Of a stretch of DNA of 64,000 nucleotides, positions 1 through 64,000 are shown one piece after another. Origin of the DNA: an uncultured Planctomycetaceae bacterium (GTDB taxonomy: Bacteria > Planctomycetota > Planctomycetia > Isosphaerales > Isosphaeraceae). Location: assembly GCA_963833985.1 (NCBI GenBank), contig CAWIAD010000001.1:224001-288000 (forward strand). Reading direction: 5' to 3'. The notes beneath the pieces are model-generated. The model did not search any database. It was not told where the DNA came from and saw only the letters and a list, made by a program, of their open reading frames with translations. Positions within the stretch are counted from its first letter, which is position 1. Every line of letters starts with the position of its first letter. The translations under genes and the position numbers were made by a program.

Positions 1-2
1 AT

Positions 3-1781
3 CCGCCCGACCCTGAGCGGACCTCGCGGGACGCACCCGGGGGCGATCACTGGGGCGGTTTTCCGGTGCGTGGAACCTATGCCCAGGGCGTTGCGTGGGT
101 CGCGCTGATCCTGGCCCGGAGCCTGCGCTATGCGCACGCCATGAAGACGTTCCACCGCGACGTCAAGCCCGGCAACGTCCTGCTGACGCTCGATCACGGG
201 CCGCAGCTGCTCGACTTCAACCTGGCGGAGTCTCCACACTCGGCCGGGCGGGCCGAATCGGCCATGCTCGGTGGAACGCTTCCTTACATGGCTCCGGAGC
301 AGATCGAAGCATTTCTCAATCCCGACCTCTGGAACAAGGTCGGCGCCCAGGCCGACATCTACTCGCTCGGACTTGTGATCCGGGAGCTGCTCACTGGCCA
401 GGCACCCGACCTGCCGGACGAGAAACTTCCAGCTCCCCGAGCCATGAGCGATCTGCTGGAACGGCGAACCCGCCTGGTGACCGATGTCGGCCAGTTCAAT
501 CCCTCCGTTCCCCATGCACTCCGTGCCATCGTCGAGCGCGCGCTCTGCTTCAACTGCCAGGATCGGTACCCCGACGCACAGTCTCTTGCCGAGGACCTGG
601 ACGCCTTCCTGGCTCGACGTCCCCTGCGGCTGGCTGTCAACCCGTCGCGGCGCGAGCGCCTGGTGAACGGGATCAGGCGGAATCGCGTCCGGATCGTCGC
701 CTCCAGTGGTTACCTGGTACTGGCCGGTGTCATCGGCGTGCTCTGGCTCGGTCCCATGCTCAAGCCTGACCCGGCGTCCCTGCCCGCGTTTCGACAGGCA
801 GTGTGGGAGATCGACCAGGGCCGCCCGGAGCGCGCCATCGATCCGCTTCGCACCCTGGTCAAGGACTACCCCGATCATCCGCTGCCGCGGTTCGAGCTGG
901 CGATTGCCCAGGGCAAGTCGCGCCGTGTGCACCGGGATGATGCCCAGATTTCCATGGACGAGGCACTCAGCCTGCCGGACGCCGAGCGGAGTCTTCTGGT
1001 GTGGGGGCGCACCAATCCTTCCCTGGCAAGACAGCTTCAGGACTTCGTCGCCTCCCGGATGGAACTCCTCGTGCGTCTCAAGACCCTGACGCAGCCGGCG
1101 ACCGAGGGTTCCGGAGCCAGCCACCCGCGGCAGGACGCGGCACCGGTCCTCCGCCAGTACTATGAGACCATGCACCGGGCGCTGGAGCTTGCCCTGAACA
1201 TCGACCCAACCCTGAACACGATCCGCGTTCAGGCGGCTATCGTGGACGAATTCTTCGGCAAGTTCGAGTCGGCATACGCCCGGCTGACCAGGCTCATCGA
1301 TGAGAAGAAAGCCCAGGGTGACCAGATTGGCCGTAACGATCGCGATCAGCAGATCGACTGGATCGTCCGCCGTAGCCGGATTGCGGTACTCTGGGCAGCG
1401 GAACTGCACCACGAACCAGGTGCCGCGAACGCCGCCAGGGCGGAAAAACTGCTCCAGCAAGCGGCAGCCGCACTGGCCTCGTGCGAACGGGACATCCCCA
1501 GCCTGACGCTCCGTCCCGACAAGAAGCGGGACCTGAACGAGAGGATCTATCGCTACTTCTGGATTTGCACCGAAACCTGGCTGGCGATCGGCGAGGCGGA
1601 AAGACCGGGCAACGACCCCACCCAGCGCCGGCAAGCGTTTCACAACTCCAAGCGATACCTCGACTCCCTGATGGCCTTCGGAGTCCAGAACTCGCTGGGG
1701 GAAGGTCTCTCCGACGAGATCGAGGCGCTGAAGCAGAGGACCCGCGCAGGCATCCAGGCCGGCTCGAAGTTTCTCGACTAG
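3..1781 (+). CDS. Ser/Thr protein kinase with TM segment and TPR-like C-terminus (5' end outside window)
   Basis: HRDVKPGN, DFNLA, GGTLPYMAPEQ and DIYSLG kinase motifs; hydrophobic GYLVLAGVIGVLWLG; frame is open back to the window start. Confidence 0.9.
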   Translation, partial: PPDPERTSRDAPGGDHWGGFPVRGTYAQGVAWVALILARSLRYAHAMKTFHRDVKPGNVLLTLDHGPQLLDFNLAESPHSAGRAESAMLGGTLPYMAPEQIEAFLNPDLWNKVGAQADIYSLGLVIRELLTGQAPDLPDEKLPAPRAMSDLLERRTRLVTDVGQFNPSVPHALRAIVERALCFNCQDRYPDAQSLAEDLDAFLARRPLRLAVNPSRRERLVNGIRRNRVRIVASSGYLVLAGVIGVLWLGPMLKPDPASLPAFRQAVWEIDQGRPERAIDPLRTLVKDYPDHPLPRFELAIAQGKSRRVHRDDAQISMDEALSLPDAERSLLVWGRTNPSLARQLQDFVASRMELLVRLKTLTQPATEGSGASHPRQDAAPVLRQYYETMHRALELALNIDPTLNTIRVQAAIVDEFFGKFESAYARLTRLIDEKKAQGDQIGRNDRDQQIDWIVRRSRIAVLWAAELHHEPGAANAARAEKLLQQAAAALASCERDIPSLTLRPDKKRDLNERIYRYFWICTETWLAIGEAERPGNDPTQRRQAFHNSKRYLDSLMAFGVQNSLGEGLSDEIEALKQRTRAGIQAGSKFLD

Positions 1782-1944
1782 CATACCGGCCTGGTGCTAC
1801 GTCCAGCCGTTGCGTGCCGCTGCCTCCACGAGCACACCGCTGGCGGTGTTCTAGACTTGCCAGGATGACCGGGCCGCGCGTGAGGCTGGCCCTCCCAATC
1901 ACCGCCAAGAGGCCCAACGGACTGGCGAAGCTGGAGAGCTGGCA

Positions 1945-2301
1945 ATGGCAGATCTGATCACACAAGTCTGGACGGCATTGCGCGACGCGGGTATGCCGGA
2001 AGTGATGCTCTATCTCCCTGACGGATCGGCGTGCCGCTGCCACTGGAACGACACGTCCCTCATCGGACCGGTTCGGGTTGCCCTGCTGGCCGACCAGGAC
2101 CGCAAGATCGTCCGCATCATGCCGGTCGAGGACTGCAAGGGAATTGGCATCGCCAGCCCGAAAGGGACCGACCCGATGGGTTACCGGCCCGTCGTCCTGG
2201 AGAAACTCAACGATTGCTTCGGCCCCAAGGAAGGCGCGGCGGTCGGATCGGCACCCTCGCGTCCGCTTTCGGCGGCGGACGCGGTCTCGGATCGAGGGTG
2301 A
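1945..2301 (+). CDS. Hypothetical protein (118 aa)
   Basis: ATG preceded by GGAG; globular-looking sequence; overlaps the 3' end of xerD convergently. Confidence 0.6.
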   Translation: MADLITQVWTALRDAGMPEVMLYLPDGSACRCHWNDTSLIGPVRVALLADQDRKIVRIMPVEDCKGIGIASPKGTDPMGYRPVVLEKLNDCFGPKEGAAVGSAPSRPLSAADAVSDRG

Positions 2302-3203
2302 AAGCGCGCGTGAACCTCGCGCAGGCGACTCAATTCGACGCGGGTGTAAATCTGGGTCGTTGCGATGGAAGCGTGACCGAGCAACTCTTGCACTGCGCGG
2401 AGATCGGCTCCCCCCGCCAGAAGATGCGTGGCGAAGCTGTGGCGGAGCGTGTGCGGGCTGACATTCGCCTTCAAGCCCGCGCGGCGTGCATGCTGCTTGA
2501 CCACTCTCCACAAGCCGATCCGCGAGAGTGGTTTGCCAGACCTCGAGACCAGCAGCGCTTCGGTTTCGGGATGGCGTGCGGTGAGCGACGGTCGATCATG
2601 GAGATATGCCTGGATGGCCGCGATGGCTCGTACTCCCAGTGGCACCCACCGTTCCTTGTTTCCCTTGCCCACACAGCGCGCCAGGCCCGTACCCAGGTCC
2701 AGATTCTCGAAGCGTAGATTGACCACTTCTGATGCTCGGCAGCCCGTCGCGTAGAGGATTTCCAGGGCCGCGCAATCGCGCCGGCCCAGCCGCGTCTCCG
2801 CGCTGGGAGTGCTCAGCAGCCGGTCCACCGCGGCGGGCCCCAGGACGGTGGGGAGCTTATCCCAGACGGCTGGCGCGACCACCAGCTTGGCAATGTTCTC
2901 CGCGAGCTTCCCCTCGAAGACGAGGAACTTGAAGAATGTCGAGAGACTTGCCAGATGCCGGCAAACGCTGCTGGGCACCAGCCCCGACCGTAGCAGTTCG
3001 CTGGTGTAGGCCTCCAGATGGCCCAGGGTCAAGCCCTCGAGGGAGCCTGGCGCAAATTGCTTGCGCCATCGCAGGAACCGCATCAGGTCGGACCGGTAAG
3101 CCGCCAGAGTGTGCGGCGAAACGCCACACTCGGCCATCAAATAATAGAGAAAGGGACCAGCCAGGGCTCGATCGGGGTCAGGTCTGTAGGGGTGCTTGGC
3201 CAT
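2181..3203 (-). CDS. xerD: Site-specific tyrosine recombinase XerD
   Basis: SPHTLAAYRSDL; LYATGCRASE; GKGNKER; SPHTLRHSFATHLL...LGHASIATTQIYT. Confidence 0.88.
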   Translation of the reverse strand: MAKHPYRPDPDRALAGPFLYYLMAECGVSPHTLAAYRSDLMRFLRWRKQFAPGSLEGLTLGHLEAYTSELLRSGLVPSSVCRHLASLSTFFKFLVFEGKLAENIAKLVVAPAVWDKLPTVLGPAAVDRLLSTPSAETRLGRRDCAALEILYATGCRASEVVNLRFENLDLGTGLARCVGKGNKERWVPLGVRAIAAIQAYLHDRPSLTARHPETEALLVSRSGKPLSRIGLWRVVKQHARRAGLKANVSPHTLRHSFATHLLAGGADLRAVQELLGHASIATTQIYTRVELSRLREVHARFHPRSETASAAESGREGADPTAAPSLGPKQSLSFSRTTGR

Positions 3204-3330
3204 GTCCGCTCGGGCGTCCGGTGATCTGGAGGGGCAGGTGATCCGCCTCGGAAGATCATCGGCCGCCAGTCGACCGCAACTTCACGGGGCCTCCAGAGGA
3301 AGCCGGCTTCGAGAGGTGCCGCGTGCCGTC

Positions 3331-4311
3331 TCAGAGGTTCAATGTCAGCCGGTTTCCCAGGTTCTCCTGCTCGGCCATCGATCGCAGCTTGCTGAGAGCT
3401 CGATCCTGAATCTGCCGTACGCGCTCCTTGGATACGTGTAACACCTTGCCAACCTCGCTGAGTGACAGACGCTCTCGCCCACCCAGGCCAAACCGGAGGG
3501 ACAGGACCTGCTGTTCCCGCGGCCGTAACGTGGCGATCAACTTCTGGACGGCCTCATCCGCATCCACCTCGTCGGTCCGGTCGGCATCCGGATCGCTCAT
3601 GGTGTGCAACAACGTGAAGCGGGACTCCTGGTCGATTGCCGCGTCGAGCGAAATCGTGGGCCGGGTCGCCGAGTGGATGCGGTGAATCATCTCGCTGGCC
3701 ATGGGATCACAAGTGCCTGATCGCGGTTGATCGCCGAGTACCGCCTCCTGTCTTTCCAGTTCCTCCTGAGTCTGGGCCAGTTGCCGCAGGTGGCGGGGCG
3801 TCAGTCGGACCGGGTATGCACCCGAAGCGACAGCACGTTGCATGGATTGACGAATCCACCATGTCGCATAGGTCGCCAGCTTGGTCTCATGAGTGAGGTC
3901 AAAGCGATCAATGGCTTCGAGCAGCCCGCAGAAGCCCTCCTGCAACAGGTCGGCGTAGGAGATACCCCGGTCCCGGAAACGCTTGGCGACGTGGGCGACA
4001 AGGCGGAGGTTCGCAAGTGCCAGCTTTGACCTCAGCTCGGAATACTTGCGATGAATGGCGCCCAGTCGTGCACCAGTCGCCCCGTCGCTGGCGTACGCCT
4101 GGGCGATGTACTGAGCGAGGGCCTGAGGGTCATCCTCGGCATTCGAGACATCCACGCCCTTGATGCTTGCGAGAGATTGGGCCAGCTTGGCCTTGCACGC
4201 GGCCAGTTCCCGCAGCAGCATGCGCTCGTCTTGAGCATTCAGAACCTTGATTGAAGAGGCTTCCGGGCTGGCAAACCCATCTCTTTCCGCAGACTCCGGC
4301 CGGCTACGCAT
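3331..4311 (-). CDS. Alternative sigma-70 family RNA polymerase sigma factor
   Basis: Region 2 ANLRLVAHVAKRF...DLLQEG...ATYATWWIRQ; region 4 LSLSEVG...VSKERVRQIQ; start chosen at MRSRPES after AAGGAAG. Confidence 0.9.
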   Translation of the reverse strand: MRSRPESAERDGFASPEASSIKVLNAQDERMLLRELAACKAKLAQSLASIKGVDVSNAEDDPQALAQYIAQAYASDGATGARLGAIHRKYSELRSKLALANLRLVAHVAKRFRDRGISYADLLQEGFCGLLEAIDRFDLTHETKLATYATWWIRQSMQRAVASGAYPVRLTPRHLRQLAQTQEELERQEAVLGDQPRSGTCDPMASEMIHRIHSATRPTISLDAAIDQESRFTLLHTMSDPDADRTDEVDADEAVQKLIATLRPREQQVLSLRFGLGGRERLSLSEVGKVLHVSKERVRQIQDRALSKLRSMAEQENLGNRLTLNL

Positions 4312-4357
4312 ACTGCTTCCTTTCTTCGAAACCGTGCACGTTGCAAAGGTGTCATGA

Positions 4358-5305
4358 TCACGAGTTTTGTGGAGGCCCCAGAAATGGAAGGATGACCTTG
4401 CGAGACGAGCTGGACACCTGCCCGCCCGCATGTGCGGAAGATCCCAGGAGCCGGGCAAACTCGGCAAGGTGGGCCATGCGATCGCCGAAGGCCGAGTAAA
4501 TCAGCCTGGCTCGAAGGTCCGCATCCAGGGCCTGCCCGCCCACGATCACGGCGCAGTCCATCTGCACCGCGGTCGCATAGAAGGAAAGGTAGTCGCGGAC
4601 GAATTGCTCCCGATCCCTCAGATGATTCACCGAGAGAAACACCAGTCTGGGCCGGTACTGCTCGGTGGCGTTTCCCAGGGAACGGAGCGGTAGATTCACA
4701 CCAAGATTGCGCACGTCCCAGCCAAGCTCTCGAAGAGCCAGTTCGCCCAGGAGGCAGGCAAGCAGATAGGGGTCCCCCTCGGTCGTGGCCGTGACCGCCA
4801 GCGGTCCGGTCGGATTCCCTTCTCGACCAACCCGGCCGATCACCTCGATCAGGGCCGTGGCGACCGCGTTTGATGCCTGATGCTCCTGGTAGATGTCGAG
4901 CGCCCCGACCATCCACCCATGGCCAATCCGCGCCATGGCGGGACGGATCAGTTGATCCGCCAGCGCAACCGCTCCGCATCCGGAAAGATAGGCTGATTGG
5001 ATCAGGGCCTTGGCCTGTTCGACGTGCCCGTCCGCGAACATCCGGCAGAGCCGATCACACAATTGCTCGTCGAGGTCCGTCACCGCTCCTGCGGCAATGC
5101 CCCGGATCTTGCGCACCCTGGTCCCGTCCAGACCCAGTTCCGATGCCATCCGAGCCGCCTCGGAGCGAGGGATCAAACGGTGCTTTCCCACGGTTCGCAC
5201 CGCACGGATCGTTCCCGAGTCAACCCAGCGCTTGATCGTGCTCACGCTCAGTCCGAGCGCCTCCGCAACCGTTTGAGTTTTCAGGTAGTCATCGGGGATG
5301 GTCAT
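4358..5305 (-). CDS. Excisionase/MerR-type HTH plus B12-binding domain regulator (CarH/LitR-like)
   Basis: VAEALGLSVSTIKRW...TVGKHR HTH; W-x9-EH (WMVGALDIYQEH); Rossmann LGVNLP...VIVGG; start at MTIPDD. Confidence 0.85.
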   Translation of the reverse strand: MTIPDDYLKTQTVAEALGLSVSTIKRWVDSGTIRAVRTVGKHRLIPRSEAARMASELGLDGTRVRKIRGIAAGAVTDLDEQLCDRLCRMFADGHVEQAKALIQSAYLSGCGAVALADQLIRPAMARIGHGWMVGALDIYQEHQASNAVATALIEVIGRVGREGNPTGPLAVTATTEGDPYLLACLLGELALRELGWDVRNLGVNLPLRSLGNATEQYRPRLVFLSVNHLRDREQFVRDYLSFYATAVQMDCAVIVGGQALDADLRARLIYSAFGDRMAHLAEFARLLGSSAHAGGQVSSSSRKVILPFLGPPQNS

Positions 5306-5345
5306 GAACGAAATCCTGATCGCATCGGACGGTTTGAACGGATTT

Positions 5346-5404
5346 ATTCTAACCGGCTCACGCTGCGATGGGAATGGGTGCCTAATGTTTTTGTCGAAAA
5401 ACAT
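5346..5404 (-). promoter_or_regulatory. Putative promoter TTCCCA-N17-TAGAAT with upstream palindrome ATGTTTTT-N4-AAAAACAT (5385-5404)
   Basis: Read directly from the sequence; function inferred. Confidence 0.4.
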
Positions 5405-5735
5405 CGACCCTCGCGCATGCCGAATGCCAGTGCGGCGGTCGCTGGCGAACCGAGGTTGCCGTGGAAGGGATGGCCGGTGGGTTTCTCGATGCGTGCGGAT
5501 GCATCGGGCGGTGGAGCGGCACGCGGGCTTGCGCGCTGGCGCGCCGAGCCCACGAAGCGCGCTTGGCGGATCATGAGGTCTATGCTAGCTTTGAAGCCTG
5601 TGTGAGGGTCGCGAAGATGCCGGCGTGACGCGACGCAAGGCGCTGAATTCCTGGTGATTGCGCCGATCTCAGCGCGCCCGGTCAAAATCGCTGAGCGGGT
5701 CACGCGTGAATTGCGCTGCGGTGAGGGAGGTATCC

Positions 5736-6323
5736 GTGGAAGTGGAGCGGGATTGGGGGATCCCGGAACGGGATCAATTGTGCCGCTTGCTGCAACGTGA
5801 CGCGTTGCGGCTGGGGCCGTTCACGCTGGCCAGCGGCCGGTCATCCCACTATTACATTGACGGCCGCAAGATCACGCTGCTTGCCGAGGGAGCGCAGTTG
5901 ATCGGCATGGGGATCCTCCAGCAACTGGCGGAGTTTCCGGAAGTCTCCGCGGTGGGCGGCCTGACACTTGGGGCTGACCCCATTGTCGGTGCGACGCTGG
6001 CCATGGCCGCGCTTCACGGGCGGCCAGGGCTGCGTGGGTTCCTCGTCCGCAAGCAAGCCAAGACGCATGGCACCGGTAATCTTGTCGAGGGACCCATCGA
6101 GCCTGGTTCAATGGTGGCGATCGTGGACGACGTGGCAACCACCGGCGGTTCGTCGATGCAGGCCGTGGACGCCGTTGAGTCGCTGGGTTGCAAGGTTGCG
6201 GTGGTGGCCGTGGTGCTTGACCGGCTGGAGGGAGCCGCGGAGGCATTCGCGGCCCGGGGCCTGAACTTCCGCTCCCTTTTGAGCATCCGCGACCTGGGCG
6301 TGGAGCCGTTGACCGGGCAATGA
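5736..6323 (+). CDS. pyrE: Orotate phosphoribosyltransferase
   Basis: FTLASGRSSHYYID; VRKQAKTHG; IVDDVATTGGS PRPP loop; GTG start after GGAGG. Confidence 0.93.
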   Translation: MEVERDWGIPERDQLCRLLQRDALRLGPFTLASGRSSHYYIDGRKITLLAEGAQLIGMGILQQLAEFPEVSAVGGLTLGADPIVGATLAMAALHGRPGLRGFLVRKQAKTHGTGNLVEGPIEPGSMVAIVDDVATTGGSSMQAVDAVESLGCKVAVVAVVLDRLEGAAEAFAARGLNFRSLLSIRDLGVEPLTGQ

Positions 6324-6382
6324 CTGTCGACCGGCCCCCCGGAACAAGGACCCCGCCGCGCGGGTTTCGAGGATGAACCACG

Positions 6383-7057
6383 ATGGAGTCGAGCCTGCAT
6401 CGCGCCCTGAAGGAACGGTACGGACTCGAATCGGGGGGGCGTTCCGAAGTGACACTCGGAGGCTTCCGGATCGACGCCATGGACGGAGCTGGGCTGCTGG
6501 TTGAGATCCAGTCCGGGCCGCTCTCGCCGCTGCGCGGTAAACTGGCTCGATTGCTACCCGACTACCGCGTCCGCGTGGTGAAGCCGGTGGTCCTGGAGCG
6601 CACGGTGATCCGCCGCACGTGCGCTCAGGGGCCAGACATCTCGGCTCGGCGCAGTCCCAAACGGGGGGCGCTGATGGACATTTTCGATGACCTGGTGGCA
6701 CTCGCGAAGATCTTGCAGGATGCCAACCTGGCCATCGAAGTGCTGGCGGTGGCCGTCGATGAGATCCGCACTCCATGTCGCCGCCGGCCCGGATACCGGG
6801 TTGTCGACCGCCGCCTGAGCCAGATCCTTCAGAGCCGTCTACTCAGCGAGCCGGACGATCTCTGGCAACTCCTCCCCACCGGTCACGACTGGACCGTGCC
6901 TTTCACATCGGTAGACATCGCCGCACGGACCGCGCGCCCGATTGACTTCGCCCAGCGCGTGGCCTACTGCCTGCGGCAATCCGGGGCGGCACAGGTCGTG
7001 GGCAAGCGTTCCAGCTTCCGTGTCTATCGTCGAGAGGCGGATCCGGCCCGCTCGTGA
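6383..7057 (+). CDS. Conserved hypothetical protein, PD-(D/E)xK nuclease-like fold
   Basis: SLHRALK...RIDA...LVEIQ pattern. Confidence 0.7.
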   Translation: MESSLHRALKERYGLESGGRSEVTLGGFRIDAMDGAGLLVEIQSGPLSPLRGKLARLLPDYRVRVVKPVVLERTVIRRTCAQGPDISARRSPKRGALMDIFDDLVALAKILQDANLAIEVLAVAVDEIRTPCRRRPGYRVVDRRLSQILQSRLLSEPDDLWQLLPTGHDWTVPFTSVDIAARTARPIDFAQRVAYCLRQSGAAQVVGKRSSFRVYRREADPARS

Positions 7058-7356
7058 AGCAGCGGCACAGAAAATCAGGCGACCGAGCGTCGCCTGGTAC
7101 CCCAGGAGCGAGCCATCTCGCCGTTCCTGTAGTGCATTTCTTGGGCAGGGTTGTTGCAACTTTGAACAAGGCAAGTTGCCTGGCACTAACCCACGCGGAC
7201 CTTGCTCGCTGAGCCAGTACGCGAGGTGAATGGACTGAGTCGCCATGAGAGAGCTGAGGAGGCGTAGGCGATTCCAGGCCTGGATTGCCTGGCCCAGGAT
7301 CGCTGCGAATCCGCGATCCCGGCTCGAGCGAGGCTCGATGCGATTGCCCGAGTAGC

Positions 7357-7563
7357 CTAAATCTCACCGCAAGGGTCGCCGAAAACTTCGACGGAGATTC
7401 CAGATACGGTGTTCGGGACGGCTCGTGCCGTGCTCCGGCCCCCGTAGAGCAGCATGAGGTTGCAACGCGCGCGGTCCCAGAGTCGCGATTCGGAGAGATC
7501 GACATGCTCTCGAACCACCGCTCGTGTTGATCCCTCGGTTCGAGAAACCGATGTGGGGTTCAT
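7357..7563 (-). CDS. Small hypothetical protein (68 aa)
   Basis: ATG preceded by GAGAAG and by a sigma54-like promoter about 70 bp upstream. Confidence 0.45.
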   Translation of the reverse strand: MNPTSVSRTEGSTRAVVREHVDLSESRLWDRARCNLMLLYGGRSTARAVPNTVSGISVEVFGDPCGEI

Positions 7564-7631
7564 GTCAGTCTACTTCTCGAACAAGGTTCGGTGAAACGGC
7601 AAGGAGATCTGGGGGAGGTTCCCATAGCTAG

Positions 7632-7647
7632 AGCAAAATCTGGGCCA
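7632..7647 (-). promoter_or_regulatory. Sigma54 (-24/-12) promoter candidate
   Basis: Minus strand reads TGGCCCAGATTTTGCT (TGGC-N7-TTGCW, exact GG-N10-GC spacing). Confidence 0.55.
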
Positions 7648-7911
7648 CATTGCCGGATTGCCCACGCTTGTTCCACGCTTCAATCATGTCAAGCACCATT
7701 CATGGCCATGATCTCCTGACATCAAATGCGGACTCCCTGGCTCATCTGAATCGGGCGGTACTGGGGCGGTGGACCCCGTGCTCATGGTCGAGCTCATCAC
7801 GAGGAACCGAAACGCTCGCAGACGCCTCAAAACCAACGCGCACCTGGTGTATTCAGGCCGTCTTGATCCATTTACTGGGAAAGGATAGCCATCCCGAAAG
7901 CCGCGGGCGTC

Positions 7912-7950
7912 AAAAAAAACCCCGATCAGGCACTGTTCGCCTGAGCAGGG
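7912..7950 (-). terminator. Intrinsic terminator
   Basis: Minus strand CCCTGCTCAGGC-GAACAGT-GCCTGATCGGGG followed by T8. Confidence 0.65.
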
Positions 7951-8002
7951 CTGTCTTAGCCAGGGTATTCCCGGCCCGTCGTGAGCCAGAAACCATGTTG
8001 CG

Positions 8003-8031
8003 AAGGTACATCGTCGTGTCGATCCTGTCAA
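8003..8031 (-). promoter_or_regulatory. Sigma70 promoter
   Basis: Minus strand TTGACA-N17-TACCTT. Confidence 0.6.
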
Positions 8032-8275
8032 CACGCTTTTCGAGTCCCAAGTTTTTTTAAGATCTGCCCTGGTCTTGCGTTCATGGCAAGGCACGGGGTA
8101 GAGTGCATGCACTATCGGGCCACGCCGCCAGGCTCCGCAATGCGCTCCTCGGTCAGCTCCTGAGAGCATCTGGGATTTACTGACGTGATGCGGACCATGG
8201 GCCGTGAGACACTCCCCCTCGGATTCCAGTACGGCGGAACGCTGATTTCTGGATGGTCTGCCCGTGAAAACCGTC

Positions 8276-8535
8276 ATGCCAGAGAGGTCCCTGTGCGAGC
8301 ACGATCAGGAGATTCAGGCCTATATTGGCTGGACCGAGGAAGATGCAGCGCGGTCCTGCTCCGTCGCCGCTAGGCTGGAGCCGGGTCTTCAGCCGATCGT
8401 CGACGATTCTGTGAGGAGACTCAGCGCCATGCCGAGACGCGTGACCTGCCTGGCGGAGCAGGCATCCGGATCGAGCGGCTCAAGCTCAGCCGGCTCGGCT
8501 GGCTGCGAGAACTTCCTATAATGGTAGGGCAATGA
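8276..8535 (+). pseudogene. Degraded protoglobin/globin-coupled sensor N-terminus
   Basis: QEIQAYIGWTEEDAAR...LEPGLQPIVDD; after a frameshift near 8410 it continues EETQRHAETR...IERLKLSRLGWLREL, then truncates. Confidence 0.6.
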
Positions 8536-8563
8536 CCCGCCAGGGGTGCGAGGGTCCCCGATC

Positions 8564-11482
8564 ATGAGCCTTGCCGGACGCGCCGACGATCTCGAGCGAA
8601 CGCTGCACGATTGTTTCGCCCTGGAGCGGTTCCGGCCGGGCCAGCGCGAGGTCATCGAGCGCGTGCTCGGCGGCCGCGACGTGCTCTGCGTGATGCCCAC
8701 GGGAGGCGGCAAGAGCCTCTGTTACCAGTTGCCGGCCATGCTCCTGCCGGGTGTCACGCTGGTCATCAGCCCGCTCATCGCGCTCATGAAGGACCAGGTT
8801 GACGTGCTCAACCAGCGGCACCTGCCGGCCACGCTGATCAACAGCAGCCTCGACCCGGCCGATCAGTGGGCGCGGATGCAGGACGTGGAGGCTGGCAGGT
8901 ACCGACTCGTCTACGTGGCGCCGGAACGCTTTCGCAGCACCCGGTTCCTGGCCATCATGGCGCACATCAAGCCCAGTCTGCTGGCCGTGGACGAGGCCCA
9001 CTGCATCAGCGAGTGGGGGCACGACTTTCGCCCGGACTACGCTCGCCTGGGGCAAGCCCGCATTCGCCTTGGCTCACCCCCCTGCATCGCACTGACGGCA
9101 ACGGCCACAGACGCGGTCCGGCGCGACATCGCCCATCAGCTCGCGCTCCGCGACCCGGAGCTCTTCATCAGCGGGTTCGACCGGCCCAACCTGAGCTATG
9201 CCGCCGTCGAGGCCGGCCGCGACGAGGCCAAGCTGCACGAGCTGCAACGGGCGCTCGATGAGAATCCGGGGCCGGCGATCGTTTACGCTTCGAGCCGGGC
9301 GCGGTGTGAGAGCGTCGCGGAGTTTCTCTCAGACGAGCTGCGCAGGGAGGTGGTGGTGTACCATGCTGGGTTGACCCGGGAGCAGCGGACCGCGGCACAG
9401 GAGCGGTTCATGCAGGGCGACGCCGAGATCGTGGTGGCCACCAACGCCTTCGGGATGGGCGTGGACAAGGCCGAGATCCGCTCGGTTGTCCACTTCAACA
9501 TGCCCGGGACTCTGGAGGCCTACTACCAGGAGGCCGGACGGGCGGGCCGCGACGGATTGCCCGCGCGTTGCCTGCTGCTCTATTCACCCGCCGATCGCTT
9601 CCTGCAAGAACACTTCATCGAAAACGAATACCCCCCGCGCCACGCCATCTACCAGGTGTATGACTTTCTCAGGAAGCTTGATGACGATCCCATCGAGATG
9701 ACGCACACCCGGATCCGCGAGGCCGCCGGCCTGGATCTGAGCGATTCCGCGGTGGGAACCGTGCTCAAGATCCTCGACAAGTTCGGCGCGATCGAGAAGT
9801 TTCTGCCCCGCGAGAACATGGCGATCATTCGCTTCGCCGAGGAACCGGACGAGCCGGCGGCCGCGGGGCGCGCACGCCTGGTGGATCGGCTCAGCCCGCA
9901 AGCGACCGTGCAGCGCCAGGTGCTGGCCGGACTGGAGAGCCTGGTCCGGGACCGCTACGGCGAATCGGTCTACTTCCGGCCCGACGTGCTCGCGGAGTCG
10001 CTGGGGCTCGACCGCGCGGCCCTGGCGCGCGCCCTCAAGGCGCTGCGCGCCGAGCTGCCCATCGATTACATCCCGCCGTTTCGCGGCAATGCCATCCGGG
10101 TGATCGACCGGGCGTGCAAGCCGCGCGACCTCAAGATCGATTTCGCCGCTCTCGAAAAACGCAAGGAGAACGAGTACGCCAAGCTCGAGCGGATGGTTCA
10201 GTATTGCCGCCTCCGGCAGTGCCGGCGATCGCACATCCTGAGATACTTCGGCGAGGGATCAGCGCGAGGTGTTCAGTGCGGAGGGTGCGACAACTGCCAG
10301 CCGGCCGGTTCCCGTTCACGCACCCAACCGGCAAGGCCGGCGATCGACACCCCGGGCGGCCGCGAGCTCCTCCTGAAGATCCTCTCCGGCGTGGCCCGCG
10401 TGAAGGGGCGGTTCGGCAAGATCGCCATCGCCCAGATGCTCACCGGGTCGGGATCGGAGCGGATGGCGAAAGGAAGGCTCGACCAGCTCACAACCTTCGG
10501 CATCCTTCGCGACGCCGGATTCACGCGCAAGGAGGTCTCGGACATCATCGATGCCCTGGCCGTGGCGGGGCTCGTGGAGAGCCAGGAAGTCGACCGGTCA
10601 CGGCCGGTGGTCAACCTCACGGAGATGGGCTGGCAATGGCTCAAAAGCCGCGGGCCCGAGGCGCTGGTGCTGAGTCTTCCGGCGGAGTTGCTGGACCGCA
10701 TCCGCCAGTCGGGCAGCCGGAGCGGCCCGGAGCCAGGGACCGAACGCACCCCGCCGGGCGACCGCCTGGCGCCGGCTCCAGCGGAAGGGCCGTCCGGCAG
10801 CCGGCCCGCCGAGGCTCCCGGCGACCCGGGGACCGATTCGCTGCGATCCCGGTTGAAGGCCCTGAGGGTGGAGCTGGCCCGGGCGCTCAAGCAGCCGGCT
10901 TACTGCGTCTTCACCGACGAGACCCTCGAGGCGCTGGTGAGCCGCCGGCCCGTGACACCGGCCGACCTGGCCGGCATCAAGGGACTCGGACGCGCCCGCG
11001 TCGAGCGGCACGGCGCCGTCTTGCTCCAGGTGATCGCCGGCGCGGCGCCGGCTGCGATACTCCCGGCGGCGGAAAGCGGTCCTGAGCCCGCAGGCAAGAC
11101 CGAGAGGGCCATGCGCGAGCCGGCCGGCGCGACCGCTCCCCCGGAGGTCACCTCTGAGCCGCAACAGGCGGAGACCCCGGTTGCCCCGAAGCCCGCGAGC
11201 ACGTACGTGGCCACCGAGGAATGGACCCTTCGCCTCGTCGAACGCGGCTTCGGCATCGCCGAGGCCGCGGCGATCCGCGGGCTCGATCCGGCCGTCATCG
11301 TCCGCCACCTCACCTGGATGGTCCGCGGTGGCCGCCCCTTCAGGATCGAGATGGTCCTACCAGCGGAGACCATCTCTCGCTGGGATGACTGGCGGCGGGC
11401 TCACGGCGATGCCGCGCCCGTCGAACCCGAGGCAACCCTCCCTCTCTGGCCGCTGTTCCTGGCGTGCCGTAAGGCTCAATAA
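8564..11482 (+). CDS. recQ: RecQ family ATP-dependent DNA helicase with RQC and HRDC domains
   Basis: MPTGGGKSLCYQ; VDEAHCISEWGHDFRP; ATNAFGMGVDK; YYQEAGRAGRDG; CRR...CGGCDNC; HRDC PAYCVFTDETL. Confidence 0.93.
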   Translation: MSLAGRADDLERTLHDCFALERFRPGQREVIERVLGGRDVLCVMPTGGGKSLCYQLPAMLLPGVTLVISPLIALMKDQVDVLNQRHLPATLINSSLDPADQWARMQDVEAGRYRLVYVAPERFRSTRFLAIMAHIKPSLLAVDEAHCISEWGHDFRPDYARLGQARIRLGSPPCIALTATATDAVRRDIAHQLALRDPELFISGFDRPNLSYAAVEAGRDEAKLHELQRALDENPGPAIVYASSRARCESVAEFLSDELRREVVVYHAGLTREQRTAAQERFMQGDAEIVVATNAFGMGVDKAEIRSVVHFNMPGTLEAYYQEAGRAGRDGLPARCLLLYSPADRFLQEHFIENEYPPRHAIYQVYDFLRKLDDDPIEMTHTRIREAAGLDLSDSAVGTVLKILDKFGAIEKFLPRENMAIIRFAEEPDEPAAAGRARLVDRLSPQATVQRQVLAGLESLVRDRYGESVYFRPDVLAESLGLDRAALARALKALRAELPIDYIPPFRGNAIRVIDRACKPRDLKIDFAALEKRKENEYAKLERMVQYCRLRQCRRSHILRYFGEGSARGVQCGGCDNCQPAGSRSRTQPARPAIDTPGGRELLLKILSGVARVKGRFGKIAIAQMLTGSGSERMAKGRLDQLTTFGILRDAGFTRKEVSDIIDALAVAGLVESQEVDRSRPVVNLTEMGWQWLKSRGPEALVLSLPAELLDRIRQSGSRSGPEPGTERTPPGDRLAPAPAEGPSGSRPAEAPGDPGTDSLRSRLKALRVELARALKQPAYCVFTDETLEALVSRRPVTPADLAGIKGLGRARVERHGAVLLQVIAGAAPAAILPAAESGPEPAGKTERAMREPAGATAPPEVTSEPQQAETPVAPKPASTYVATEEWTLRLVERGFGIAEAAAIRGLDPAVIVRHLTWMVRGGRPFRIEMVLPAETISRWDDWRRAHGDAAPVEPEATLPLWPLFLACRKAQ

Positions 11483-11673
11483 ACTTACATGATTTGTAAT
11501 ATAATTTAATAATGTCATGATCCTCCGATCATGGCCTGCTCGGGATCAGGGCACTTTTCAGGGCGGATGCAATTGACAACGCGGGTGCGATTCGCCCAAG
11601 ATCAAGTGTTGCTGCGTCAGCTTGCGTGAACGCGCTGGTTGGACCGTCCGCCAGACTGTGACATCCGGACTCG

Positions 11674-12024
11674 ATGACCGTGATCCGATCCCGAGCGGCC
11701 AGATTCCTGCTGGCCTCCATTCTTGTCTTTTACGGCGTCGTCACCCTGAGCGGGCCGGCGCTGCATGGCCTTCCCGGCCTGGGACACCGTTCCTCCGGGT
11801 GGGCCACCGAGCAGGCTACCGCGCCTGGCCACGGCGAGCACGATGGCACGACGGTGCATGATTGCCCCATCTGCCATTTTCACACTCAGGGACAGCTCTC
11901 CACGGGCTCCGACGGCGGAGCCTGCATCGAACTGCTGCTCGATCGCGCCGTGGAGGAACCACAACTCCCCCGTGCCTGCCTGATCACGCGCCCCTCCAGC
12001 CCCCGTGCTCCACCTCTCTCGTGA
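11674..12024 (+). CDS. DUF2946/CruR-CutF-like small protein: export signal, His-rich segment, CxxC and C-terminal RAPP
   Basis: N-terminal hydrophobic helix; GHGEHDGTTVHDCPICHFH; ends SSPRAPPLS*. Confidence 0.75.
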   Translation: MTVIRSRAARFLLASILVFYGVVTLSGPALHGLPGLGHRSSGWATEQATAPGHGEHDGTTVHDCPICHFHTQGQLSTGSDGGACIELLLDRAVEEPQLPRACLITRPSSPRAPPLS

Positions 12025-12396
12025 ACCCGGACAGCCCGCGCAACGGCATCCTCGCACGGCAGCCCGGCGCCGGTAATCCGTGCCGGTTCCTTGACCTCCA
12101 GCGGCACTGTGCCACCAGGGCCAACAACCGCCCTGCCGCCGGGACACTGCGGGACTGATTGCGGCTCCATCGATCCTGGACCGGTGGAAAGCGCATCCGC
12201 CGCTCGCCGTCGCATCGCTCTCCACGGCCGCACCCTCATCGACTCGGGGTTCGCGGCACCCGATCAACCGGTGCTTCCGCGTTACTCCCCGGAGCCGAGG
12301 TTCACGATACATCCCCCATGCCGGCCGCACTTGCGTTCCAGGCGGTCGAGACCATATCCATGACGCTTCACTGCTTCGAAATAAGGATAAACACAC

Positions 12397-13448
12397 ATGA
12401 AATACAGTCAATCGAGAAAGTCGCCGGGGTTCACGCTCATCGAGCTGCTGGTGGTCATTGCCATCATCGCCGTACTCATTTCCCTGTTGCTGCCCGCCGT
12501 CCAATCGGCACGCGAGGCGGCCAGGCGCGCCACCTGCGTGAACAACCTCAAGCAGATTGGTCTGGCACTGGCCAACTACGAACAGGCTCTGGCCGTTTTT
12601 CCGCCCGGATATGTCAGCACGATCAATCTTTCCGTGGTGGATCCCTGCGATTTCGACCAGGAGTTGGGCAACGGCGTCGATCTGGGAACGGGGTGGGCAT
12701 GGGGAAGCATGATCCTGCCTTTCCTCGAGCAGCAGAATGTCTACAGTTCCATCAACTTCAATCTTTCGGTGGCCTACGCCGCTAACGACACGTGCAGTTT
12801 GACCGCGCTGAGCGTTTTCCTCTGTCCCTCTGACGACGGGCCCTCGGTCGTGCCGGTGTTCGACGATCCTCCCGATCCGGCCAACCCCGGCAGCTACAGC
12901 GGCACGCACATCGTGGATACGGTGTCGCGCGGCAACTACGTCGGCATGTGGGGCCTGGGCGAGCTCTGCGCCCAGTCGGGAGCGAACGATGCGATGAACA
13001 ACAACGGACTGGGCCCGCTCGGCCAGCACGCCGGCATCTTTTACCGCAACAGCGCGACCAAGGTCTCCGCCATCACCGACGGCACCAGCAACACGATCTC
13101 GGTCGGCGAGCGCAGCCACAATCTGAGCTACGTCACGTGGGTGGCGCGGTCGATCAACGGCTGGCTGGGCAAGACATCGCTGGTGGAGGGCGGCACCGAC
13201 CAGTTCAACCCCTCGCCCGAGGAAGCCTGGACGCAGGTCATGGGGCCATGCGGCCTTGAGGATGGCCTCCGGACGATCAACAATCCGGAGGCGCACGTCG
13301 AGGACTACTGGAGCCGGCATGCCGGTGGTGCCAACATGCTCTTCGCCGACGGATCGGTGCATTTTCTCAAAGCGTCGATCAGCCCGATTCCCTGGCGCCG
13401 CTGGCGACGCGGGCATCCGGAGAGGTGATCTCGGCCGATAGCTACTGA
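12397..13448 (+). CDS. DUF1559 prepilin-type N-terminal cleavage / H-X9-DG protein (1-bp frameshift near 13398)
   Basis: GFTLIELLVVIAIIAVLISLLLPAVQSAREAARR; ITDGTSNT; HAGGANMLFADGSV; shifted frame gives the typical ending LATRASGEVISADSY*. Confidence 0.9.
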
Positions 13449-13507
13449 CCAGGCCAGGCCAGGACTGGCCCGCTCCCGCCAGCCAGGCTGTCGGCAGCGG
13501 GCCCGGA

Positions 13508-14323
13508 TCAGGGCTCGTGGAGATAACCGGTGCCCGCGGCGAAGAACTCGGTCGTCCTGCGCGGTATGGTCCGGCCGGCGGCGCGCCTGGCACTCGCGGC
13601 AGGTTCGCGGCCGGCCGGGCCGAACGGTCTGGTCGTGCGGCCGTTCCAGTTCGCTCCCATCACCGCCGGCTCGGATTCCAGATGGATGGCGATGATCTCC
13701 GGAATCAAAACCCGATCAGGCCGCGACCACTGGAGGCCGTGCAAGAGGTCTGTGTGCTCGGCACCGCCGTCGTTGGTGGTCGGGTAGCGGGTGATGTTCG
13801 ACTGCCGGTTCCACATCTGGAAGAAGCCGATCGGCACGTACCCCCCGTAATCATAGTGGGAAAGCCGCGTGCCCATCGGCCATCCGCCCGGCGGCTGGAT
13901 CAGGTAGTGTTTCTGCCCGCCCAGACCCTTCGTCCGTTGCTCCTGCCACGCGTCCCACGTAGGGCAATTGACGCGGTCCACGCCGTGGATGGCGTGCTTC
14001 CGCAGTTCGGCGTTCTCGATGAGCTTGCGGAAGTTGCCGGGAAGGATCGTGTCCGCGTCGATGTGGATCATCCAGTCGGAGCACCTCAGATGTGCAAGAC
14101 CGAGGTTGATCGCGAGCGCCTTGTTGAACGGAGCGTTGTGCTTCTGGAAATACGGACAGAAGACCGTCCGCACCCCGTGGCGCTCGCAGACGCGGAGGGT
14201 GGCATCGTCTTCCTGGCACGTCACCACCACCCAGTCGTCGAAATGGGGCTGGTTGGCTGGAATCGCATGCTCCAGAAAATCCGCATAGTCGAGACAGACT
14301 GTCACGGCTTCGAACCGGCTCAT
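13508..14323 (-). CDS. GT-A fold (GT2-like) glycosyltransferase
   Basis: FNKALAINLG; HIDADTIL DxD motif; start at MSRFEAV. Confidence 0.7.
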   Translation of the reverse strand: MSRFEAVTVCLDYADFLEHAIPANQPHFDDWVVVTCQEDDATLRVCERHGVRTVFCPYFQKHNAPFNKALAINLGLAHLRCSDWMIHIDADTILPGNFRKLIENAELRKHAIHGVDRVNCPTWDAWQEQRTKGLGGQKHYLIQPPGGWPMGTRLSHYDYGGYVPIGFFQMWNRQSNITRYPTTNDGGAEHTDLLHGLQWSRPDRVLIPEIIAIHLESEPAVMGANWNGRTTRPFGPAGREPAASARRAAGRTIPRRTTEFFAAGTGYLHEP

Positions 14324-14514
14324 CAGCGAGCTCTCCCGGGGAGATGCTGGCTGGCGGCTCGACCCGGCCCGGCAGTGCGCCCTGAGCCAGAAGATGCGTG
14401 CCCTGGCCGGGAGATGCTCACCGTGAGACCTCCGGCCGCCCTTCCCTCCCATTCTTAGATTGTCACGTGCGCGGCGGATTCAGAAAAAAAGACAGCCGTG
14501 GCGGGATCGATTCT

Positions 14515-15877
14515 TCAGCGTGGCGGTGCATCCTGACCCAGCAAGTGCAGTAGCGTCGACCGCCTTCCCGCTGCCTCGGCGGGCAAGGTCTGATCGGTGT
14601 GAAGCCATTGGACCTGACCGGTTCTGCGGACTTTCCGGACAAGCTCCAGGAGCGTTGCGTCCTGCTCCAAGAGGCTCGACGTAAGCCGGAACCTGGTTGG
14701 GATCGTTGATGGGAACATGGCCGAGGATCTTCCGCTGCCCGTCGCTGTCGATCTCGAAGCTGCGGGCGTCCATGACGAAACCGGCGGGAAAGGATTGATC
14801 CCCCTTGAAGCGCCACCGCGCGTGATCGGGACCGGCGATCAAGCCGGTTGTCTCCGCGATGGTTCCGGGGAGCCGAAGGTCGAACACGAAGAGCGGATCC
14901 CCGCTGGCGAAGAGGCTGAGTGGTAAGTTATAGGGACCGGTCATCTGGAAGATACGGGGTGCGATCTGGTTCTTGAAGGAGGGCTCCAGCGGGTTGAGAT
15001 AAGCATCCCAGCGTTTGGTGAAACGCCCGCTGTTGCTGGTGTCGAGGATGGATTGAATCTCGAGATCGGTGAGGCGGCCGCCGTCGCGATGCCGCAGACC
15101 CAGGGCGATGCGATGGCGCAGGAACACGAGGCATCGTTTCTGAGCATCCTCTCCACCGGCGACGTTTCCTGCCGGGTCCAGGAGATCGAGCCCGAACTGC
15201 CGGCCCAGAACGGCGTACGCGGCGAGTTGCTCGTCGCCTGGGATGTGCCGGGCCATGGTGTCGTAGAAGATCAGCGACGCTTGCTCCAGGAACCGGCGGC
15301 CGTCGCCCTGACAGTAGCCAACCAGGCTGCGCACGTCGTAATCCGGTCCGTAGACCTGCTCGATGCCCTGAACCAGCAAGGGCATCACAAGCTTCAGTAG
15401 CTCGTCACGCGCCTTCAGGAACCGCTCGCGGGTCACGAAGTTCGTCAGGGTCTCCCGGAAGCGGTGCTCGCGGACGAAGCCGTAGTCGATCACCTCATAA
15501 GAGCGCGCCAGCTCACTGGCACCAAGCTCGGGGCTTGCCTGGGCGGGAGCACGGAAATGAGCCGGGATCTCGGCAATGCACGCGAACTTTCCACGGGCAG
15601 AGAAATACGCATGCCCGTCGCTGGCTTGCTGCATGCGGCGGTCCTGCCCCAGTTCCGGGGGGATCGACGTTTGTTCGAAGGAGGTCCACCGCGCCTTCCA
15701 TGCGGGCTGAAGCGCGCCTGCGGGCAGCAGATCGTCCTTCGGCTGCCAGATGGTCCGATCGCACGAGCCGTCGGCATGGATGACGGTCTCCACCTGGACC
15801 ACCGGGGCGGCGTTGCAGCCGCAGGCGGCAGCCAGAGCAGCTACGGCCAGAAGCCGCAACCAGGCGCGGGAGTTCAT
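14515..15877 (-). CDS. Putative lipoprotein, hypothetical (probable frameshift near 14675)
   Basis: Signal MNSRAWLRLLAVAALAAACGC; plausible C-terminus LLEQDATLLELVRK lies in the neighbouring frame, which ends at 14515. Confidence 0.65.
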
Positions 15878-16155
15878 GTGACCTCCGGCGGTGAAGGCCG
15901 GCCTGAACAGGGCTGAGGCGAGACGAGACGAGCTGGTCTGATTCTGTCCGCGTCTCGTCCCGGCTGTCCACCACAAATGCGCTGCAAGCCGGTGATCCGG
16001 GCTCACGGTTTCGCGCGGCCTTGACTTTCCGCGACATCGACCGGTTTTGCCTTGCTCTCCGGCCGCCAGAGGAGCATACTCCGGGTAGCGGGTTCCTACC
16101 TCTTACCCGCGATCGACGCGCCAGCGCCGAGTATCTCTGGTCAAAGGATCGTACC

Positions 16156-17178
16156 ATGGCGGAACGAACTGATCGGCGTCATTTCATGAGTTCAGCAATG
16201 CTGGGCACGGCGGGCGCAGGCGCCCTGCTGAGCCTGGAGGAGAAGAGCCTTCAGGCCGCCCTCGCTGACAAGACTCCAGCACCGGTGCCGCACCATGCCG
16301 CGTACCACGGGGAGACGCTGGCAACCGGCAAGATCGGCAAGCTGCCAGTCAGCCGGCTGCTGCTCGGCGGCAACCTGATCGGCGGCTACGCCCACAGCCG
16401 CGACCTGCTCTACGTCTCACGCCTGCTACGCGAATACAACACCGACAGCAAGATTTTTGAAACCTTCGAACTGGCTGAAGAGTCTGGCGTGAACATGATC
16501 CAGGTTTCACCAGGATCGGTGGAATACGTTGTGCGTTACCGCAAGGAGCGAGGCGGCAAGTTGCAGATGATGGTCTGCATGGACGTGGACCAGTCGGACG
16601 CGGCGAAGGTGAAGGCCCAGGTTCGCGAGCTGGTCGACAAGGGTGCCGAGACGCTCTACACTCACGGCGAGCGGACGGACCGCCAGGTGATGGCCGGCCA
16701 GATTGACACGGTGGCTCGCGCGCTCGAGATCATGAAGAGCGCGGGGGTGCCCGCGGGCATCGGCAGCCACTCGCTGGAAACACCAATGGCCAGCGAGAAG
16801 CACGGGCTGAATCCGGACTACTACGTCAAGACCTTCCATCCCGACAATTACTGGTCGGCGACTCCTGCCGAAAAGCGCGAGGAGTGGTGCTGGTACAACG
16901 GATCGACGCCCGATCACGATCATTACCATGACAACATCTTCGACCTTCACCCAGACCGCACGGCTGCGTTCATGAAGAGCGTCGAGCGCCCCTGGGTGGC
17001 ATTCAAGGTGATGGCCGCCGGTGCCATCCCCGCGCAGATCGGCATCAATCATGCCTTCCAGCACGGTGCCGATTTCGTCATCGCCGGCATGTTCGATTTT
17101 CAGCTTGCCGCCGACGTGGAGATCGTGGTCAAGGCGCTGAAGCGAACCAGGCTCCGCGAGCGGCCGTGGCGCGCCTGA
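16156..17178 (+). CDS. Tat-exported aldo/keto reductase-like TIM-barrel protein
   Basis: DRRHFM twin-arginine signal; IGKLPVSRLLLGGN; AFKVMAAG. Confidence 0.75.
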   Translation: MAERTDRRHFMSSAMLGTAGAGALLSLEEKSLQAALADKTPAPVPHHAAYHGETLATGKIGKLPVSRLLLGGNLIGGYAHSRDLLYVSRLLREYNTDSKIFETFELAEESGVNMIQVSPGSVEYVVRYRKERGGKLQMMVCMDVDQSDAAKVKAQVRELVDKGAETLYTHGERTDRQVMAGQIDTVARALEIMKSAGVPAGIGSHSLETPMASEKHGLNPDYYVKTFHPDNYWSATPAEKREEWCWYNGSTPDHDHYHDNIFDLHPDRTAAFMKSVERPWVAFKVMAAGAIPAQIGINHAFQHGADFVIAGMFDFQLAADVEIVVKALKRTRLRERPWRA

Positions 17179-17195
17179 TCCGGCTCTTCTCATGG

Positions 17196-17226
17196 GGTCA
17201 AGGCCGTTTCATCAACGACGATGAAG
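17196..17226 (+). promoter_or_regulatory. Candidate ANTAR-target RNA (AxxGxx hexaloop hairpins) overlapping the start codon
   Basis: TTCATC-AACGAC-GATGAA is a perfect stem containing the ATG; weaker upstream GGTC-AAGGCC-GTTT. Confidence 0.4.
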
Positions 17227-18690
17227 AACTCCTGGAACGGTGGTCGCGTCCTGGTGATCGATGACGATATCGACGCCAGGGCGCACCTGCGCGAGATCCT
17301 GGAGCTGGACCAGCATCACGTGGTGACGGCCGCATCGCTGAGCGAGGCGCTCTTGCTGTCGACGATTGCCGACAGCGAGGTCATCATCCTTGACCGCCGC
17401 CTGCCCGACGGCAACGCTCTGGACTTTCTTCCAGGGCTGCTGCGGCGCGTTCCCTCCTCGGAGGTGATGATCGTGACCGCCCTTTCCGATCTGGACGGTG
17501 CCATCGAGGCCCTGCGTCAGGGTGCGGCCGATTACATCGTGAAGCCGATCGACCCGGAGACCCTCCGCTTCCGCACCCAGCGCCTGATCGAGCAGCACCG
17601 GCTGACCCTGGCCCGCGCTCGAGGCGATTCTCTGTTCCGCAACCTGGTCGAGGCCGCCGAGTGCATGATCGTCATGCTCCGTCCCCGCGACCACGCCATT
17701 CTCTACTTCAGCCCATACGCCGAGCAGCTCACCGGCTACGCGGCAGCCGACGTGCTGGGCAAGAGCTTCCTCGATCTGCTCGTCACCGAGGACGACCGCA
17801 CGCGGCTGGCCGCCAGCGAGCACGCGGCCCTGGCGGGTTTTCCACAGCGCGCGATCGAGAGACAGATCCGCTGTCGCGACGGCCGCCTGCGTCCGATGGT
17901 GGGAAATCTTCGCTGCCTGCCCGACTATGATGGCTCACCGGCCCTGCTCATCGTCGACCACGATATCACCGAGCTCAAGCAGGCGCAGCAGCGGGCCCTC
18001 AACGTCGAGCGGCTGGCCGCCATCGGTCAGATGTGCGCGGGGCTGGCTCACGAGAGCCGCAATGCCCTGCAACGCAGCCAGGCATGCCTGGAGATGCTCG
18101 CCCTGAAGCTCAACGACCGGCCGGATGCGCTGGGCCTGATCGGCCGCATCCAGCAAGCTCAGGACGATCTGCACCGGCTCTATGAGGATGTCCGCGAGTA
18201 CGCTGCGCCGATCAAACTGGTGCTGCGCGATTGTGATCTGTGCGAGATCTGGCGGCGGGCATGGTCGAACCTGGAACCGTTCCGGGCCGGCAAGCAGGCG
18301 AAGCTCCGCGAGCCGGTTGCGGAAATTCACCTGGCCTGTCAGGCCGACCCGTTCCGGCTCGAGCAGGTGTTTCGCAACATTCTGGACAATGCGCTGTGCG
18401 CCCGCGACGATGACGTCGAGATCACGATCTCCGGAACGGAAATCTGGCTCGACGGCCGCCCCGCGGTCCAGCTCTCCATCTCCGACAATGGACCGGGCGT
18501 GAACCCGGATCAGCACGACAAGATTTTTGAGACGTTCTATACCACGAAGACCCGTGGGACGGGCCTGGGACTGGCCATCGTCAAGCGCATCGTGGAGGCT
18601 CACGGCGGCCGGATCTGGCTCGATGCCACGGGGCATGAAGGCGCTGAGATCATCCTGACGCTGCCCCGACAGCAAGGAGCCGGCCCATGA
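17221..18690 (+). CDS. Hybrid REC-PAS sensor histidine kinase
   Basis: VLVIDDD...ILDRRLPDG...KP receiver; PAS YFSPYAEQLTGY; AHESRNAL H-box; DNGPG; GTGLGL. Confidence 0.92.
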   Translation: MKNSWNGGRVLVIDDDIDARAHLREILELDQHHVVTAASLSEALLLSTIADSEVIILDRRLPDGNALDFLPGLLRRVPSSEVMIVTALSDLDGAIEALRQGAADYIVKPIDPETLRFRTQRLIEQHRLTLARARGDSLFRNLVEAAECMIVMLRPRDHAILYFSPYAEQLTGYAAADVLGKSFLDLLVTEDDRTRLAASEHAALAGFPQRAIERQIRCRDGRLRPMVGNLRCLPDYDGSPALLIVDHDITELKQAQQRALNVERLAAIGQMCAGLAHESRNALQRSQACLEMLALKLNDRPDALGLIGRIQQAQDDLHRLYEDVREYAAPIKLVLRDCDLCEIWRRAWSNLEPFRAGKQAKLREPVAEIHLACQADPFRLEQVFRNILDNALCARDDDVEITISGTEIWLDGRPAVQLSISDNGPGVNPDQHDKIFETFYTTKTRGTGLGLAIVKRIVEAHGGRIWLDATGHEGAEIILTLPRQQGAGP

Positions 18691-19337
18691 CCCGTCACCT
18701 GCGGATCGCCGTGGCCGATGACGAGCTCGATATGCGTGATTACCTCCAGGCGATCCTGCCCAGCCTGGGCCACCACGTGGTTGCCGTGGCCAGCACTGGT
18801 AGCGAGTTGGTGCGGCTCGCGCTCGAGCACCATCCCGACCTCATCATCGCCGACATCAAGATGCCCGACCTGGACGGCATCGAGGCAGCAAGCCAGATCT
18901 ACAAGCACTCGCCGACTCCGGCCATCATCGTCTCGGCGTACCATGACCATGACCTCGTGCAGCGTGCCGAGGAAGACCACATCCTGGCCTTCCTGGTCAA
19001 GCCGATCAAGCAGGCCGACCTCGAACCGGCCATCGCCATCACCATGCGGCGTTTCGAGCAGTTTCAGGCATTGCGGCAGGAAGCGTCCGACCTCCGGCAG
19101 GCGCTCGAGGATCGAAAACTGATCGAGAAAGCCAAGGGACTCCTGATGAAGCGCGCCGCTCTCGATGAGAACGAAGCGTTCCGCCGCCTGCAAAAGCTTG
19201 CCAGTGAGCGCAATCGCAGGCTGGTCGACGTGGCGGCCATGATCCTCACGGCCGAGGAAGCCTATCAGCCGGCGGAACGCGGCCGCGACAAGGACAAGGA
19301 GAAGGATCGATCCGGACCAAGGCACGCACCCGGCTGA
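18687..19337 (+). CDS. ANTAR-domain response regulator (AmiR/NasT/EutV-like antiterminator)
   Basis: Receiver ADDE...DIKMP...VKP followed by RKLIEKAKGLLM...EAFRRLQKLA; ATGA overlap with the kinase. Confidence 0.93.
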   Translation: MTRHLRIAVADDELDMRDYLQAILPSLGHHVVAVASTGSELVRLALEHHPDLIIADIKMPDLDGIEAASQIYKHSPTPAIIVSAYHDHDLVQRAEEDHILAFLVKPIKQADLEPAIAITMRRFEQFQALRQEASDLRQALEDRKLIEKAKGLLMKRAALDENEAFRRLQKLASERNRRLVDVAAMILTAEEAYQPAERGRDKDKEKDRSGPRHAPG

Positions 19338-19378
19338 AAGACCGCCTCGATGCTCGCTCCAGGGCCGTGCGCGGAGCG

Positions 19379-22102
19379 TCAGCGCCCGCGCCCGACAGGC
19401 ACCCAGGTGCTCATGGCCTGGCTGCGACGGCTCGCTCGAAAATGGCGCCACTTCGGCCCCGCAAGCCTCAGCTGTGGAGGCGACGGGACGATGTTGTGGC
19501 CGAGCTTTCGCCTCCACCAGCGACCCGCGAGCTGGCGCAAACGATAGGCGGCCGCGGAAACCACAATCAGACCGGTCGGCATGCCCAGGTCCGCCTCCGT
19601 CATGCGCTCCGCGGCAGTCGCCGCATGGCGATCGCCGCGCTCCGCGGCCGCATTGCTTCCAGACCGGGCAAGCAGCTCCGACGTTACCGGGCCGGCGGAT
19701 CCGCGCGCGCTCGACTGACCCTGGTCCGCCCCCAGCCAGCGGCCAAGACGGCCGGCGATTTCGGCGATCCGGTCGGCCCTGAGCAGCGCCAGGGCGTCTC
19801 CGTTATGCCTGCCGGCAAGCATCAAACGGGCATCCGCGGCTGGCCCGCCTTGCGCCTGGTCGGCTTCCCCGGCCACGACAAGGTTCTCGCTGGGCGTTGC
19901 GGAGGTGTTCGGGGCCTGTACATCGTGGCCGGACGAGCTCGGCGCCTGGAACGGGATACCAGGAAAGAGGGCGAGCGAACCGGTGGCCTGCGCGCTCCAG
20001 CCGCCCACCGCGCCGGTGCCGGCCGCGGCGAGTGGCTCGCTCACGATCGATGGTGTACCCAGCAATCCCGAGCTCACCGTCACCAGCAGGCTGGACGGAA
20101 CCACCGAGACGGCACCCGTATTCGCCACGGTCCCGCCGATGGAAGGGGCAGCGATCGCGGCAACGCCGGGCCCGGAGGGGCCCTGGTTCGAAGCGACGGC
20201 CGAAGACTGGTCGACGGTCCCCGTGATCCCTGCGTTCGTGCTCGGCGGAGCCGTGATCGTGGCGGGAGGTGAAGACGGCGACGCACCGAGCCGAAGGCTC
20301 AACGCGGCGCTCTGCCCCACGCCGTTATTGAGCAGGGACTCGTAGTCGATCAACGCCGTCTTGACGGACCAGAAGCCGACGGCTGACTCAGCCCCCAGCG
20401 AGGTGAAGCTCAGGAAATAGGTCCCCGCCGTCAGGCTCAACGTGTCGGTATGAGCCGTCCCGGCATCATCAGCATTCACGATGGTCAAGCCGTCCGGGCC
20501 GGCAACCACAACCTGCGCGGCTCCCTGGAGAAACGAGGTTTCCAGGGTATACAGGCCGGTCACCGGCGCGACAAAACGGCTCGTGACCTGGTGCCCAGGC
20601 AAGATCACGGTAGGCGGTGAGACGGCCGCCTGATGCGAGGGCCAGATGACGCCGAGGTTCCCGCTGGCGGTCGGCTGCGGCGCTGCGTCGGCCGGCACCG
20701 TGAACGTCGCCAGCACTCCCGGGATATGCCCCGCGGAAACCGGCGCACGGCCGGTGAGGTCGGTCATTCCGCCGCTTGCCGGCAGAACGACCGTGTACTG
20801 CCCGGGCGGCAAGGGCTGGTCGAAAACGAAGCTCACCAGGCTGCTGGAAGGCAGATATCCGGATGCAAAGAGCGGCCAGACCTTGCCCGCCGCGTCATAA
20901 ACCTGAACCGGAGAGCTCACCGCCGAGCTGGACCGCAAACTGTCCAGGGAGATGGGCCCCGAAAAGTTCAGGTTCATTCCGGTCGGCGATGATCCGAGGG
21001 GATCGCCCCATTGCAGCGTAAAGTTCGTGAGCTGGGTCAGGCTGTCCGCGGCATCGGCAACGACCCTGAGGTCGTAGCCACCGCCTGCTTGCTTCAGGCC
21101 GGCGGTGCCATTCGTTCCGGTCACGGGGTTGTAGCCGCCGGGCTGCCCTGCCAGGTTCCCCGCGCCCGAGAGTCCGATGTAGTAGACACCCGGAAGCAGC
21201 CCGGTGAACAGGTAGGGATCGTTCGGCGAACCAACAAGACCCGTGCCCGAATCTCGGGTTGCGAGTACATTGCCCTGCTGGTCGAAGAGAGTCAAGGCAC
21301 CCATGAGCGGACTGCCTATCCGCTGGGCGTTCAGCTCCGCGCCGAGCTGCCAGTAGTGGCCCGGACCAAGAGTCAACTTGTAGAGAGTAACGGAAGTCGC
21401 ACCACCCGTGAGGTCGAGCCATCCGGACGTGGAAACCACCTGAGAGCCGATAATTCCCAGGTCGGTCGCGTTGCTCAGCGTCGCACCCGAGGGTGTGACT
21501 GGAATACTGGGAGCGATCGTGAAATTCGCGAGCGTCTGATCGACGCTGGGATCCCATTGACCACCTGTGAGCGTAACAGGATCCGCTCCACTGAGATAAA
21601 CCGATAAGCCGGAGTCTCCGACGAGGACGATCCGGTAGTGGCCGGCTGGCAAGCTTGAGTCGATGGGAATCGTCGCCTGGGTCCCGGTGCCGTCGAACGA
21701 GGCAACCGGGGGATTGAGCGCGTCAAGGATCGGCGTTGTGGTGCCGTCCGAATTCACCTGCTCGAGTTGAATGTTCCCGTCTGTCCAGAGGAAATCTACC
21801 TCCTGGTTGAAGATGATCACCAGTGCATCCGGGGAATGGGTCATCGTTGAGCCGTCGGCCGGTGAGGTCGAGATCATGCTGGCGGCCGCGCTCAACGTTG
21901 CTCCCGCCTGGCTCGTGGAAGCGTCCGCAGGCTGGATCATCGCCACTCCCGGCGAGGCCTCGCCGGGCAGCAGCGCCGGTGAAAGCAAAACGGATGAGCC
22001 TGGCGTGGATCCGCCCGGTAGGGACAGCAACTGGCGCGGCTCCAGCCCCTCAAGGCTGAAGCCGCGTCCGGTCTTCATTCGACGTCGCAAGGCGCGGCTC
22101 AT
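19379..22102 (-). CDS. Planctomycete extracellular protein with Ig-like and PPC-like domains
   Basis: LEGLEPRQLLS N-terminal motif; STSPADG Ig-like; LTLFDQQGNVLA..D..DPYLF..YYIGLSG PPC-like. Confidence 0.85.
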   Translation of the reverse strand: MSRALRRRMKTGRGFSLEGLEPRQLLSLPGGSTPGSSVLLSPALLPGEASPGVAMIQPADASTSQAGATLSAAASMISTSPADGSTMTHSPDALVIIFNQEVDFLWTDGNIQLEQVNSDGTTTPILDALNPPVASFDGTGTQATIPIDSSLPAGHYRIVLVGDSGLSVYLSGADPVTLTGGQWDPSVDQTLANFTIAPSIPVTPSGATLSNATDLGIIGSQVVSTSGWLDLTGGATSVTLYKLTLGPGHYWQLGAELNAQRIGSPLMGALTLFDQQGNVLATRDSGTGLVGSPNDPYLFTGLLPGVYYIGLSGAGNLAGQPGGYNPVTGTNGTAGLKQAGGGYDLRVVADAADSLTQLTNFTLQWGDPLGSSPTGMNLNFSGPISLDSLRSSSAVSSPVQVYDAAGKVWPLFASGYLPSSSLVSFVFDQPLPPGQYTVVLPASGGMTDLTGRAPVSAGHIPGVLATFTVPADAAPQPTASGNLGVIWPSHQAAVSPPTVILPGHQVTSRFVAPVTGLYTLETSFLQGAAQVVVAGPDGLTIVNADDAGTAHTDTLSLTAGTYFLSFTSLGAESAVGFWSVKTALIDYESLLNNGVGQSAALSLRLGASPSSPPATITAPPSTNAGITGTVDQSSAVASNQGPSGPGVAAIAAPSIGGTVANTGAVSVVPSSLLVTVSSGLLGTPSIVSEPLAAAGTGAVGGWSAQATGSLALFPGIPFQAPSSSGHDVQAPNTSATPSENLVVAGEADQAQGGPAADARLMLAGRHNGDALALLRADRIAEIAGRLGRWLGADQGQSSARGSAGPVTSELLARSGSNAAAERGDRHAATAAERMTEADLGMPTGLIVVSAAAYRLRQLAGRWWRRKLGHNIVPSPPQLRLAGPKWRHFRASRRSQAMSTWVPVGRGR

Positions 22103-22222
22103 GAAGTCACCACGAATTCAAGTCGGGAAAAAGCCGGGAAGAGTGAGCATTTGCGGGCGAGGGACGATTCCAGGTTGCAAAGCGGAACGCCCGCGCGCCT
22201 TGACCGAATGTCTCCTGCGAGA

Positions 22223-23743
22223 TCAGTGCATTCGCACGACCTTCAGGGAGCCGCCGTGGGTCGGCGGCAGCAACTGGTTTTTCGGTTTCCAGTTCATGAG
22301 CAGGTGATCGACCGCCTGGAGGGTCGAGAGCGTCGAACCCGGATGAGCGGCCAGCAGGTGTCTCGGCGAGCTCAAGGTGCCGGATGGTAGGATCGTTGGG
22401 ATGGTCCGGGCATAGCTTGTCGTGGTGACCAGTGTGGTCGTGGCACCCGCTGGCTGTGCCTGCGACTGCGTGGGCGCGGCCATGGCGAGGTTCGGCGAGA
22501 GGGCTCCCCCTCCATTCGATCCACTGCCACCATTCAAGATTGTTGCGTCGAGCACGTTGCCAACGGCGGTGAGGTTGCCGATGGTGACAATCTGGACGGG
22601 AGCGCTTGCTCCGCCCCCGCCCTGATCAGGCTGCTGGGCCACGACCGTGTTCGGCGGGGCGATGGGCGGCTGGTAGACCGAGCCGAAATTGAGCTCGAGC
22701 CCGAATCCTCCGGTTGACGAGCCCAGGCCCGTCCCGTTGGCGCGAATGAAATAGCTCTGCCCGGGCGCCACTCCGGCGATCGAGACCGAGGCCGTCCCGC
22801 CGAATGCCGTTGACGTCGCCGTGGCGAGGGGCTTCAACCCGGACGTGTAGACGTAGACAACCGGGCTGAGGCTGCTCAGGTTGCTGGACTGCACCGTGGC
22901 AACCATTGTGCCGCTGGTGGAGCTGGGGACCGTAACCTTGAACCACTCGGCCTGGCTGCCGGAGGTGATATCCAGGCTTGGAATTGCCACCTGTCCATTA
23001 CTATCGATGTAGCTGTTCAGGTTCGTCGCTTTGGCATAGTTGCTGTTCGACAGGCCGTTACTGTTGAACTGATCGTACTGCGAGGCGCCCCAGACAGATT
23101 GGATGCCCGCGACGTCGTCGCTGGTGAGCGACTGCTTCATGCCGTTGTAATAGGCGTACATGCAGGCCGTGGTGATCTGCGATTCGCCCAGACCCAGCGC
23201 GTGGCCGAACTCGTGGATGGCCACGGTCTCCAGGTCGTAATTGCTGTTGATCTGCCAGGTCACGTTCGGGTTGGTGTTCAGGAACATATCACCGGCGTCG
23301 GTGCCGCCGTTGTAGGGCGGAGGCAGGAAGGTCTCGCCCAGTGCACCGGTACCAAGGTTCACTCCGCCGATGCGGATATCGCCGAACCGCGGGTCGTCTT
23401 GCTGGTTGCCGTTGCACGCTTCCGGACTGCCATTGTCGGAGACCAGAGCCAGGTTGATGTTCGCGACCGCTTCCCATACGGAGGCGGCCTTCTCGATGGC
23501 CCCCTGCCAGGCGGCCGTCGAGAACTTGGCGTTCATCGTGGAATTGAGGTTGCTGGGAGTGCCGCCGATGGAGGTTCCATCGGGCATGAAGCTGTAGGTG
23601 ATCCGGCTGCCGAAGACGAAATGACCGCCATACGCGGAATAAAGCAGGAGACGGTCCTCCAGACCTTCCAGTAAGGGACGCGTGGATCGCTTCGGGGATC
23701 GCTCGCCGGACCTTGATTTCGACGGACGTAAGTGAAAGAGCAT
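22223..23743 (-). CDS. Matrixin (M10)-like metalloprotease with planctomycete N-terminal motif and PPC-like domain
   Basis: LEGLEDRLLL; ITYSF; GDIRIG; DLETVAIHEFGHALGLGES; Met-turn ACMYAYY; LTSDDVAGIQ. Confidence 0.85.
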   Translation of the reverse strand: MLFHLRPSKSRSGERSPKRSTRPLLEGLEDRLLLYSAYGGHFVFGSRITYSFMPDGTSIGGTPSNLNSTMNAKFSTAAWQGAIEKAASVWEAVANINLALVSDNGSPEACNGNQQDDPRFGDIRIGGVNLGTGALGETFLPPPYNGGTDAGDMFLNTNPNVTWQINSNYDLETVAIHEFGHALGLGESQITTACMYAYYNGMKQSLTSDDVAGIQSVWGASQYDQFNSNGLSNSNYAKATNLNSYIDSNGQVAIPSLDITSGSQAEWFKVTVPSSTSGTMVATVQSSNLSSLSPVVYVYTSGLKPLATATSTAFGGTASVSIAGVAPGQSYFIRANGTGLGSSTGGFGLELNFGSVYQPPIAPPNTVVAQQPDQGGGGASAPVQIVTIGNLTAVGNVLDATILNGGSGSNGGGALSPNLAMAAPTQSQAQPAGATTTLVTTTSYARTIPTILPSGTLSSPRHLLAAHPGSTLSTLQAVDHLLMNWKPKNQLLPPTHGGSLKVVRMH

Positions 23744-23976
23744 TCGAACGCTCCGTGCTTCTCCTCGATGTGTTGTCTGCACTAGCTGACACACGGACTT
23801 GAGACGAAAAAAGTGAAGTTGCGAGTCGGCGTACGCACCGGGACCCAGTTGGTGTCTGATGTCCTGGCGCTTTCTAAGGGAACACTAGGTCCCATTCCCA
23901 GCCAGGGCGGGCATGGTGAGAAGCGGAAACACCAGGGCCAGGCCGGCACGCGAGAGCCTCCTGGCACAAGAAGGCA

Positions 23977-25716
23977 GGGTGTAAGACACGGTTCGTTTTT
24001 CTGAGGTCCTACGCCGCTTTCCCAGTTTCCCTGGCTTTATAGTTGCGGAAGGGGCTGCTGGGCCTCTCTTTGAGGTACCGATCCAGGCGTCCGTCCTCCG
24101 AGAGGAACGACGCTCGAAGCTGAAGCATCGTCTCGGCACCGGCGTCGCTCCAGAATTTCTCCGACCCCTTGACCCGCCGGTTGAAGATCTTCACGGTCGA
24201 CTCCACGTGACTGCTCGTCCACGGCAATCCCCCGCGTCGATAAGCAGGGTAGTCCATCCGCTCTCGATTATGCTCCAGGTAGCCGAGTTCTTGGGCGATG
24301 ATCTTGCGCGGGTCATCGTCGGCCAGCCGTTCGAGCTCGTCTCCGGATAAGGACGCCTGGGCATCTCGCAGGGTACGGAGTTCCTCGATCACCTGGCCCA
24401 CGCGTCCCTTCCAGCAGGCCTCTGCCCATGCCTGGAACAACTCCCAGCGGCCTTCGGTCTCGACCGCCGCAGCCTTGGCGGCCGCGAACAGGTGACCCAG
24501 GGCGTGGAGAAAATCAACGATGGCCAGAAAGGTCGGAAAATGCCGTTGCTGCAATTTCCAGATCCAGGCCGAGCCGTCCCCCAGGAACGCCCGATGAGCC
24601 GCTTTCATGAGATTGCGTCGCCACGCCTCCGCGGCCACCATCGGCCCGAATTGCTCGCTGGAGCAGGTGCTCGCCACGTAAGTCCGCACCACCAGTTCGG
24701 GCCTTTCCCTCGGCTCGGACCGATCCCCGGGGGACGGCAGAGATGCTTCGTCGATGTTCTCCGCCGGGGCCTCCTGTAGGCCCATCGAGCTCGCCCCGCT
24801 GATCCCGCCGACAAGCTTCTCGACGTATCCCCGGTCGCGGTAGCAGGCGGGCAACTCCGGCTCCGGGTCGCAGTCCGAGACGACATTGGCCATGGTGGCC
24901 AGAATCGCGATCTTGTCCTCACGCCAGGACGCATCATGGGCACCGGGCCCTTCCCCCTGGCCGCGAATCTGCAGCCGGCCGCCGTCAACCTCGACCACTG
25001 CCAGAGCCGGCCGTGTCTCGACTCGCGGCTCGAGCTTATGGGCTTGAAGTTCGCTCACATGCTGATCTCTCTCGGCCTGCAATTGTTGGCCGACCTCCTG
25101 GGCGATGCGGCCGATCTGCCGACTGCCGATGGTCACCTCGGCCAATTCCGCCATCGCCTCGGCCGCCTCCCGGAAGGAGGGCTCCCGGGCACCGCAACGG
25201 ACGATCTTGCGCAGCACCGAAGGGCTGTAGTCATGTGGCGTGAGGCGCAAGGCCGGACGCTGAGGGAAAAAAATCCCGGCGACATGCCGGGCAGTGGCAC
25301 TTCGGTTCGGCGTAGGTGACCTTGCCTCCCCAGAATTCAATGGTTCGATCGTTGCGTTGCACCGGACAGAGCCGCTTGCAGTTGGGACAAGGCTGCTCGG
25401 CCCCCAAGAGGGAGGCTTTCTGCTTCAGGAGTTCCTCGATGGTTCCCTTGGCCACGGCACAGGCCGCGGTCATGGCCATTTGTTCCATGTCGTCGGCATC
25501 GAGGTCCAGGTCAGGCCCAACTTCTTCGTGGACCCGTCGCGCCACAGTTTTCCCCCACCCTTTGGCCATCTGCTCGACCCCGGTGCGATCCATCGATGGT
25601 GACTTACGGAAAGGCATAGCAGGTCCCTCCTTGGACTTCCGGTGACGGACAATTTGGGAAACTTGACTTGACATGCTACCACCGGCCTCGGGCGGCGCGA
25701 ACCGCGTCTTACACCC
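23977..25716 (-). mobile_element. Complete ISKra4-family insertion sequence (1740 bp)
   Basis: Terminal IRs GGGTGTAAGACACGGTTCG / GGGTGTAAGACGCGGTTCG; 9-bp target duplication AAGAAGGCA (23968-23976 and 25717-25725). Confidence 0.9.
24009..25617 (-). CDS. ISKra4-family transposase, orfA/orfB joined by a frameshift at T7-C3 (about 25264-25273)
   Basis: orfA CPNC...CPACRRDFFP; orfB EVDGG, LGDGSAWIW, IVDFLHA, RMDYPAYR, SSHVES; RBS AAGGAGG. Confidence 0.85.
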
Positions 25717-25743
25717 AAGAAGGCACTCGAACTCGACAGCCGC

Positions 25744-25772
25744 TTGGCATGGCGATCAGCGGGGCTTATAAT
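25744..25772 (+). promoter_or_regulatory. Sigma70 promoter for the MerR/B12 gene
   Basis: TTGGCA-N17-TATAAT just outside the IS. Confidence 0.6.
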
Positions 25773-25842
25773 ATGCTTTGCTATGACGCGTGTCCCACTG
25801 GCGCCGTCTCCCGGTGACGGCTCTTCGGGGGATACAAGATCC

Positions 25843-26928
25843 ATGGATACGCACCCTGCCCCCAAGCCAGATTCCCCGATCGCCACGACGACCGTGACTG
25901 AAGCCAGATCCGACGCCGACCGAAGCCCGCAGCTCGGCGCGTTGCCGCAACCCCGATACTCCATCGCCGCGGTCTCGAAGCTGACCGGAATCAGTTGCCA
26001 TACCCTGCGGGTCTGGGAACGGCGCTACGGATTTCCCGTTCCCGAGCGGTCGGCGTCAGGCCACCGTCGTTACGACGGCGCGCAGGTGCAGACACTCTGC
26101 CGCATCTCCGAGTTGAACCGGTCCAGCCGGCAATCGATCGGCGAGCTGATCTCCCGCGTCGGCGGCGAGGAAGCGAAGACGGAAGAGCTCGCCGTGCCCG
26201 GCGCGGCGTCGGCCGAGGAGGCGGCCCGCAGCCGCCTGGTCGGCAAGCTGATCCTGGGAGACTATTTGGAAGCGGAGCGTGAATATGCCGGACTCACCAC
26301 CCGCCTGGATCCCTGGGGCATCGTCAACCACGTGATTCATCCGGTTCTGATCGAAGCCGGTGAAGGATGGTTTCGAAAGTGCCATTCGGTCTTCCAGGAG
26401 CGGCTCATCACGGTATTCATGAGACAGAAGCTGGTCTTGATGATCCAGGCCGCCCGCGAGGCGAATCTCCAGCCCACGCGGAGCGTGATCGCGGGAACCG
26501 TGCAGGGAGACCGTCACGAGGGCGGGGTCCTGATGTTCAACCTGGTGATGGAGATGCGCGGCTGGAGGGTGTACAACCTTGGAGTGGATGTTCCCGTGCG
26601 CGAATACGGCCTGGCCATCGAGCGGCTACGCCCGTCCGCACTGGCGCTCTCGTTCGTGCTCTCGCGGAACATCAAGAAGCGATTCCAGGAGTTGCAGCAG
26701 ATTCAGGCTGTTCCCGTCTTCGTCGGCGGCCGGAGTATCGTGAACTATCAATCCATGGCACGAAGCCATGGACTGATCCCGCTTGTCGGGCCGATCCTGA
26801 AGTCGACCGACCAGCTTGAAGCAGGATTTGGCCGCTGGTCCCTCCGCCGCGGTGCGGACAGCGAAGCACCGGAGACCGTCACCCAACAAGAAAGGCGACC
26901 TGCTTCGCCGGGAAGCAGCTCGCCTTGA
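25843..26928 (+). CDS. MerR HTH plus B12-binding domain regulator (CarH/LitR-like)
   Basis: YSIAAVSKLTG...TLRVWERRYG...SGHRRY; GDRHEGG (DxHxxG); LGVDVP; FVGG. Confidence 0.9.
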   Translation: MDTHPAPKPDSPIATTTVTEARSDADRSPQLGALPQPRYSIAAVSKLTGISCHTLRVWERRYGFPVPERSASGHRRYDGAQVQTLCRISELNRSSRQSIGELISRVGGEEAKTEELAVPGAASAEEAARSRLVGKLILGDYLEAEREYAGLTTRLDPWGIVNHVIHPVLIEAGEGWFRKCHSVFQERLITVFMRQKLVLMIQAAREANLQPTRSVIAGTVQGDRHEGGVLMFNLVMEMRGWRVYNLGVDVPVREYGLAIERLRPSALALSFVLSRNIKKRFQELQQIQAVPVFVGGRSIVNYQSMARSHGLIPLVGPILKSTDQLEAGFGRWSLRRGADSEAPETVTQQERRPASPGSSSP

Positions 26929-27001
26929 TGGGGAGGGGAGCCTGGCCTCGCGAGCAAACCGCGGAGGGCCAAGCTCGATTGACGCCTGCACGACCTCCGG
27001 A

Positions 27002-27778
27002 TCAGTGCTGAGGAGCAGCCTTGGCCGGAGCATAGGGTGCCGCGGACTGAGGAGCCGGGGCGACCTTGGCCGGGGCCATGGGTGCCGCGGACTGAGGAGC
27101 CGGGGCGACCTTGGCCGGAGCCTGGGGAGCCGGGGCGACCTTGGCCGGAGCCTGGGGAGCCGGGGCGACCTTGGCCGGAGCCTGGGGAGCCGGGGCGACC
27201 TTGGCCGGAGCGTAAGGAGCCGGCGCCATCTTGGCCGGAGCCTGGGGAGCCGGGGCGACCTTGGCCGGAGCGTAAGGAGCCGGGGCCATCTTGGCCGGAG
27301 CCTGGGGAGCCGGGGCGACCTTCGACGGCGCGTAAGGAGCAGCCGCCTGAGGAGCCGGGGCGACCTTCGAGGGCGCCTGGGGAGCCGGGGCGACCTTCGA
27401 GGGCGCCTGGGGAGCCGGGGCGACCTTCGACGGCGCGTAGGGAGCCGGCGCCATCTTGGCCGGAGCCTGAGGAGCCGGGGCGACCTTCGACGGCGCGTAG
27501 GGAGCCGGCGCCATCTTGGCCGGAGCCTGAGGAGCCGGGGCGATCTTCGAGGGCGCCTGGGGAGCCGGAGCGATCTTCGAGGGCGCCTGGGGAGCCGGGG
27601 CGACCTTGGAGGGCGCCTGAGGAGCCGGGGCGACCTTGGAGGGCGCCTGAGGGGCCGGGGCGACCTTGGCCGGAGCCTGAGGAGCCGGGGCGACCTTCGC
27701 CGGAGCCTGAGCCGCAGGATAAGCCTGAGGGCTCTGTCCTGGCAGGCTCAGGGCAAGAACTAGAACCGCACTGGTCAT
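27002..27778 (-). CDS. Secreted Pro/Ala-rich tandem-repeat protein, 258 aa, (AP[AS]K[VIM]APAP[QY])x21
   Basis: RBS GAGGA; short hydrophobic N-terminus MTSAVLVLALSLPG; repeat variation preserves the frame. Confidence 0.8.
   Translation of the reverse strand: MTSAVLVLALSLPGQSPQAYPAAQAPAKVAPAPQAPAKVAPAPQAPSKVAPAPQAPSKVAPAPQAPSKIAPAPQAPSKIAPAPQAPAKMAPAPYAPSKVAPAPQAPAKMAPAPYAPSKVAPAPQAPSKVAPAPQAPSKVAPAPQAAAPYAPSKVAPAPQAPAKMAPAPYAPAKVAPAPQAPAKMAPAPYAPAKVAPAPQAPAKVAPAPQAPAKVAPAPQAPAKVAPAPQSAAPMAPAKVAPAPQSAAPYAPAKAAPQH
27005..27706. repeat. 30-bp coding tandem repeat array with three 15-bp spacers
   Basis: Unit approximately GGAGCCGGGGCGACCTTGGCCGGAGCCTG(G/A). Confidence 0.95.
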
Positions 27779-28359
27779 CGCGATGTCCTCTGTGAAGAGT
27801 GAGGTTGTCGGTCGACGTCTCGATCGAGTCGGTAAGCTGACATTCCCCTGATGGCTCGGCACGGCCGATGCTGAACAACGTCCGATCGCCAACACCACCG
27901 TTCCTGTCGTCGTTCTCTGGCCCGACCCATCGAGGCCGGGGCAGGAATCTTGTCCCTTGTCCGCAAACGGGACAATCCACGAAGGCCTCGGTTCGGTGGC
28001 GGAGGCCTCAAGCCGGTCATCTTGGCCGACTCTCGCTCTCCACCCCAGGGGTGGCCAATGCTGGTTATCGGCATCCGACTTCGATCCGTTTACTGAACTT
28101 GAGAAATTCGATAAGCTGCCAGTCCGGGGAACTCTAGGGGCTATGACGAGTATCCAGAGATTGGGCGACCGCGCATGGTCAATTGGTATCGACCTTGGGC
28201 CTTCACGATGCCGAACCATCACAGGGCATTTGAGGAAGCGACGTCGATCCCATAGGATGGAGATTCCCAGTAGGTGTTGGGGACACGGGCGTCCCCTGTG
28301 AGACCTGGGAATCAAGAGTCATCGGCGTATGTAACTCAACACCGGTATTGGGAGGCAGC

Positions 28360-29917
28360 ATGCGTATTGGCATCCGGCTGGGTGGCTCACTGACATGGGC
28401 GCTCATTGCCGTCCTGGGAATGGCCGCCGGGGCTCAGGCCGCGGACCGCGTCATCATCCCTCTGGGTGGTGTGCTGGAAGATCAGTCCGGTGACCATCAT
28501 TTCGGTGTGTACGTCCCGACGCGGTTCGGCGGCGAGCTCACCGTGACGGCGACCGAGGGGCAGGTCGTCGAGCTCAAGGGGCCAAACGGACAGCAGCGGA
28601 CGAACGGTCAGGACGTTGGACTGGATCAGCACGGCTGGTACACGTTCAAGGTCGTGGGCGGCGCACAAGCCCTACAAGGTGGAAACCCGGTTCGTGCAGG
28701 CGGCACAGAGCCTGAAGAAACCCTGGAATTTCTACTACTGGCCCACCAAGGCGGACTCGATTCACGAGCCCTGGGCCGGCGGCAACGGCCGCGTGGACAT
28801 CGATTACACGATGCTCCGCGGCGACGATGAGTTGATCCGGGCGCCGGGGAGCTATATTCCGCCGGGTGAGGACATTGTCCGGGCCGGCCCCAACGGCTTG
28901 CTCGAATCGCTGCCGCCGGCCGGCGACGACGCCACGTGGTTCCCAAACCTTTACGACGACCTCACGTGGGTGGGCCCCAACAAGGAGAAAGGCGGCGAGG
29001 TCACGATCTTCCAGACGCCTTCCCCGTTGCTGAAGTATGACCAGATCTTCAACTCCCAGGCCCGCTGGTGGGAGTCGGTGAACAGTCAGAATAAGGAGAT
29101 CACCCGCTGGCCCGGCCACTGCCTGGGCGGAGCCGTGGCGTCGATCCTGCTGAACGAGCCGATCCCGGCCCCGGGAAGCGGCATGACGCGCGATGAGCTC
29201 AAGGCCCTCTGGGCCGAGCTCGGAGAGAACCACCTGAACCACCGCATCGGCGACTATGCCAACGAGATTCCCCCGGGCCCTCCCCGTCCCGGTCCCGATG
29301 AATGCGACTGGAAGGCGCCCCGCGTGCACGCCATGTTCGAGAGCCACATCCGCGGCGAGCGGAAGGCGCTGCTGGGCAACATGCGGGCGTTCCCTCCGCG
29401 TGGCACGATCACCGAGGTGTGGAACCAGGGAATCTACAAGTACGTCGCCGAGTACAAGGCCATCCCGCACCGCGGCCCCCGCGCCGTCAACATCAAGCTC
29501 GAGCTGCACACCAACTCGGGATCGATGCTCAACGGTCAGGACGACAAGGACCGCGTGATTTACTACGAGTACAACCTCGTTTACGGTCTCGACGGCAGGG
29601 TGGACGAGACCAACCCGGCCGCGGCGGACTGGGTCTCCGTGGGTGGCGAAGCACTCTTCGCCCCGCTCAACGTCCTGGAGCTCGTGGAGTCGCGCTGGCA
29701 AGGGCATAACCCCTACGTGACCGAAACCAACGTGCGGGCGCTCGACCTCGCCAACGGCGGCGGTGGCGGACGCCTGGCCGCCGTGGCCCCGCGGTTTCGT
29801 CCCGTCAAGGAGTACGAGGGGAATCGCTCCGTCTCCCCCACGATGTTCGCCTCTGGCAACTCGAACGGCGGACCTCGCCGCGGCTTCTTCGGCAGGTTCT
29901 TCGGACTTGGCCGCTAA
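28360..29917 (+). CDS. Secreted protein with transglutaminase-elicitor (GP42-like) domain (frameshift near 28660)
   Basis: Signal peptide ending AQA; PWNFYYWP, SPLLKYD, RWWE, WPGHCLG.A.AS, DELKAL, EVWNQ, YEYNL in the order typical of that family. Confidence 0.65.
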
Positions 29918-30319
29918 GCAGGAAACAGGACGTCTCCCAAGCCGCCCCGAGACCGAACGCCTCCCCTACCACATCGCCCGGCTCCGTCATCGGGTTATAC
30001 CGAACCGGAGCCGGGCGGTTTCGTTTCCGCGGCGGTCGCGCCGGTCCTCCCGGTCATCGCGATGGTCGCAGTCGGGCCGGATCTCGGAGTCGTGACACTG
30101 CCAGACCCGCACCGCTGGCGCCCGTCTTTTCGATTTCGTTATCCTCGGCACTGTTGTTCAAGTTTGCCGCGGCCGCTGGACGATCAAGTAAGCCGAGAGG
30201 GCCAGCAGTTCCAGAGCATGCGGCGCCGGCCCTTTCGCGAAGGCCGGACGCGCGGCCCCGCAGGCCCCTGGTCGGGTCGCAACTTGAGCATAGGGCGGTG
30301 GAACGAGCGAGGTGCAGCC

Positions 30320-30865
30320 ATGACATCGAGCGAAGCTCTTCCGACGGTCGTTCTGCCCCTGGAGACCCCCATCCTGGGGGGTCATCGTGGGCTGGTGATG
30401 CACGGGCTGCCGGTCCTGATCCTTGTTCCTCATGTGCGCCCGCAACCGGGCAGAAGGCCAATCGCCCCGCGCCGGACCCGACAGTCGCCAGCGCCCGGTC
30501 GATCGCGCCGGGCACGCCGGCGGCTCCGCCGGCCGGTCCGTATCGCGGCGTATGCACTCGTGGCCTTACTGGCGATGGTGCTGGTGGGCAGAGAGTGCGG
30601 ACCATCGCGGATCCCGCTCCATCCCGGATCGCGGCTGCTCTCGCTGCCGCCCCGCCTGGCGGCGCTCAGCTCGCCTGCCCAGGCGGACGCCAGCGACTGG
30701 CCTGCCGCGGAGGCCCGGCCCGTGCCTGGGTCGCCTTCCCCGGTGATGCTCTGGGTCGAGCCCCTGGGGTCGGCCGTCGATTCTGACACCCCTGCCCCGG
30801 TCGTGTTTCCGGGCTACCTGCTGCCCGACGATCGTCACGAGGAGCCGGTCCATGAGGGAAGTTGA
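30320..30865 (+). CDS. Hypothetical membrane-anchored protein
   Basis: GAGGT RBS; Arg-rich stretch then TM IAAYALVALLAMVLV; overlaps the next gene. Confidence 0.55.
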   Translation: MTSSEALPTVVLPLETPILGGHRGLVMHGLPVLILVPHVRPQPGRRPIAPRRTRQSPAPGRSRRARRRLRRPVRIAAYALVALLAMVLVGRECGPSRIPLHPGSRLLSLPPRLAALSSPAQADASDWPAAEARPVPGSPSPVMLWVEPLGSAVDSDTPAPVVFPGYLLPDDRHEEPVHEGS

Positions 30866-31661
30866 TGAAGCCCTGACGCATGCCTACGCCCAGCGCAGCG
30901 CCGCCAGCCCCGCGCAGTCCGTGCCTCCCTCGCCGCACTGGTTGGGCCGCACCGCAGGACCGCACAAGCCGCCGGGAATGATTGCTCAGCCCGCTCTGCC
31001 GGGCCGGACGGCCGAAACGGACCCGGAGGCAGCAAGCGTACTGGCCTGGCCAGGCATTGTCCTGGTTCTCGAGCAGCGCTGGGGCCAGCGCTTCGAGGAG
31101 ATGGCGGAACGGCTGCTGGAAGCGCGCGACCGGCAGCACCTGAAGGCGCTGCTGTTCACGAGTTGCCATCGGTCGGAAGGACGCACCACGCTGGTTCTGA
31201 CTCTCGCCCGCGCCCTGGCCCGCCGTCCTTTCCGCACCGTCATCGTCGATGCCGACCTTACCGGTCCCATGCTCGCGCACGCGCTGGGAGTCAGGACCGA
31301 GGTCGGGCTGGAAGACGTGGTGATGGACGGGCAGGCGCTCGCCGACGCGCTCATCCATGCGGTCGACGACCACCTCTGGCTCTTGCCCATGCGCACGGCC
31401 GCGGCAAGCCCTCGCGAGCTGCTGTCCAGCCCGGGCTGGTCCTGCACGATGGCCAGGCTGCGCCGGGAGTTCGACCTGGTGCTGCTGGACGGCAGCCCGC
31501 TCTTTACCGGTCTGAGCGCCGCGGTCCTGCACCGCTCGGTGGACGCCGCGGTGCTCGTCCACCATCGCGGTATGACCGGCGAGCGCGCCCTGGTGCGCGC
31601 GCGAGAGGTTCTCGATGCCGGTGGGATTCCCCTGCTTGGACTCGCCGAGACCTTTGTGTGA
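30852..31661 (+). CDS. CpsD/CapB (BY-kinase-like) P-loop protein
   Basis: LFTSCHRSEGRTT; IVDADL; FDLVLLDGSP. Confidence 0.8.
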   Translation: MREVDEALTHAYAQRSAASPAQSVPPSPHWLGRTAGPHKPPGMIAQPALPGRTAETDPEAASVLAWPGIVLVLEQRWGQRFEEMAERLLEARDRQHLKALLFTSCHRSEGRTTLVLTLARALARRPFRTVIVDADLTGPMLAHALGVRTEVGLEDVVMDGQALADALIHAVDDHLWLLPMRTAAASPRELLSSPGWSCTMARLRREFDLVLLDGSPLFTGLSAAVLHRSVDAAVLVHHRGMTGERALVRAREVLDAGGIPLLGLAETFV

Positions 31662-31701
31662 ACGGCGCGATCGGATGTTCGCGCAAAACCGTGGAGACGG
31701 T

Positions 31702-32502
31702 GTGTACGAGAACCACTTCGGCCTGCGGAGCCGGCCCTTCGACGAGACGACGAGCCCGGCGGCATGCATCGAGCTGCCCAGCCGCGCCGCCGTGCTCCGC
31801 CGGCTGTGCTACGGCCTCGAGCATCGCCGTTCTCCGGCCGTCCTGTTCGGCCCTTCCGGCTCGGGCAAGACGCTGATTGCCGGCGTGCTGGCGTCCCGGC
31901 TGGGCAGCCCCTCGGTTCACGTGACGTACCCCGCACTTCCCGCCGAGGAACTCCTGATCGTGCTGACCACCGAACTGTGCGGGCAGAGCCCGGAGCCGCG
32001 CTCGATGGCGACGGCCCTGAGTGAGCTGCGGGGCCGGCTGGCGTCGGCCGCCAAGGCCGGGCTGCACCCGCTGCTGATCGTGGACGAGGCCCAGCTCATC
32101 GCTGATCCGGCCTCCTTCGACGTGCTGCGGCTACTGCTGAACTTCTCCACTGCCGGGCCGCCCGACCTGAACTTACTCCTGGTCGGTACGGCCGAGATGC
32201 TGCCGCGCATTCCCCTGGCGCTCGCGGACCGCGTGACCGCCCGCTGCCTCCTGCTGCCCTTCACGCAAGAGGAATCCGCCGCGTACGTGGCCGGACGTCT
32301 CACCGCGGCCGGTGCGACGACGCCCCTCTTCTCGGCCGACGCCCTGGCCGGACTGCACCGTGCTGCCGACGGCCTGCCGCGCCGCCTGAACCATCTGGCC
32401 GACCTGGCGCTCTTGATCGCCTATGCCGAGGGACGAACCCAGGCAGAGGCCCACACGATCACCATCGCCGCCCGCGAGTTTCAGCTCGACGACGCGGCGT
32501 AG
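31702..32502 (+). CDS. ExeA/GspA-family AAA ATPase
   Basis: MYENHFGLRSRPF; GPSGSGKT; IVDEAQ; GLPRRLNHLADLAL. Confidence 0.88.
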   Translation: MYENHFGLRSRPFDETTSPAACIELPSRAAVLRRLCYGLEHRRSPAVLFGPSGSGKTLIAGVLASRLGSPSVHVTYPALPAEELLIVLTTELCGQSPEPRSMATALSELRGRLASAAKAGLHPLLIVDEAQLIADPASFDVLRLLLNFSTAGPPDLNLLLVGTAEMLPRIPLALADRVTARCLLLPFTQEESAAYVAGRLTAAGATTPLFSADALAGLHRAADGLPRRLNHLADLALLIAYAEGRTQAEAHTITIAAREFQLDDAA

Positions 32503-32579
32503 GGTTCAGCCAGGCGCTACGCATAAGTCAATGCCTGTGAAATAGCGATCAGTTGAGTGCATGCATAGGTTTGTTCCTC

Positions 32580-32928
32580 GTTCCCCACGCTCCGCGTGGG
32601 AACAAAGTTCTCACATATCTCATACCAAATTCTACATTAGTTAACGTTATATGTGTTTCCCTCGTTCCCACGCGGAGCGTGGGAATGCCGTCTGCGACGC
32701 TCGGCGTCGATTGGGCTCGTGCTGAGGCTGGGAAATCCGTGGGACGCAGAGCGTCCCGACCGGTGTTCCCACGCAGCACGCAGAGCGTGGGAACAAGTCT
32801 GTCGCAAACCGCTTGCCCCCCCCTTTCGTTAGTGCGGTTTTCACTTGGATCGCAGACTGAGACCGGGGGGCAGGCATTCCTGCCTGCCGGAGCAAGCCTG
32901 CCCTGGCAGACAAGAATGTCTGCCCCCC
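32580..32928. repeat. Cluster of REP-like palindromes from two families
   Basis: GTTCCCACGC...GCGTGGGAA(C/T) at 32580, 32664 and about 32766, with a GACGC..GCGTC partner; inverted pair GGGGGGCAGGCATTCCTGCCTGCC (32865) and GGCAGACAAGAATGTCTGCCCCCC (32905). Confidence 0.8.
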
Positions 32929-33069
32929 TTTCCAAAACTCAGAAGCTGCCTGCAACCGTCAGAAAACCGCCATAATGCTAGTTAAACGGTATTGACATAA
33001 TCACAATTTGACGGCAGGAACAAATCTCGCGAGCGCGTCAAGGAGAGTGGACGCGCTCGCGGGACGTTC

Positions 33070-34758
33070 TCACGGGCTCGTTCGGGGCCTGGAGTCGGAG
33101 ACAATCTTGCCCAGCATGGTCTGCTCGAAGCCCTTCAGGTCGGTCCAGAGGGTTCCCGGGCCAGCATAGAAAATGCCAAGCTTCAGATCAGAAGGCAGCC
33201 CCTGCGCGAAGACGTAACGCTCATACGCGTCCGCTCCGCCCAGGGCCTTGACCAGCAACTGGAAGCGCTGGGCCCTGGCTTCCTGCGACAGCTTGACCGA
33301 CTTCGCTCTGGCCTCGCCCAGCAGCCGCGTGGTCTGCGCCTCGATGGCGGCGGTCTTGGCGTCGATCTCGGCCTTCAGCTTCTCGGTCGTGGCCTCGATC
33401 TCCTTGGCCTTCTTCTCGCCCTCGGCGGTCGCACCGGCGACGAGCTTGCCGGTTTCGGCCTGCGTCCGCTTCTCCTCGAAGACCACTTTGGCCTTGGCCT
33501 CGGTCAGGTTAGCCTGTGCCTTGGCGGTCAATTGCTCCTGGTCGCGCATCTTGGTCAGCTCGTCGGCGATCTTGGCTTTCTGGATCGGCTCGCGCACGGC
33601 CTTGGGCACGTAAATGTGCCGCGTCAGACCGAAAAGCAGCGAGAGGTGCTTGGCGGTGAGCACGCGCTCCAGTTCCGCGGCGGACTCGTTCTGAAACTCC
33701 TCGCGGGTCTCGCCCACCAGCAAATCCACCGCGCCGCGGCGTGATCCATGCAGCCGGCAGATGGATTCGATTTGCGGCTGCACCACCTTCTGCTCGACAT
33801 CCTTCAGCGTGCCGAACTGGCGGACCACCTCGGGTGCCTGCTCGGGGAGGATTCCCCAGATGGCGGTGTAATCCATGTGGATGGGAAAACCGTCGCTGGA
33901 GGGGAACTCGATCCCCTTGCCCGCAACATAGGCCGGATCATCGGCCGTTGTCGTTCCAAGGCGATCGGCCTGGCGGCTGGCCGAGGTGACGCCCGCTCTC
34001 GGGCTGGTGCCCGTGCCGGCTTGCGGTCCGCCCTCGGCCTCCACCGTCAGACTGCTCTCGGCGTAGCCCACGCTGATGATGTTGATGCGCTTCTCCTCGG
34101 GATTGAGGAAGTAGATTCCCGGCTGGAGCACGCGCGGCTGGATGCCCCGCCCTTCCCCGGTGCGCGGGTCGCTGGCCTTGTTCGTGACCACACCGACGTA
34201 GCCCGGGGGGATGAGGGTGGGATCCTCGGCACGCCGCTTCGCCTGCGTGCCGGTCTCGGCGCAGGCGTCAACGTCGGCGATCTTGACGTCGAAGGCATAC
34301 TTGTTGATGCGGTATCGGCCCGGCGTGAGTACCTTGCGGAGGATGCCGCGATAGCCCGGCTCGTCGACGAGGTAAGTTCCTTCGGGCAGTGGCTTGCCGA
34401 TCTTGGAGACCACCACTCCGATCTTGCCGGGCGGGATCACGTCGTCCTTGACGATCTGGGTCTCGAATTCCAGCGGCGAGTAGAAGTGGCGGCCACTGCC
34501 GGGCATGGCTTCGAGGATGCCCACCTGAAGCGGCCGGCCGGCGGCATCCGTCTGGACCAGGATCCCCTGGGGGGCCTGGGCCGTCGAGCCGAACGGCCAG
34601 GGCCCCTTGTAGCGGACCAGCAGGCTCGACCCCGCCGGGACCTCGATGCGGCAGATCGTCCACTTCCAGAGACCGAAGTAGGCGGCCTGCGACAGGACCA
34701 CGATGGCCAGCACGGCGCCGGCAATTCGATTCAGGTTGCGGATCTGGAACAGGTTCAC
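33070..34758 (-). CDS. SPFH/band-7 (flotillin-like) membrane protein
   Basis: N-terminal TM; repeated G.....L.PG.Y..NP; FPSSDGFPI; AEA-rich coiled coil. Confidence 0.85.
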   Translation of the reverse strand: MNLFQIRNLNRIAGAVLAIVVLSQAAYFGLWKWTICRIEVPAGSSLLVRYKGPWPFGSTAQAPQGILVQTDAAGRPLQVGILEAMPGSGRHFYSPLEFETQIVKDDVIPPGKIGVVVSKIGKPLPEGTYLVDEPGYRGILRKVLTPGRYRINKYAFDVKIADVDACAETGTQAKRRAEDPTLIPPGYVGVVTNKASDPRTGEGRGIQPRVLQPGIYFLNPEEKRINIISVGYAESSLTVEAEGGPQAGTGTSPRAGVTSASRQADRLGTTTADDPAYVAGKGIEFPSSDGFPIHMDYTAIWGILPEQAPEVVRQFGTLKDVEQKVVQPQIESICRLHGSRRGAVDLLVGETREEFQNESAAELERVLTAKHLSLLFGLTRHIYVPKAVREPIQKAKIADELTKMRDQEQLTAKAQANLTEAKAKVVFEEKRTQAETGKLVAGATAEGEKKAKEIEATTEKLKAEIDAKTAAIEAQTTRLLGEARAKSVKLSQEARAQRFQLLVKALGGADAYERYVFAQGLPSDLKLGIFYAGPGTLWTDLKGFEQTMLGKIVSDSRPRTSP

Positions 34759-36467
34759 TTGGGATTCTCCTCGGATGCGGTCACCGGCAGCGGATCAATC
34801 ACCCTGGCGGCGTCCCGCGGGCGTGCGGCCTGTGAAACGGGACGCTCCGGGGCGTTGCCGGCGGAGCTAGACGTGGAATCGACCCGGGAGGCCCGGCTGG
34901 CTTCCGGCAAGGTGCGGGTCGGACCGCTGTGCCGGGTGAACTCGCTGAAGAGCTCCATGAGCGGCCCCTCGGAATTCCCCAGGATCGTGTGGAACGATGG
35001 GGCAAGCTTGCTCAACAGCAGGTTTCTTGCCATCGCCGCGCCGTCGCCTCCGTAAGCGGCCACCTGCGCGGTCAGGCCGGCCGCCTCGGCGGCATTGTCA
35101 TACCGCACCACGTCGGCCTCGGCCTCGGCCTTGGCCAGGATCGCGGCGACCTTGTCACGGGCTGCCTCGAGCTGCGTCTGCGCGACCTTCAGCTTCTGCT
35201 CCGAAAGGGTGACAGCCACTTGCTGCTCCTGCTGCGCCCGGGTCGTCTTCTCGACCACCTCCTGGCCGGCCTCCACCACCAGCTTCTTCTGATCGGCCAG
35301 CACCACCTCCACTTTCAGCTTCGCCTCGGAGACCTGCTGGAGCTGCTCGCGGCGATACTGGGCCAGCTTCTGCTTGGCCACCTCGCGCTGCTGCACCGGC
35401 TGGGCAATCTCTGGGGGCGGCTGGATCGAGGTGATGGCCACGGCCAGGATCTCGATTCCCTGCTTCTGGCAGTTCTGGGTCAGGCTCTTCACCAGGTCGG
35501 TCTGGAATTTCTCGCGGTCCTGGCCGCTGATGAACTGCCCGCCCATGAGCTTCGACCCACCCACGCGGCACAGCGAGCGGCTCTCCGGCGTGATGATCTT
35601 GGCGATGATCTCCTCGTCGATCGTGTCGCCGTTCGCGTCCTCGTTGTATTTCACAAACATCTCGGAGACCTTATCGGGCGCGATCCGGAACTCGACCACG
35701 CCGTCGAGCGTGATCGGGAAGCCGTCGGCCGAGAGGAAGCTCATCTCTCCCTCGAGACCCAGGTTGAACCGGCGCGAGCGGCAGTCCACCATGCTCACCC
35801 GGGTCTCATAGGGATTGAGGTAATACATTCCCGGTTCGAGCGTCCGCTTCTGCACACCGCGCTCGCCTTCCTCGACCAGGAAGACGTTCGGGTTCCTGGG
35901 CGGCGTACCGGCCAGCAGCGTGACCACGCCGCGAAATCCGGCCGCGATGGTCACCGGGTCGTGCAGCTCGATCGCCTCGGCGTAAGGGTTGTAAGGGTAT
36001 CGGCCCGGCTTGAGGACCTCGCGGAGGATCCCCTTCTCACCGGGCTCGGCGAGGATTTGCCCGGCGGGAAGCTCCTCTCCGGCCAGCGCAATCCGGATGC
36101 CGATCTTGTCGCCGGGGACCACGAACTGCGGGCTGATCTCCCACGACCAGTAATACGGGTTGAAAAAGTAACGGCCCTCGGTGAGCACGCCGTTGTTTGG
36201 TCCGCCGGCCTGGACCCCCTTGTAGTAGTGGCCGTCCCTGGGCGGTGGGGCCAGCTCCATGTCGGGCAGCAGCTCCAGCCCCTCGCGGCGGATCAGCACC
36301 GCCTGGTGGCCGGTGCCGACGTCGATCTTGCACGCATTGTAAGCGGTCAAAACCAGCCCCAGTCCCAGGGCGAGCAGGCCCCCGAAGACCATCGCACCCC
36401 GTGATCCGCCCCGTCCCGGCGGCCTGCGCCCGGCCTGCCTCGGGCGATCCTCGTCGAACGCGTCCAT
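34755..36467 (-). CDS. SPFH/band-7 (flotillin-like) membrane protein
   Basis: N-terminal TM; LTEGRYFFNPY, LKPGRYPYNPY, LEPGMYYLNPY; FLSADGFPI; AEAEA coiled coil; 4-bp overlap with its partner. Confidence 0.85.
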   Translation of the reverse strand: MDAFDEDRPRQAGRRPPGRGGSRGAMVFGGLLALGLGLVLTAYNACKIDVGTGHQAVLIRREGLELLPDMELAPPPRDGHYYKGVQAGGPNNGVLTEGRYFFNPYYWSWEISPQFVVPGDKIGIRIALAGEELPAGQILAEPGEKGILREVLKPGRYPYNPYAEAIELHDPVTIAAGFRGVVTLLAGTPPRNPNVFLVEEGERGVQKRTLEPGMYYLNPYETRVSMVDCRSRRFNLGLEGEMSFLSADGFPITLDGVVEFRIAPDKVSEMFVKYNEDANGDTIDEEIIAKIITPESRSLCRVGGSKLMGGQFISGQDREKFQTDLVKSLTQNCQKQGIEILAVAITSIQPPPEIAQPVQQREVAKQKLAQYRREQLQQVSEAKLKVEVVLADQKKLVVEAGQEVVEKTTRAQQEQQVAVTLSEQKLKVAQTQLEAARDKVAAILAKAEAEADVVRYDNAAEAAGLTAQVAAYGGDGAAMARNLLLSKLAPSFHTILGNSEGPLMELFSEFTRHSGPTRTLPEASRASRVDSTSSSAGNAPERPVSQAARPRDAARVIDPLPVTASEENPK

Positions 36468-36883
36468 GAAGTGTGTCCCTGAAAGAAGCCGTCGATTTCG
36501 CTTGCGCCGTCGGCTCAGCCGACCAACTTGCAGCGAAATTAACAGATCTTCGCCGGACCTGGGCGATTATTCGCGATTCGAGCGCGAAACCCACCGGGAA
36601 GCAAGCGCGGGATGCACTTCGTTTTCGATCAACTGAGTTTGAGCTGGATCCCTGTTTTCGATACCTGGCGCCAACGTCATCTCACCTGACGTCAAGGCTG
36701 ACTTCCGGAAGCCACCGCTGGAGGCCCATCCGGTCGGCGTTCCAGCCTTGGGTAACTGGTCTTCCTCTCAATCGGTTTTCGAGTTATGTGTAGTCAAGCA
36801 CCCCCGGCCGGGGCGGGGCCTGGAGGCGAAATGAACTGAACCGGCGCGGGGCCGAGTGCCGGAGCGGGGGCGCTTGCGGTCAT

Positions 36884-38401
36884 ATGCATCTCCCCTCGCC
36901 AAGGCCCGTTCGGCTTGAGACTGGCCACTGCCCGGCGGCGTGGGTCCTGATCTCTGCCCTGCTCCTGCTTGCCTGTGGGGGCTGCCGCATGGCGAGTCTG
37001 CCACGCGGCGAGCCTGCCGCAGCCGAACGGCCCGCAGCTCCTGCCCTGACTCGCCATGCCGCGGACCCGGCCGTGCTCCGCGTCGTGGGGCGGCACTTCG
37101 TCGGCCCTGATGGTCGCGTCGTCCTGCTCCGCGGGGTCAACCTCGGCGGCGATGGTAAACTCCCTCCTTTCCCCACGCCGGACAACCCGGCCCTGCTCGA
37201 CCGGTTCACCGAGCTGGGCTTCAATGCGATCCGCCTCCCTTTCATCTGGGAGGCGTACGAGCCGGAGCCGGGTCGCTACGACGAAATGTATCTTGCGCGG
37301 CTCGTCGCCGTCGCCGCGTCGGCCTGGGCACGCGGGCTGTACGCGATCATCGACATCCACCAGGGTGGCTTCGCTCGCACCCTTTGCTACGGCTGCGGTG
37401 CTGGCTTCCCCTTGTGGGCCGTCTCGCCCCGCGCCACGCCGCACCCGCCCGACAGCCGCGGTTCCAAGGTCTGGGCCCTCCTCGAGCTGACCGACCCGGG
37501 CGTACACCGCTCGTTCGCCGACTTCTACGCCGATGCGTACGGCGTTCGGGGGCGCTACCTCACCATGCTCGGGCGGATCGCGGGGGCCTTCGCCGCGGTC
37601 CCGGGTGTCGTCGGATACGACCCCCTGAACGAGCCCTGGGGAAACGAGCAACGGGAGATCGCCCCGCTCTACCGCGACGCCGCTGCCGCGCTGCGCGCCC
37701 GGCACCCGACGGCCATCCTTTTCCTCGAGGGGCGCGGGCCGACTGCCACGGGCTTCCGGACCAGGCTGCCCCACCCGGGCCTGGACAACATCGTGTTCGC
37801 GCCGCATTACTACGAGCCCCTGGCCATCTTGTGGCAGGACGGGGGTGGTCGGACCGCCGCCATCCGTCGAGCCTTCGGCCGCATGGAGGCAAAGGCGGCG
37901 GAATGGGGCGCGCCGCTACTGGTCGGAGAGTTCGGCATCCCGGGCGGCGCGCGGCGGGCTGGCGACTACATCGCTTCCCATTACGACCAGCTCGACGCGG
38001 CGCTCGCCTCGGCAATGCAGTGGACCGTCTCACCCCGCTGGTCGCCCGAGACCGGCGACGGGTGGAACGGCGAGGACTTCAGCCTGCTTGACGCCGCCGG
38101 TCGGCCGCGGCCGAACTACCGGCCTCGCCCCTATCCGCAGCGGGTGGCCGGCGTGCCCGTCTGCTTCCGATTCGAGGCAAAGGCGCCGCCGCGGAGGGAA
38201 CCGCGCCTGGAGTTCGTCTGGGCGCACCGCCCCGGCCTTGGGCCCACGGAGATCGTCGTGCCGGTCGGACTGTTCCCGCCGGGCTCGCGGCCGAAGGTCG
38301 AGCCCGACGACGCGACCTGCCTCTGGGACCAGTCGCACCGGCTCCTGACCTGCAACGCATCCCGGCCCGCGACGATCCGTGTCGTGCTCGAGTCGCCCTG
38401 A
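36884..38401 (+). CDS. GH5 glycoside hydrolase, endoglycoceramidase-like, probable lipoprotein
   Basis: LRGVN; IRLPFIWEAYEPEPG; DIHQ; LNEP acid/base; APHYY; GEFG nucleophile; RPYP. Confidence 0.88.
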   Translation: MHLPSPRPVRLETGHCPAAWVLISALLLLACGGCRMASLPRGEPAAAERPAAPALTRHAADPAVLRVVGRHFVGPDGRVVLLRGVNLGGDGKLPPFPTPDNPALLDRFTELGFNAIRLPFIWEAYEPEPGRYDEMYLARLVAVAASAWARGLYAIIDIHQGGFARTLCYGCGAGFPLWAVSPRATPHPPDSRGSKVWALLELTDPGVHRSFADFYADAYGVRGRYLTMLGRIAGAFAAVPGVVGYDPLNEPWGNEQREIAPLYRDAAAALRARHPTAILFLEGRGPTATGFRTRLPHPGLDNIVFAPHYYEPLAILWQDGGGRTAAIRRAFGRMEAKAAEWGAPLLVGEFGIPGGARRAGDYIASHYDQLDAALASAMQWTVSPRWSPETGDGWNGEDFSLLDAAGRPRPNYRPRPYPQRVAGVPVCFRFEAKAPPRREPRLEFVWAHRPGLGPTEIVVPVGLFPPGSRPKVEPDDATCLWDQSHRLLTCNASRPATIRVVLESP

Positions 38402-38564
38402 ATCGACGGTCCTCGGCCGAACCTCGGAAGGAAACGGGACCCGGGAAGGGAATCGTCCCGGAGTTGGCTTTTGAAGCTGGGGGGGCAGCTGCCAAACCGT
38501 CGATGACCACGGACGAAGAACAAGGGACGGGACTGAATAGGACTTGTTTAGCTCCTGACACTAT

Positions 38565-38803
38565 AGCGCGGAGCAATTTAACCGCTGTGATATGCGGCAC
38601 CTACAATCCAGTTGGATAACGCGTTGAATTGGTGGATGCCGTGCACCACTTCTCACAAGTACCAATTCCAGGATTCTGGATGCCTAGCGTGGGCGAACGT
38701 CGTTCGGCAAGCCCTCAAAAACGAGACGCCCCGCCTCAAGCGGTAGACCACATCGCCAATACTTGTAGGCCTCATCAAGTCTGCCGAATCCCTCGGGTGT
38801 CAT
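38565..38803 (-). pseudogene. Low-GC gene remnant with an internal stop
   Basis: GGAG RBS; MTPEGF...EAGRLVFEGLPNDVRPR*ASRILELVL (TAG probably from TGG), then decays. Confidence 0.4.
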
Positions 38804-39030
38804 AAGAGCTCCTAAATAGCTCCCCGTGAGAGGGAAAGTGTGGAACGGCCGCCCTCGGCCGTCCTGAGCCAGCCGAGGGGGATCTTGAGATTTCGCTCCC
38901 CGAGGCCAGGGCATCGTGCCGCCAGAGCCTACGTCCTTCGCACTGAGCTGGGGAACCGCTACTCCTGGATTCGACACGGGACTACGCCGCTGTCGCGCGG
39001 GTCTCTCGTGTAAGTGGTGAGTCCGGCTCG

Positions 39031-39483
39031 TCAGTCGGGCAGGGTCCCGGGAGGGCCGAGGATCTCGTCGCCCAGATCGGCGGCGACGCGGAGGAACCGG
39101 TCCACGTCGAAGGGTGCGACCGGTTCCCCCTCGCCTTCCTCGCCGGGCGTGCCGGCCTCGCTGACCAAACGGGCGAACCCGCTCGGCGACGCGACGACCA
39201 GCGCCCGGGACGGGTGGTCGCCGGTCGCGGCCACGGCGTGGGCCGTACCGGCGGGGATGAGGTGGTCGTCACCGGGGCGGAGCACGACCTTGTGCCCGCC
39301 GATCCAAACCGTGAATTCCCCGTCCAGCACGTAGAGTTGCTCGGAGTACTCGCGGTGGCGGTGCGGCGGGGTCTGTGCTCCGGGGGCAAACCAGCCCTCA
39401 ATAAGGTCGTAGCGGCCATCGGTGTTCGCACGGCTCGCGAGGACGCTCATGTGGGAGCCGAACAGCCAGTAGGAGGGTTTCAT
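39031..39483 (-). CDS. Cupin domain protein
   Basis: PHRH...EQLYVLDGE...PAGTAH. Confidence 0.88.
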   Translation of the reverse strand: MKPSYWLFGSHMSVLASRANTDGRYDLIEGWFAPGAQTPPHRHREYSEQLYVLDGEFTVWIGGHKVVLRPGDDHLIPAGTAHAVAATGDHPSRALVVASPSGFARLVSEAGTPGEEGEGEPVAPFDVDRFLRVAADLGDEILGPPGTLPD

Positions 39484-39657
39484 CAGACCATCCTCGTGTA
39501 GAGAAAAATGTGGATAGGCCGCCGTGGAGATCCACGCGCTTCTGGATCGCCTCAGGCACGCCCTTGGGTGTCACGTCAAAGACCCCGGAGGTCCAAAGAC
39601 CTCCGAAGCGGGTACGGCGTTTGCCGCCGTCTGGCGGTTCTATCCCCTCGGCGGCGG

Positions 39658-40695
39658 TTAGAGGTCTGCGGCGAGCTGGCGAGTGAGCTGCGCCGCCGGG
39701 ATCTCCTTGCATCCGCTGGCATTCTGGCCCGACCACAGCGGCGAGAAGTCACCGCTGCCCAAACTCTCGGCCCGGGCGCGCAACGGGGCCACGGCGGTGG
39801 CGGCCAGCGGAAAGGTCGGCGCTGTCGTGCTGATCGGCCCGACCTCTTTCACGACACGGTTCACGATCGCGCGCGCCGGCCGGCCGGTGAACACGTTTGT
39901 CAGGGCGGTGTGGCGGGCGGACTCGCTCTTCAGCGCGGCGCGGTGCACCGAGACGGTGGTAGCCTCGGGACAAAGCAGGTAGGCCGTGCCCACTTGCACG
40001 CCGGCCGCTCCAAGCGCCAGGGCTGCCGCGACGCCCTTCGCGTCCGCGATGCCCTCGGCGGCGATGACTGGCGTTCTCACGGCGTTCACAATCTGTGGCA
40101 CGAGGGCGAGCGTGCCGACCTGGGTGGTCACGTCGTCCGACAGGAACATGCCCCGATGGCCGCCCGCCTCGGACCCCTGCGCGATGATCGCATCGACCCC
40201 GCGTGCCTCGAGCCAACGCGCCTCGTCGACGGTGGTCGCCGAGGAGAGGATCTTCGACCCCCAGGTCCGCACCCGTGCCAGCAACTCGGCCGACGGCAAG
40301 CCGAAATGAAAGCTCACCACGGCGGGCCTGAACTCCTCAAGCACGTCGGCGGTCTCGGGGCCGAAGGGCGCTCGGCCACCCACCTCAAGGATGGCGCCCG
40401 CATCGAGCCCGAACTCCTCGTAATAGGGAGCGAGCGTCGCCCGCCAGGCCGTCTCCCGCTCGGCGCTGGGACTCGGCGGTGTGTGGCAGAAGAAGTTGAC
40501 GTTGAACGGCTTGACCGTCTTTGCCCGGATCGCCGCCAGTTCGGTGCGGAGGGCGTCAGGACCCAGCAGGGCGCACGGGAGCGAGCCCAGCCCCCCGGCG
40601 TTGGACACGGCAACCGCCAGCGCGCTGCCCTGGACCCCCGCCATCGGGGCCTGGATGATCGGTAGCTCGACGCCAACCAGCGATTGCAGGGTCAC
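39658..40695 (-). CDS. Nitronate monooxygenase family flavoprotein
   Basis: PIIQAPMAG; AVSNAGGLG; QGSEAGGHRG; FTGRPAR; LWSGQ. Confidence 0.9.
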   Translation of the reverse strand: MTLQSLVGVELPIIQAPMAGVQGSALAVAVSNAGGLGSLPCALLGPDALRTELAAIRAKTVKPFNVNFFCHTPPSPSAERETAWRATLAPYYEEFGLDAGAILEVGGRAPFGPETADVLEEFRPAVVSFHFGLPSAELLARVRTWGSKILSSATTVDEARWLEARGVDAIIAQGSEAGGHRGMFLSDDVTTQVGTLALVPQIVNAVRTPVIAAEGIADAKGVAAALALGAAGVQVGTAYLLCPEATTVSVHRAALKSESARHTALTNVFTGRPARAIVNRVVKEVGPISTTAPTFPLAATAVAPLRARAESLGSGDFSPLWSGQNASGCKEIPAAQLTRQLAADL

Positions 40696-40792
40696 GACTT
40701 CGTCTCCGGTTTGTGTCGATCGGGTCGCGTCTTCGGCCGGATGCCTGACCGGATCACGAGGATCTCAGGTGTGGCGTAGGCGCCGATTTGGG

Positions 40793-41515
40793 TCACCAGC
40801 GGCCGGCGTGGGCACCCCCATCGACGTGGAGTACCTCACCGGTCACGAAGGCGGCCGCCTCGAGATAGAGCACCGCATCCACGACCTCCTGAACCTCGCC
40901 CAGGCGTCCCAGGGGATGCATGCCGGCCAGGAATTCGTGGGTTTCCTCCGCATGCATCGGGGTCTTGATGACGCCCGGCGCCACCGCGTTCACCCGCACG
41001 CCCCGGTCGGCGAACTCGATCGCCAGGGAGCGGGTGATCGCGTTGAGCCCGCCCTTGGTCAACGCCGCAAGCGCGGCGGGCACGGCCTTCTGCGGGTGCT
41101 CGGCCAGCGCCGCCGTGATGTTGACGATGTGGCCACTCCCCCGCTCGAGCATCCATCTGGCGGCTCGCTGCGTGATGTGGAAGAAGCCCCCCAGGTTCAC
41201 GGACAGCACCGCCGCGTAGTCGGCCTCGGCGTAATCGACGAACGGCCTGGAGATGAAGATGCCGGCGTTGTTGACGAGGGTGTCGATGCGGCCGAAGCGG
41301 TCGATCGCGGCGCCGACGATCCGCTCGGCGGTTCGCGGGTCGCTCACGTCGCCGGCGACCGTCAGCACGTCCGAGGTCCCGGCGGCGTCCGGCCCGATCG
41401 TCCGGGAATTGGCCACGACGCGATAGCCGCGCCCGAGGAACCCGTCGACCAGCCCGGCACCGATCCCTTGCGATGCCCCGGTAATCAAGGCGACCTTCTG
41501 TTCCGTGCTCATCAT
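40793..41515 (-). CDS. SDR family oxidoreductase
   Basis: TGASQGIG; NNAG; LTKGGL; VNAVAPG; VDGG. Confidence 0.9.
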   Translation of the reverse strand: MMSTEQKVALITGASQGIGAGLVDGFLGRGYRVVANSRTIGPDAAGTSDVLTVAGDVSDPRTAERIVGAAIDRFGRIDTLVNNAGIFISRPFVDYAEADYAAVLSVNLGGFFHITQRAARWMLERGSGHIVNITAALAEHPQKAVPAALAALTKGGLNAITRSLAIEFADRGVRVNAVAPGVIKTPMHAEETHEFLAGMHPLGRLGEVQEVVDAVLYLEAAAFVTGEVLHVDGGAHAGRW

Positions 41516-41566
41516 AGAAAGCCCGTGAGGCTCCTCCCGTGGTACTCGAAATGGTCTGGCCGACGG

Positions 41567-43240
41567 CTACAGCCCGTGCTCGGCCTTGAGGATCTCTGCG
41601 GCGCGTTCGCCGATCACGACGCACGGAGCCATGGTGTTTCCGGTCGTCACGCGCGGCATGATGGAGCCATCCGCGATGCGGAGGTCTTCGACCCCGTAGA
41701 CCTTGAGATTGCCGTCGACCACCGACATCGAGTCTCGACCCATCTTGGCCGTACACGTCTGATGCCAGTAGCTCGAGGCGGCATTCCGGACGAAGTCCTC
41801 GAGCTCCGCGCCGCACAGGTTGCCCGGCATCACCTCGCGCTTCGCAAACGACCGGAGTGCGGCGGAGTTGCCGATCTCGCGGCAGAGCTCCACGCAGGCG
41901 ATCGCGGTCTGCAGGTCGTCCGGGTGGGACAAGAAGTTCACCTCGATCTGAACGGGATCGCCCGGATCGGGCCCCGTCAGCCGTAAGCGGCCTCGGCTTT
42001 TCGGGCGGGCGACGCCGCCGAACAACGTCCAGCCGGAGGCCGGCAACGGAAATCTGGCCGCATTCTCCACGCTCGACTTCGGAACCTCCGCCTGGCAAGC
42101 GAACACGTCGGGGCTGTCCGGCTCGGATTTGCTCCTCCAGAAGAAGATCGACTCGGACATGGTGTTGCGTGGCGGCAGTGCGTCCCGATATTCCCAGACA
42201 CAGTCCAGGCCGACATGGTCTTGAAGGTTCTGACCGACGCCCGGAAGGTGCCGCAAGACGGGGATTCCGTGGCGCTGCAACTCGGAATGGTCGCCGATCC
42301 CGGATTGCATCAGCACCTTCGGCGTGTGGATGGCACCGAGCGACAGCACCACCTCCAGGCCGGCACGAATGCGATGGGTCTTGCCGTCGTAAGTAAACTC
42401 CACGCCGGTGGCCCGACGGCCCTCGAAGGTTAACCGGGTCACCAGCGCGTGAGAGAGGACAGTCAGGTTCGGCCGGTCCATGTAGGGGAAGGTGTACGCA
42501 CGGAAGACCGCCTGGCGCTTCCCGGCCCGGGCCAGGACGTCGCTGATCGAATCGCCGCCCGCGCCCTCCATCATCCGACCGTTCGGGTTCTCGAACGTCG
42601 GAATTCCGACCGATCGTGCCCCTTCAACCATGGCGGGAGCGACCGGGTTGGGGTCGGGCGCGGGCTCGACGAAGACCGGCCCTCCCGTCCCGCGATATGC
42701 CGGGTCGGGGGCGCCGTGCCAATCTTCGATGCGACGGTAAATGTTCAAGACCGACTCGTAGCCCCAGGCGGGGTCCCCCGCCTCGGACGCGAAGAAATCC
42801 CAGTCGCTCCTGTGGCCGCGCGCCCAGACCATCACGTTTATGCTCGATCCGCCGCCGAGCACCTTGCCCATGGACAAGGGAATGGAGCGGCCGTTGAGAC
42901 GATGATTCGGTTGCCCCCGAAATCTCCAGTCCCGTTCGCTCCCGAGGTTCATGGGCCATCGGCCGGCTTCCGAGACGCTCGGTACGCCGTCGTCGCCGCC
43001 CGCCTCCAGCAGGAGCACGCTGACGTTCGCGTTCTCGGCCAGGCGACGCGCCACGACGGACCCGGAGGAACCCGAGCCGCAGACGATGAAGTCGTAATGT
43101 GGCTTCAGGCCGGCACGGAGGTCGCGCTGGTTGAGGCGGACGACTTCGGCGAAATCGGCCGCACGGGATCCTGACTCGAAAGGAGGGCCATCGTTCGCCT
43201 CGTTCTCAATCGTTGCTTCAGCCATGAGACCTGCCTTCAT
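41567..43240 (-). CDS. GMC oxidoreductase (choline dehydrogenase-like)
   Basis: GSGSSG; LLEAG; GKVLGGGSSIN; VGQNLQDH; WHQTCTAKMG; DGSIMP...GNT. Confidence 0.92.
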   Translation of the reverse strand: MKAGLMAEATIENEANDGPPFESGSRAADFAEVVRLNQRDLRAGLKPHYDFIVCGSGSSGSVVARRLAENANVSVLLLEAGGDDGVPSVSEAGRWPMNLGSERDWRFRGQPNHRLNGRSIPLSMGKVLGGGSSINVMVWARGHRSDWDFFASEAGDPAWGYESVLNIYRRIEDWHGAPDPAYRGTGGPVFVEPAPDPNPVAPAMVEGARSVGIPTFENPNGRMMEGAGGDSISDVLARAGKRQAVFRAYTFPYMDRPNLTVLSHALVTRLTFEGRRATGVEFTYDGKTHRIRAGLEVVLSLGAIHTPKVLMQSGIGDHSELQRHGIPVLRHLPGVGQNLQDHVGLDCVWEYRDALPPRNTMSESIFFWRSKSEPDSPDVFACQAEVPKSSVENAARFPLPASGWTLFGGVARPKSRGRLRLTGPDPGDPVQIEVNFLSHPDDLQTAIACVELCREIGNSAALRSFAKREVMPGNLCGAELEDFVRNAASSYWHQTCTAKMGRDSMSVVDGNLKVYGVEDLRIADGSIMPRVTTGNTMAPCVVIGERAAEILKAEHGL

Positions 43241-43866
43241 TTCTTCCTCTTGCTTTTATCTCGAACGGTAAAATGGGGAGTTCGTGAGCCCTCCCCGGCC
43301 TGCGACAGGAGGGTGAATGCCGCATCGCGGGCCACGTCGGCTGGCCCGGGCGTGCCCTCGATCACGGCGGTGACGATCGCCCCCTCAATCAGCATGGCGA
43401 CACAGGGTGCCAGCCTCGCCGCCTCCGTGCCGAGCGCCTCCCCGATGAGCCCCTCCAGGAGGGCGTGGAAGCGCTCCTTGTGCCGGCGGGCGAACAGGAA
43501 ACCGGGATGCTTTTCGTCCGCCAGTTCGACCGAGGCGTTGATGAAGGCGCAGCCCCGGAACGTCGGCGTCTCGAACCATTCCTTGAGGGCGGCGAAGAGG
43601 GCGGCGAGGCGGGTCGCCCCGGCCTCGGTGTGTCGCCCGATGGCCTGCCCGAACCATTCCATGAACTGCTGCTCCCGGTATTGGAGGACGGCCAGGATGA
43701 GGTCGTCCTTGGACCGGAAGTGGGAGTACAAAGTCATCTTGGCCGCCCCGGACTCGGCGATGATGCGGTCGATCCCGACGGCCCTCACCCCCTCGGCGTA
43801 GAAGAGCCGGTCGGCGGTGTCGAGGATGCGTTGCCGAGCGTTGGGGTTGGCCTTGGAGTGTCTCAT
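43237..43866 (-). CDS. TetR/AcrR family regulator
   Basis: ILDTADRLFY..G...GID.I....G..KMTLYSHFRSKDDL; RGCAFIN. Confidence 0.93.
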   Translation of the reverse strand: MRHSKANPNARQRILDTADRLFYAEGVRAVGIDRIIAESGAAKMTLYSHFRSKDDLILAVLQYREQQFMEWFGQAIGRHTEAGATRLAALFAALKEWFETPTFRGCAFINASVELADEKHPGFLFARRHKERFHALLEGLIGEALGTEAARLAPCVAMLIEGAIVTAVIEGTPGPADVARDAAFTLLSQAGEGSRTPHFTVRDKSKRKK

Positions 43867-43872
43867 GGCAGA

Positions 43873-43901
43873 TTTATACAGACAGGTCTGTCTAGAGTCA
43901 A
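43873..43901 (-). promoter_or_regulatory. Leaderless sigma70 promoter with operator in the spacer
   Basis: TTGACT-N17-TATAAA-N6-ATG; palindrome AGACAG-N2-CTGTCT at 43880-43893. Confidence 0.75.
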
Positions 43902-44350
43902 GAGTCGGGCCGCCGCTGGAATCTCGGACGAGCTGATCGCGAATCGCCCACCGAGAGTCTTGGCCTGTCGCGCCATCCAGGTATCGGAATCAACGGCTTT
44001 GAGTCGTACGGTCGATACGGCCGTGACCCAGTGTCCCCGTGAGGTGTCGCAGTTTTCTATCGTAGACTTAAGACGCTGTCAGACACGAAATCGGAGTTGC
44101 CGGCCCGGCATCGGCAGGCGACGGCCATGTTCATGCCCGGGCTCAAGGAAATGATCGATCTCAAACCGACTCATCATCGGTCGGACGCCCGGGCGATCGG
44201 GTTTTTTCAAGTTGTCTGGTCCGGTGTTTCCCTCTGAATCGAGTGGACATCCGGTACGGGATCGCGTTACAACAAAGCGAGCAGCTCTGCCGGTGTACGC
44301 CCTGGCAACGCACGCCGGGCGGCCGAGATGCCGGGCGCGGAGGCCGCAAG

Positions 44351-45337
44351 ATGACGCTGGCGGTTGGTTCTCCCCTGCGGTTCGACCCCATTCTCCGGAG
44401 GCTCATCTGGGGCGGCCGGCGGCTCGGCACGGTGCTCGGCAAGCCGATCGGTGAGTTCCGCGACTATGCCGAGAGCTGGGAGCTGGCTGACTATCGCGAC
44501 GCCGTGAGCAAGGTCGGCGAGGGGCCGCTCAAGGGGTGCAGCCTGCGCAGTCTGGTGCACGACCACGCCCGCGACCTGCTGGGGCCCGGACTCGCCGGAT
44601 GCGAACAGTTTCCGCTCCTGGTCAAGTTCATCGACGCCTGCGACGTGCTCTCGGTGCAGGTTCATCCCGACGACGAGAAAGGGAAGCGGCTGGCCGGCGA
44701 CAACGGCAAGACGGAGACATGGGTGGTGGTGGACGCGGAGCCGGGCAGCCGGATCTACGCCGGGCTGAAACCCGGAGTAACCCGGGCGCAGTTCGGGGCG
44801 GCGATCGCCGGCGGGGACGTCGAGCCCCTGCTCCACCACTTTCCCGCCAGGCCCGGCGACTGCATCATGATCGAGGCGGGGACGGTTCATGCCATCGGTG
44901 CGGGAGTGTTGCTGGCGGAGATCCAGCAGATGTCCGACGCCACGTTCCGGGTCTTCGACTGGGGCCGGGTTGGAGCGGACGGCCGCCCGCGCGAGCTGCA
45001 CGTCGAACAAGCCCTCGAATCGACCGATTTCCAGCGCGGGCCGGTCAATCCCCTGGCTCCCGAGCCCACGAGTGCCGGCGAGGGGCAGGTGCGCGAGCGG
45101 CTCTCGCACTGCCCGTACTTCGCTCTGGAGCGGTGGACGCTGACGCGGCCCGCCCGGCTCGGCCATCCGGACCGGTTCACCATCCTGCTCGGGCTGGGCG
45201 GGGCGGCCGAGGTCCGGCACCAGAATGACACCCTGAACCTGGAATTCGGCCAGACCCTGCTCCTGCCGGCCGCCTGTGGGCCTTGTGAGATCCATCCCCG
45301 AGGCCGGGCCGTGGTGCTCACCTGCGTGGTGCCATGA
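44351..45337 (+). CDS. manA: Type I mannose-6-phosphate isomerase
   Basis: IWGG; ESWE; FPLLVKFIDA..LSVQVHP; GKTETW; GTVHAIG; EIQQMSD. Confidence 0.9.
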   Translation: MTLAVGSPLRFDPILRRLIWGGRRLGTVLGKPIGEFRDYAESWELADYRDAVSKVGEGPLKGCSLRSLVHDHARDLLGPGLAGCEQFPLLVKFIDACDVLSVQVHPDDEKGKRLAGDNGKTETWVVVDAEPGSRIYAGLKPGVTRAQFGAAIAGGDVEPLLHHFPARPGDCIMIEAGTVHAIGAGVLLAEIQQMSDATFRVFDWGRVGADGRPRELHVEQALESTDFQRGPVNPLAPEPTSAGEGQVRERLSHCPYFALERWTLTRPARLGHPDRFTILLGLGGAAEVRHQNDTLNLEFGQTLLLPAACGPCEIHPRGRAVVLTCVVP

Positions 45338-45456
45338 CGGATGACCGGCGAAGCTCGGCCGGCCCTTCCCGCGGTAGATGAATTGCGGTCTTGCGCGGCG
45401 GACGCGACCGCGGATCGAAACTTCTGACCCAAGCAGAGAGGGAGCGACACGTGCAC

Positions 45457-46551
45457 ATGGAGGATGCCCCCGCGCAGTCCACGCAAGTCTTGCGGGCGCC
45501 ATCGCCCTGGCTGCGATTGAGCCGGGCGGGGCGAGCCGCGTTCGACCCCGGCAAGATCGTGCTGGGGGCGATCGTCGTGTTGCTGATTCAGGCCGGATGG
45601 AGCTTGCTGGGCCGCGTTCTTCCGGCTTTGCCGCCCGCAACCTCGTGGGCGCAGCCCTGGGATATGAACCTGGCGACGGCCACGCCGGCGCCCGCGGCTT
45701 CATTCTTCACGGAGTCTGCGCTGCGGGCGCCCTGGCGGCTTACCGAGCCGGCCCTGATGCTATTGAGGCCGCTGGCGGAGCTGTTCTCTCCCGGACAGGG
45801 TCTGGGCGTCTCGCTGCACGCGCTGGGGAGGCTTCTCTGGGTGCTGGCGGTGGGCGGCATCGGCGGCGGCGCCATTGCGCGGATGGCGCTCATGCAGACG
45901 GGCCGGCAGGAATCGCCCGGCATGGCCGGAGCCTTGCGCTTTGCGGGGCGCTTTGCGCTGCCGCTCATCGCAACGCCGTTTTTTCCGCTGCTGGGCTTGT
46001 TTTTGTGCGGGCTGGTGTGCGCCGGGTTCGGCCTGCTTTTTCGGCTGCCTGCGCGCATTGGCACGGCGCTCGGCGGCGCGTTGTTCGTCGTCCCGCTCGG
46101 CCTGGGGCTGGTGATGGCCGTCCTGCTGCTGGGCCTGGCCGCGGGGTGGCCGCTCTTTTGCGTGGCCGTGGCCGCGGAGGCCGAGGACGTCCTCGACGCC
46201 TTCAGCCGAACGTTCAGCTATCTCAACCAGCGCCTGGGCAAGTTCCTCCTCTGCGTGCTGCTGGCATGGCTGGCGGGGATACCCGCGCTCTGGGTGGTGG
46301 ACCTGCTGGCCGCCGGCGCCACTCACATGGCCGCGTGGGGCGTGGGTTTGTCGGCACCGGCTTCGAGCCTGGCGGGCCTGGCCGGTGATCCCGCGGACGC
46401 AGGGGCCTTCGCGCGGTTCTGGCTGGGGGTCGTCGGCTTCTTCGTGCGGGGATGGATCCAGGCTTATTTCTGGACCGCGGCGTCTTTTATCTACCTGCTT
46501 TTGCGCAATGATGTCGACGGCACGCCCTGGGGAGAAGTGAAGGCCGGATGA
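45457..46551 (+). CDS. Multi-pass membrane protein, hypothetical
   Basis: Several hydrophobic helices; ends IYLLLRNDVDG. Confidence 0.75.
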   Translation: MEDAPAQSTQVLRAPSPWLRLSRAGRAAFDPGKIVLGAIVVLLIQAGWSLLGRVLPALPPATSWAQPWDMNLATATPAPAASFFTESALRAPWRLTEPALMLLRPLAELFSPGQGLGVSLHALGRLLWVLAVGGIGGGAIARMALMQTGRQESPGMAGALRFAGRFALPLIATPFFPLLGLFLCGLVCAGFGLLFRLPARIGTALGGALFVVPLGLGLVMAVLLLGLAAGWPLFCVAVAAEAEDVLDAFSRTFSYLNQRLGKFLLCVLLAWLAGIPALWVVDLLAAGATHMAAWGVGLSAPASSLAGLAGDPADAGAFARFWLGVVGFFVRGWIQAYFWTAASFIYLLLRNDVDGTPWGEVKAG

Positions 46552-46562
46552 AGACCGGTCGC

Positions 46563-47648
46563 TCAGACAGGCGGATCAGCCTGCGGCCAGGTGGCATGGC
46601 GGCGGTAGAGTGCGGCCAGCAGATCGGCTTCAATCTCCAGGTCGAATCGTGCGCGGATGGACGCCTGCCCGCGGCGGGCGAGCAGCGCGGCCTGGTCCGG
46701 ATGGTCGAGGAGGGTGCTGATGGCTCGGGCCAGTGGCTCGGGCTGGCCGGCGGGAACCAGCAGTCCGGAGGCGCCGTGATCAGTCAGGGCGCGCAGGCCC
46801 ATGACTTCGGTGGCGACGGCGGGAACGCACTGGCTCATGGCCAGGATCAACGTGCGGCCGGTGCTGGGCACGAGCGAGGGCTGGCAGAAAAGGTCCAGCA
46901 CGGTCCAGAAGCGGGGCCCGATCGCCTCCAGGTCCGACACGCTCACGCGCTCGGCGATGTGCAGCCACTGGGCACGGCGCCGCAGGTTCAGGGTGTCCGG
47001 GCCCTGGGTGGCGATCAGGAACTCGGCGTCCCTGCCGGTGGCCAGCACCTGCCGCGCGGCCTCGAGAAAGACCGCAAAGCCCGAGCTTTCCCGCACGGGC
47101 CCTGCCGTGCCGATGACCGGGATGCGCTGCTCCGCGGCGCGCGGAGAGGGCAGGACCGGCGGCACTCCCGGCGCGATGAGCTCGACCCGTTCCGCCGGAA
47201 AACCAAGCACGCGAACCAGCTCGTCGGCCAGTTCCGGGCTGGTGGCCACAATGCCTCGGAACCAGCGTCGGCTCACCTTCATTCCCTGCTCCAGGGTCTC
47301 GAACTCGCGGACGGTCTGGAGGTACGGCAAGCTCCATGCCTCCGCCGTCGCGATGCCGGTGGCGGCCATCGCTTCGCCGAGCACGTGCAGCACGCGGCGC
47401 TGGGCGGGCGAGGAATCGAGGTGAAGCTGGCGCAGGGTGAGCGGTTGGAGCCAGCGATTTCCCAGGTTGGGAACCTCGAGCACCCGCGCGTCGTCCGGCG
47501 GAGCCTCGCCGCGGGAAAGACAGATGACGCGCCCCGTGACGCCTCGTTGCTGGAGCCGGTCCAGGAACGGGGTCATGGGTCCCGGGTCATCCGTACGGCC
47601 CAGCCTCCCTGCCAGGAAGATGACTTCGATCAAATCATTCACACTCAA
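46563..47648 (-). CDS. GT4 family glycosyltransferase
   Basis: LDLFCQPS...LAMSQCVPAVAT...SGLLVP. Confidence 0.8.
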   Translation of the reverse strand: MSVNDLIEVIFLAGRLGRTDDPGPMTPFLDRLQQRGVTGRVICLSRGEAPPDDARVLEVPNLGNRWLQPLTLRQLHLDSSPAQRRVLHVLGEAMAATGIATAEAWSLPYLQTVREFETLEQGMKVSRRWFRGIVATSPELADELVRVLGFPAERVELIAPGVPPVLPSPRAAEQRIPVIGTAGPVRESSGFAVFLEAARQVLATGRDAEFLIATQGPDTLNLRRRAQWLHIAERVSVSDLEAIGPRFWTVLDLFCQPSLVPSTGRTLILAMSQCVPAVATEVMGLRALTDHGASGLLVPAGQPEPLARAISTLLDHPDQAALLARRGQASIRARFDLEIEADLLAALYRRHATWPQADPPV

Positions 47649-47808
47649 TCGCGGCCGCGGAACTGGTTCGCGGCGTCGCCTCCAAAGTGGAGTGGGCGAA
47701 GACCTTGCCGCTCGGGACGCAACGTTTGATTCGTTGCCCTGATTGTCTATACTGTTAACTCCCGGACCTTCAAGGCAGGCAAGACGCTAACCGTCTCGAG
47801 CATCACGC

Positions 47809-48786
47809 ATGAATTCGACCCAGATCGTAGAACCGTCGCTGCCCGCACAGGAAGTACTTTATCAATTATCAAACCGGCTGCTCGAGAACGTGGCCCTGGT
47901 TGTGCTCGGCAAGACTGAGGTGATCAAGCTGGCGGTCGTGGCGCTCCTGGCTGAGGGCCACGTGCTCATCGAGGATGTTCCGGGTGTCGGCAAGACGCTG
48001 CTGGCCCGGGCGCTGGCGGCCAGTATCGATTGCTCGTTCCGGCGAATCCAGTTCACACCCGACCTGCTTCCCTCGGACGTTCTGGGGTCGAACATCTTCC
48101 ATGCGCCCAGCGGGGAATTCGTTTTCAAGCCTGGCCCCCTGTTCTCCAACGTGATTCTTGCCGACGAGATCAACCGGACGACCCCGCGTACACAGAGCGC
48201 CCTGCTGGAGGCCATGAGCGACCGCCAGGTATCGGTGGAGGGTAAGACTTACCCGCTCGATCCGCCGTTCATCGTACTGGCCACTCAGAACCCGTACGAG
48301 TTCGAGGGAACGTACGTGCTGCCGGAAAGCCAGCTCGACCGGTTCATGATCCGGCTGCGCATGGGATACCCGATCCGGTCCGAGGAGCGCAGGGTTCTGG
48401 CCAACCACCGCGACGGAGAGCCGGTGGAATCGCTGGGCTCGGTGCTCTCCGCCGACGAAATCTTGCAGTTGCAGCAGGGGGTGCGCCAGGTCCGCGTCGA
48501 CGACGCCATTGCCGAATACCTTCTGGATATCGTGCACATGTCACGCCGCAGTGAGGATCTGCATGTCGGCGTGAGCACGCGCAGGGCGCTGACCCTGTAC
48601 CGGGCGGCCCAGAGCCTGGCCCTGGTTTCAGGTCGAGATTTCGTGATTCCCGACGACATCAAGACGCTGGCCGTGCCGATCCTGGCCCACCGCGTACTTG
48701 GCAAGTCGTTCCTTCAGGCTGGCGAGTTCGGAGCGGCCGAGGCGATCATTCGCGACCTGGTCGACCGGATCCGGGTACCCGTCTGA
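47809..48786 (+). CDS. MoxR family AAA+ ATPase
   Basis: EDVPGVGKT; RIQFTPDLLPSD; ADEINR; ATQNPYEFEGTY..ESQLDRF. Confidence 0.95.
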   Translation: MNSTQIVEPSLPAQEVLYQLSNRLLENVALVVLGKTEVIKLAVVALLAEGHVLIEDVPGVGKTLLARALAASIDCSFRRIQFTPDLLPSDVLGSNIFHAPSGEFVFKPGPLFSNVILADEINRTTPRTQSALLEAMSDRQVSVEGKTYPLDPPFIVLATQNPYEFEGTYVLPESQLDRFMIRLRMGYPIRSEERRVLANHRDGEPVESLGSVLSADEILQLQQGVRQVRVDDAIAEYLLDIVHMSRRSEDLHVGVSTRRALTLYRAAQSLALVSGRDFVIPDDIKTLAVPILAHRVLGKSFLQAGEFGAAEAIIRDLVDRIRVPV

Positions 48787-48845
48787 ACGGGCGCTCGACC
48801 TGGAAGGTGAACCGTTGTCGGACAACGGGTCGGAAAGGGGAAGGG

Positions 48846-50264
48846 ATGGCAAGCGTTGAGAGAGCCCGCTCGCCGCGGCCGCGCGGCCTCCTGAGCCGGT
48901 TTGCCCGGGGGCTCGCCAGCGCCCTGGTGCCAACCGAACGCACCATTCTCACCCGCGAAGGCTGGTGCTACTTCGTGATGATGAGCGTGCTGCTGATCGC
49001 GGGGCTGTACCAGCAAGTGAACCTGATCTTGCTGGTCTCCACCCTGGCCGCCGGCCCCTTCCTGACCTCATGGATCGGCAGCCGAACGCTGCTGCGCCGA
49101 CTGTGCGTGCACCGCCGTGTCCCGGGCTACGTCTTCTCGGGCGATCCTCTGGTCGTCCATTACACGCTGGAGAACGGCCGGCGGTGGATGGCGGCTCTGG
49201 CGATGTTCATGGAAGACGCACTGGCCCCCGTCGACGGCGCAGCACCCGACTGGTCCATCGCGCCGCGGGTGTTCTTTCCCCGCGTGGCAGGGCGCGACCG
49301 CTCCACGGTGCGGTGGCAGACTGTCAGCCCGCGCCGGGGCAAGTACAGCTTCCAGGACCTGGACCTGGGAACGCGAGCCCCGTTTGGACTGGTCGAGCGG
49401 CGCGTGACGATCCCGCTCTCCGACGACCTGCTGGTTTACCCCAGGATCGGCCGCCTGACACGGCGGTGGTTCCAGCTCCAGCGTCAGGCCAGCGAGAACC
49501 GGATGGGCAAGCGACATGATCGCTCGTCGCAGCAGGAGGAGTATCACGGTCTGCGCGACTACCGCTCGGGAGATAACCCGCGGTGGATTCACTGGCGCAC
49601 CTCGGCACGCCGGGGCGAGCTCATGGTGAAGGAGTTCGAGCAGCAGAACGAGCAGGACCTGGCCATCCTGATCGACCCGTGGCTGCCCCGCACCAAGGTC
49701 GCCGCCGAGCTGCGCGAGGCCATGGAGCAGGCCGTTTCGTTCGCGGCGACGGTCTGCCTGGAGACGTGCCGGCGGCAAGGACGGCGGCTGATCCTGGGCT
49801 GGACCGGGGCCACACCGGAAGTCTGCCAGGGCCATGCCTCCGTGAAGCTGCTGCACGAGCTGCTGGAACGGCTGGCCCTGCTTCGGCCGGCCACGGAGGG
49901 GACGCTGGCCGAGCTGATCGACGTCCTGCCTTCGAGCGTGCTCCGCGACTCGCTGCTGGTCATCGTCTCCACGCGTCCGGTCAACCTGGCGGAGGAGGCC
50001 GAGCGGTCCACCCGGCTCTCCGGGTCGTCGTCGCGTAACCTGATGGCCAGGGCGATCGTGCTGGGCGTCACGCAGGGCGATCTCTCCGACCTGATCCAGG
50101 ATGCGGGAGCCAGCTCGAGGTTGCTGCTGGAGCAGCGATTTTCCTCGGCCGAGCAGGACCGGCTGACCAGCCAGGACGACCGCTTCAGAGCGGCTCAGCC
50201 CGGGGCCGACCCGCAGGTCTCGGGATCCGCCTTCCCGACCGCTGACGGAAAGGGGCGATCGTGA
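48846..50264 (+). CDS. DUF58 domain protein
   Basis: N-terminal TMs; GLRDYRSGDNPRWIHWRTSARRGELMVKEFE. Confidence 0.9.
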   Translation: MASVERARSPRPRGLLSRFARGLASALVPTERTILTREGWCYFVMMSVLLIAGLYQQVNLILLVSTLAAGPFLTSWIGSRTLLRRLCVHRRVPGYVFSGDPLVVHYTLENGRRWMAALAMFMEDALAPVDGAAPDWSIAPRVFFPRVAGRDRSTVRWQTVSPRRGKYSFQDLDLGTRAPFGLVERRVTIPLSDDLLVYPRIGRLTRRWFQLQRQASENRMGKRHDRSSQQEEYHGLRDYRSGDNPRWIHWRTSARRGELMVKEFEQQNEQDLAILIDPWLPRTKVAAELREAMEQAVSFAATVCLETCRRQGRRLILGWTGATPEVCQGHASVKLLHELLERLALLRPATEGTLAELIDVLPSSVLRDSLLVIVSTRPVNLAEEAERSTRLSGSSSRNLMARAIVLGVTQGDLSDLIQDAGASSRLLLEQRFSSAEQDRLTSQDDRFRAAQPGADPQVSGSAFPTADGKGRS

Positions 50265-52551
50265 CGAGTATTCTGATCTATCGCGCCAGCTTTTACCTGA
50301 TGCTGACCGTAGCCACGATGATCCTCTGCGGCGGAGGCAGCGATTCCCGTGTCGACGTGTTTCTTCCCGCCGTGATGTGCGTCGCGGGGGTGACCGCCTT
50401 CTTCTTCGTGGACCAGTCGCGCGGCTGGTGGCTGCCGCGCGACCTCGCCAACATCCTGGCCATTTGCACTCTGGGCCTGCTGTTCCTGGAATACCGGTCC
50501 GACGAGTTGCAGCTCATCCGCAGCCTGGGCCACTGGCTGGCCTACCTGCAATTGATCAAGTACTTCCGGCCCAAGAACGACGAGGACGACTGGTTCCTCT
50601 TTCTGCTGGGGCTGACCCAGGTGCTCATCGGCTCGGTGATCAACCAGGGAGACCTGGTCGGGCTCTGGCTGCTCTCGTGGGCGATCCTCTCGGTGTGGGT
50701 TCTGGGGCTCTTCTTCCTGGAGCGCGAGCTGCGCCGGTTCCGGATGGAGAGTGGCCCCGCGATCGCGACCGCGGCCAGCGAGCGATCGCGCGCCGCGCGC
50801 CGGCCTCCGGGCCCCTGGCGGACCCCTATCGCGGCCTCTTTGACATCCCCTACGCCGGCACCGCGCTGCGGGCCATGCTCGTCACTGTCCTGCTGGGGGG
50901 ACTGGTCTTCCTGTTGCTCCCGCGCCAGGCAGGCGCCACCCGGTCGCGTTCCTCGGGTTCGATGTCCAGGCACCTGACCGGCTTCGATGACGAGGTCAAG
51001 CTTGGTCAGCTCGGCGAGATCCTGGAGAATGACAGCATCGTGATGACCGTGGAGTTCTCCGACGAGACCAAAACGCTCATCCATCCCGCGGGCGAGCCTC
51101 TGTTCCGGGGAGTCACGCTCACCGAGTATGACCGCGGGCGCTGGAGGAGGCACGCCCGCACGCCGCAGACTATCGTCAGCCTGCCCTACTTTCGCAACTC
51201 CGGTCTGCGCCACAGGAGTATCATCCGCCAGATCATCAAGCTGGAACCAAACGATTCCGCCACGCTGTTTGCCCTGCGGCCGATCCTCGAGCTCTCCGCG
51301 TCCCCGCGCCTCCCGCCCTTTCTGAACCCGATCGACGGCACGATTTTCAGGCCCGAGCCGCGGGGCCCGTACGATTATGAAGTGATCTCCGACGCCAACT
51401 CCGAGGCCCCCCAGGAGAACGAGAATCCGATTACGCCCGCCTGGGTCGAGATCTTGCTCCAGATGCCCAAGGACCTGAAAGCGCGGTTCCGGCAGATCGC
51501 CCTGCCGCTGGTGCATGATCTCCCGGCCGAGGGAACCGAGGCCGTGACCGCGCGTTCGCGGGCACTGGAAACGTATCTGCGCGACTCCGGGCAGTTCGGC
51601 TACACCCTGGAAATGAACCGGGTCAACGCGACGATGGACCCCGTGGAGGACTTTCTGGTCAACCGCAAGAAAGGGCATTGCGAGTATTTCTCCAGCGCAC
51701 TGGCCCTGCTGCTGCGCTCGGTCGACATTCCCGCACGGGTGGTCAACGGGTTCAAGGGGGGCGACTGGAACGATCTGACGAAATCCATGAACGTGCGGCA
51801 GAAGCACGCGCACAGCTGGGTGGAGGCGTACGTTGGGCAGACGGAGAGCGGCGTCCCGCTCTGGATCACGCTCGACGCCACCCCGGTCTCCGATCGCGAC
51901 GTGTCAGTGGCCTCCGTGGGCGGCTTGACCACGAGCATCCGGCCGCTTGCCGACATGATTCGCTATGTCTGGGTCTTCTACATTCTGGGTTATGACGACA
52001 CGCGGCAGAATCGGCTGGTCTACACGCCGATCCGGACGACGATCCGCGAGGTACGCAACGGCTACGCCACGCTCTGGCTCTGGACGAAGCGGGCCTTCAG
52101 CCGCCTGTTCAATTTCCAGAGCCTCGGCTCGTTCGTGAGCATCAGGGGGTTCTTCGTCTCGTTCATCGTGCTGTCGCTTTTGGCCCTCGTGGTGAAGGTG
52201 GCCATTGCCCTGGGCCGGCTGCTCCTGAAGCTCTGGCGCGGGCCCGTCGATGATTCGGCGGGTCTGACCCCGGGTTTCCTGTTCTATCGGCGGCTGGCAC
52301 AATTGCTCGCCGATTACGACCTGGAACGGTCTCCCGCCGAGACCCAGAACGAGTTCGCCCTCCGTGCCAGCCGGTTCCTGAGCAGCCGGCTGGCGGGCGT
52401 GCAGGAAGTAGCCTACGTGCCTCACAAGATTGTCGAGGCGTTCTACCAGGTGCGATTCGGCCACCGCGACCTTGACGCCGACAGGCTCAGGATACTGGAG
52501 GAGGATCTCGACCTCCTTCAGGCACGGCTCCTTCAAAATCAAGATCAGTAA
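50261..52551 (+). CDS. DUF3488 plus transglutaminase (TgpA-like) membrane protein (frameshift about 50770-50815)
   Basis: TM-rich N-terminus in frame 50261; GHCEYFSSA...ARVVNGF...HAHSWVEAY...LDATP in frame 50377. Confidence 0.85.
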
Positions 52552-52565
52552 AGGATCGGCGTGGC

Positions 52566-53588
52566 ATGCGCGTGGGACTCGTGGGATTCTCGGGTAGCGG
52601 CAAAAGCACCCTTTTCCAGCTCTTGACCGGAACCGGCTCCGATCCGGGCAAGGTCCATTCCGGACAGGTCGGAGTGGCCGTGCTGGCCGATCCGCGGCTT
52701 GATTTTCTGGCGTCGCTGCATGCGCCCAAGAAGGTCACCCGTGCCACGGTCGAGTTCCTGGATACGGCGGGCCTGATGCCGGGCACCCACGGCGACAACC
52801 CGCAACGGCTGGCGGTCATCCGCGAGGGCGATGCCCTCTTGATCGTGCTCGACGGCTTCCGCGGCGGAGATCCGGGCGCCGAGCTGGCCTCGTTCCGCGA
52901 GGAGATACTCTTCGCCGATCTGGGCGTGGTCACCAACCGGGTCGAGCGGCTGGAGGCCAGCGTCAAGAAGCACCGGCCGGACTGGGAGGCTCAGGAAAAG
53001 GAGCTCGCCATCGTCAAGCGCGTGCAGGCCGCGCTCGAGGACAGCCAGTTCGTCGCCACGCTGGGGCTCTCCGCCGATGAGAAAAAGCCGCTTCGCTCCT
53101 TCGGCCTGCTCACCGACAAGCCACAGGTGGTCGTCCTCAATGCTCCCCAGGGCGCGCCCGTCCCCGCCTCTTTGCTCGCGATTGCCCCTGACGCCTTTTC
53201 CATCGACGCCAAGCTGGAGCTGGAGCTGTCAGAGCTGGACCCGCAGGAACGCCAGGCATTCATGACCGACCTGGGCGTGACCGAGCTGGGGCGCGACCGG
53301 ATCATCCGGGCCGCTTATGACGCGGTGGGCATCATCACCTTCTTCACGGCCGGAGAGCCTGAAGTCCGGGGCTGGAACCTGGAACGCGACGCCACAGCCG
53401 TGGAGGCGGCCGGCAAGATCCACACCGACCTGGCCCGCGGGTTCATCCGCGCCGAGGTCACCGCCTTTGACGAACTGCACTCGGCCGGCAGCCTGAAGGA
53501 GGCCAAGACCAGGCGTCTGCAACGTCTGGAGGGCAAAGAATACATCGTCAAGGACGGCGATATCATCTACTTCCGCAGCTCCGTGTGA
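52566..53588 (+). CDS. YchF/OLA1-like P-loop NTPase (divergent paralogue)
   Basis: GSGKST; DTAGL; LLTDKP; TFFTAGEPEVRGW; AAGKIHTDLARGFIRAE; RLEGKEYIVKDGD. Confidence 0.88.
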   Translation: MRVGLVGFSGSGKSTLFQLLTGTGSDPGKVHSGQVGVAVLADPRLDFLASLHAPKKVTRATVEFLDTAGLMPGTHGDNPQRLAVIREGDALLIVLDGFRGGDPGAELASFREEILFADLGVVTNRVERLEASVKKHRPDWEAQEKELAIVKRVQAALEDSQFVATLGLSADEKKPLRSFGLLTDKPQVVVLNAPQGAPVPASLLAIAPDAFSIDAKLELELSELDPQERQAFMTDLGVTELGRDRIIRAAYDAVGIITFFTAGEPEVRGWNLERDATAVEAAGKIHTDLARGFIRAEVTAFDELHSAGSLKEAKTRRLQRLEGKEYIVKDGDIIYFRSSV

Positions 53589-53672
53589 ACACGGCCGGGC
53601 AGGTCGCCCAAACACCGCTTGAACCGCGCGTCTCGCGCGGGTCGAGGTCTGTCCGGGACCGCGACGTCCCCC

Positions 53673-54512
53673 TCACGGAGCCGGCGTACGCAGCACCAGC
53701 CCCGCGGCCAGCGAAGCATTCCTTCGGGGCAAGACGTCGCGGTTGGCCTTCCATAGCAGCTCGACCTCGTCGGTCGTGCCATACACTCTCATGCTCACTT
53801 CTTCCAGCGTCTCTCCATCCTTCACGGTGGTGAACGCCGAGCGGCGGCCCTGTGGCGCCGTGGCCGGATCCAAGACGCGGGTGGAACGCGCCGGCCGCTG
53901 GGTCTCGACGGCAGGAGCTGCCGGTTTCGGTGTGCTCGCCGCCTCGGGTGCGGGCGCCGCAGCAGCCGTGATGGAAGCGACCGCGGCAGGCGACGATGGC
54001 GGCGGTTCGCCCTCCTGCTGCTGACGGGAAGCTGCCTCCGGTTGCGGCGCGGCGCGCTCGGCCGCGGGCATCTCTGCTGACGGCGCGGCATGCTCGGCCG
54101 CGGGCATTTCCGGTGACGGCGCGGCACGCTCGGCCGCGGGTATCTCCGGTGACGGCGCGGAGCTTGCCGCGGGCGTCTCGGGTGCGACGGCCCTTTCCGG
54201 CGCCGCGCTGCTCGCGGAAGGCTCTGGCTTCGATGCCGGTTCCGGCGCCGGACTGACCGTCGTCGTGGGTGCTCCTGGCGCTGGTTCCGCGTGATCCGCG
54301 GGCGTTCCGCTCGGCTTGATCTCGGGAGTTTCCGGCCCAACGGCCTGGGGCTGTACCCGCGGAGCCATGGGCGGAGCGCTCGCCCCGGAGGCGTGTGCGC
54401 TCCCGGCGCCGCGAGCCGAGACGCGAGGGCGGTCGCACTCGTGAAGCACGATGGAGAAGACGCAGACGATAAGCACGCTCAAGATCATGCTCGGGATGAC
54501 CTGACGATTCAT
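53673..54512 (-). CDS. Membrane-anchored Pro/Ala-rich protein with C-terminal LysM-like domain
   Basis: TM MILSVLIVCVFSIVL; 12-aa repeats APS[PA]E[IM]PAAE[RH]A; TVKDGETLEEVSMRVYG...LWKANRD. Confidence 0.8.
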   Translation of the reverse strand: MNRQVIPSMILSVLIVCVFSIVLHECDRPRVSARGAGSAHASGASAPPMAPRVQPQAVGPETPEIKPSGTPADHAEPAPGAPTTTVSPAPEPASKPEPSASSAAPERAVAPETPAASSAPSPEIPAAERAAPSPEMPAAEHAAPSAEMPAAERAAPQPEAASRQQQEGEPPPSSPAAVASITAAAAPAPEAASTPKPAAPAVETQRPARSTRVLDPATAPQGRRSAFTTVKDGETLEEVSMRVYGTTDEVELLWKANRDVLPRRNASLAAGLVLRTPAP

Positions 54513-54658
54513 GGCTGTACGCTCGGGATGCAGGTTCGGCGGCGAGTCGAATCGAATGAGCCTTTCACTGTATCGACACGGCAACGCCCGCACTTGAGCC
54601 CGATTCTTGAGCAGCCAGGGCCCGGGCCCCCGGCGCCGGGGCTCCAGGCCGCCGCGCG

Positions 54659-55240
54659 TCAGTTGAACTCGCGACCACCAAGCAGGGCCTTCACCGCGGC
54701 CAGGTACTTCCGGAAGGGCTCGGTGTAGACCGAGTCGGCGGTTGGCCGGCCGGGATAGTGATTGCTGCCCATGGAGCGGATGCTGCGTCCGCCCTGGCGC
54801 AGCTCCAGCATCCAGCGGGTACCGTCGGTAAGGTTGGGAGGGTTCGGATAATTGGTTTGCCACTGCCAGACGCCGGCCTCGTCGATGGCCTTCCAGAACC
54901 GCCGCCACTCTTCTTGGGTAGGCTTGATTCCCCTCTGGGTTTCCTCCTTCACGCCGGGTGCTTCAGCAACGGGACGCGAAACGCGATACGTCAGTGTGTC
55001 GCCTTCCAGGTTGACAGCATATGTCACACCCGGGAATCCCCCGATCGAGACCATCAACCGGTCGGGGAGTCCGGCGGCATGAAGCTGTTTCCCGGGAGCC
55101 GCTGGGCGGGCGGGTGGTGGTTGTGCCTGGGCCTGAGCGTTTGTCCGAGGCTGCGCCAGCAAGACAATCCCGGTCACACAGACCGCGAAGGATGCACCGT
55201 GGATCCACAACCGTGAGGTGAGCGCCCTGTGCCGCTTCAT
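54659..55240 (-). CDS. Secreted hypothetical protein
   Basis: Signal-like N-terminus; globular domain with DGTRWMLEL...GSN.YP. Confidence 0.65.
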   Translation of the reverse strand: MKRHRALTSRLWIHGASFAVCVTGIVLLAQPRTNAQAQAQPPPARPAAPGKQLHAAGLPDRLMVSIGGFPGVTYAVNLEGDTLTYRVSRPVAEAPGVKEETQRGIKPTQEEWRRFWKAIDEAGVWQWQTNYPNPPNLTDGTRWMLELRQGGRSIRSMGSNHYPGRPTADSVYTEPFRKYLAAVKALLGGREFN

Positions 55241-55368
55241 GGGTCAATCCTCGTCTGGGAATTCGCCGGACGTGCCGTGACGCTACTCTACTGCCGCACG
55301 TTGAAGTACGCTATGAGGAAACCGAGGTTCGACCGATTGCGCCTGGACCTTTCGAGATCGGGGCCACC

Positions 55369-57624
55369 ATGGATCGCAAGGCAGACTCTCCCGCGGTGCG
55401 CAGCGCCGGCAACTCCCGCTGGCGTACTTCGGGTTGCGGCGTGCTCGTGTGCCTCGCGCTCTGCGTCCTGCCGCCGTCTCTGGTCCAGGCACAGTCCCCT
55501 GCCCCGCCGGATGGGCGGCCCTGGTTCGGGCGGTCACTGGTCGGCATGGAGGTCGGCCCCACGGGCGCGCAGTCCGGCAGCGACCCTGGTGATACCGGCT
55601 ACGCCGCGCACTTCGACGGCCGCCAGATTGTGAAGAAGTGCGCGGCGGCCGGATGCGATTACGTGGTGATCTGGGCAAGGGATGGCGAGTACGCCTATTA
55701 CAATTCCAAAGTCATGCCCAGGTGCCCTGGCCTGGGTGTCCGCGATCCCTTGCGCGAAGCCGTCGCCGAAGGCCGTCGGCAGGGGCTTCCCATCATTGCC
55801 TACTGCGTTGTGCAGCAGGGAGGACACTACCTTGACGCGCATCCGGAGTTCGCCATGCGGGGCAGCGACGGCCAGCGCCTGGGCCGGTACTGCTACAATT
55901 CCGGTTACCTGTCGACCATGAAGCAACTGACGACCGAGATGCTGGCTTACGGGATTGACGGCTTCCACATCGACATGCTTGACCAGGGCTTTGGCCCGCC
56001 CTGCGGCTGCTGGTGCAACAACTGCCGGCGCGGGTTCGAGGCCGCCTATCACCGGCCGATGCCGTCTGGTGTCACCTGGGACGCCGACTGGGAGCGGATG
56101 CTCGAATTCCGCTATGCCTCGAGCCAGAGGTTCGAGCGCGAACTGAACGACCATATCCACCGCGTGAATCCGAAAGCGACCGTTGATTTCAACTATCATG
56201 GCAACCCGCCGTTCTCCTGGGAGGTTGGCCAGCGGCCCGTACAGCATGCGGCCAACGGCGACTTCGTCACCGGCGAGACGGGCGTCTGGGGTTTCAGTGC
56301 CCTGGGCGTGGGACTGAACGCCGAGTTCTACCGTGCGGCCACTCCCGGCTTGCCATTCCAGGTGGCCATGCAGCGCGGGGTGCGCATGTACCACGACCAG
56401 ACCACGCGGCCGATTCAAGACATGCGCTGGGAGCTGCTCACCCTGCTGGCCCACGGCGCGTTCGTGACCATGGTGGACAAGACCGCGTACGACGGCTGGC
56501 TTGACCCTGTGGCCTACGACCGCATCGGCGTGGCATTTCGCGATGCCAAAGCCCGGCGCAGCAGCTTCGCCGGCCGGCCGTTGCAGGACGTGGCGATCTA
56601 CTTCTCCAGCCGCAGCCGTGACTGGTTCGGCCGCGACGAGCCGGCGAAGTACTTCCAGGGGTTTCAGGGCGCACACCAGGCCATGGTGCTGGAGCATCTC
56701 CCCTGGGGCGTGGTCCTTGACGAGAATGTCACCCTGGACCGCCTGCAATCGTTTCCCGTGGTCTTGCTGCCGAACGTGGCGATCCTCAGCGAGCCCGAGA
56801 TCGGCTTGCTGCGGCGCTATGTGGAGCAGGGCGGATCGCTCATCGTGACCGGCTGGACGGGGATGTTCGGTCCCCGCGGTGAGCCGCTCGGCCGGACCAC
56901 GCTCGAGCCGCTCCTTGGCGCCCGGCTCGTCCGCCGGCTCGATTCGCGCGATAACCACTTTCGTCTGGCCCAGCCAGGAAAGTCGGTTCCGGAGCTCGCG
57001 ACCCTGGCCGCGCAGATCCAGCCCGACTGGCCCTTCCTGGTCGAAGGCCCGGCGGCGGTGTATGAGCCGACGACGGCGACAACCATGGGAGAGCTGCTGG
57101 CGCCCCATCGCACGGTCCGCCAGCGCCAGGGCAAGGAAGGGACGGACTGGCCGATGAGCGCCGGGGCACGGGTCGGCCCGGCCGTCTTGCTCAACACGGT
57201 GTGCAAGGGTCGAGTCCTCACGTTCGCCGGCTCTCCTGATGCCGCCACCGCCGGAGAGCATCACATCGTCGAGTGTCGCAAGCTGCTCGCCGGCGCCGTT
57301 CGCGCGCTGCACTCACAGCCCCACCTGCGGATCGAGGCCCCGGCATTCGTGGAGACGGTCGCAATCGACGATGCCGCGTCCAGGCAGGTTCATGTGCACC
57401 TCATTGCCTATGCGCCCACGCCGGCGACCACGCCGCCCCGGAATCGGCCTTACGTCGTACCCGGGCTCATCGAGGACGCGCCACTGTTCAGGGCGCGGAT
57501 TCACCTGCAAGTCGATCCCAGGAATGTGCGGCCCTACACCCGCGCGACGCGTGTCGAGGTAAGCGGAAACTCGATCGATGTCCTGATCAACGACATCCAC
57601 GAGGCGGTGACAATCGGGTATTAA
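55369..57624 (+). CDS. Secreted glycoside hydrolase (GHL6/GH42-like TIM barrel plus beta-galactosidase trimerisation domain)
   Basis: YGIDGFHIDM; GCWCNNC; VLLPNVAILS...YVEQGGSLIVTG. Confidence 0.8.
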   Translation: MDRKADSPAVRSAGNSRWRTSGCGVLVCLALCVLPPSLVQAQSPAPPDGRPWFGRSLVGMEVGPTGAQSGSDPGDTGYAAHFDGRQIVKKCAAAGCDYVVIWARDGEYAYYNSKVMPRCPGLGVRDPLREAVAEGRRQGLPIIAYCVVQQGGHYLDAHPEFAMRGSDGQRLGRYCYNSGYLSTMKQLTTEMLAYGIDGFHIDMLDQGFGPPCGCWCNNCRRGFEAAYHRPMPSGVTWDADWERMLEFRYASSQRFERELNDHIHRVNPKATVDFNYHGNPPFSWEVGQRPVQHAANGDFVTGETGVWGFSALGVGLNAEFYRAATPGLPFQVAMQRGVRMYHDQTTRPIQDMRWELLTLLAHGAFVTMVDKTAYDGWLDPVAYDRIGVAFRDAKARRSSFAGRPLQDVAIYFSSRSRDWFGRDEPAKYFQGFQGAHQAMVLEHLPWGVVLDENVTLDRLQSFPVVLLPNVAILSEPEIGLLRRYVEQGGSLIVTGWTGMFGPRGEPLGRTTLEPLLGARLVRRLDSRDNHFRLAQPGKSVPELATLAAQIQPDWPFLVEGPAAVYEPTTATTMGELLAPHRTVRQRQGKEGTDWPMSAGARVGPAVLLNTVCKGRVLTFAGSPDAATAGEHHIVECRKLLAGAVRALHSQPHLRIEAPAFVETVAIDDAASRQVHVHLIAYAPTPATTPPRNRPYVVPGLIEDAPLFRARIHLQVDPRNVRPYTRATRVEVSGNSIDVLINDIHEAVTIGY

Positions 57625-58341
57625 ACCGCAGCACCAGGCCCTTTGGATTGGCCGTCCCCTGCCCGCGAGCCCTGGTCTTGCGCGGCCGATCCGTGAGCGG
57701 GGTGATTCGTGACATGCGCGGGCGCCACCTGGTCGCGGGCGAGGCGCGGGTCCGCGACCGGCTCGCCGGCGACTGTCCGGAGCGGCAGCACTCCGGCCCA
57801 GACCGGCAGCGCGTAATCCTCCTCGTCATCGATGGGCGGGCCCGTGCGTGCCTTGGCCGAGGCCTCGTCGATCGGCAGCGCCAGCACGAGCGTGGCCTTG
57901 AGCTCTTGCGGCGACGGCACGCGCACTTCCTGCCACCGGCCCGGGATGAGGTGGTCCGACAGGCCGTGCAGGGCACGCCCCTTCTCCCCGGGGTCGTCCA
58001 CCAGCCGCGCTGTTCCAAAGACCACCGCCGAACGGTAATTCATGGAATGGTGAAACGCCGAGCGGGCGAGCACGAGGCCGTCCAGCAGCGTGACCGTGAC
58101 GCAGACGGGCACGCCCTGCCCCATCGTCCTGAGCATCCGGCTGGCGGGCGAGCCGTGGAAGTAAAGAGTCTCGCCGATCCGTACGTGGATCGTCGGGATC
58201 ACGTACGGCTGGCCGTCGACCACGAAGCCCACATGGCAGATGAGGCCCTCGTCGAGGATCGCGTGAATGGCCGCCTCGTCGTAGACCGCGCTTGGGGAGG
58301 CGGCGAACCGTGCTGCGGTCGGTACGAGGCGTCTCGTCCAT
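57621..58341 (-). CDS. Pyridoxamine 5'-phosphate oxidase family flavin-binding protein (frameshift near 58290)
   Basis: MDETPRTDRSTVRRLPKR followed by AVYDEAAIHAILDEGLICHVG; LARSAFHHSMNYRS; PVWAGVLP. Confidence 0.85.
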
Positions 58342-59765
58342 GGTTCAAAGCACTCCTCTTCGGTCTCGTGCCAGGCGTTCAATGGGTTCCGGCATCGCCC
58401 GCGCGGGAACGCGCCACGCTTCCCTCCCTGAGCCGCAGGCTGCCTCATGGACACGCGGCGCGGAGGCAAGGTTCTACATCGAGACGGACAAACGACGAAC
58501 AGGCCGGTTTTTCGGGCCAGGCGTGTCTCGAGTATATCGCGAAACCGCCGGACATGGAGTGGGTCCAACGAACCCGTCCAGGCCCTTTCCGTCTCCCTCC
58601 GGCAGCGAGCCTCCGGCACCGGCCGCACCGGCACGTTCCCGTCATGGCCATCACCACGAGTCCCTCCCCGGCCCGATTGGGTTCGTTTTTCGACGACGAG
58701 CCCGAAGCCATTTGACGTTAATCCTTTGTTGCGAATGCTTTAAAGGAAATCTCATTGGCTTCGTTCAAGGAATCTTCCACGCATGGCCACGGCGATCCAC
58801 AGGCAGGGCGGGTCGAGCGGAGCGAGGCCCGCCGCCTGGCAGAGCCTTGCGTTCGTCCGGTAGCACCCGCTCTGCAAGGCTTGAGACGTTGCCCCGCGTT
58901 CGGATCTTTTCTCGAGCGGACTCGCCGCTCTCTCGCCCTGCAACGAGCTGAGACAGGGCCGGACCTCCGCGCGCCGCCGGGTCCCGGCGGCGCGCCTGGT
59001 TGTCACAAACAACCACATTGTCAAAGAGCCTGCGCATTGCACCGTCATGATGAGTCTACGGTGAAATCGACAGGCACATCGAAAATGCCGTCGCGACACA
59101 CGAGCGATGGGCCGAAAGACGGGAAAAACCTCACGAGTACGAAACTCGGGAGAATCCGCTTGATCCGCGTTGCCGCGTTGAACAAGAATTGGGAAGCGAC
59201 CCGTCATCGACCGGCTTCATTCGAGACGGCCTTCTGAACTGGATTCCCGGAATGGTGAGCGCGGAGATCAGGCCCAGCGCAACGCGGTCTGGTGGCCCAG
59301 GTACTCGCCGCCGGAGGGCCTGTTACGCTCAAACCAACTGTCGATCGACACGACCTCGGATTCGAGCATCGGTACGTTGACGGATGCGAACCACGAGCCT
59401 CCTCGATACTTCGGTCCGGGACCGCGACGGAAAAGGGAAACCACTGATATCGACCGCACTGGATTGTGGGTGCCGTATCGTACAGCAGCTAAAGTTTCTC
59501 GGCGCTGTGGCGATAGACGCGGCATAAGCGGGGTATAAGAACGTGCTTAGCGGGCATCGAGAGGTGCTCCCGCAACTGATGGAGCAGCGAGAAAGGCTCG
59601 GTGGCGATGTGGGGCCGTCGAAGCTACCTGGATGATAGGCATCGAGCTGTGATTGTGCATTTTTTCTTGGAAACTACTGATAGGACGACCCGACGCGGCC
59701 TCAGAGTTCGCTTTATAATGGCAATATTTGACCTGATTGGACTTCGAGCCGTTGGAGATTGACCG

Positions 59766-60482
59766 GTGGGCAAAGTCATCGATTCGATTCAGTATCACGT
59801 ATGGTCTGATGCTCTGCACGCGCGAGAATTGGCCCGACAAACACGAGACCCTTGGGATCGGGGGGCGTACGTTCGCTGGGCGATTCAGACCGCCTGGACC
59901 GCCTTCGAGAACGTCTGCATGGACACTTTGGGAGCACGCGATCTTGGGATGCGCTTCAAAGAGCATTTTAATGAAGCCGTCCACGCCAAGGGTGTCGCAA
60001 AAGTCGAGTGGGGGAAAGGTATCTGGCAGAGACTTCTCGACGTTTACGCTGTCCGAAAAGAATTCGTGCATGTGATCCCTAGCATCTCTCATGATCGGCT
60101 CCTGACGCCCGTAGAAGAGGCCGATACGACGATCGAGATCCTGCGCAAGGGTATCAAGGCTGTTTGCGACTTGACTGGGGACCCGCATCCTCCCTGGCTT
60201 GCGGATGACTCGGACCAGGGCTGACATGGAAGTAAAGTGGGATTTGGAACTGCCCAGTGCTGTGTGCTCCGGGGCGGAGTTTCCAAGGATGATCCGGAGG
60301 CAGTTCGCATTACGTTCGATCACGGAGGTCGGGAGCACACCAGTGAGATCGCCCCGCCCGGAACGCCGCATGGCCCCTTACTCGATAAGCTAATACGTGG
60401 GTTAAACGTCCCAGTCCGTGCCGTGCGGGCTTTCCAGGGGAACGAGCTCCTTGAGGAGCGTCATCCAAATATCCGGGGTTGA
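59766..60482 (+). pseudogene. HEPN-like protein with a single in-frame TGA at 60222-60224
   Basis: ORFs 59766 and 60237 share a frame; AWTAFE...RKEFVH (Rx4H); GGAG RBS; lower GC. Confidence 0.55.
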
Positions 60483-60751
60483 ACTCGGCAACTGGTCATC
60501 ACGGAAACACCAAGAATCTCCGGGAGCCTTCGGCAATGCCGAAGGGACACTTCTCATTACAGTAGTAATCCGTGCAAGATATTTAGGGTTGTTACATGTG
60601 TGATCGCTCACGGGCGACTTTGCGAGCTGTGTAGACCATGGAGAACCATAGAATGGACCGGTTTGCTCCGACCATCGTTCCTGAGAGTGGCCGCGATAAT
60701 CGATGGCCATCTGGGCAAGATAATCGGTGGTGTATTTCACTGCAGGAGGAT

Positions 60752-60786
60752 CGTTCCGTTCCCCTCTCCGGAAGGGGAACGGAACG
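60752..60786. repeat. Perfect 14-bp inverted repeat
   Basis: CGTTCCGTTCCCCT-N7-AGGGGAACGGAACG. Confidence 0.9.
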
Positions 60787-60801
60787 GTCCGCTCCGGATG
60801 A

Positions 60802-61755
60802 TCAGCGGAGACGTCGCCAGCCTCCAGTTGTGCGGCCGATCTTGCCGGCGCGCTCCAGTGACTCCAGTACCGTCCCTAAACGCTCGTTCTTCACCGCCAG
60901 CGAATCACGCAGGCTCGCTCGCGTAAGCACTCGGCCTTGAGCCAGAAGATTCAGCACTTGCCCTTCGAGGTCGCGCCCGTTCCGATCATCAGGCGCTGCG
61001 ATGACCTCCAGGTGAGCTGTCCCCGCGTCGGTGGCGACCAGCTCCAGATAAACAGGCGCTACTGCCGGCGCCGACCGGTGCTCGCTGGAGAGGATCAGGT
61101 GCTCCTTCGTGCGCTGGAGATACAGGTTCGAGTCGCCGAAGGCATGTATGTCACCCGACCCACGCAGGCCCTGACCGGCGGCAACACCGTCCGCGGCGTT
61201 CTTCCGCGTGTGATGCACCAGCAGAACCGCCAGGCCAAGCTGACGCTGCAACGACCGCAGATACCCGAGTAATTCGGCGACGTCGCCAGCATGATTCTCG
61301 TCGATGCCGTGAAGTCGCACCAGGGGATCCAGCACCAGCAGCCGAGGCCGAAGCCCCCGCACTGTCTCCCACAGCCGCGTGCGGTCTCGATCGTGATCGA
61401 GCCGGAGCACCGGGACCGTGATCACGTGGATCGACACCTCGTCGAGATCCAGACCGCGATGCCGGGCCATTCCCTCGATACGTTCGCGCACAGCCCGCAG
61501 CGCATCCTCAGCCAGGTAAACCAGAACCGGTCCCGGCTCCGGTACGGCATACTTGCCCAGGCATGGTGTGCCCGTGGCTACGGAGAGGGCCATGTCCAGC
61601 CCCAGCCACGTCTTGGCGCACTTCGGAGCGCCGCCGATGACGCCCACCGCGTGGGCACACCAGAGCTGCTCCACCAGCCATCGCTCCGCGAGCTCATCGC
61701 TGGGAAGCTCGGCCACACGCACCACCGGAAGCACTTGCTCGCCACTGGTCGCCAT
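60802..61755 (-). CDS. AAA_25/RepA-like RecA-fold ATPase or helicase with C-terminal wHTH-like region
   Basis: RWLVEQLW; GAPKCAKT; YLAED; LVLDPL; LVHHTRK; LRGSG. Confidence 0.85.
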   Translation of the reverse strand: MATSGEQVLPVVRVAELPSDELAERWLVEQLWCAHAVGVIGGAPKCAKTWLGLDMALSVATGTPCLGKYAVPEPGPVLVYLAEDALRAVRERIEGMARHRGLDLDEVSIHVITVPVLRLDHDRDRTRLWETVRGLRPRLLVLDPLVRLHGIDENHAGDVAELLGYLRSLQRQLGLAVLLVHHTRKNAADGVAAGQGLRGSGDIHAFGDSNLYLQRTKEHLILSSEHRSAPAVAPVYLELVATDAGTAHLEVIAAPDDRNGRDLEGQVLNLLAQGRVLTRASLRDSLAVKNERLGTVLESLERAGKIGRTTGGWRRLR

Positions 61756-61777
61756 CGTCACACCTTCGCTTTCTTCT

Positions 61778-62603
61778 TCAGCGCGGGCGCGGGCCTCGCG
61801 GCTGATAGACCTCGAGGTAGCACTTCTCGTCAAGCTGCCCGATTTCGTGCGCCATGCCATGGGCCAAGAGCTCCACCTCCCATAATCATGAGCAAACGGT
61901 AGTTCCCCGCGCTGTGGTCGACCAGTGTCTCTGCGAGCTGGGGCGTCATGAGCGCGGCATTGCCGGCCTTGGCCAGCGCGTGTTGAAGCAACTCCAGGAG
62001 CTCTTCGCGGGTGGCGGGCTCGGTGACCAGTCGCGTGCGAATCCGGGTGCCCAGGGGCACCAGATCTTCGTGCCGCAACAGTTCCAGCAGTCGTTCATCT
62101 CCCGAGAGGATCACGGTCAAAAGCGACGTGGCATCGAAGTCGGCGCTGGAGAGAATACGCAGCTCGCAGAGGACCTCAGGGCTCATCTCCTGGGCTTCGT
62201 CGATCAGCAGCACCGGGCGGATCCGCGAGGAGGCCACGTGGGCTTTCCACCGCTCGCGGAGCGCCTTGAACCCGCACCAGCGATTGTGCGGTGCCAGCTT
62301 CACCGCGAAGATGTCCCCCAGCTCCCGATAGAAGTCGGGGCTCTTCGACTGGGGTCGCTCGATCACACCGACGGTGACATCCCGCAGCGCCGCCAGCCGC
62401 CCGGCCACAATCCGCAGCGCCACCGATTTGCCGGTGCCCGACTCACCCGTGATCAGCGCGAAGCCTCCTTCCTGGACCAATTGTTCCACGCGCCAGGCAA
62501 ATTGCTCGATCCTGGGGGGCGCCAGCAGTGCTTCGGGAGGAAGCTCGGGTGAAAACGGGTTCCATTTCAGCCCATAGAGTGCCAGCAGTTTCTTGCTATT
62601 CAT
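61778..62603 (-). CDS. ExeA-like transposition helper ATPase (frameshift near 61875)
   Basis: YGLKWNPF; GESGTGKS; LIDEAQEM; GNYRLL; shifted frame gives ELLAHGMAHEIGQLDEKCYLEV. Confidence 0.85.
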
Positions 62604-62876
62604 GAGGGTTCTCCGTTGTCTTTCGGGGATGTCCTGGGCAAATAGGCCGGCGGCATGCCCGTGGCCGAGTACTCCTGGAGGATCCTTTTCAGGAGGGGTG
62701 GCAGTTCGCCGGCGTCGCGCCGCTGCTCTGGGGACGGCACCTCGGTGCCACCGGACCCGGTCACGGCCCGGCGGCCGTCGGCGTTGGCGGCTTTGTCGAG
62801 GGGATAAATGGGAGCCAGGACGGTTCCACTTTGCTCGTCGACCAGATCGATCCGGCCGAGGTCCCAGCGGGCGTAA
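62600..62876 (-). pseudogene. C-terminal fragment of a Mu/IS481-like DDE integrase cut by IS insertion
   Basis: YARWDLGRIDLVD...IYPLDKAANADGRR...LPPLL...ATGMPPAYLP; ATGA coupling to the ATPase. Confidence 0.7.
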
Positions 62877-64000
62877 GGCGAGCGGCAGGTCTTAGTTTCC
62901 CTGCTGCTCGGTGATTCTCGGTTTGATAGTGATGTCATACTTCGGCAGGGTCGCCGATCTTTCCAATCGAGCTTCGTACTGCTTCATCTCCTTGGCGGCG
63001 ACTCGAACGCCATCGGGATACTCGCCGTGGAGGCGTTTCACGATCGGGTGCCGGCGCTTCCAGGTCATTCGTAGGGCGCATTGCAGGACCACCTTCAGGC
63101 AGTTCAGTAACACGCCGTTCCATTTCTTCTCCAGGGCCGACCAGCAGCGTTCAATCGGGTTGTATTTGCTGTGGTAGGGGGGATAGTACACCAACCGAAT
63201 CTCCAACCCCGACCAGTCGGCAAACTGGACCATCCGTTTCAGGAACTGGGTCCGCCGACCGGAGTTCTTGGGGCCGTTGTCCAGATAGATCACCAGGCGC
63301 TTGACATGCCCGAAGCCTGACCGGACCTGCAGCCACCACATGCGGAGCGCATCGGCCCAAGCGTCGCTGGTCTCGCGCGATCCGAACAGGAGCATCAATA
63401 CCCCGGTCACCCGCATCACGATGCCGAAAGGGACCAGCTTCTCCTTGGCTGGCGGATCGTGATCCCATCCCTTGGCCACTTGACCGTCGGCGGCGGTCCT
63501 GGTTTTTCCCCCCACGAGCGTAATCGCCCAATCCCACCTTCGCCTTGGTGTCCATGGAGATCTCCAGCGCCTCAGGATCGTCCCGAGCCTGTTGCTGCAC
63601 CTCCTTCACGTTGGCGAAGATCGCGTCGGTCTCCTTGGTCTTCTTCAGCGGCCTGCCCTTCTGAATCCGCTTGAGGCGGAAGTTCATGCGGTTGAGGATG
63701 TCCCGCATGGTGCGCTCGCTGGGCAACGCGTCTCGGGGATAGCCCTTGTCAATCAAGGCTCCTCGCACCTCCGCCGCCGACAGGTTCATGTACCGTCGCG
63801 ACGACTTCAGTTCCGGATCGGCGTAGGTATGGGGCTCGACGATCGCACGGATGTCCGCAGCCAGTTGCGGGTCCTTCTCTTCGCTGCGCAGCCGACCTCT
63901 CGCGACGAAATTCTCGAGACAGCGTATCCCTTGACGGGCCTCGTGCAGTCCTTTCAGGACCGTTTCTCGTCCCCAGCCGAAGCGTCGTTCAGCTTGGCGG
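62877..64000 (-). mobile_element. ISAzo13-family IS (partial); transposase 62892..>63999 with frameshift at G6-A5 (63503-63513)
   Basis: RFGWGRETV; ISMDTKAKV...RGGK; DNGPKNSGRRTQF; YYPPYHSKYNPIERCW. Confidence 0.88.

Follow-up and report, generated by a model that had tools for sequence, protein, structure and literature searches.

A pair of divergent genes, one encoding a Pro/Ala/Lys/Gln repeat protein and the other a cysteine enzyme with a predicted GP42 fold, lies in the window (the whole stretch of 64,000 nucleotides analysed here), and the pair is real, conserved and undescribed in the literature searched. The reading we favor, with a probability of roughly one half, is that the enzyme is a transglutaminase that would cross-link the repeat protein between chains into an exported mesh. 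This reading draws on sequence comparison and a structural model, and follows from two observations: the residues retained in the repeat protein are the pair that a transglutaminase joins, and the sole close solved fold is that of a transglutaminase. Our literature search, for which subscription papers were largely out of reach, returned neither a description of the enzyme/repeat pair nor a GP42-like protein of bacterial origin for which a natural substrate is given. An earlier note on this DNA had proposed a dedicated enzyme-substrate pair; the pairing, the retention of Lys and Gln and the predicted fold are borne out by our analysis, while formal family membership of the enzyme and a general role for dityrosine are not.

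The features of the locus are collected in Table 1. The ATG of the repeat gene is preceded by a ribosome site, GAGG, and all the counts given previously for its product were reproduced: an ORF of 258 aa with 21 repeat units, 17 ending in Gln and 4 in Tyr, and zero acidic residues. The ORF contains 22 Lys and 21 Gln and is devoid of Asp, Glu and Arg. Across the 21 units, 8 of 10 columns vary at the third codon position and 0 of 10 at the second, so that this frame is the coding one. The scores that Tandem Repeats Finder assigns to the decapeptide array, 378-534, are the top of the whole window. Because the leader has no basic N-region, export of the repeat protein is something that we infer, and consider likely, from its sequence. 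The enzyme gene is arranged head-to-head with the repeat gene across an intergenic region measured at 581 bp, in agreement with the approximately 580 bp claimed before, and the signal-peptide leader and all the motifs ascribed to it (W.FYYWP, SP..KYD, WPGHC and EVWNQ) were located, with WNFYYWP at 28724 and SPLLKYD at 29021. Its hydrophobic leader ending in AQA suggests that the enzyme is exported.

Table 1. Features of the enzyme/repeat locus, in window coordinates
Feature	Position	Strand	Basis or remark
Pro/Ala/Lys/Gln repeat protein gene, candidate substrate	27778..27002	-	ORF of 258 aa
Decapeptide array, 21x AP[AS]K[VIM]APAP[QY] plus three short spacers	27047..27706	-	sequence
Short, uncharged hydrophobic leader, residues 1-14	27737..27778	-	putative export signal; kind conserved across genera
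Conserved mRNA leader of ~280 nt, predicted structured RNA	27779..28057	-	compensatory changes; no Rfam match
Promoter-like motif before repeat gene, TAAA-N16-GCCGATAA	28065..28092	-	conserved motif
Promoter-like motif before enzyme gene, ATC[CG]A-N17-GCCGAAC	28188..28216	+	conserved motif
GP42-fold (predicted) cysteine enzyme gene, broken by one extra base	28360..29917	+	intact relatives mostly 513-525 aa
Sec-type signal peptide, AQA end	28360..28440	+	read by eye
N-terminal beta-sandwich, weak likeness to collagenase PPC/collagen-binding domains and PliG	28441..28700	+	predicted structure
One-base insertion relative to intact orthologs	about 28656..28662	+	comparison with 8 relatives
WPGHC: His 29117, Cys 29120 the predicted nucleophile	29108..29122	+	invariant residues
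ELGENH helix end, two invariant Glu	29216..29233	+	alignment
EVWNQG, Asn invariant	29414..29431	+	alignment

The extra base near 28660, raised earlier as a caveat, is present, yet it weighs less than it seemed to, as it fits the rate of assembly errors in the source genome. As a control, 181 ORFs of a near-complete relative yielded 91 clear orthologs in the source genome, 16 of which map to more than one frame; with 2 paralog cross-hits and 1 repeat protein removed from these, 13 of the 91 control genes look frameshifted. For this reason we consider the extra base to be probably an assembly error, the alternative being that it may mark a very recent loss of the enzyme gene. Over the 360 codons past the break, comparison with three relatives gives 128-158 synonymous and 23-29 non-synonymous codon differences, similar to the 102 and 23, respectively, seen when two intact genes are compared as a control. 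A search for a sequencing run of the source strain found none (best share 0.08). Named relatives of the enzyme are Isosphaeraceae hypothetical proteins without a Pfam domain, such as Aquisphaera giovannonii OJF2_14670. In 3 runs from 2 studies, RNA-library contigs of relatives, most of them 80-95% alike, span the enzyme gene as well as the 5' end of the repeat gene, and the neighboring 30000-33000 is barely covered; the runs were picked using the target stretch and contigs are blind to expression level, and we give these data little weight.

The composition of the repeat protein is the first line of evidence for the transglutaminase reading. Of 71 repeat orthologs with a start found, 5 were removed because of frameshift signs, and the remaining 66 contain, in 9,141 residues, 885 Lys, 3 Arg, 789 Gln, 2 Glu, 19 Asn and 6 Asp, counts that overstate independence because the units are copies, the genomes are kin and the repeat detector, which needed Lys and barred Arg within one 30-residue window, favors Lys over Arg. 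A different type of repeat could be hidden from this detector in at most one evaluable genome. In contrast to the repeat orthologs, other Pro/Ala-rich windows of the source genome (n=63) prefer Arg to Lys (3.1% and 1.5%) and Glu to Gln (3.4% and 2.5%). Lys and Gln are near 1:1 per chain, the Q/K ratio being below 0.5 in just 2 of the 66 orthologs. Among 353 distinct 13-mers centered on Lys, Gln occupies position -4 in 52% and position +6 in 64%, with the overall pattern Q(-4), A (81%), P (86%), x, K, hydrophobic, x, P (93%). The spacing of Gln to Lys is thus kept despite drifting spacers, and the length and copy number of the repeat unit vary freely. Taken together, the comparisons support a specific retention of Lys and Gln. 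Tyr, present at least three times in 8 of 66 orthologs, is a local extra, which leaves the earlier suggestion that Tyr units permit dityrosine links unsupported as a general role, and we rejected it as a general feature. Cys is a further local extra (6 of 66), some Isosphaeraceae repeats being Cys-rich.

A second Q/K repeat protein, encoded by an unlinked gene, has a clear signal peptide and the same logic of Q and K, and it may be a further substrate of the GP42-fold enzyme. Gln/Val/Thr-rich repeat proteins adjoin this second repeat gene. NCBIfam holds no family for the enzyme or for either repeat protein, apart from a low-complexity FtsK match.

Enzyme and repeat gene travel together throughout the family. 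The enzyme was found in 84 of 86 Isosphaeraceae genomes, representing 39 of 40 genera, and in 0 of 16 genomes from other families of the class; across the phylum there were only distant matches, in 5 of 400 genomes (E <1e-6). Of the 84 genomes with the enzyme we read 77, two of which offered truncated contigs only, and the pair is present in 74 of the 75 that were evaluable. The sole unpaired genome is 87% complete, and the main enzyme locus was not found there. At the level of named loci, 80 were examined, 4 of them too short, and 2 detector matches proved false; the repeat gene is head-to-head with the enzyme at 68 of the 76 evaluable loci and absent at 8. Synteny across Isosphaeraceae, proposed in the earlier note as a check, is thus in place. 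Most unpaired enzyme loci represent a second copy of the gene, of which there are 12 outside the named set. Other genes of the neighborhood served as controls: downstream, a kinase-like gene lies within 4 kb at 47 of 55 loci and an ExeA-like gene at 46 of 55, resembling (below cut-off) polysaccharide tyrosine autokinase and the ExeA-type ATPase, and upstream a CarH-like gene was seen at 24 of 43 loci and a matrixin gene at 21 of 43. The repeat/enzyme pair is the tightest link inside a conserved gene block, but because synteny is generally strong at this locus, linkage alone is no proof of an enzyme-substrate relation. Co-loss of enzyme and repeat gene was also considered as evidence and rejected, since the genomes lacking the enzyme are also without its neighbors at the thresholds used, which block loss or an assembly gap explains.

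The intergenic region carries conserved signals on both sides. A GCCGA box is found just ahead of the mRNA leader at 59 of 68 paired loci and a GCCGAA box on the enzyme side at 63 of 77 loci, and these two promoter-like boxes could place the enzyme and repeat genes under shared control. An Rfam search over 26900-30400 gave no match. The repeat-side motif resembles the sigma-28 (FliA/WhiG) consensus, which is TAAA-N15/16-GCCGATAA. A FliA/WhiG factor scores above cut-off in the source genome, a search of the same genome for flagellin found none, and a genome-wide promoter scan gave 11 strict matches and no clear regulon.

These observations bear on the possibility that the two genes belong to a co-regulated envelope block and have no enzyme-substrate relation, the repeat protein acting non-covalently, for example as a polycation that binds acidic polysaccharide, and the enzyme having other targets. 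The autokinase-like and ExeA-like neighbors are indeed nearly as conserved as the repeat gene, there are enzyme copies that stand unpaired, 8 of 8 of which retain the promoter motif on the enzyme side, and one 99%-complete genome has kept the second repeat protein while the enzyme is undetectable; both the unpaired copies and this genome also appear to count against a transglutaminase-built mesh. A plain polycation, however, would be free to employ Arg, threefold more abundant than Lys in the proteins of the source genome, and would have no need of Gln at fixed spacing; we consider mere co-regulation unlikely.

The second line of evidence for the transglutaminase reading is the fold of the enzyme. 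The structure of an intact ortholog was predicted from a 130-row alignment (pLDDT 87.6, pTM 0.85) and compared with 48,161 chains, among which GP42 (3tw5) is the sole one with Z of at least 8 (Z 17.2, rmsd 3.3, 254 residues aligned, 19% identity); the next chain scores 6.8. With Foldseek, GP42 is the only match under E 0.001 (E 3.5e-5). On the strength of this model the enzyme is predicted to share the GP42 fold, just as the earlier note had suspected. Lower-ranked matches include proteases such as IdeS and SpeB, and the N-terminal 84 residues bear a weak likeness to PPC, collagen-binding and PliG sandwiches (Z 4.3-4.6, rmsd 1.8-2.2). GP42 was reached solely through fold comparison and chained profiles. 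The family profile matches 14 planctomycete proteins found with PF16683 (TGase_elicitor) at a probability of 97.4% (E 9e-12), one of these 14 aligns to 3tw5 with E 1e-44, and the relative P0211, a family-profile match with E 6.7e-30, exceeds the PF16683 cut-off. By direct search, on the other hand, the ORF of the window scores 10.5 bits (E 0.25) against PF16683, where the gathering cut-off is 25 bits, five intact relatives score at most 10 bits, a PF16683 search of the source genome gave no match, and a search of PDB sequences with the family profile gave nothing significant. Formal TGase_elicitor membership is thus not supported, and with the CH motif of GP42 also missing we do not file the enzyme under PF16683. 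The low score would seem to speak against a transglutaminase-built mesh.

In the model, the catalytic-type Cys of W-x-G-x-C starts a helix at 225-235. This Cys, the His preceding it, the Asn of VWN and both Glu of ELGE are invariant in 130 of 130 orthologs, and the position after the Cys, where GP42 has His, is Leu in all 130. From a chained alignment read by eye, the second helix Glu appears to sit where GP42 has Asp328, the helix acid that pairs with its His. The Asn of VWN lies on a strand, is also found in 98 of 107 proteins of a wider set, and seems to be the Asn meant in a review of GP42 and related enzymes (PMC10318531). According to this review, the GP42 His directly follows the Cys and contacts Asn or the helix Asp (PMC10318531). 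In bacterial relatives, the His comes before the Cys in 13 of 14 PF16683-scoring planctomycete proteins, in 7 of 7 intermediates and in 84 of 90 of the wider set, and since this is the common order among the bacterial relatives checked, we read it from the alignments as the bacterial form of the active site and not as a sign of decay. The earlier caveat on the order of the two residues is therefore correct as an observation and has lost much of its force as an objection. Directly behind VWN, 98 of the 130 orthologs carry His and 32 carry Gln, and this residue switches several times on a quick tree (76 of 80 loci, read by eye); because of this Gln and the separate switches, the VWN-H His was set aside as a candidate for the catalytic base.

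The altered active site relative to GP42 nevertheless seems to count against the transglutaminase reading, and it would agree with another acyl chemistry or another partner. The enzyme could cleave or deamidate the repeat protein, or couple its Gln or Lys elsewhere, with polyamines, peptidoglycan diamino acids and other Gln-rich surface proteins as candidate partners, so that the repeat protein would be a tether or a processed substrate and no self-polymer would form. Also against the mesh, the papain fold is shared by proteases, deamidases and amidases (PMC10318531). The presence of IdeS and SpeB among the lower-ranked fold matches speaks for such a different chemistry or partner, as do the Gln/Val/Thr-rich proteins that adjoin the second repeat gene. 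Furthermore, the same domain occurs in fusions with a wide range of unrelated surface proteins, and no convincing K/Q repeat was found within ~1.5 kb of 21 distant-relative loci; judging from these sequences, the fusions and the distant loci would also argue against a mesh. Set against this, Lys and Gln are both near 1:1 in one chain and GP42 stands 10 Z units over any protease, and other acyl chemistry or another partner strikes us as improbable.

In the mechanism that we favor, the predicted GP42-fold enzyme would link Gln side chains of one repeat protein copy to Lys side chains of another. The extended Pro/Ala scaffold would display roughly one donor and one acceptor in every ten residues, the N-terminal beta-sandwich possibly binding the substrate. 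The Cys would form a thioester on the Gln of Q-A-P-x-K, with the preceding His acting as base, and a Lys from another chain would resolve it. Stapling within a chain, in which Gln is joined to the Lys four residues on to give a poly-lactam or, once cut, cyclic peptides akin to those made from repeat-core ribosomal precursors, is very unlikely. In its favor, -4 is the commonest Gln spacing, a metalloprotease gene lies near 21 of 43 loci and the short uncharged leader is no textbook signal peptide; against it, the locus showed neither a dedicated exporter nor a leader peptidase, the repeat units differ freely in length and number, and their richness in Pro suggests an extended chain. The product of cross-linking between chains would be a covalently joined mesh, situated in the envelope or in the extracellular matrix. 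Planctomycetes have long been reported to possess an SDS-resistant protein wall (PMC3422733), a view that was later questioned once peptidoglycan was found (PMC4432640). Because the wall of Isosphaera pallida is reported to be without proline and cysteine (PMC3072084), a capsule, matrix or periplasmic mesh appears more likely as the product than a classic SDS-resistant wall. No published proteome for Isosphaeraceae was found in the literature search.

A broader picture, possible but on balance doubtful, is that of an Isosphaeraceae cross-linked protein layer, a bacterial counterpart of the cornified envelope of skin, in which a core GP42-fold transglutaminase with a His-before-Cys active site would polymerize at least two exported Q-A-P-x-K proteins, with disulfide reinforcement in Cys-rich lineages, a sigma-28-like programme without flagellin and an undescribed structured mRNA leader. 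If the transglutaminase reading is true, planctomycete envelope biology would gain a covalent protein layer, and a transglutaminase that recognizes a short, defined tag would be on offer. With this pair come an enzyme, a candidate substrate of ten residues and, among the named records, cultured hosts (Aquisphaera, Paludisphaera, Singulisphaera, Tautonia, Tundrisphaera) for testing the activity of the His-before-Cys branch.

Among known systems, the nearest is GP42 of Phytophthora sojae (PDB 3TW5), which catalyzes Cys- and Ca2+-dependent Gln-Lys transamidation. The mode of action of the Isosphaeraceae enzyme is probably that of GP42, of Bacillus Tgl on coat proteins (PMC6490927) and of animal transglutaminases on small proline-rich proteins. 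The Isosphaeraceae enzyme is like it in predicted fold, W-x-G-x-C, VWN, helix acid and signal peptide, and differs in its 19% identity, its score under the Pfam cut-off, the His before rather than after the Cys, an added N-terminal beta-sandwich and inserted segment, and its pairing with a candidate substrate gene. Bacterial PF16683-scoring proteins share the His-Cys order (13 of 14) and the profile match (97.4%), whereas they have Asn after the Cys, are patchy (14 of 301 genomes above cut-off) and show no convincing K/Q repeat in their 1.5-kb flanks; the literature search found no functional study of them. A Myxococcota TGase_elicitor+PPC cluster, with a PPC domain in 93% of members and a feature score of 0.88, is a lead only.

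The substrate side invites comparison with the small proline-rich proteins of the animal cornified envelope, whose short Pro/Lys/Gln repeats are transglutaminase substrates. The repeat orthologs likewise consist of tandem repeats that are rich in Pro and keep their Lys and Gln, some of them Cys-rich, a likeness that implies no homology, and animal transglutaminases belong to another family than GP42. In Bacillus, transglutaminases of similar fold work on pre-assembled coat substrates (PMC6490927), which speaks for the mesh reading, and Bacillus subtilis Tgl, which acts on SafA/C30, GerQ and YeeK, likewise cross-links dedicated proteins of a protective layer, although, by the same account, it has an NlpC/P60-type core and operates from the mother-cell interior on the spore coat (PMC6490927). 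The substrates of Tgl, unlike the Isosphaeraceae repeat protein, are not short tandem repeats encoded next to the enzyme gene.

The repeat gene is preceded by a leader of about 280 nt that is kept across genera and may be an undescribed RNA, cis-regulatory or mRNA-stabilising. Its consensus structure has 52 pairs and shows two-sided changes at 25 of them (21 sequences), more than in every one of 500 shuffles, the structure having been drawn from the same 21-sequence alignment that was later scored for these changes. A search of Rfam with the leader gave no match. Between the leader and the enzyme gene lie two conserved promoter-like boxes, one facing each gene. A FliA/WhiG-type sigma factor is encoded in the source genome, which at 96% completeness has no match to flagellin.

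Downstream of the enzyme gene, a tyrosine-autokinase-like gene is present in 47 of 55 loci and an ExeA-type ATPase gene in 46 of 55. Past the repeat gene we found a CarH-like regulator gene in 24 of 43 loci and a matrixin gene in 21 of 43, the two being set apart in the window by a probable transposase region (24009-25674).

Features around the gene pair and at the second repeat locus
Feature	Position	Strand	Remark
Matrixin (M10) metalloprotease gene	window 22223-23743	-	beyond repeat gene
CarH-like MerR/B12-binding regulator gene	window 25843-26928	+	beyond repeat gene
Leader of repeat gene	window 27779-28057	-	conserved
GCCGA box, upstream element at fixed distance	window 28065-28092	-	repeat-gene side
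GCCGA box, upstream element at fixed distance	window 28188-28216	+	enzyme-gene side
Tyrosine-autokinase-like and ExeA-type ATPase genes	window 30852-32502	+	both below family cut-offs
Two adjoining ORFs, ~565 aa each	window 33070-36467	-	look like SPFH/flotillin proteins by eye
Second Q/K repeat gene	L041:7936-8742	+	source genome, contig C2
Val/Thr/Gln-rich repeat protein(s)	L041:8953-10696	-	adjoins second repeat gene

In some lineages the repeats are loaded with Cys, for instance as C-P-P-P-S-K-Q units (loci L030, L034, L038, L206, L025, L166), which would allow disulfide links in addition. The enzyme's catalytic domain is shared by an unnamed, wider family that comprises 390 clusters (proteins P0132-P0229; loci L068-L072, L080, L082). 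There it is fused C-terminally to modules of Ig-like, FG-GAP, dockerin, EF-hand and other types.

About one gene in seven of the source genome appears frameshifted (13/91, against a near-complete relative); caution is needed in reading any gene that is broken in this assembly. In the second Q/K repeat protein a signal peptide is clearly recognisable and the units read A-A-Q-A-P-A-A-P-x-K-S-Y-P; it is matched in 18 of 24 family genomes, part of these matches being cross-hits to the first repeat gene. Beside it, the Val/Thr/Gln-rich coding sequence, with VPYTV/VPVTT units, is split across two frames in the source genome; its product(s) gave no match in Pfam and NCBIfam searches and resemble the YTV wall proteins of planctomycetes.
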